From positions 1-37,208 of the forward strand of contig CBFFRP010000415.1 in assembly GCA_965644295.1 (NCBI GenBank): 37,208 nt of DNA, given 5' to 3'. Below, in pieces: positions 1-37,208 of the stretch. Position numbers and translations under genes: made by a program. The stretch comes from Paraphysomonas bandaiensis (Eukaryota; Protista; Chrysophyceae). The notes below the pieces were generated by a model that saw nothing but the letters and a program-made list of their open reading frames with translations, had not been told where the DNA came from and made no database searches. The first letter of the stretch is position 1; the number at the start of each line of letters is the position of its first letter.

Positions 1-1660
1 AGGCTATCAAGGAGGTTCACAACGCCAAGTAGGACACTGGGGTGCGAAAGAGACGTGGAAGCGTCTGTGTAAGCAATTTCCGGGACACGGCGACTGCCCT
101 TTCAAGAGTGGTTGCAGACTTCGTGGACGAATGTATCAACTGTCAGAAGAATGAGCCAGAGCTGAAGCAGCGATTGATTCCTATCACTAGACATTTAAAA
201 CCGCCTCATTCCAGGAGTGCTGGGAATTGACGCCTGTTATGTACACCTGTTTCTAAATCTGGTTACGCATATTGTGGTCATGGTTAATTTGTTTTTACGA
301 AATTGGTGTACCTATATGCGGTGAAAGGAATGACAGCTATCAATTTAGCTACAGCAGTGTGGAAGTGCTGGTGTACATACGGGCTCACGGATATGATTAT
401 ATCAGATATGGGTCTGAATAAATCAGAACTTTTCACGCAGAACTGGTTAAGTTGTCAGGACTTCGTCATGTTTTTTAGTATTGCCAACAGGCATGTCAAT
501 GGATGTGAGCGTATTATTAAGGAAGTGGTTCGTCAGGATCCGTGCTATTTGTTTATTAGCGAAGCGAGGCTTGTTGCATGTTTTGGAGGTCGAACTGTTA
601 CTTGCCGCTATCATGTTCGTTAGTCTGAATACCCACGAGAGTAGTGAGGGCAGGGTATTCTGCGTTCGGAGCTTGAACGTTTGGGTCCCAAAAAGTTCTA
701 TCTATAAGAATCTTTTGGTTGCCCAGGGAAGGACAATGATCCGTCTCATCCAGCTGTTGAAAAAGGCTGAACGGCTACGTGGACTTCTTGTTCGCCAGAT
801 CTCAGCGAGATTACCAGAAGTCTCTGAGATTGAAAGAAAACGAGCTGAAGCAGGTTTGGATCCTGCCAAACAAGGCCGGTATTGGCGGGGCGACCCACTT
901 TGTCCTATGTTCGACGCTGGTGCTTTAAACCACATCCGAAATTGTCCGATCGAGGATGAAGGGTCCGTTCGAAGTGGTGCGGCAATACAAGAATGATGTT
1001 CAAATTCGAACCTTCTTACCGGGGAATTCAGAGAATATCTGTCTCTGATCTTGACCATTTTTCGGAGATAGGAATCGGCTAGCATGGGAAGCGAACCATG
1101 AACAATTTAAGGTGGAGGAGATTCTTTCGTATTCTGGGAGATTCGCAAAGACCAAATGCGTCCGATGGTCTTCAAGGTGAAAGTATATGCGGATATCGGC
1201 GGGATATCTTGGACATTCCATGGACACCGGATATTCAGTGTGAGGCATATTATGATTTCTGTGAGTCTAGGCCTTACTTGTCTGGCACCTCGCACGCGAC
1301 TCGTTTACTGCGAAGCGTTTTAATTTCTTTCAGTGAAGGAGAAGAATATCACGGCAGTGTCGGTTGGAGGTACTGTTCTATGTTGATCTCAGGTTCTACG
1401 GCGACCTGTGGTGACGACGAGTCTTGGTTTGCCGGATTATGCCGCGGCACGCGTGTGTCGTGGAATTCGTACACCCATTGGTCATCGTGGAATGCAAACG
1501 CAAGATTAGCGCCCGTTTAATCTCAACGGTTCCAGCTACTGCCTTCGACAACTATTTGGTCTATTGTTGGGGGTCCCAGTAGGCGATTTTGACCCGGCTC
1601 GGCCATGATTTTGGTTGATGCGTCGCTCGCCTGCAGCTTATCCAAAAATTGTTCAGGAGT
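1..1660 (+). mobile_element. Degenerate Ty3/Gypsy LTR retrotransposon pol 3' end (integrase plus chromodomain-like region), frameshifted
   Basis: HHCC zinc-binding remnant (KEVHNAK..GHWG...DFVDECINCQK), integrase core fragments (IISD.G; ANRHVNGCERIIKEV), GPF motif (MKGPFEVVRQYKNDV at ~955-1000) and chromodomain-like DIPWTPDIQCEAYYDFC. Many stops and frameshifts. Confidence 0.85.
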
Positions 1661-1674
1661 GTACTTCGGCATCC

Positions 1675-1974
1675 GGGGGGGGGAGAAAGTAGTGTAATGG
1701 GCCGTGGAGCGCGGACGCTTGTAGTAGTTTTATATGATAAGATATATATTGGTATAATAGGCGGTTACAGTGGATGGAAAGGAAGTCGAACAAGTTTTAT
1801 AAGTAGTTGATAGATTGAATTATTAGAGTGATCTAAAGGGAACGAAACAAGACTTACTAACCATCATGGACACGACTTCTGCATTACCTCGAGCTTTTCG
1901 AGGGATTGGTAACTAACAGCGTGATTAGGAGGAGGCAGCTACGGCAGCGATTGGGGTTAGGAAGCGGTGATACA
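1675..1974 (+). repeat. Polypurine tract (1675-1689) and probable 3' LTR (1693-~1974) of the Gypsy element
   Basis: GGGGGGGGGAGAAAG lies 3 nt before TGTAAT at 1693; a candidate end GATACA is at 1974. The right boundary is uncertain and no partner LTR is in the window. Confidence 0.55.
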
Positions 1975-2888
1975 CACATTTCGTGGGCATACATGATTTG
2001 TCCACCCGTTGGTTGCTTTTATATCCATATAGCAGTCGGTAACTTGATTTGAGTTAGAAACATTGATTGTCCGCATGTGCGATATTCGTAGTCCGTTCAT
2101 CATTATGAGAAGCTTCTGATGGTTTGAACAGCTCTATGTGCTTGGTTCATCGTTCGGACTATACTCGATTATTTTCCCATTATCACACACCATCGATTTT
2201 CTGTGGAATGGGAGGTGTGGGGTGCCATCGGGCACAGATGCATAGGCGTTCTAGGCAATGCCGATGGTAAAACTTCCCTATAGTACTTGATGGCTAGGTC
2301 TGTTGTGGCCAGGTTCGCAGGAATGGCGGATGTTTAACGGGCTGAAATGTGATTGCAGTTGTCATGAAACGTGCTTGCAATTTTTGTGGATTCGAAGATT
2401 GTCATTCTTTGGGTGTTTGTGGCTCCGAAAATCGGCGATTTCTCGCAACCCTATAAAGGAAATTGGGGATGTCGCCCCTTGGACTCAAAAATCGGAGGTT
2501 TTTGGAAAAGACCTATTTATCCGGCGTATTTCAGGGGTTTTGACTATGTAACGATGTAGGATATGCACGTGCGACGCGCGCGCGGCACATGCTTGAGCAT
2601 ATTGTACGGTTCGTGGTTGCATTCAATGTGTCTGTGTATGAGAGGAGTCTTTAGACTAGGCGGGTCTGCCTTTCGTTTTGCTTGTAACTTAGTTTTTTAA
2701 TAATAACTCTCTATGAAATTATACGGTATTGGTTGACTGATCTGTCTATTGGGAGCTTTAGATTGCAGGCTACAGGGAGCTTGTGCTTCTGGCTGTTGGT
2801 TTTCTTAAAGAGTTATTATTATGGCTTTCTTGTTTTGTTGTTTCGACAAACAACCATCTCATTGCTATCTTTTCAGTGATCTTAGGTT

Positions 2889-3086
2889 AGTGGTTGCACC
2901 TTGGTGCTTGCTTGCGGCGACGCACAACGCACAAGCAGCTTTCGTAGCGTAACATATAGTAGGATACGAGAATTTGTACTAGTTAGTTACAGGTAGAAGT
3001 CCATCTAGCTTGACTAGTTTTCATCTAGCTACTTGTCTAGTGCAGATTCTTGACGCCTATTGCTAATATTAAGGCTTTCATATATA
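2889..3086 (+). mobile_element. Tail-only copy of the LINE/short-retroposon 3' end
   Basis: AGTGGTTGCACCTTGGTGCTTG...ACGCCTATTGCTAATATTAAGGCTTTCATATATA matches the LINE terminus at ~34400-34583. No clear TSD. Confidence 0.85.
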
Positions 3087-3115
3087 CCTGACATCTGCTG
3101 ACTTCAGGATTTTGA

Positions 3116-3394
3116 GTCCTTAAGGTGAATAGCCCGGATGCTTAACCCTAGGCTGCCCAATACCCCGGATGCCGTTGAAGTGGGCTCATTCCCGGTTCCC
3201 GAATGTCTGTTTATTAGTCAAGTCCCAAACGCGTCGACACAAGTGACACTTATTAGTGTACCTTGTACCACACAAGCTATGGATGGGCAGAAAACTATCT
3301 GCTGACTCTATATATGCTGCTCATGTCTGTTTCCCGGAGAAATATATCCGGTACTTATCCCCCTGAAGAGGTTCGAGTCCGACTTTCTTGAAGG
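3116..3394 (-). mobile_element. Head (5' part) of the short retroposon family, without its own tail
   Basis: Colinear with 25484-25786 and 23915-24226 (CCCGGATGC units, GTGACACTTATTAGTG, CCGGTACTTATCCCCC, GACTTT.TTGA.G). Confidence 0.85.
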
Positions 3395-5958
3395 TACCAC
3401 ATAAAAAAGCAATAATAACAACTAGATCTTATTCGTCATGAAATGTGATAACATAATAGTTAGAAACGAAAAACCTATCATGAATAGACAGGCATCACTT
3501 CCGTTTTTGATGCTATTATATTGTGCGGTAAACATCCTATAGAATACTAATGATTGTATAACTAAAATTATAAATTTGACGTGCATGTTGAAATACGTAT
3601 GTTGTTTCTGTAAGATAGAATTGTATTATATATATGTTAAATGTGATGTGAAAAACCATAATACGTAGACAAAATACTGTATTGGTATAAAACTGTAAAA
3701 TGGAAATATCATGGCGATTCAGATACGGAACTTTATCAGTGGTTGCTATCAGTATGGTGAAATGAGTTTTACATGCTCAATAACACAATTGTGTACGCGA
3801 TAATAATCTATCTAGTCTGACGACTTAACTTCTCTTTAACGACTTCAGAAAAAATGGCCAAAGAAAAAAGTGCATTGTACGCAGTGTCAAATGTTTCCAG
3901 GGGTTTATTTTATTCTTATTTTTATATCGTTCATAAAGCCTTATGTTTGAAAGAGAGTACTGAAAATTCATGGTGCTGCTAGGGTAGTTCCAACTGTATT
4001 TGTGCACGCACTGGCCATAAATCTAGATGCAGATCATGTGTGATAGACAACCAAAATTTGTTCTCACAGAAGATAAAGACCATTCCTTTTTCGTGTTTGT
4101 TCATTTAAATAATTAGAGAAGTACTTTCTTTAAATAATCCGCGGATGTTTTAGTTTATGGAGTAGTACAGATGTTTTTGTGCATCTTCTCTTGTCGCTGG
4201 TAGCTTTCTTGATAGACGATTCCAGAGCTATCGATTCCTCTATTCGAGGTACTCTTTCTAATATTGTTATACTATATACTATATAGAGCAAGAAAACAAA
4301 AAAGTGGTATATATTACTCTGAGGCACGTAAATATTACGTATAGTGCAACTCAGCCTCTTACATAGAAGGAATATGAATAATGATATTATTATCTAATTA
4401 TGAACCATGACTACATTAACGGCTAAAATACAAACAAATTCTAACGATCATATCCACCCAACAAAGGTACACATTCACATATCTATTCTACACTACAACA
4501 TATATATACGTACTATACTACAGCACACAGCACTATAAAATGATGGTTTAGTTCTACATTGCTTTGGTGTCATCGCCTATTTTATTAACATTCTGAGAAG
4601 CTTTAGTTTTATCGTCTGTATCGCTTATTGTCGTCATGTCCACAATTCATCATACGCAGTTATTCAACGTAAAGTTTGCTTAAGTTAAGTGAAATGTAAG
4701 TTCATTTCAATGATTGTTTCAGGCGAGAATTATTCTTATTTTTTGCAAAAACGAACGCCAATCATTTGTCAAAAACAAATAATAGGTATCAACGTTAATT
4801 GAATAAACTCACTAAAATATGGCTGAACAAACTCATAATTATGCGGATTTTCGTTTTAAGTGTGCATAAACCATTGAGACACTTTAAGTTGAATGAGAAC
4901 AATATAACATGACACCGAACTGAAATTTATCGACAACAGTGATAGCTGTGCGTGTTCGCTGCTCTGGATTAAAGTTTTCGTGGCAACGGCTATTGGAGAA
5001 TCCTTTCCATAGCCCATACTGTTATTGAAGAGACTTTTATTATGTAAATCATAAATAACTACGGCGTGTTATTGGCGTCAATCTGGTATTCTTTTAGGCT
5101 ATACGTAGTAAACTAATTCATGAAAGTAATTAGCGAAAGTAATGACTTATATATAGAGAATTACCATATACAAGAAACATGGGCAACAGTCTTGCCTCCA
5201 AGTGTCCCTTTTTCAGCACATCTACTATTCTAATCACAATATGTGGGCCCGAGTGGTTTAAGCTTGAAACAAACGTGGAAGTGATCACATGCTGCAAAAC
5301 ACTTCAACTCCACACGTCTCATGAACAGAAAGGGTGATATAATGGGGACACTGAATCACACACAGGTAACTTCCTCCTACAGTATGTATACAGGTGATCT
5401 CGTATTAATGTACACTGCATGAGCTGACGGCTGCTGTCCATCTATTGGCCAAAGATGCATGATAATTCACCCTACAGTCGAATGACATGCTATTAATTGA
5501 GCGGAAATATTCGTTGAGTTGACGAATAGTGTGATATGTAGATCTAGCGGTCTACGACTGGAAAGATTCTCCCTACCACCCAACTCTCCTCCAAAATGGA
5601 TTACTATGCAGGCCAAATCACTCTGCGAAAAACTCAGGCAACAAATCGTTTCACGAAAAATACCTATATTTTCCACAAAAATAGGGTCTTGAAATATTTG
5701 CAGGTGAGAGGGAGGGTACGTAGGATTCCTAAGCACAGAGTGGAGTACAGTTTGTGTGTAGATGTGTGTATGCATATATGTACTGTTTGTATATGCATTT
5801 GAGTACATATACTGCCTAGCTATAGTATACAGAATATGGACACTGTACAGTAGGCAATAAAAGTTATAGTCAGGAGGTCTGGTAACTAAGAAAAGACCAC
5901 CTTTGCTGTAGAACTTATCAATACACAGGTGCACGGCCACTCTGCCCTCCATTAAATC

Positions 5959-6957
5959 ATGGGGAGGTTAAATAATATCATTAAATGGCTGGTTATGAAT
6001 GTAAACTTCTTATTTGGTGTAATGGCTGTGGTAGCCATTGTTCTTTCTGTTGTGGTGCTTGTTTCTGATTGGGGAGATCTTGATCGAGCATTCTTCATCG
6101 GGTGGTGCGTTGTGATCATGTTATTCAGCTTTCTGGTGATAATGATAGCGTTATTGGGATGTATGGGAGTCACTCATCAAACTAAAAGAGATGGTATGTA
6201 CTTATGCATACTTATGATGTGTGTAATACGTCAATAGGCTGTTGGACAGGGCGACGAATTCTGGCCTTGTATCAGTTACTCCTAGCCGCAACCATCATAG
6301 GAGACATCTGGCTAGTGACAAAATTGTTGATAGCAACTCGAGCTATGGAGTCTACTCGAGATGATTTGGACAACGGGGACGACGTGGTGGGGTATGATTC
6401 ATTCGAAAACACTCTCGCAGAAAAATTTAACGAGTTCTTCTTTTCAGCGACTCTGACATGTACAGGTAACCATTACATTGTCTCTCAGATTTTTCTAACC
6501 GTTCCTAGATTCCAAATACACATTCTTTTGGAGCTGGGTGAATGATCATTGTCCGGAGGAGATGAGCCAGGAAAACTGTATGGGTTGTGATGACTACAGT
6601 ATCACATATTGCCCTGCGGACGAGAATTCATGTTATTCAGGTGACGGGGAAGAGAACAACGACACTTGCGCGTATGAGCTTTGTAGGACCGGGGTACTCA
6701 GTTATCTTATATCGTACTTCAGGTTCGATTAATATAAAATCATTATTATAAGGATAATATGTTTTATTACGTACAGACCAATGGCCAACGGAATTCTTTT
6801 TTTCACCGCATTTCAGTTCTTTCTTATGCTGCTGAGCTGTATGCTCATCTGCTTCACGGAACAGGACAACGTCGAGACCATGCTTGTCAAGTCTGGTACA
6901 ATATCTGATAACAAAAGACAGAAAAAGAAGCGGCCCGAGGTGCAGAGAGAAGTATAA
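5959..6957 (+). CDS. Tetraspanin-like four-TM protein, 4 exons (5959-6193, 6238-6465, 6509-6722, 6777-6957)
   Basis: GT-AG introns of 44, 43 and 54 nt give one open frame ending in TAA. Three N-terminal TM helices (with ALLGCMG), a large 8-Cys loop, a fourth TM and a basic tail. Confidence 0.8.
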
Positions 6958-7655
6958 TAGCTGCACCAATATGTTGGTAATATCCCTGTTATATCTTATC
7001 GATTGGTGGTACTGCCAGTCGTGTTTTAATGTAATTAAGAAAATTAGAATACTATGCGACTTTCAAGTAAATATTTTTTGTCTTTTTGACGTAGCACTAA
7101 CATGTGTAATAGGAAAGAAATTTCATTGATCATGTAATAGCCAATCATTTTAGTTTCCATTTATCGGCATAATTTCGAGTTTCAGTAAGAGTTTGCAACC
7201 GGAAACACTTAGTAGGTCTTGTTTCACACAGGCAGTCGACATAATTGGCCTGGTATAAGAGAAATGTAATTGATTTTGGACTAGCGTGGCCGTCATCTTG
7301 GGAATGATACTGATACTGAGAAACATGGTGAGCACAGTGGCTATGATTCTAGGAAGTCATGATTTTGTACATTGTCCAAGGTTACAATAAGTACTGGAAT
7401 TTTGTTGGTGTAGTGCACTTTTTATAAACTACATACTGCATTTATGATACTAGTTTATTGATGGTAATATATGCAATATATTGTAATGGTATTGTGGTCA
7501 GTGCCCCCATGATATTGCTTCCCAGCGCTACATAAGACTATTACATTCTACTCTACCAGACACCTTTTCCTAGCAGTTGTTCCGGTGTCTTCGAAGTAGT
7601 ATTTTTTAAATAGTTCATTTTATCAAACTCATGGCCCATTTAACCAGCTAGTTGC

Positions 7656-8683
7656 CTATGTCATCGGCTTCTGTATAGCGGCCATATACATAGTGCCATC
7701 AACAAAATTCCAAGTGACATTGTACGAGGAACTTATTTCTCGCACAGCGCGTCGAACCTCTCGGCGGATATTCATTTTGGACAATTTTTCTACATCGTCA
7801 TCCGGAAAAACGTCATGGATAAGCATCCACCCACCTGGAACTAGGATTCTCATACCTTCGTGCATATCATTCAGACTCCCTACAATAGATGTTATCTGAG
7901 AATTCAATGTGAGCATCGGCAGCAGCAGTGCACGCCACCGGCTAACTAAGTACCTTGGTAGCTATGATCTCCATCAACAAACATCACGTGTACAGAGTTG
8001 CTGGGGTGAATGCGCAATGTACGGTTGGATGGGCCTGCTCAATTCGTTTAGAAACACATTACTTTCATCTTATTATTGTCATCACCTGAAATGGGGATTA
8101 CATTATGCTGCATTCCATTACGCTGTACGTGAGAGTAAAATTTCTGAAGCTTTGTTTCACCACCATCCAGGTCCCTCTGATACTCCCACATTGACCTATT
8201 CCCGACCATTGATATTCCTTCGTTGACCTCATCAAATACATCGTGAGCATATAAGAGACCTGCATGAGAGGCACCGTTGTTAACGACCGCAGTATAGGCA
8301 ACATGCACAGAGAGTCCATGGAAACTCCCTGTCTCCACATAAATAAACTGCTGTGAGCTATTTTCTGCGTATGTGTTGATTCTCCACGAGTCAATGGTTG
8401 TTGACACCACATAATAAATGGCCGCACAATCGCCATCAGTCAACATTCCTGCTACACCTGCATACCCAGACATCCCATCGGGAAGAAGAGTACATAAACT
8501 CATCCCCAAGTTATAGGCTTCGATTCTATTGCTCGGTATCATAAATGGCAACCCTTCCAACTCTGTTTCTTCTGAACGTGCAAAATTTGATGTTGCCAGA
8601 GACTGATCTGCAATAGAAATCACGCAATGCATCAGACTCATACAGAGCACAAAGAGCCCCGATGCAAAGAATCCCAAGGCCAT
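7656..8683 (-). CDS. Class I SAM-dependent methyltransferase (Methyltransf_24-like) with N-terminal signal/anchor, 3 exons (8683-8086, 8034-7954, 7879-7656)
   Basis: Motif I YVETGSFHGLS, LYAHDVF, spliced MFVDGDHSYQG and ILVPGGWMLIHD. Introns of 51 and 74 nt keep the frame; hydrophobic N-terminus. Confidence 0.85.
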
Positions 8684-9145
8684 ATGTAGATAGAAAATGG
8701 ATATAAGGAATCAACCCCCTGATGTTGTCAGTTGTTGGGGGATGCAACAGGTATGATGACGTTAAGCTAGATCTATCAGGATGGTTTACTGCTATATGTA
8801 ACAGAGTTTTCGCTCGGAAAATGCGAATACCAAATCTGAACTACAGTACATAGACTGTCGACTATTCCGGATTTTCGTATTCTGTGCGGTTGGCCGAACA
8901 AAAAGCGGTGAATTTCCCATCTTTGGGGGGAAAATCAGCAGATCTTATTACGGGTACCAGTATTCGATCTTCCACTAATCCCGTCATCCATTGTACTATG
9001 CTCTCTGGATCAAGGGGTCATATGCAAGGGGCCTCCAGGTCGGCATGTTATTGTATTGTCAATGAACGAGAAATCTTAATACCTCGGGGGGGGGGGGGGT
9101 CCAGCTGGCAAGAAATACTCATCGACGAATGGCCTCAACACCGCA

Positions 9146-9852
9146 CAGGATTAAAAATGTAAAAAAAATGTAACAATTCAATTAATTGGTTTTAATAGTG
9201 ATAATTTCAATTATTATTATTGGTAATTGTTGCCAATTAATTGCAATTAATTGGCTAGCTAAATTATATATAGCATCTTAAGATGTATAGTACTGGGTGC
9301 AGACGCGGACATTGTACCAAATGCAGATTTCGAGATAACAGTAGTCAAAATTTAGCGTGGTAGGGAAGAACTGAACCGCGCTGGAAAAGCACAGGTGCGA
9401 CGCTTTTTGATAAATGATGTACCTGCACACGAAGGTGAACTCGATGAAGAGAAAGATGAGGAGGAGGAAGATGAGGCCATTCGTTTACTTAAAGACAACC
9501 GAAAGCGAAAAAAAATCAGCCATCAAACTGCTAACATGATATCGTTGCATGAAGCATACGTATGGCACTACCAATGTTTGTGAGAGGATGTGTAGCAGAG
9601 CTAAGATTGTTATGACTGATTTCTGCAAGCGAATGACACCTAGACACCTTGGAATGTTGATGCTTTAGCGTAAAAATCGGCATCATTGGGATGAGATTAT
9701 AGTTCAGAAGGTTTTTCTAAAATCTAGCAATAGAATTGAAGGAAATTAATTGGCAATTAAATGCAAATCATTGCCAATAATTTGATGCTTGATAAATAAG
9801 TGCAATTATTATTGTTGGACATCTGTCACCTATTAATTGTTACGCAAGCCTG
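9146..9852 (+). mobile_element. Degenerate non-autonomous hAT remnant
   Basis: Remnant of the hAT C-terminal dimerisation region (RAKIVMTDFCKRMTPRHLGMLML*RKNRHHWD, ~9597-9692), similar to the 29743-29997 ORF. CAATTAATTG-type subterminal repeats; right end AATTGTTACGCAAGCCTG; left end degenerate; no TSD. Confidence 0.6.
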
Positions 9853-12187
9853 CTGGGAAGTATATATATATGAAACAATATTGTTAATATTAAAACAAGT
9901 AAATATGTGAGTTTTTAACGAAACATTTATTAACTTTTATTACTATCAGAGTACATTTCAACAGAAGACAACATATAGGTAGAAATAGCAGTATAAACTT
10001 CTCATTACCAAAAGGCAACTATTCCGTATGAGAGGCCTGTCGTAATTTTAAAAGCTTGTGTGTTAGCTCAATAGCTCGTTTAGCACGAACTGTTCGATCC
10101 TGCATAAGTTGTAGTCGCAACTAATCAGTATCTAGTAGTGAATGTCTTATTATTACCTATATATCTATATCGTCAGAAATTTTGTGTCTGTCTACAAATG
10201 GAACCTGCTGGGAATATAAAGTCGCAACTACTGGAGGTTCATCATGTAACATTTTCGCAGGTAGAAGTGGTTCAGTTAGATTTGGTGCAGGTATTGAAAC
10301 AGATTTCATTCTAAACTCCTTCTGTATAGTCATACACGTCGCCCGTTATTCCTCTAGATATGATTGTATGGTACACCCAATAAAGGGTCACTGGAAGAAT
10401 TAGTGACAGTAGTATCCTGCGTATCCTCAACAACTTGCTCATCCTCAACTTGCTTTTCCAAAATCTGTAAAATACACTAATATTTTGATGAGTCACATTT
10501 TACCTACTTCGTAGCACAAGCTTTACTCTCCTACTTCGATGATCGTGGATTCTACTTGCATTTAGGTTACACGTTTCTCCCACGAGACAAGTTTTTTTCA
10601 GTGCGTACACGGAAGCCGTGCAGCCGACTCTCACGCTTTCACGTGATAGCCAGTACAGTCAAATATAACATCAACATCTGGACTTCCAGCCTTGTCCTGG
10701 TTGGTAACGTTGTGAAGCTCACCCACTTGATCTCATTTTTACGAAACTTCTGTATCAGGCTCCGTGATACGTGACACAGCCTCGTGAAGGGTTGGGCTTT
10801 AGGACGGTTTCAATAGATACTCAGCCACCAAAAATGCACTTCCGCCTACTTCGAATTGGTCCTTTAATACTTGTGTACACCTGATTCGAGCTTTCATGGG
10901 ATTCTTTGTTCTAGAATGAAATCCTCCTAACGGATTATACTCCCGTATGTTTAGGGCAACATACTGATAAAAACATCTGAATAAAGATAATATGATTAGT
11001 CCATTATAACTAATACATCAACCTAATGTTTTACATGTGCAAGTAGTAAATGCAACACATCAGTAACATATACGACAATTAATATACTTATACTTCTCTC
11101 AAAGAACTTATAGTCATTATAAGTTGGAGTTGAGTTAGTAGTTAATCAACCAAAAGTCAACAAATCCTTCATCGCTTCTTCAATGATCCATGCTCTCTAC
11201 ACAATGACGGTCGCACTTCCTTCACAAATCTCCCACAACACCTATTCATTGCATTCATTTAAACTTTTCATTGGACTGTTGTGCCGTGAAGTTCTTCTGT
11301 TCAGAAGGACATGGAAATTCTTATATACGAAGCCTAATCCGAAGATGTAGGAGTAATAATGTTGACGAAAAGGCACAACAATTACAATTTGCGGCTACGT
11401 TATCCTGATCGTTGAAGACGGTAAATCTCGACGATATGGTGATGGTTCCGACGGTGACTTTATATTGATTCATACCTATTGTTACCTCTACATCCTTGCG
11501 TCTCAAGTTGATATCAAGCAGACGACTCTAATTCCCAATCAAAAAGGGGGTACATTGCACTTAAAGTTAACATCATGCTTTGGCTCCCTCAATTTGTACG
11601 ACAGTCAAAAATAATAGGGTGTTAAGAATCTCAACTTGAGATGTAATATCTAAAATATACTCCTGTGGGATTTCACTTTCTGATTACATATTTAGCGTCA
11701 ATGTTGTGATAAACAAATTATCTGTGAAGGTTTCTCTTTGTTCATCACCGTAGCACTACCTTAATTGCATTTGTAACTTCAAAACTTCGAAAACATTGTA
11801 GTAGTATGAATATCGCTTGAAGTGACCTACAAGTTTATAAGTAGTCTGTGCGTTAAGTTTGTGCTATGAAGGAGCTTTATCTCAAATCAGTGTACTTTGT
11901 TTGACGAACACGCATATGATTTATTTAATATTTACTGCGTAATTCTGAATTCGTGAGTAAAATAAACACTTTGTGAAAAATACATATATTCTTAGTAAAA
12001 CGAGGATTTATGACGATAAGCCACACTCCGTGTTCCTAAGAAAACCCATCAAAAGTAAAATGACAACGACACATGCGCACTACTATCCGCTTCAACACAA
12101 AGAGTAGCAATACACATATAAAATTGCTCTCATGCGGACAACTATATCATATTATATTATATTCCACCCACAGCTAAGTGCTATAAT

Positions 12188-14941
12188 TCAGCTTGAAATA
12201 TTTGGGATATAGGTGGAGCTCACAAGCTCAATTTCGGTATCACTTTTTTTTTCTTCTTGCTCTTTATACACCTCATAACCCCCCGGTGCTGTGCAATCCC
12301 GCCGAACGTATGATGCCATATCCCTCTGTTCATGCGGTTCTCTTTCAATGGTGAGCATTTCTACCACAAGTTGATTTCACGAAGGACTACTGAATACACC
12401 TCACCTGCGATTACTCCATGGAATGCCTCCTTGATTCCGGTGCCATCCAGGGCAGATGTCTCGACGAACGAGGAAACACCAAGTTTCTCAGCCATGGCCA
12501 CGCCCTCGTCAAAGGACACCTCACGCAGTAGACTATCGTCCACATCACTCTGTATTACGTACAACACTTAGCGAAAATAGAAAGAAGCAATTGTATGAAT
12601 CGCAGTTGCTTTCGCGCGTCGCAGCATGTTCCACTTCAACGCTGCTGTGGTAGGCATAATACCGCACCTTATTCCCTATAAGATGATAAACATGCGGCAT
12701 TGCTGACGACATATCAGCTACACGTGCCATCCATGTGTCTATCTGGTCAAATGACTTTCTACTCGATATATCATAAACTAGTAGTACACCGGTCACTCCT
12801 CGGCATGGGTAGCTATACTTGCAGTCAAACCTGGCCATATCTAAAACGAATTAGCACTTACCGTAAGTATACATTCACTAGAGGCCAATGTATATCATTT
12901 CCACTGGTGTCCCACAACTGACCTATAGAAGAAAACTTAGCTCAGAGTAATGATACGAACAGCAGGAACATACACTTTATCTCCTGATTATTAGGAAGGC
13001 AGGCAGTAGCGAACACCACATCCACTCCAACAGTGTCAAGATAATCGCCCACAAAACAGTTCTTTGAAAAGCGCATCACCAGACTTGTCTTTCCAGCCAT
13101 AGTAGGGCCAACAACAACAACTACACGAGCAATTACACACAAAGAGAATCGAGCTGTCACTGACCTCTACGTAAGTACGAGGGGTGCGTGTCGTCCGAAG
13201 ATTGGGGGCTAGGGTTAAGTATTTTCTTCTGAGACTATAATTAAGTTGTGACCACAGTATCAAAATTTTCATTCGCATATATACCTCATCCTGTTGACAA
13301 GTTGTGGCCCCCGTTTTACTTCCTTCATTGGGTGGATCCACAGCTCGTATTAATCCCCCAGGTCGGACGCGAAATCCCAGCATATCTAAACTACTCCGCA
13401 TTTCCCAATATAACCCAGGGAGGCGTTTTCCATTCCAGTCAACCTGCGCTTGGTCTAAACTACAAGAGAGAGTGCCGTCCGGCAAAATTAATCGAGCGAA
13501 CTCCTTCCCAACTGCAGATTGCACCACCCAAGCTGACGAATCAGTCTGTCCATACGGACAATGGAAGCATATCAACATGTCTACTATTACGTTTTTCGTT
13601 TCTAGATCCTTTGTTTGGACCTTTCGGTAAACAGGCTGACCACTACGTTTGGATCGGGTAGGTATATACACTCCGTTGACCACTGTCGCGTAAGTTCCCG
13701 AAATCCCGGATAACTTCACTGGCAAAGGGTCCTAAGGAAAATCAGAGTCGCAAATTCCACAACACAAATGTACCAACCGTTGAAGTATTCCATACAGACT
13801 GCATGGTAGTGGGCAGTATTCTATCTTCCACTGCTTTTTTAATGTTCTGCAAAATATGAGGGGATAAGAGCTGACCACGGACTACTTACTCGAACTTCCG
13901 ATCCACTGAATAGTTTATGAATGAAACTTGTTCGGATCTTCTTGCGGTGCAATACTGGAGCAGGCTGAATTCTGCTCTCTCTGTCGAATTCCCGCCCGTA
14001 TGCTCCTGAGAGTGTGGATTCCCTGCTCAAGTACTCGAACGATTCGCACAAAACTGCGGGTTCATATCGTTGCTTGACTATGGCTGTAAGATACTGTCAT
14101 TTCTACTCAGTCTCTGTCACAGTGTGGTATTCACCTGATAGTAGTCCGTCGAATGCCTCCTTGATCCCAGTGCCATCCAGTGCAGATGTCTCGACAAACG
14201 AGGAAACACCAAGTTTCTCAGCCATGGCCATTCCCTCTTGAAATGACACCTCACGCAGGAGACTATCGTCCACATCACTCTACCACAGGCTTTTAGAGTA
14301 GTGTACACATAGCAGTAGTTGTATACCTTGTTGCCTACGAGCAAATACACCGCAGAGGAATCGGCAACAGTCCTGGCTTGATTCAGCCAGTATAATGTGT
14401 TGTCAAACGATTCTCTATTCGCTATATCGTACACAACCACAACTCCAATAGCTCCCCGTGCAGACTTCTCAGCGAGGTGCCAATAGGCCCTTCTCCCGCA
14501 AATATCCCATATTTCCGCTTATTCAAAAATAATATCAACAGAAAACAATAGCAGATTTGTAGTCATGCGCATACAGCACTATACATACGAAATATGAAGC
14601 AGTCACATATCATTAGCAAAAATATAAAATAAACTAGGTGGTGAGACAACGATGCTACGCTATACTCACGTCACTCTGAGACACTGCTGTCATGCTATGA
14701 TACACTCAGTTTCATAGCAGGAGTCACCTGTTATGTTATGTCCATTAATATCTTCAAAACTCTTAATCACATATGCCGCCCCAAGAGTTCCAAACGAATT
14801 CAACTCGAATTCATTTTTATTTATTCTGGAGAGAATGCATGTCTTGCCAGTCCACGACTCGCCCACTAACAACACTTTACACCAATTTCATTATGTTATT
14901 TACTGTAGAAAACATATCTAACCTTTGGCTTTCTCGTTCAT
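12188..14941 (-). CDS. Protein with two tandem divergent Rab-like small GTPase domains separated by an uncharacterised linker domain (~13 exons)
   Basis: Splice model: 14941-14923, 14874-14728, 14517-14327, 14279-14135, 14083-13890, 13846-13778, 13731-13285, 13228-13165, 13120-12974, 12922-~12862, ~12811-12668, 12549-12405, 12360-12188. Domain 1: GESWTGKT/WDICGR/GNKSD/ETSAL. Domain 2: GPTMAGKT/WDTSGN/GNKSD/ETSAL. One junction (~12862/12811) is ambiguous. Confidence 0.75.
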
Positions 14942-15148
14942 TATTTAAATACACGAGATGGGATGGTTGACTGGAAGGTGCATTGGAAGGGGAAAGGTTG
15001 ATTGATCATATCTATATCTCAGAGCATGTATACCTCGAACAGATAGAGATAACGATAACATACTTGGTATACCGTATACGGCATACCGTATATACAGCTG
15101 CCGTGATGTTGTACTATCCACAACAGGGTGGGAAAGTGGGAATATGAT

Positions 15149-15218
15149 GTCGACCAGGCAAAAAAAATACTGCACTTGTATAAACAGCTAAAAACCAGGT
15201 GTTTTTTGCCTGGTCGAC
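15149..15218. repeat. Perfect 17-bp inverted repeat with 36-nt spacer in a divergent intergenic region
   Basis: GTCGACCAGGCAAAAAA (15149-15165) and TTTTTTGCCTGGTCGAC (15202-15218). Confidence 0.9.
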
Positions 15219-15391
15219 TTTTTCCCGCACGGATTTTGAGCAACGCAACTTCGCTCATTCACATCAAGTAGACAGACACAATCAGCCAGCTCTTTAATCC
15301 GCCACATCCATTCCATGAGTCATTAGTTCACCTGTTGCCAGTCGAGTAGCATAATTTCGAAGTCACCAACTAATCACTATCAACATCTACA

Positions 15392-16318
15392 ATGAACGAA
15401 TCGTTCGTATGCAGTGAATGTCAGGGAGTTTTTCCAAAATCAAGACGAGAAGCTCACATTCGTTACTGGTGCAGTAAGCGGACTGATAGTGATGAAAGTG
15501 GAGTTAGTAGCACCCCCATTGAAAAATATGCATTGCGATCCAGTACTCCAGCTGAAATGACAGCCGCGTGGTCTCATAACCAGGTGGAATTTTCTCTTGG
15601 AGGCGTTGATATTGATTTAAAATTTGAGCAGCAATCGATATTTGGGGATATAAGTACTGGGGGTGCGTTGTGGCACTGTGAGCTAGTATTGGCAGAATGG
15701 TGTGCCCGTGAGATAAGTCAGCGGCAGCACAGTCATACAGCTGCCCCAATGAGAGTACTTGAGTTAGGCTGTGGGGTAGCTCCTGCGGCAGGCCTAGCTA
15801 CTCTTGCTATGGGTTGTGATGTGCTGCTCACTGACATGTCGAATGTGCTGCCCTTTATCGAGGGTAATATTCGACTAAATCACTCTGCAGTCGCAGCAGA
15901 GCGCAATTTACGTGGCTTTCATCCACTCTCGCGGATGTCATGTGATACTGAGGAGCTCATGTTTGGGGAACCTATACCTGTGCGTGCACGTTCCATGGCC
16001 CCTTTTGATCTTATCCTCTGCTCTGACTGTGTTTATCAACAGCGATTGCATGAACCTCTTGCTCGCACATTGTTGGATTTGCTTTGCAATGTGAAGACTG
16101 ATATACATAGTAATAGTAGATGTGTAGTGGCATTCTTCTTGCGGGAGCCATCTGATGCAGATTTTATATCCAAAACGTGTCCAAAATTAGGATTAGTTGC
16201 AACGGAATTGTTTGAGCTGGGCGATCTCATTCGTGATGCTCCATGGAGTACGGAGAGCACAGCGGCAATGCTCGTTCAGCATATTCATATGTATGAAATT
16301 ACAAATAAGTGTCGTTAG
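15392..16318 (+). CDS. METTL21/Methyltransf_16-family seven-beta-strand protein methyltransferase with N-terminal C2HC zinc finger, intronless
   Basis: 308-aa ORF with TGGALW, VLELGCG, VLLTD and FDLILCSDCVY (DxxY). N-terminal CSEC-x11-H-x4-C. Confidence 0.88.
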   Translation: MNESFVCSECQGVFPKSRREAHIRYWCSKRTDSDESGVSSTPIEKYALRSSTPAEMTAAWSHNQVEFSLGGVDIDLKFEQQSIFGDISTGGALWHCELVLAEWCAREISQRQHSHTAAPMRVLELGCGVAPAAGLATLAMGCDVLLTDMSNVLPFIEGNIRLNHSAVAAERNLRGFHPLSRMSCDTEELMFGEPIPVRARSMAPFDLILCSDCVYQQRLHEPLARTLLDLLCNVKTDIHSNSRCVVAFFLREPSDADFISKTCPKLGLVATELFELGDLIRDAPWSTESTAAMLVQHIHMYEITNKCR

Positions 16319-16421
16319 GACTTTATTAGAGTGAATTATATTGTAGTGGAATATTTTTTCAATAATATACGTCGTTATGAACGAGGTTGTTACTCACAAA
16401 CAACTACTAACAATTAATTGT

Positions 16422-16774
16422 CGTTGAGTTTTGCTTATTGGTAGTTAGAATTTAACATTTCACTGAAGTTAACCATTCTCTACACTGAGTAGTTAACCAT
16501 CAACCTTGCATCGTTGAACACAATAAGTAACAATTATAATTATTAATCTACACTCTTCATATCATATTCATGTAACATCTAGTGAATATCAGTTCTCAGC
16601 AACATCTGCTTATCTGCTTATCTTATATTCACCAGTCACTCCTATATCTTTCATAGTCACACATCTCTGAATTCACTTTCTTTGTAACTATATTCCCTGT
16701 TACACCTATGAGTTGATTTCACCTATTGTACAATCCATATTGCATTATACTGCAGAACTCAACACTCCCACTCT
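16422..16774 (-). repeat. Probable Copia 3' LTR (16422-16764) with polypurine tract (16765-16774)
   Basis: On the minus strand AGAGTGGGAG precedes TGTTGAGTTCTGC; an imperfect inverted end CGTTGAGTTTTGC is at 16422. Lies downstream of the Copia RNase H remnant. Confidence 0.5.
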
Positions 16775-16996
16775 ATTGGATGTAGTTAACCATTCTAAAA
16801 TTCTGTGACAAACATTGCTATCGGATACGCAATCACTAAACCTCATAAGACTCCGCTGGTATAGGGTACAGCTAGGCCCCACCATATATTCATTCCAAAC
16901 TAGAGTTACGACGATCACCTCTGTGATAATTTGTTCAGTAGTCTTAAATTTTTCCTCAAGCTTTCGCTCTCTCTGTTCAATAATTACTGAGCCACA

Positions 16997-17660
16997 CTAA
17001 AAGCCTTGGCATATATCAGCCATCTGTTGTCGACTGTTCACATGTATTAGTTTTGTAGCATCAAACTGTTTGGGATTCACATGCTCTCTAATCATATGAT
17101 ACTTAATCTCAATATGTATGTTTCGCTCGTTGATGTTGCACTTGATTTTCAGATAGATCCGGAGCACTTCGATTATCCAGGAATAATGGCGCCGGCTGTT
17201 ACCCCCCAAGACCATATCTTTTCCTGTAGTCCGTTCTATATATAGACATTGATACTCATTGATACGCAGCTTGCATAGTCGATGTAGCTACAGTAGACTA
17301 AATTTTGGAACCACATGATAGTGGCTTATTACCAGCTCCAAACAAAACGTCCCCTGAAGTTGATCTCCTCGTCAAAGGATCGCCCGCCCACCAGGCAGCA
17401 TCAGTGAACATATAAAGATCAAATACTTCCCTCTTTTCCGCAGTACCTCGTACATACTACATTAGATATGTACATCACAAGTTTGCATATACAGTGGTAT
17501 TAACTTTCGTTTATCCGGCCTTGTATTCATAGATAAATATAGCGACCCTCCTATTAGTGGACGATAAAAGGAAAATTACCAACCAACTCCTACTCTTCAG
17601 ACGAATTTACATGTTCCACTCCCACTTTGATCCTATGTTCATGACACCACTAGGTAGTGG
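16997..17660 (-). mobile_element. Degenerate Ty1/Copia RT-RNase H remnant
   Basis: YRPLIGG.LYL (cf. YRSLIGSLLYL), DAAWWAGDPLTRRSTSG (cf. DADWAGD..TRRSTSG) and HIEIKYHMIREH...LIHVNSRQQMADI..KAL (Copia RNase H C-terminus). Frameshifted. Confidence 0.85.
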
Positions 17661-18391
17661 GTAATGCTGAGTCTTGTCCTGTGGGCCCAGAATATCCACA
17701 TATACCCTGTCAATGTATATATATCTTTTTGATGTATACACACTCGTCGCTTAATTTTCAAAGTAATATTCGTACTCGACCTACATGCTCTCAGCATAAT
17801 AACATCATCATCTACACAGCATATATATTATTACTAATAACAGAACTAATTCACCCCTGCTCCATTTATAACATACATAAACATGGGTCAAGTACACATA
17901 CATGATATAAAAAATATGTAACGACTCATTGACAATAAATTAATCAACACATATCACCCCTAAAGTGAAAGACCAAGTGTGCAATCGCCGACGAGTAACA
18001 ACTCGATATATAGTGGATAGTGTGTAGTTGTTTGGGGAGTGTTGGTGGACACGTTATTACATACTAGATGCTAGATGTTATTAGTATTTAATTGAACATA
18101 TATATTATTATTCTATCCTATTCCAATAAAGGATAAAATATGAAGAGTTTTGCTTCACAGCAGATAAGTCTATTGACAGACGCAATGAGTCTGTTCACTC
18201 TACAAAATACAAGATATATTCGTAAAAACTAGTTAAGAAGTGTATGAAATTGGTCGACGCATGGAGTTCATTAAGAGAAGCGTTTCTGTTTGAGTATTCT
18301 TTTTTGGATGACTTTGGAAGTTTTTTGAATAATAATTATACCCTTTACACTACTAATATACACTGCGTTCTAGAGGGTATACCAACTAACA

Positions 18392-18826
18392 GCCTCAACA
18401 AAGTCGGACTCGCATCTTGTCGTCGTGTTCTGGGTGATAAGTACCGGAGATATTTCTCCTCTAGAAACTAATGTGAGCCGCATATATTATATAGTCAGCA
18501 GTTATTTTTCTGCCTACTCATAGGCTAATGCTTATCTGGTACAAGGGACACTAATAAGCGTCACTTCACTTGTGTAGACGTCTTTGGGCCTTGACGAATA
18601 ATCAGTATCCGGGAATGGGCCCACCTCAAGGGAGCAGATATCGGGTATATCAACATTCTGCTTGCTCACCACTGCGTTAGCTCTGAGTGATAGAGCGAAA
18701 GTGGTTGCACCTTGGTGCTTGCGGTGAAGCACAAGCAGCTTTCGTAGCGTTAAATAGTAGGGTATCAGAGTTTAGCACTGATCCTTAAACGCCTACATTG
18801 CTAATAATAAAGACATTCACTAATAC
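18392..18826 (+). mobile_element. Full-length short retroposon (SINE-like or non-autonomous LINE) with 12-bp TSD
   Basis: TACCAACTAACA at 18380-18391 and 18827-18838. Starts GCCTCAACAAAGTC and ends AAGACATTCACTAATAC; 3' part matches the LINE tail. Confidence 0.9.
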
Positions 18827-19303
18827 TACCAACTAACAATAATGTGATTCCAGGAGTGTAACGGGAAGGAATATTCGTTGACAAAAGAAAGACACGACGG
18901 CGAAGTAGTGAGTTGCGAGTCATCTGTATGAGAAAAACTAATTTCTGCGGGCCAACAATATCAAACGACATTATTGGTGGTTGTTTAGTTGGTATAAACA
19001 TCAATCATTAAGGGTATACCTGTATAGTGTGTGTGTTGTGTGTTGACACCTCGGCTCGGACAACACGGAGCTTCTGTTGGTGCGTATATGCTCCACAAAA
19101 ACATTTATATCCTAAATTTATTGAAATGTGATAGATTAACTCTAAATGCAACAAGTACGATGTCTTAATTTAGGTAGATGAACGACGAGGGTAACCATTT
19201 CCAAGAACGTATTGCGTAAAACAAGTACAGAGAGGAGCACAATAAGTTACGTAGTCATCGGAATTGATACTACTCTACAGTTACCAAAAAAGATGCCCGT
19301 ATA

Positions 19304-20551
19304 TTACTTCGTGAGCTCATCCAAAGTATCAGTGACCTGCGCCACTACCTCAGAAGAGGAGTAAGCTGCGGTGCTTGCCCCTCCAGCGGACTCAGCCTCT
19401 ATCTGTGCTTTGATCCAGTCGTAGGTTTCTTTCAGTCCTGTACGGATAGGAATTGAAGGTGCCCAACCGAGTTTTGCTTTGATCATAGTGTTGTCGCTGT
19501 TTCGGCCACGTACTCCCATTGGACCTGGGATGTGCTTGATGGGTAGATCCTTTCCCGCGAAACCCATGGCAATGCGGGCGAACTCGTTCATATCTACCAT
19601 CTCGTCGGTGCCAAGGTTAAGGGGCTCTACGCAATCCGAAAGCATGATCAGAATAGATCCATTTACACAGTCATCAATGAACATAAATGAACGGGTCTGT
19701 AGGCCATCTCCCCACACCTCGAATTCCTCGGTGGAAACTACAGCCTTGCGACAGAAAGCAGCGGGGACCTTTTCCCTTCCACCTTTCCAGGTACCGCGAG
19801 GTCCGTACACATTATGGTAACGGGCAACGCGTGTCTTAATAGGGAAGTCCTTAGCATAAGCCAGCGCCATCTCCTCGGCTATAAGCGAAGATCAGGATCA
19901 TAGCAATATTAAGCATAATAAATACACACCATATAGCTTTTCAAGACCATAAGTGTCCTGGGGATTAGCTGGCCAAGCCATATCTTCACGCAGACCAGGA
20001 TTAGCAGGATCAGTTTGCAAGTCTTCGTTGTACACGCATGCCGTCGAAGAGTAAAAGTATCTGCAAGAAGGCGTCAACACATCAACAAGTGTCATTATAT
20101 ATTCCACCTCTTAGCACCGTTCTGGCGAGCAGCTTCTAGCATGTTAAAGGAAATCATAGTGTTGTTGTAAAGTAGCACAGACTGATTGGACACAATGAAA
20201 CCCATACCACCCATATCAGCGGCCAAGTTATACACATGCTGGCAGCCTTTAGTTGCAGTAACGCAATTCTCCAACAACCTCAAATCCAGTTTCAAAAACT
20301 CATGACAGAACTCTGAGGGCTCCATGAATTCGTTATCCTTCCAATCTGCACACACAACATAGCACCCCTGATCCACATATTATGATACACATGCAGTTGT
20401 TTAAGTGTTAATTGACCTCTTCTTTCAATTTTTTGGCTAAATGAGACCCGATAAAACCCGCCCCTCCGCCGATACAAACCTTAACGGTTCCGTTCTCATT
20501 GAGTTCCTCCGGATGAGCAGCTTTGAAATCTTGAGCAACAGTGTTTCCCAT
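19304..20551 (-). CDS. GME: GDP-mannose 3,5-epimerase, 4 exons (20551-20417, 20367-20108, 20060-19930, 19878-19304)
   Basis: GGGAGFIGSH, ADWK, NLAADMGGMGFI, YSSTACVY, PQDTYGLEK (YxxxK), RYHNVYGPRGTWKGGREKVPAAFCRK, WGDGLQTRSF and GVRGRNSDN are GME signature segments. Introns of 49, 47 and 51 nt. Confidence 0.95.
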
Positions 20552-20973
20552 TGCAATATGTTGTGATGTAGCTCTGCTAAAGGACGTGAAAATTACAGAG
20601 TGACCGCACTGAGATGCACTGTGAATACTCTGCACTGCGACACACTGTATACGGTATACCAGTATAGGTTCCTACACATGCAGAGAGTCCATACCAACAC
20701 CCAATACTACGTATACACCATACCGGTATATATGCATAAACCAAAATTCCACTACACAATGTAAAATACAGAGAATACTGAACACAGAGAGGGAATACAT
20801 ACTGAGCTCCCACGTCGTAGGATTTCTATAGATTTCGAGTACATGTGACACACAGCACTGCATATCTTACAACCCCATCTCCTCACAGTCGCCCTACTCC
20901 ATGATATTCCCAAGCCACCTAGAGCACCACATCTCTTTCTTATCTTCATACCGAGTAATATCAATATCCTCAT

Positions 20974-23455
20974 ATGTCCCACCGAATCTTTTTTTTATTA
21001 TGTCTCCTGCTAGTGACCCATCGTGGGTGTATTTCAGACACCGTTATAGTGAAATTGCATCAGGGAACTACCAGAAATAATCTGCGGGATCATTTGGATA
21101 GTGTGATATCTCTATTGGGACATTCCTTCGTTCTTATAAGCACATATGACCACCTTATTACTGTTGGTGAAGGAAGGTATGGAATACCTCATTACGCTGC
21201 ATGGGTGACACCGAGTGGACGGAAGTTTCTTGTAGCTCGGAGAGAAGTGGAGAAAGTGGAGAATGATAAGCAGATTCACGCTCTACATTGTCATAAACAG
21301 AAAAATCCAGATTGGGGACTTTCTCGTATCAACCAACGAGGGTCATTTAATCCTTCAAGTTATAATTACAATGACACTATGATGGGTGTAGATGTGGATG
21401 TGTATATTATTGGTAAGTTGTTTCCGTTTATAATGGCTGTTGATCATTTATTTCCTCAGACACGGGTATATACTGTGAGAACAACGACTTCGTTAACAAA
21501 GCATATGGCAACTGTACCTATGGTGTGGACGTCATAGGTCGTGTAGTTAACCCTTTATGATGCTCTCATTAACTTTTGTGCTTTTTAGATGGGTCGCACA
21601 CAGATGGAAATGGTCACGGTAATTTTTGCTACACGTAATAATGCTGCATCACTGACTCTTGTGTAGGTACCCACTGCGCAGGAACAGTGGCAGGTTCGAC
21701 ATATGGTGTGGCGAAGGGGTCAAACTTAATTGCTGTGCGTGTACTTGATGATGACGGCGATGGCTCCACTTCAGGCATAATAGATGGAATTAATTGGTAT
21801 GATATGAATACACATATATGTGTGCATGTACGCATATGGTGTTGTTACGGAATATTATGCGTAGGATGTTGGGAAATGTGGCGTTAACTGGTCGCCGATC
21901 TGTAGCGAACCTTTCTTTGGGCGGATCGTATTCAGAACTTCTTAATGCCGCCACTTCTGCGGCAGTATCTGCTGGTGTAGTTATGGTGGTGGCCGCTGGC
22001 AATGATGACGACAATGCCTGCGAGTATTCTCCTGCGTCCGAGCCCTCAGCCCTTACTGTGGGGGCGACTGATGCTTCAGATGACAGAGCGGGGTATTCTA
22101 ATTATGGGGAGTGCTTAGATATCTTCGCTCCTGGGACTAGCATCACCTCGACCTATATTGGTTCACCTTCAGCTATCGCAACCATGTCTGGGACTTCCAT
22201 GGCTGCGCCACACGTTACGGGTGCAGCAGCGGCGTACCTTTCGCGCAGTAACTATACGCTTACGGCGACGGAGATTGGCGAACTTATTATCTCAGATGCC
22301 ACTTATGGAGTTCTTAACGGGGTTAATGGTTCGACCGCAGATGAAGACATCTCACCGAACTTACTGGCGTATGTTTCCCCTTGTGATGCAGGTGCATCTG
22401 GAGAAGAAAACTCAGGTGGTGTATTCCATAACTTTCGATCTTCCTTTCGTTCCCTGTGTCTGCTTTTCGTTGGAGTAATGGGATTAGAGGTCGGTATTGG
22501 AGTGCCGTTACAACCGTATCTGAAGTCCATGTCGTGGAGGTTGGTAATTGTAGTAGTGCTCTGCCAAGTGGTTTTAGTTCCGTTGCTAGCCATGGGGCTG
22601 GTTAGATACTTCAATCTATGGGAAGAACGTGCCATTGCCTTGTTACTTCTCAGTGCGTGCCCCAGCTCTGATGCAACATCTACCGTGTCGCGAATCACCA
22701 GTGGTAGTCTTCTGCTTTCATCCGGTCTCACTTTTTTCTCAAATACTGTAGCTGTTGTGGCTCTTCCTGTGTTTTCTGCTTTCTGGGTGCTGGCAGTGTA
22801 TGGACCCAGTGACGCTGTCTCAGTGTCCTGGTATATGTTTATAGCAATAATGATATGGCTAGCTGTTGGGTGTGGACTGGGTATGTTAGTCAGAGAACGG
22901 ACGAAGTCTTCCACGTGGAAGTGCGTGGATTGGCTTGTGAACTTTTTCTCGTTTGTTTTGTCAACAGCTCTGCTGGTGTTAGGTATACAGGTGTATGGGG
23001 AGGATATTTTAAATATGCCACCAGCAGTGTGGATATCCTCGCTGATCATGCAAATAGGCGGAGGGATATTTGGGTTAGTTCTTTCTGGATGTGCAAGTCT
23101 TTCTCTACGAGAGCAGCTGGCAGTCTCGTTAGAGACTTCTCTTAAAGCGTTTGTCGTCGCTGTTGCAATGATCGAGTATTCGTTCAATGGAGTTGACAAA
23201 GATGGCATGATGGCTGTACCCCTTGTGTACGGAGTCGTAATCGCGTGTAATATGTGTTGGTGTGTTCCTCTATTGTATATAGTTAACAAGTTATCAAAGA
23301 AAAAAAGAAGTGCTGTGGTGGAAAACAATGGTACGACGTCAACGCCTTTCCACGAAGTTATGGGATCTCAGAATATTGAGAATGCTCAGTCTTGTTATCT
23401 TGAGGAATCTTCGCTTAGAGATTCACTGTTGGATGAGAAGTACTCTATTAAGTAG
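20974..23455 (+). CDS. Subtilisin/proteinase K-like S8 protease (signal peptide, I9-like prodomain) fused to a C-terminal SLC10/BASS (SBF) multi-TM transporter domain; 5 exons (20974-21412, 21460-21537, 21589-21618, 21667-21796, 21865-23455)
   Basis: Spliced catalytic triad IIDTG / HGTHCAGT / [10 protein letters not shown] with oxyanion AAGN. The same last exon continues without a stop into [27 protein letters not shown] and AVSLETSLK with about nine hydrophobic helices. Confidence 0.9.
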
Positions 23456-23668
23456 GCATACAAATATATTTTCCTAGCGATGACGTTTTACGATATAATA
23501 TTAACAGGTGAGGAATTTCGAAAACTATTTGCGCGCGTAATTAGTCAATAGAACAACTTAGTAAAACTATGCAATATATATATTGTACTGCAGTCTGAAC
23601 GTTGAACTCACTTACTAATCAATAAATGAAAGTATCGCTTGTCATTCACTGGTTTATATCATCCCGTA

Positions 23669-24226
23669 TTATATTTAAAGTCTTGTTATTTAGCAATAGG
23701 CGTTAAAGTATTCCTGTATTGAAAGTCTTATTATTAGCAATAGGCGTTAAAAGTCTGCACTAACTTAGTAGCTAGATGAATGCTAGACAAACTAGTTAGA
23801 CCTCTACCTGTAACTAATCAGTACACACTTTTTTTATCCTACTATTTAACGCTACGGAAGCTGCTTGTGCGTCGCCGCAAGCACCAAGGTGCGACCACTT
23901 CCGCTCTGAGTTCTCAAGGTGAACCTCCCGGATGCTTGACTTCAGCAGGCAGCCCAATATCCCGGTTACCCTTCATGTGGGCCCTGTCCCGGATGCCCTT
24001 GAGGTGGGCCCATTCCCGGATGCCTGTTTATTCGTCAGGGCCCAAAGACGTCTACACAAGTGACACTTATTGGCGTCCCTTGTACACCACAAACATTCGG
24101 CATGAGTGGGCAGAAGAATATCTGTTGACTATGTTTGCGGCTCACGTCAGTTTCCCAGAGAGAATCTCTCAGGTACTTATCCCCCACAGAACACCACGAA
24201 ATGGTGCGATTCAGACTTTGTTGAGG
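23669..24226 (-). mobile_element. Full-length short retroposon with 14-bp TSD and duplicated 3' terminus
   Basis: TATATCATCCCGTA (23655-23668) and TATATCATTCCGTA (24227-24240). 5' end CCTCAACAAAGTC; terminal AAAGTCTT...TAGCAATAGGCGTTAAA present twice. Confidence 0.9.
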
Positions 24227-24282
24227 TATATCATTCCGTACCAATCAATAATCAGATCTTAAATAATATAGTCACGATCTTA

Positions 24283-24485
24283 TATATGAAAGTCTTATGA
24301 TCAGCAATAGGCATCGAGAATCAGCACCAAGTAAGTAGCTAGAGATGAAAACTAATTAAGCTACATATAGACTTCTACTTGTAACTAACTAGTACAAATT
24401 CTCATATATCCTACTATATAACAACGCTACTAAAGCGGCTTGTTGGCGCGTCGCCGCAAGCATCAAGGTGCGACCACTTCCGTTC
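24283..24485 (-). mobile_element. Tail-only (5'-truncated) LINE/retroposon copy with perfect 14-bp TSD
   Basis: TAGTCACGATCTTA at 24269-24282 and 24486-24499. Body matches 34397-34583. Confidence 0.9.
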
Positions 24486-25049
24486 TAGTCACGATCTTAA
24501 TCAGTCAAATGTTTGGATGGTTTAAAAGCCTTAATTAACTGAACGAGAGAGAAATATATATTTACTTAATATTTACATAAGCGACTGCCAAACCCTCATG
24601 TTATATTCATCCTCCATTAACCCACAATATGATATATATGCTGCTTGCAAATTACATATTATTATTAATATTCTACTCCCATCATAACAATATATTATTA
24701 TATATTATGATGGAATGAAAAGCATCAACAAGTGGCTCATTGATGTTAGTGCATCCGACAGCAATCATGGCGACGAAATGAAGTAATTGATTTCGCACCG
24801 CGTGTTCTGGACAGGGCCGAGGCCACCATAGAGAGCTATACTTAGTACCTATGAGTCAAACTACTGCCGCAGCTTGATTCGTACCGCAGCACAAGCTTAT
24901 TATGACACCTGATCGTCGAAGCATGAATCTATATCGTCTATAGAATCGTTGCTATTCTTACGAGCAAAATATATTTTGTGGGGCGCTAAAACCCTCCATG
25001 AAGCCTTGCAAGAAGATCCTGTCGTGCCATTAGAGAGCGAGAAGAATGT

Positions 25050-25870
25050 GTTAGAAAATATCATAACTGAACAAGACTTTTACTCTCTATAATACATATC
25101 ATGCTGAGATATTATAACTTATAAACGTATAGTAAAACTAATATCAATACCACTTGTCATTTACTGTCAACTATCGCCAAATTCATTTTGTCTCAACTAC
25201 AAACCATTTCAATAATATTCAATCTTATTATATTACTATCACGACCTTATTATTATATTATATAGTCAACATATTTCAGTTTTACTACTATGATTGCTAC
25301 CATGACATTACTTCTCAGAATACAGTTTACCACTAGTAGTGAATGTCTGATTAAGAGTCAGAACAAACGTAGAGCAAAATAATTTAACTGACTAGTGCTT
25401 AACTCTGATAACCTTTTATTTAGCGCTACGAAAGTTGCTGGAGCGTCACCGCAAGCACCAATGTGCAACCACTTTCGCCCTCTGTCCTTAAGGTGAACAG
25501 CCCGGATGCTTGACTTCAGTAGGCATCCCTATACCCCGGATGCCCTTGAGGTGGGCCCATTTCCGGATACTGATTATTTCTTCAAGGCCCAAAGACGTAT
25601 ACACAATACACAAGTGAAGTGACACTTATTAGTGTCCCTTGTACCAGATAAGCATTAGCCTCTATGAGGGGGCAGAAAATTATTTTCTGACTCTATATGC
25701 GGCCCACGTTAGTTTCCCGGAGAAATATCTCCGGTACTTATCCCCCAGAACACCACCACAATGTGCAAGCCCGATTTTGTTGAGGGCAATATACCAATTC
25801 TACTATCTTCTATTACAGTCATAATTCAATTGCCTTTGATCTACAGCTTTCAATTTTTCTGAAACTCAAC
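25050..25870 (-). repeat. Degenerate LTR-like AT-rich repeat inside the hAT remnant, itself interrupted by a retroposon
   Basis: Patchy similarity to the reverse complement of 29420-29500 and 34640-34730 (ATAATTCAA..TACAGCTTT.AATT..AAACTCAA; ACCATT.CAATA..ATCTTA..CACGA.CTT). Confidence 0.4.
25333..25786 (-). mobile_element. Full-length short retroposon (older copy)
   Basis: Colinear with the other copies from CCCTCAACAAAATCGG to AGACATTCACTACTAG. Possible decayed TSD CAGTTTACCA (25323-25332) / CAATATACCA (25787-25796). Confidence 0.85.
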
Positions 25871-26265
25871 TGGTGATGTGTAGTTAAGAATTTGTATATC
25901 TATCTATTATGAGCGATATTATCTAGTTAGGTATTAATGGGCATTATAATTGCCCATCAATGGGAAATTAATGGTTACCAGGCCCTGCAATAAACCACCC
26001 ATTTTCGCTACAGTAAAGCCAGTTATTATAATTTGGATAACTATTACTTCATTGTACATGTATTTTTTACGCGTTTACAATATATATATCTAAAGGTTTA
26101 CGTATATTCGGAATTCTAAGTAATAGCAAGTGTACTGTGATATTTTCCACAGAATATGCACCGCAACGTTTTGGAAAAACTCCAAATATGCTGAGCTAGC
26201 TATAACCACTTTGCAGTTATATCATGCATAACGAAACGACAAGAGTATAGGAAACAACTATTAGT

Positions 26266-28598
26266 CTATTTACCTTTCTTCGTCTTAATAGCACTGGATG
26301 TTTCTACATACTTTTTGGGAATACCACAGTCTTCAGATATAAACGTTTCTAGTTGGTGCATCCAGTTTCCCTATAAGTATTACAGAATGGTCAGCATCTA
26401 TCAAAGCATATTTCTACACTACACAACCTGTACAATGATTTCCATATCAGTACTCTTTCCAGGAACGGCACTGAGTGTAGTACTGCAAGCAAATCTGAAA
26501 GCAACTCCTTTACCACATACACAAACTAAGACATCAGGACCATCCTACCTCTTCTGGAAATCCTTCGCACATAACTTGGGATGCAATCCGTATGCTTCAA
26601 GGTGCCGCACTCGAGTAACTACCTTATTACCCATTCGTTTTTGAACTTCGATTCGGACCGATGGAGGTCGTCCAACAGATACTGAACTCTCACCTAGGGT
26701 AAATAATAAGTGTGGACGGTTAGGAATTGCGATGTCGATATACTGACAGTCACACACCTGAGGGGAAAACAATGGCATGGTATGGTGTGAGTTTGGCACG
26801 AACACGTGCCATTAGATCCTCCTTGGATATATCCAACTCAACAGGCGGCTCTGCAGGCGTCCGAACTTTTTGAGTGTGGATATGCTGGGGAGGGGGAGGT
26901 GGAAGATCTATAGGTTTCCATTTACTTGTCGACTGACTATTTTGCTGCCGAACTCCTCCCGGCAGGGATGATGAAAGTAGAACACCTGCAACCATTGTAT
27001 ATCCTCCCCAAGAATCTCGCGCATCGTGTTCTTCGTTCTCATCATCCAGTTCTTCGTTCTCATCATCATACTCGCAGTCACTCTTTTCCCTGCCAGCAGC
27101 GTCTACAATAGGTTTGTCCTGGTCAACACGATGCAGTGGTTTCTGCTTTTTGTCGCAAGCAGGCCTTCTGATATATTCGTGAAGAGGGTCATCTACTGGT
27201 ATCAGTACGCGTCGTTCGTCTTCTGGGTGCGTAAGAGATCTTTCTGTGATATGGCGAATCACCAATTCCTGGATCTACATGTACATTTATTACCATACGA
27301 AAAAAGAATGATGCCAGACACTAACCTCTCGTCCAGTGAAACAAACACCGAAGGCTCCTTCTACTGTAGAGAGGGCCAAATTCATAGGACGGGGAAGTTT
27401 ATAAAGCTCAAAAACTCGTAGAACTCCGCTACCTGTCTGAGACGGAGAACCGAATCCGAGAATCATCGCCCGAAACTCCTCAGGACAATCTACCCTCACT
27501 GATTCCTTGTGGGTTTTAAAATGGTCATGTTGTCGCTGAATACATACAAGCTCCCCCACACCATCACCGATCCCGGACACTTCTAATAAACCTTCACCAT
27601 GTAAATGTTCCAAAAAGGAGGAAACTTTCCCAAAAGACGACCGACGTACAGTGAGAGTGGGCTCCCCAGGGAGAGCACAACGACAGACAGTGCTCCAAAG
27701 TGAAGACACTAAAAGTGGAAGGTCGCGATCTTTCAGTATGTACTTAAGCGCACGAAGTGTACAAACCAACATTGCGCGATCCATATCATCACTAGACTCC
27801 ACTATAGATTCAGTCCTTACCCCACCGTGTCGCATGTCCTCATGCTGCTGTTGTTCTTCACATGATGCTTTTTCATCTCCACTCCCTTCCTCTCCATCGC
27901 CCCCTTCGTCCTGCTGAACTCCCTCTACTCGGTGCAGTTGTCTCATGAACCCAGGATTGGGGAAGCATACAGTCTCTTCCACCCCCACACGGCGAACTGA
28001 ACTCCAGAGACAATCACCGAATGTGTGGACAACACTCACAGCTTTCCCTTTGGCCCCTCCACATAGTCCGCCTCCATTAATCACATTTTCCCCACTGACC
28101 TCTGACTTACCCACTGCGAAAGGTAACGGGTTTCCAAGAACACGAATACACACTTTCTCGCCTTCCTCTAAACTTGGTAGGTCTGCAAAAAAAATCATAT
28201 CCGTAACCACACTAGAATTAAGCAACATCCCTACCTTCAATATCGACCACTCCAGGCAACATAAGATCTGCACCCTTCAACAGAAACTCCGATACTGGTA
28301 CATGAATGACCACACAACGCATAATCGATGCAAAATGCCACAAGGCAAATACAGTGGGAAAAATCTCTGTTCTGCCGGCCACATCAAAAAAATAAGGTAT
28401 ATTATCAACCGAATACACTAATGTACGAGATGCATATTTCGTTATGATGACATTCCCTTTCCCTCCAATCACACCACTCAATTGGTCCTCTAAAATCGCC
28501 GGAAAATTGTCCCTGATGGACTGCTGTAGTTTACGGACATCTTTATTTTTCATATGTGACTTCGAGCGCTCCATGAGATCGCCCGACTTTTTGAACAT
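26266..28598 (-). CDS. EIF2D: Eukaryotic translation initiation factor 2D (ligatin), 6 exons (28598-28235, 28182-27326, 27274-26758, 26693-26549, 26494-26428, 26370-26266)
   Basis: MFKK start, pre-PUA (FPTVFALW), PUA (GADLMLPGV), winged-helix region (SSFGKVSSFL), SWIB-like segment and C-terminal SUI1 (RMGNKVVTRVRHLEAYG...KRFACST...EIIVQGN). GT-AG introns keep the frame. Confidence 0.92.
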
Positions 28599-28919
28599 AC
28601 TCTAGAGGGTATGGTATGTCTGCAATAGCAGGAGGAGTGGGGAGGTTCAGGAGAGAGTGGACAATATATGCATATTAACAGCAACAAACATCAGTACTGT
28701 ACTTCAAAAGTACGAGGAACCTACCAGACGATAAAAAAATACAGCAGTATATATACTTGTAGGAATTCCTACCGTAGTGTATATATACTCTGTATATACA
28801 AGGAGAGGCACAGGAAAAGCAGTGTCCTCGTGATTCATCTCGCCTTAAGAGGCTAGCTGACTGGAAGCTGTCACTGCACAGACGGTAGTACCGTTTGACA
28901 GTACCAAATTCGTAGCGGA

Positions 28920-29554
28920 TTCAAGTAGTATTTATGATCAATATTGTGCGAGTTTCAACAGTTTATGAACCTAAAAAAGTAACTTGGTTGTCCACTGGAC
29001 AGCTCTTTTGTTGGTGTGGCAGCACCATATGCGAAACAAAAGTAATCAAGCAGTCCTATTGGATACAGTCGAGAAAGTGGAGTGGAAGCATATCACCACC
29101 GATAGTTTGAATGATTCGATATCCTTGTTGACTCTAGGCTCATCAACATAGATCAATTGGCTGTGTTGACTAGATTGAGATTTCTGAAGATCATGAGAAG
29201 TGTCAGAGGGGATAAGTTTGGTAAATGTGAGGTCCCCCTGTCAAGCTTGTATAGGCGCACGCCCCCAATACAACTCCTGAACAGTATTCAATACCTAATT
29301 TTCAGTTCTGAAGGGGAGTATTAAATCGGCTTTGGATTTAGTTTGTGTTTTGGTGGTTGCGTATCCGTCAGAAATGTCTCGTGTTAGGTAGTACCAATCT
29401 ACTACAACTTTGAGGGGAGTATTGAGTTTTGCTTAATGCAAAGCAATTAAAAGCTGTATTTATAAGGTTTTGAATTATAGCAATAATACGGTATTTACAG
29501 ACAGTTTTATATGAAGTTGATGATATGCTATGAAGTAGCTTAGCAAAACTGAAT
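28920..29554 (+). mobile_element. Deleted Copia-like remnant whose 3' LTR (from 29420) is split by the hAT insertion and resumes at 34640-34787
   Basis: TTTCAACA followed by PBS-like GTTTATGAACC (~28953-28971). PPT GAGGGGAG (29412-29419) precedes TATTGAGTTTTGCTTA, which is shared with 16424-16437. The distal part ends TACAACA at 34787. No coding remnant recognised. Confidence 0.4.
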
Positions 29555-29742
29555 CAGGGCCTGATAATCATTAATGAGCCATTAATGGTAGTCCAGTTCC
29601 CGGCAATTGTAATATTATAATGGCCAGTAATGGCCATTAATACCTACTAACTTAAAGACTTAAAGTAGATAATGATATAATATATAGTGTGGTGCTCCCT
29701 GAATTACTAATTTTTAGTTAAATATCAGACTACAAATTTTAA

Positions 29743-30600
29743 CTACTTCTCGCTCTCCATTAGCACATCAGGTTTTTCTTGCAGGGCTTCATGGATGGTG
29801 TAAGCATCCCCCAACACGACATTGTAATTGGCTCGTAGGAATAGCAACGATTCTAGGCGATATGGATTCATGTTTCTACGCTCAGGTGTGATAATCAACT
29901 TTGCACGACTAAAGAGCCTCTCAACAACATTAGATTGCGCTTCACTATGAAGCAAGCAGCGGTAGTTGGACTCATAGGTACCAAGTCCTGAATACACTGT
30001 GCAAAATCAGTTCCTTCACTCTCGTCCTCGTTTTTTCTGTCGGGTGCACCAACATCAATGATTGATGAATCCAGTTGCAGATGTCTAACTGCTCTTCTCT
30101 CATTGCCAACTCTCTTTCATCGTTCCCTTGAATTTTAGCCACAACCTTCTCAAAATTTGCACTGACAACAATGCTTGCATTCAGGGAAAGGTATGGATGC
30201 AGCTCTCGAAATTCTTGTAGCAGCATATGAAATAACTGGCGGGTTTGGTACAAATTGGTTCCATCTCTTTGTAAGGCGAGCGTAACACTCTGCAATTTTT
30301 CAAGTTATGTCAAATATTGTTAGCTGGAGTAAGAAAGAATCTGGAGTAAGGAGATACTTTTATTCTTATAAAAGACAATAAATCGCCCCGGTGAAGTGTT
30401 TCACTTCCCAAAATTCTCTCGACTTGGCGCCCTCCTTGGTTATATGATTCACACAAGTCGTGTAACTTCGCTTTCTATCTTGTTTAAGGCGATCATTGCA
30501 CAGCGAACAATTATGATACAGACCAGAGGATTCTCTTAATTCACTCGGAAGAAGACTCGGACTGTAAATTACACCACTGTTCAATATATAGCAGTACATG
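29743..30600 (-). pseudogene. hAT transposase remnant
   Basis: SVTLALQRDGTNLYQTRQLF, NFEKVVAKIQ and SNVVERLFSRAKLIITPERRNMNPYRLESLLFLRAN (hAT dimerisation domain), plus a possible BED-finger remnant (CSLC...CVNH). Frameshifted and deleted. Confidence 0.8.
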
Positions 30601-30647
30601 TCATTAATTGGATGCCATTAATGATCCAGTTCCCGCAATTATAATGG

Positions 30648-33600
30648 TTTGGAGACTTAGACGCTGGGGGTCTCACATTCCCATGGACGCCGTTCATGGC
30701 GAACAACATGGAGCCACGCTCGTTGGCAGCCCTTTTAGCTACCGACGGACACTTCCTTGCACAGTTCGTACTAGGATTTGAGGCCGTGAGAGGGATCACA
30801 CAGGGGGGCACCGAATCCACTTGTGCCTGGGTGGCGCTACACGATATCCTTCTTACTTGTGTGGTTAGACCTGGATCTTAGAGCAATCTGTCTTACACCA
30901 GCACCATTCCTACCGACCCCGAACTCAACGAAAAAAGTCTCCTTCGCGGATGACATCACCACTATAGACGTGTCTATCACTCAAGCCCAGGAAACGGCGG
31001 TACGAATGTCGGCGTTCTGCAGCTTCTCGGGAATGGAACTCTCGGTACCTAAAGTTATATGCACTTTTTTCCCTCGCTTACGGGAAAATCTCGCCCAGGT
31101 CAAACAAACCGGACACATTACCTTATACGACTGGAATTGGAGACCCCAAACTGTACCAATTCAAACGACTCATGAATCGATACACTATTTGGGGGCTGAT
31201 CTACCACTAACACCTACAGACACGGACTCATACAATTGGTGTACAAACTACCTAAAGGCAGCGGGCACACACCTTGGGATCAAGCACGCCTCAGCGGGTT
31301 GCAAAGTCATGGTTATAGAGACCCAAATCATCCCCACTCTACTTTACAAGGCCACCAAGGCTTCTTGGTCACTGCAATATTACAAGGACATCGATTCCAC
31401 CTGCGCAACCCTTTACAGGAAAGCACTAAGCCTGAGTCCTGGTTACCCCACGGAATTGATCTACCTCTCTCTCAGGCATAATGGACTTGGAATGAAACGC
31501 TTCTCAGATTCCGCTCAAGAACAAAAATGGGGCTCCCTACAGCGCGCCATAATCCTAGGCGGGGATGCCGGTAACGCAGCGCACTTTCTTCTAACACAGA
31601 CTACCGCTCCGTACCCAAACTACCACCACTTTGCCTTAAGTCTCACACTCCAACAACCCGACATTCCGGAACCTCAAGATACCAACACCCTGACCACCGT
31701 TATTATCCGCACATTAGGACTGGATGATGTAAACGCGGATACTTATCAGGCAATCTTCACGGACGGCTCATACACGCCTACAGCCCTATCCCCGCGCCGC
31801 ATTACGCATGTACTCCCACGCACAAGATGGGCACATTATGGAGGAGCGGCGGCAGTCTGGCTCCCCCCGGAGGATGAATGAAGTAAACAATATGCAAACG
31901 TGGGAAATTTTCAGAAATTTGGGAAATTCTAGTAGATTTTACTAGACTTTTAAGAATTGTTGTAGAATGGTTCTAAAAGTGCTTGAATGCAATAGTATAG
32001 TGTTAATAATTATTTTTATTAATATTTAGGTCCTATAGGACACACCAACAGCACGTTTCCTTTAACCAGTAACTACGTTGAATGCCCTAATACTACTACT
32101 ATAATAGCCATCATAAAACACCAATACACGTCGCGTCACACAAATCCTATGCTAGAGTATTCACTACGTTCAATATATAAGAGGAGGAATCATTCAGTGC
32201 TAGAACACAGCTTCGTCGAAAGATGAGACCTCCCCGTCAAAAACGAAGCAAAGATAGAAAGAAGAGCACGAAGAAGAGCACGAAGAACTCCTACACAGAA
32301 AGTCTTCTTGTGGACACGTTCGTATGGCTTATGAACGTGACAACTTCAAAGCTGAAGCCCAGCTCCTCGAGCTTCAGAATCGGAAGGAGAAGAACAAGGA
32401 ATTCTGTAGAATGTTATTGAATATAGAGAAGAGTAGAGTATGCATTGTATGTTTATTGCTCTTCTTTTCAATAATTATGTGGTGTTATGTTTATACAATG
32501 ACTAGCTAGAACTAGTTTGTAGCTCATTCACGTACATAGCAATCAAACGGTTAGTTGAACCCATTTTTATACTGAAAATAATATTAATTTGCAATATTAG
32601 TCAGTAATATATCAATACAAATGCAGAGAACTATTTATTAGCACTCTAGTAACTAGCTAGCTTTAACAAGGAATGTACGTCAAAAACGTGGGAAATTTTT
32701 TTTCCCACGTTTGCATATTGTTTACTTATGGAAGACCGGTACAACAAAAATACTGCGATTAGAGACACCCTTCAGCGACGTGCCTGAACTTGGCCCGTAT
32801 GCATACGAGCTCATGGGAGCAGCAATGGCGCTTATTATACTGTCTGCGCGACTCCCATCACACATACCGATAAACACTGACTGTAAGGCCGTCTGCATAC
32901 GCACACACGAAGCACTTTCCACCAGACGTCGGGCACTGGGGCATCGTGCCAAAGGTGTACTGCTCGAAAGCATTGCAGCAAACAACGATTGCACAAGGAC
33001 AGTAGCCTGGGTCCGATCACACCCCGAACGACGCACCTCTGATGAGTCTGAATGGACATATGAAGACAAAGGAATTTACATTGCCGACGCAGTAGCAGGA
33101 GAGGACTGGCTTGAGGTAGATCGACTACTCGGCCGACAAAATTACACGGTCTGTATCATAGAAGTGGACCAAGCCATCGAGAGAATACTCACCGAGGGTT
33201 TATGGCACTGACGCCTAACTGGGGAACGACGGTCGTATCGCACTAGCCCCCTGCTCATGGATTTCCAATCCCTCCGTAATCAACGGGCGCTGGAGGCCTA
33301 CACAGCTCTCCGAGACCAACGCTACGGTCACAATCCCGACCGGGCTCCTGGATACTGGAAAGACAGCGGAGCACTACTTCCGCGCAAACTGGCGCAAGCA
33401 GATGGTGGACCATCAAAGGACAAAGTGAGCTCCCAACTGCGCCAACGAGTACTCAATGCAGCACTGACATGGGACAAATCCTTCAGCATAGATAGGAAGA
33501 AACCGGGCGAAAACCAAACACGGACTCGACATGGCTATAGCCGTATGCTCTGACTGTGGATTTAGACTAGACTCACTCAAGCATATGTGTCTAGACTGTA

Positions 33601-34583
33601 CAAACGACATCATCATAACGAACGCAGATAAGGGAGTCTGCATTTCACAGCCACAAAAACGCGCTTCTAGAAGAAATGAGAAATCCGGAACTATCCCAAT
33701 GGACCACCACTGTACTCCAGCGACTCTCCAGCAGGGCCTGGAACCCTTCCGTGCCACAGGTGGAAAGATTCTGGACGGGTACCATCACAACTACACAGCT
33801 TGAAATGGTTTTTGGAGATCACATCCATGAGTCACTGACATCCCAAGCACTGCGCAGCATCGAATCAGCGATCATCAAATTACTTCTACCGCTTTTCGCT
33901 GCAGCAAAGCTCATGATCCAAGATCGAAGTAGAAGATACTTGACCCTACGGAAAGGTCCCCCAAGGCCACTACCGCGGCCGAGTCCAAAACACAGACAGA
34001 AACGGAAACGCCCAAGGGTGCTAAGATTACTAGGAATCCACAGACGAACCGAGACTGGAACACCGCCCACCGCACCTATGAACCCTATCAACCATACACA
34101 AAGGACCATAGCACCGGACCGTATGAAACCAACAGGCCCTAGACAACGGCGACGACGTCTCCGGCAACTCCTCCTATGCCCAACGCCCAAACGGTGCATG
34201 GCGACACCGCCACATTCCACCACACCATCAACCTCTCAGTACACACATCTAGTGCTCGGTACACTCAGGACCTTAATACAGAACCCGGTACCTCAGAGCC
34301 AGGCGGAACCTTATCCCAAGGGGAGACCCCCGGACAACACGCGCCATTGAGTCCTCAGACACACGAGTAGGGCGAACTCACACACAACATCAAGAACGGA
34401 AGTGGTTGCACCTTGGTGCTTGCGGCGACGCACAAGCAGCTTCTGTAGCGTTAAATAGTAGGATAATAGAATTTGTGCTGATTAGTTATGGGTAGAGGTC
34501 TAACTAGTAGACTAGTATTCAACTAGCCACTATATCGGAACGAGTTTTTAACGCCTATTGCTAAATAAAAAGACATTCAATAT
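30648..34583 (+). mobile_element. 5'-truncated non-LTR retrotransposon (LINE) encoding RT C-terminus, RNase H and a CCHC knuckle
   Basis: RT motifs SFADD, HYLG and NGLG. RNase H motifs IFTDGS, YELMGAAMAL, INTDC, WVRSH and GIYIAD. CSDC-x8-H-x4-C. Flanked by ATTATAATGG at 30638-30647 and 34584-34593. Confidence 0.9.
31881..32727. mobile_element. 847-bp non-autonomous TIR element inserted in the LINE RNase H domain
   Basis: Perfect 27-bp TIR AAGTAAACAATATGCAAACGTGGGAAA (31881-31907 / 32701-32727) and 3-bp TSD ATG. Removal restores the frame PPEDE-W-KTGTTKILR. Confidence 0.92.
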
Positions 34584-34799
34584 ATTATAATGGCCATTAA
34601 TGCCATTACCATTAATGGCTACCAGGCCCTGAACTGAATTGTATAATAAGATACAAAGATCGTGTATATTTAAGATCTGATAATATTGAATGGTAGTAGT
34701 GAAAGTGTATATTTAGTACGTGACAATGAATGAGGAAAGATGTCGATTATAATTTTACTAATCGATTATTTTTTTGTGTATACAACATTCAGTTACATA

Positions 34800-35340
34800 A
34801 GTATTAACCATTCTATTGTCAAACCCTAATGATAGGATTGGACATTATTTCACTGAAGTTAACTTTGCTCTACTACACGTAAGCCTTAATCTTGCTCTGT
34901 TGAACACAATGCATTTTCAAGTAAGAAATTATGATTAGTAATCTGAACACGTTGCACATATATATAATATGTACAAACTTAAGCATATACAATAGACAAT
35001 AGAGAGACCATAGTGTAAAATGTTCAATAGCTGGTTATTACACTCCCCCCTCCAGCAATCGCATACGCCCGTATGCGGAACGAAGTTCACTGCGAATCTG
35101 AAAGGGCTTCATATCAGTAGCACTGATTCGAAACTCTTTTCCCTCGATCTCAGCATCATAAAGAAGTATTGGACTTAATCTCCGAATAACTTTATAAGGC
35201 CCTTCATATCTTGCTTGTAATTTGGCATTGATTTTATACAACTCCTCATAATCAGCAGATTTAAACATATTAATTGTGCCCTCGTTTCAGAATTTTTAGC
35301 GCTGCCTCCTTACTACCCATGGTTAAATATAACTAAAAGT
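34800..35340 (-). mobile_element. Gypsy 3' remnant: integrase C-terminal GPY segment, PPT and LTR start
   Basis: KLQARYEGPYKVIRRLS...MKPF. PPT GGAGGGGGGAG (35053-35043) is directly followed by TGTAATAACC from 35042. Far LTR end unclear. Confidence 0.75.
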
Positions 35341-35526
35341 ATCTCAAATCTCATAGTAACAGTAGTACTGATACACCACATCATGTACTCCAATGCTTCG
35401 CTTATTTAAACCATCATTGAGATGCTGATGATACCAAGATCAAGACTTATGATACCAGAAGAGACTATAGTGCATCTACCAACTTCACACGAATGCATAA
35501 TGTATGTACTATATTACACACCACAA

Positions 35527-37041
35527 TTAATGAAGGAAAAGGAAGTACATCACAACAACGAAACAGAACACAGTTGCTGTCCGAGTAACCCAATACATGA
35601 CTTCGGCAGCGCTACTAGATTTTCCGATAATTTGTTTCGCCTCCAATAAAACATTTCCTTTTATCAGGGTCGCAGTTCCCGCTGGTGAATTGATTAAATC
35701 CAGCTTGGCAAGAATGTGAGCACACAGCGGCATGCTTGCATGGTGCTTTTCTCCACTATCTACCAGTTCCTTTAGATGATGTCTCAAATAACATGATCGC
35801 TTGGCAACAACGTCAACCACACCAGTGGAAGGAAGTGGGGGCAAAGGAAGACCAGTCAGCATGACAACACAATAAAAAATGGGTGTCGGCAGGACCAGCA
35901 TCATCTCTAGTAGCCATGGGGTGATTAAATTCGAAATAGGCCGAAGGTCAGGTTTCCAGTTTCCTCCGGCAGCAGCTGCGAGCAGAGCCTGGTATCCATC
36001 AGAATACAATACTGCCGTATACTAATACGGATTAAAGACTCACCTCAGAGCTCTCACGAATCATTGCCGCGCAAACCATTCGGAAGTTGGAATTTTGTGC
36101 ACACTCGGCTATTGTATTATTCCCTGTCGCCCCTCGCGCTGAACTTTCTGCCCACAGCACTGTCTGCAATGCAGCAAGAGTATCTAACTGAAGAAGACCC
36201 CAAGAGGAAGCTGTATGTCATTGCGCAATACATGAGAGACGTGTGACTTAAGTTTTGATATACTCACTTGTTAGGGTCTTTTGGAACAAATAAGTGAAAG
36301 GTATGGTCTCCAGCAGATTCACCGCGCCGTCTGATGTCTTCACCATTTCTTTAGTCAATCGCTCCACCACTATACAATTCTTGCCAGTCGCGTGAGTAGT
36401 AGACACTAGAGCCCCTGTCGTGGGATGTGGCACCACTGCAAAGCCAATGACTGTCTCTATGACGGTGAAACCCTTCTTGCCGGACACCCTGCACGCGGCT
36501 CGTCAAAGGAAGAAACATTACACATAAAACATACACTTCTTTGAACTCAGATCCGCCACGAACACCTCTAGACATGCAAAAAAGTGTGATCGCAAGATTG
36601 CTCGACACCATTTCGACAATCTTTTTCCCACACGCTTCACAATCTTCCGAGTTCACACAAACGAAAATGACATGACACTGCCCTAACTTGCACCAATGAC
36701 CATAACTTAAATCTGAACTCTATCCGAAAAGTAAGATATCATATAGCACAAGGTAAACATCTTACAGGAGCTTGAATAGGTTTCGATTTTCCAATCGGAT
36801 AGTACGATATTCTGTCATTGCACAATGCAGATACTGAACTGTTCCCAGCCTGAAATCCTATCAAAGTTGCAACTGCCCAGCCTACTTGAATGTTACCATA
36901 TACACAATCACTTGAGGAGTTCTTACCTGTGGCAACAAGATGAGCCCCTAAATACTTAGCTAAATGAACCGATTCAAGTGACGTGTGCGGTCCATCTGAG
37001 TATATTATTCCAACTTCTACCTTATTAGATGTATTCGACAT
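35527..37041 (-). CDS. Divergent ketopantoate reductase (ApbA/PanE)-like protein with C-terminal TM helix, ~6 exons
   Basis: Five ~45-57 nt GT-AG introns join the ORF pieces into one frame. ApbA-like segments in the right order: YLGAHLVATGWAVATLIG, IFVCVNSED, LFCMSRGV, VIGFAVV, SWGLLQLD, FRMVCAAMIRESSEAL, LKELVDSGEKHHASMP. Family assignment by eye. Confidence 0.6.
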
Positions 37042-37208
37042 GGTAGATTATCACGGTGTGGTATGGGGATCCGGTTATTTAACAGCGTAATACACTATCC
37101 CGGTTATATGTATGCATAATTGCCTCAATGCGACTCGAATCTACAGAGTACTTATAGTAAAACTGGTGTAGAATTGTGCATAAAACCCCGAAGTATGAAA
37201 ATAGAAAA

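Follow-up and report, generated by a model that had tools for sequence, protein, structure and literature searches.

Does a single gene of a bacterivorous flagellate encode both a protease and a transporter-type membrane domain, and if so, what might that membrane domain do? The question arises from a contig of Paraphysomonas bandaiensis (CBFFRP010000415.1); here the window means the whole stretch of DNA analysed, 37,208 nucleotides. A preliminary description, made from the sequence alone, had proposed an in-frame fusion of a subtilisin to an SLC10/BASS domain that couples proteolysis to solute uptake or signalling. Paraphysomonas is a marine, golden-alga-like flagellate that is colourless, phagotrophic and bacterivorous. 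We found a five-exon gene at window positions 20974-23455 (plus strand) with a product of 755 aa. In order, this product has a signal-like N-terminus, an I9-like prodomain, a proteinase-K/aqualysin-type S8 domain, a tether of about 12 residues and a nine-helix SLC10/BASS domain. The features, all on the plus strand, are as follows.

20868-23588, plus: mRNA extent from spliced transcript contigs; 5' UTR about 106 nt, 3' UTR about 133 nt
20974-21412, plus: exon 1; start codon, signal-like peptide, prodomain, start of S8 and first base of the Asp147 codon
20974-21030, plus: signal-like peptide, residues 1-19; n/h/c pattern judged by eye
21031-21297, plus: I9-like prodomain, residues ~20-108; sub-threshold sequence match and AF2
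21412/21460-61, plus: split codon of Asp147, catalytic by aqualysin-1 alignment
21413-21459, plus: intron 1, 47 nt, GT..AG; joints in X8, X9 and X10 and gap in the L001 alignment
21460-21537, plus: exon 2; S8, remainder of the Asp147 codon, DTG motif
21538-21588, plus: intron 2, 51 nt, GT..AG; L001 and X8, X9, X10
21589-21618, plus: exon 3, 30 nt, S8; L001 and X8, X9, X10
21619-21666, plus: intron 3, 48 nt, GT..AG; L001 and X8, X9, X10
21667-21796, plus: exon 4; S8, catalytic His185 at 21672-21674
21797-21864, plus: intron 4, 68 nt, GT..AG; splicing also in marine polyA metatranscriptome X14
21865-23455, plus: exon 5; C-terminal S8 half, linker, SLC10 domain and tail, stop included
21865-22375, plus: S8 part of exon 5, the C-terminal half, ending in the SPNLLAY strand
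22001-22003, plus: oxyanion Asn272, by aqualysin-1 alignment
22196-22198, plus: catalytic Ser337, by aqualysin-1 alignment
22376-22420, plus: linker S397-G411; holds Cys399 and the flexible tether
22382-22417, plus: flexible tether, residues 399-410; AF2 pLDDT <50
22433-23287, plus: nine-TM SLC10/BASS (SBF) domain, residues 416-700; Pfam, AF2 and Foldseek
22433-22498, plus: TM1, the best-conserved helix, adjoining the tether
22565-22567, plus: Gln460, equivalent to NTCP Q68 (Na2); kept in 10/10
23132-23146, plus: Glu649-Lys653, an acid-x3-base pair in place of canonical E257/Q261
23288-23455, plus: C-terminal tail, predicted cytosolic, residues 701-755; polybasic start, stop TAG at 23453-55

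Spliced contigs from three culture runs (X8, X9 and X10) start at 20868, 20878 and 20880, respectively, end at 23524-23588 and contain four joints each. The spliced JGI contig L001 aligns over the same extent and gives the exon limits. This transcript evidence consists of assembled contigs rather than raw reads and may miss minor isoforms. The S8 and SBF matches both lie within exon 5 with no stop or intron between them, and a contig of X14 (22351-22560) bridges the linker. Because spliced contigs from three culture runs extend from UTR to UTR and a metatranscriptome contig crosses the linker, we take the fusion to be no product of misassembly or of a wrong gene model. A false assembly join, read-through between adjacent genes or a mis-spliced model is highly improbable also in view of the uninterrupted exon shared by both domains and the linker, the origin of the three runs in different studies and several DNA runs that contain 0.93-1.00 of the words. 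Relatives at ~38% identity on eukaryotic contigs repeat the architecture and the four intron positions, which are common to both relative contigs examined. An MMETSP open reading frame labelled Paraphysomonas (Chrysophyceae), P0270, is also 755 aa long and differs from the window product at two residues; for this comparison, and for the residue-to-window coordinates, the exons were joined computationally. Strains differ at three positions; each change is non-synonymous and falls in the SBF part, one being V457E in TM2. Together, these data show that the whole S8-SLC10 chain is the product of a single expressed gene in a Paraphysomonas-like chrysophyte. The proposed in-frame fusion is thus real, and the single contigs of X8, X9 and X10 span the region 22200-22600 for which transcripts had been sought.

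Searches with the window sequence itself were done on single exons, and whole-protein work on the database proteins P0001 and P0270. With the last exon alone (window:21866-23452:+), Pfam returned Peptidase_S8 with an E-value of 1.1e-25 (90.9 bits). P0001 scored 141.7 bits for PF00082 against a gathering score of 21.8, in line with an S8A protease. Alignments with aqualysin-1 and proteinase K had E-values of 1.5e-70 and 1.7e-67, and in the former the triad and the oxyanion Asn occur in canonical order as D147, H185, N272 and S337, in agreement with the intact Asp/His/Ser triad predicted earlier. Ser337 is kept in 10/10 fused proteins, the eight that extend over Asn272 all have it, and DTG and HGTH exons were found in the relative contigs L002 and L004. 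Judged from sequence, the S8 domain is canonical and intact and is predicted to be catalytically competent. The putative prodomain reached 14 bits for PF05922 (I9; E-value 0.085), short of the cut-off of 21.2. AF2 modelled residues 19-102 as a beta-alpha-beta-beta-alpha-beta unit with pLDDT >90, pro-proteinase K (8rse) aligns from residue 62 of P0001 onward, and a low-confidence AF2 segment (residues 105-119) occupies the usual place of the prodomain junction. The protease shares with proteinase K and aqualysin-1 (MEROPS S8A) the triad, the oxyanion Asn, conserved disulfide cysteines and the SPNLLAY strand, and its N-terminal prodomain is predicted to have an I9-like fold. By contrast, those enzymes are soluble and secreted or have soluble C-terminal extensions, whereas here a nine-TM domain follows after about 12 residues. 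An Atlas search with P0001 returned only generic S8 clusters, below 0.9.

For the second half, the last exon alone scored 40.8 bits for SBF (PF01758; cut-off 24.3, E 2.5e-10) and 33.6 bits for SBF_like (cut-off 25), so that two of the three expected profiles, Peptidase_S8 and SBF, were recovered above their cut-offs. The score for the 'bass' subfamily TIGR00841 was below its cut-off (84.8 against 326.3 bits, profile positions 36-317 of 321). The AF2 model of this domain (pLDDT 93.8) has nine TM helices, and TM3 and TM8 are discontinuous with breaks at residues 490-495 and 652-654. Foldseek placed human NTCP closest (TM-score 0.78-0.83), with E-values of 1e-10 to 1e-8 for NTCP and ASBT. The model and the search agree on the core-plus-panel SLC10 fold, and the earlier view of the C-terminal half as a true SLC10/BASS fold stands. 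Uptake by NTCP runs from lumen to cytosol. The N-terminus of NTCP is extracellular (PMC9242856), and in the window protein the loops and tail predicted to face the cytosol hold clusters of basic residues, as the positive-inside rule would have it. The topology is consistent with an N-outside/C-inside arrangement, which would make the protease exoplasmic and fits the suggestion of a luminal or extracellular enzyme.

The ion sites differ from those of known carriers. The Na2 site of NTCP is formed by the side chains of Q68 and Q261 and the Na1 site by S105, N106, T123 and E257 (PMC9242856). In the window protein Q68 is retained and Q261 is replaced by Lys653; this position is K/R in 10/10 fused proteins and Q in 26/26 generic SBF proteins. 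At S105, N106, T123 and E257 the protein has T, S, T and E, so that a canonical Na1 site was not found. The N106 position is Ser in half of the fused proteins (5/10), the E257 position is E/D in all ten, and the X-motif Gly and Asn residues (G259, N262, G101 and G114) are largely lost. The domain resembles NTCP/ASBT (SLC10A1/A2) and the bacterial ASBT homologues in its core-plus-panel fold, nine TM helices, discontinuous TM3 and TM8, an N-out orientation as in NTCP and the retained equivalents of Q68, P100 and E257. It differs in the residues just named, in core conservation that is not elevated (core versus panel identity, 26.8 versus 28.0% in the fused family and 38.8 versus 28.6% in generic SBF) and in carrying a 400-residue enzyme ectodomain. 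These residue patterns suggest that the SLC10 module is probably not Na+-coupled. This argues against the proposed coupling of proteolysis to uptake in its Na+-driven form, as does the Ser at the N106 position; core conservation no better than that of the panel, together with a flexible tether in a model of pTM 0.63, weakens the coupling idea further. A Lys or Arg in place of the Na+ ion occurs in working Na+-independent transporters of other folds, of the ApcT type, as is well established and partly set out in PMC6472337.

The same genome has a canonical stand-alone SBF gene (G000:C236:48404-49261; L006 1498-2526). It is 27% identical to the fused domain and belongs to the same fold family with a nine-TM start that lacks an extra helix. 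Unlike the fused domain, it has the motifs SPGGTTSN (SPGG..SN) and ETGVQS and no protease. In a quick IQ-TREE search it clusters with ordinary SBF proteins and is well separated from the fused clade, which sits on long branches. Conservation within the fused family is uneven. Subclades share 59-66% identity in the S8 half and 25-31% in SBF; TM1 reaches 91.5% within one subclade, and the X3 and X8 loops retain 80-86% identity among members of the P0002 subclade.

The linker placed by the preliminary description corresponds to S397-G411 (22376-22420). Its tether is a short Gly/Ser/acidic stretch of conserved length that joins the C-terminal S8 strand to TM1, and most relatives have an N-glycosylation sequon there (NGT, NSS, NST). 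Cys399 is conserved in 10/10 fused proteins, and a conserved pre-TM1 motif lies on the other flank. The full-length AF2 model, built on alignment A8, has a pTM of 0.63 with a flexible tether and no confident packing between the domains. A complex prediction for the mature S8 and SLC10 domains, made without controls, scored 0.00, a value that speaks neither for nor against docking. In the tail a motif L-x-x-[AS]-L-[LIVM]...Y is conserved across the fused family. Family-specific conservation thus centres on the junction (Cys399, pre-TM1 motif and TM1) and the tail, not on the ion site.

About ten 90%-identity clusters from environmental and transcriptome sources share the S8 plus SBF architecture. 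NCBI and UniProt contributed none of these clusters and yielded no S8 plus SBF protein, and the literature searched contained no description of a subtilisin/Peptidase_S8 fusion with SBF/PF01758 and nothing relevant for Paraphysomonas and subtilisin. Both domains are textbook families and their union is unrecorded in the databases and literature searched, as had been supposed. The nearest known designs differ in one half or the other. Like this protein, SLC10A3 (P3) and SLC10A5 have an exoplasmic N-terminal domain before the SLC10 body, and their Atlas folds rank with the closest (TM-score 0.83-0.84). However, their ectodomain (PF24690, NTCP5_P3_N) is not a protease and they occur in animals, not stramenopiles; PF24690 was absent among Pfam matches with E-values up to 0.1-1. 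We know of no transport substrate for SLC10A3 or SLC10A5. SLC10A4 also has no known transport substrate, and we dropped it as a 'protease-activated transporter' analogue since that claim was not reproduced (PMC4472396). In Dictyostelium, TagA, TagB and TagC begin with a subtilisin-like protease, followed by a polytopic transporter body, and TagC presents its protease at the cell surface and processes a signal precursor (PMC3743828). There, however, the transporter is an ATP-driven ABC-B half-transporter, whereas here it is an SLC10 secondary-carrier fold, and Pfam found no ABC_membrane or ABC_tran match on the fused protein.

What the membrane half does can be read in several ways. At about an even chance, we favour an exoplasmic, membrane-tethered and predicted active protease whose SLC10 module is mainly a polytopic anchor and sorting platform, a pseudo-transporter or at most a strongly altered transporter. 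The putative signal peptide would make both prodomain and protease exoplasmic, at the cell surface or in the lumen of the endomembranes or food vacuole, and the nine helices would leave the tail in the cytosol. Autocatalytic loss of the prodomain would yield a tethered, predicted competent enzyme, which the SLC10 module would hold near the membrane while the conserved tail directs it to its compartment. The Glu/Asp...Lys/Arg pair at the place of Na2, the lost X-motif glycines and a core that is not preferentially conserved lead us to this anchor and platform. An intact S8 domain, a confident SLC10 fold, family-specific conservation at junction and tail, retention of the canonical stand-alone SBF, the long branches of the fused clade and the far better conservation of the S8 half also argue for it. 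However, one membrane-spanning helix would anchor the protease at much lower cost. Across about ten clusters, with identity of only ~25%, the nine helices, the two discontinuous ones among them, and the buried Gln460, Glu/Asp649 and Lys/Arg653 persist, which suggests that the membrane domain does more than anchor. The Lys/Arg-for-Na+ replacement in working ApcT-type transporters and the similarity of the X3 and X8 loops in the P0002 subclade also count against a mere anchor.

A less likely alternative is a working protease-carrier unit in which SLC10 is Na+-independent, with the Lys/Arg amine in place of the Na2 ion and perhaps H+ coupling, and moves a product or cofactor out of the protease's compartment, for example a food vacuole. 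Full conservation of the fold, both crossover helices, Q68, the acidic residue and K/R fits such a unit, as do the short tether of constant length, a predicted topology that sets the protease at the outward mouth of the carrier and the phagotrophic life of Paraphysomonas. In TagC, too, a transporter body displays a protease at the surface, which serves as a precedent (PMC3743828). Against it stand a core no more conserved than the panel and the loss of signature glycines and N262. The small organic anions that are the known SLC10/BASS substrates are not peptides, AF2 did not pack the domains confidently (tether pLDDT <50), and all three strain differences, V457E among them, lie in SBF. It is possible but doubtful that the module works as a Na+-independent carrier or transceptor, perhaps with H+ coupling, and that its own protease physically caps it. 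In that case a device of the chrysophyte food vacuole or cell surface would unite both activities in one polypeptide, as 'digest-and-take-up' or as protease-gated transport or signalling. It would be the first chimera of an enzyme with SLC10 and would serve as a natural experiment in Na2-site replacement. It is unlikely that the chain is a precursor polyprotein, cut at the tether by the protease or another enzyme into a soluble secreted protease and an independent SLC10 protein. Subtilases do self-process their prodomains, the tether is predicted to be disordered, and low confidence at residues 105-119 points to processing as part of the enzyme's life cycle. However, the Gly/Ser/Asp/Glu-rich tether lacks the large hydrophobics preferred by proteinase-K-type enzymes, has N-x-S/T sequons in most relatives and is flanked by the invariant Cys and the pre-TM1 motif. 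Because of this composition, the sequons and the conserved flanks, the tether looks protected and fixed rather than like a cleavage site.

For SLC10 biology, the family supplies a Gln-to-Lys/Arg change at the Na2 site that is natural and conserved and, independently, a second SLC10 body with an ectodomain, which may bear on the unexplained orphans SLC10A3, A4 and A5. For protist biology, the tethered protease on an SLC10 platform suggests that bacterivorous chrysophytes keep a strong general protease on a membrane by a hitherto unstudied route. Annotation pipelines call the relatives 'predicted Na+-dependent transporter', in which the Na+ part is probably wrong and the protease is ignored.

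At the 57-80% protein identity between relatives, synonymous sites would be saturated. The genome carries at least 16 S8 loci, one open frame of 2746 aa alone holding three S8 copies, so that S8 domain shuffling is common here.

The gene lies on the + strand, with its coding region split. In the ORF list of the raw sequence, its last and largest open frame (21818–23455) runs from the second half of the subtilisin into a hydrophobic multi-helix region without a stop between them. The exons, which together give 755 codons, are as follows.

20974–21412, + strand, first exon
21460–21537, + strand, second exon
21589–21618, + strand, third exon
21667–21796, + strand, fourth exon
21865–23455, + strand, last exon

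When translated on its own, the last exon (21866–23452, +) matched Pfam Peptidase_S8 (E 1.1e-25, residues 10–154), SBF (residues 201–374, E 2.5e-10, 40.8 bits where the gathering score is 24.3), and SBF_like (E 3.3e-8). This bears out the preliminary description, which had placed the protease and SLC10 domains in one exon.

The JGI transcript contig L001 (2507 nt) encodes P0001 (742 aa), a database protein of the gene's own 90% cluster. The best alignment of P0001 with the last-exon query was reported as 100% identical, though the L001 DNA differs from the window at two bases there. L001 was colinear with the window over approximately 20868–23588, with exactly four gaps (47, 51, 48, and 68 nt) and the same two base differences. 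We also compared public sequencing runs over 20868–23588. Culture runs X8, X9, and X10, which come from different studies and have their RNA type recorded by guess, each gave one spliced contig of 2433–2518 nt with the same four GT..AG joints and an unbroken piece from 21864 to 23524–23588. In a marine polyA metatranscriptome (X14), one contig (22351–22560) spans the linker and a further contig is spliced at intron 4. Of the sampled words from 20868–23588, several DNA runs contained 0.93–1.00, and the runs carrying gene sequence were marine. The MMETSP ORF P0270, from the same 90% cluster as P0001, is exactly 755 aa long and differs from the window product only by M566V and M661V. Searches from the window used single exons, analyses of the whole protein used P0001 and P0270, and exons were joined for coordinate mapping alone. 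A cluster member is labelled MMETSP1103, TAXON_ID 36769, the identifier of the genus Paraphysomonas (Chrysophyceae, Stramenopiles), and the marine source of the runs agrees with this. A check of 22350–22450 for a join made in assembly, or for two separate transcripts, was negative, with spliced single contigs crossing the junction. The pre-pro-subtilase and the SLC10 fold form one single-chain protein that is real, expressed, and conserved, and it is extremely improbable that the fusion is an artefact.

The window and the transcript contigs differ at three bases (22557, 22883, and 23168), all non-synonymous and all in the SLC10 part, and there were zero base differences in the protease part. 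The A>G changes that result in M566V and M661V occurred in all runs. The third change, a T>A, was present in X9 and X10; its predicted effect is V457E in TM2, three positions ahead of the conserved Gln460. In the transcribed 5′ UTR, an out-of-frame upstream ATG opens a 59-codon uORF (20901–21080) that extends over the main start codon at 20974. An antisense open frame of 341 aa (22303–23328, –) opposite the SLC10-coding exon is most likely a shadow ORF because the GT..AG splice orientation puts transcription on the + strand.

P0001 scored 141.7 bits on PF00082, and among solved structures the protease is closest to aqualysin-1 (E 1.5e-70), with proteinase K next (E 1.7e-67) and alignment across the whole mature domain. 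Asp147, His185, the oxyanion Asn272, and Ser337 are all in place, so the intact triad reported earlier was found again. An S8 alignment identified the SPNLLAY strand of the fused family as the conserved C-terminal strand of the proteinase K/aqualysin group, with S, P, and N near-invariant. In sequence, the prodomain is a weak match to I9 (E 0.085). The full-length AlphaFold2 model has a confident beta-alpha-beta-beta-alpha-beta unit at residues 19–102, followed by a low-confidence junction at 105–119. Judged by eye, residues 1–19 resemble a signal peptide, with a short basic n-region and ten hydrophobic residues. The fusion protein belongs to S8A, and the protease probably acts as a membrane-tethered enzyme.

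At E 6e-13, the sequence of the membrane half matched structure 28sv, a 'sodium/bile acid transporter family protein' of 300 aa; it also matched several NTCP structures, with E between 2e-9 and 5e-6, and the ASBT of Neisseria at E 1e-4. Residues 411–713 were modelled with AlphaFold2 from 57 aligned sequences (pLDDT 93.8, pTM 0.91), and the model has nine transmembrane helices with TM3 and TM8 broken. A Foldseek search with this model ranked human NTCP first (E 9e-11, TM-score 0.78–0.83) and bacterial ASBTs next. NTCP has nine helices with its N-terminus outside (PMC9242856), and the sequence match begins at its first helix; therefore, a protease delivered to the exoplasmic side by a signal peptide fits the topology. 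Arg and Lys are concentrated on the predicted cytosolic loops and immediately after TM9. These data are consistent with an exoplasmic protease, in line with the original proposal of a luminal or extracellular protease.

In NTCP, Na1 is formed by S105, N106, T123, and E257, and Na2 by Q68 and Q261 (PMC9242856). We compared these sites between the fused proteins and 26 ordinary SBF proteins, using a 55-row alignment and then a ten-member family alignment.

Residues of the fused and ordinary SBF proteins at NTCP positions
Q68: fused, Gln 10/10; ordinary, Gln 26/26
E257: fused, Glu/Asp 10/10; ordinary, Glu 25/26
Q261: fused, Lys/Arg 10/10; ordinary, Gln 26/26
N106: fused, Ser 5/10; ordinary, Asn 26/26
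G259: fused, variable, non-Gly 7/10; ordinary, Gly 26/26
N262: fused, variable, non-Asn 7/10; ordinary, Asn 22/26
G101: fused, lost in 6/7 (seven-member table); ordinary, Gly 25/26
G114: fused, lost in 5/7 (seven-member table); ordinary, Gly 24/26

In the ordinary SBF proteins, mean pairwise identity was higher in the core (38.8%) than in the panel (28.6%), with the highest values in TM3b (59%) and at the break of TM8 (68%). By contrast, the fused family showed no core excess (26.8% versus 28.0%), with 22% at TM3b and 16% at the TM8 break. Thus, the canonical core constraint is lost and Lys/Arg occupies the Na2 position family-wide. NCBIfam TIGR00841 'bass' aligned over profile positions 36–317 of 321 with 84.8 bits, far under its 326-bit cut-off. 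The protein is a member of Pfam SBF and has the SLC10 fold; it falls short of the defining Na1 and Na2 features and of the 'bass' cut-off, so a classification as bile acid:sodium symporter would be misplaced. We infer that the SLC10 part is no longer a working Na+-coupled symporter.

An exhaustive profile search of the membrane domain against 1.84 billion representatives yielded just four proteins at E <1e-30, below which scores fell steeply to ordinary SBF proteins. The close matches with an N-terminal extension all carry S8; other N-terminally extended SBF proteins are without it. Three further fused proteins came from a targeted word search. The search for the same architecture thus gave about ten 90% clusters (P0001/P0270, P0002, P0003, P0121, P0122/P0272, P0123, P0132, P0393, P0394, and P0395) from JGI, ENA, Logan, MMETSP, or EukProt, with no NCBI/UniProt members among them; the sole name attached is 'predicted Na+-dependent transporter'. 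A quick ML tree grouped the SBF domains of the fused proteins in a single long-branched clade (SH-aLRT 99), apart from the genome's canonical paralogue. Two contigs with fused relatives, L002 and L004, are eukaryotic (neighbours WD40, RIB43A, Mpv17, and RING), and all four intron positions are common to them and the window gene. L002 also carries the following gene.

L002 2908–7485, ABCC4/MRP-like ABC transporter gene, tail-to-tail beside the P0002 fusion gene

The best-named relatives of the gene adjoining P0002 are from chrysophytes (Dinobryon MMETSP0019 and Ochromonadaceae sp. CCMP2298). Most simply, the fusion would have arisen once, within chrysophytes. A 74% relative of the ABC neighbour (P0274) lies on a 7099-nt Logan contig; the contig recorded for P0121 is likewise from Logan and 7099 nt long, and because of this match, synteny of the fusion and ABC genes seems to be conserved in the P0002/P0121 subclade. 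The ABC neighbour is absent from the window.

Between subclades, the S8 half is 59–66% identical versus 25–31% for the SBF part. Among the six members of the P0002 subclade, no segment of the whole alignment is better conserved than TM1 (91.5% versus 84.3% for the S8 half). The tether comprises 8–13 residues of Gly/Ser/Asp/Glu, with sequons NGT, NSS, or NST in most relatives. Ahead of it, three residues past the last protease strand, Cys399 (22382–22384) is invariant in 10/10 fused proteins and may take part in a disulfide or in dimerisation; after the tether, the motif G-[IV]-F...[KR]-[ST]-[AS]-F-R is conserved. In the full-length model, pTM was 0.63 and the tether (399–410) fell below pLDDT 50; docking of the S8 and SLC10 parts is therefore not confidently modelled. 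In most members the cytosolic tail has the motif L-x-x-[AS]-L-[LIVM] and then a near-terminal Tyr.

23288–23452, cytosolic tail with this motif, Tyr a few residues from the C-terminus; also at the C-termini of P0002, P0003, P0121, P0272, and P0393–P0395

This motif may be a sorting signal; it is off the canonical [DE]xxxL[LI] spacing.

The strongest points against the SLC10 part being a canonical carrier are the residues at the ion sites and the flattened core conservation. We give about even chances to the idea that this part serves mainly as a polytopic anchor and a platform for sorting, which would hold the protease at the membrane, and that an acid-base pair inside it would stabilise the crossover where Na+ would sit. 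The strongest point against a pure anchor is that nine helices, along with three buried polar residues, are costly and yet have persisted. It is possible, but rather doubtful, that the SLC10 part still works as a Na+-independent carrier and cooperates with the protease, for instance in a food vacuole. A precursor that is later cut into separate parts is improbable.

The fusion protein resembles NTCP and would probably behave as a membrane-anchored subtilase. Dictyostelium TagA/B/C are near architectural analogues, but there the protease sits on an ABC transporter (PMC3743828); animal SLC10A3/A5 are also near analogues, but their ectodomain is non-enzymatic. Thrombin activation claimed for SLC10A4 failed reproduction (PMC4472396), and we set it aside as support. 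No description of an S8-SLC10 fusion was found in the literature searched, and the architecture appears undescribed, both component families being known.

At least 16 S8 loci and a stand-alone SBF gene occur in the same genome. This gene and the neighbours of the fusion gene in the window are listed here.

G000:C236:48404–49261 (L006 1498–2526), stand-alone canonical SBF gene, 342 aa, with intact SPGG..SN and ETGVQS motifs
19304–20650, – strand, intron-split, NAD-dependent epimerase/GDP-mannose-dehydratase-like gene, divergent neighbour of the fusion gene
15392–16315, + strand, lysine methyltransferase (Methyltransf_16 and C2HC zinc finger), ordinary nuclear gene nearby
27290–28270, – strand, protein with an eIF2D winged-helix domain, ordinary nuclear gene nearby

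The product of 19304–20650 is possibly a GDP-mannose 3,5-epimerase. There is a weaker third SBF-like match at C244:23716–24411. On another contig (G000:C137:28151–32914, –), three equal-scoring S8 matches 2.2 kb apart lie in one 2746-aa open frame, which is a predicted tandem multi-protease gene.
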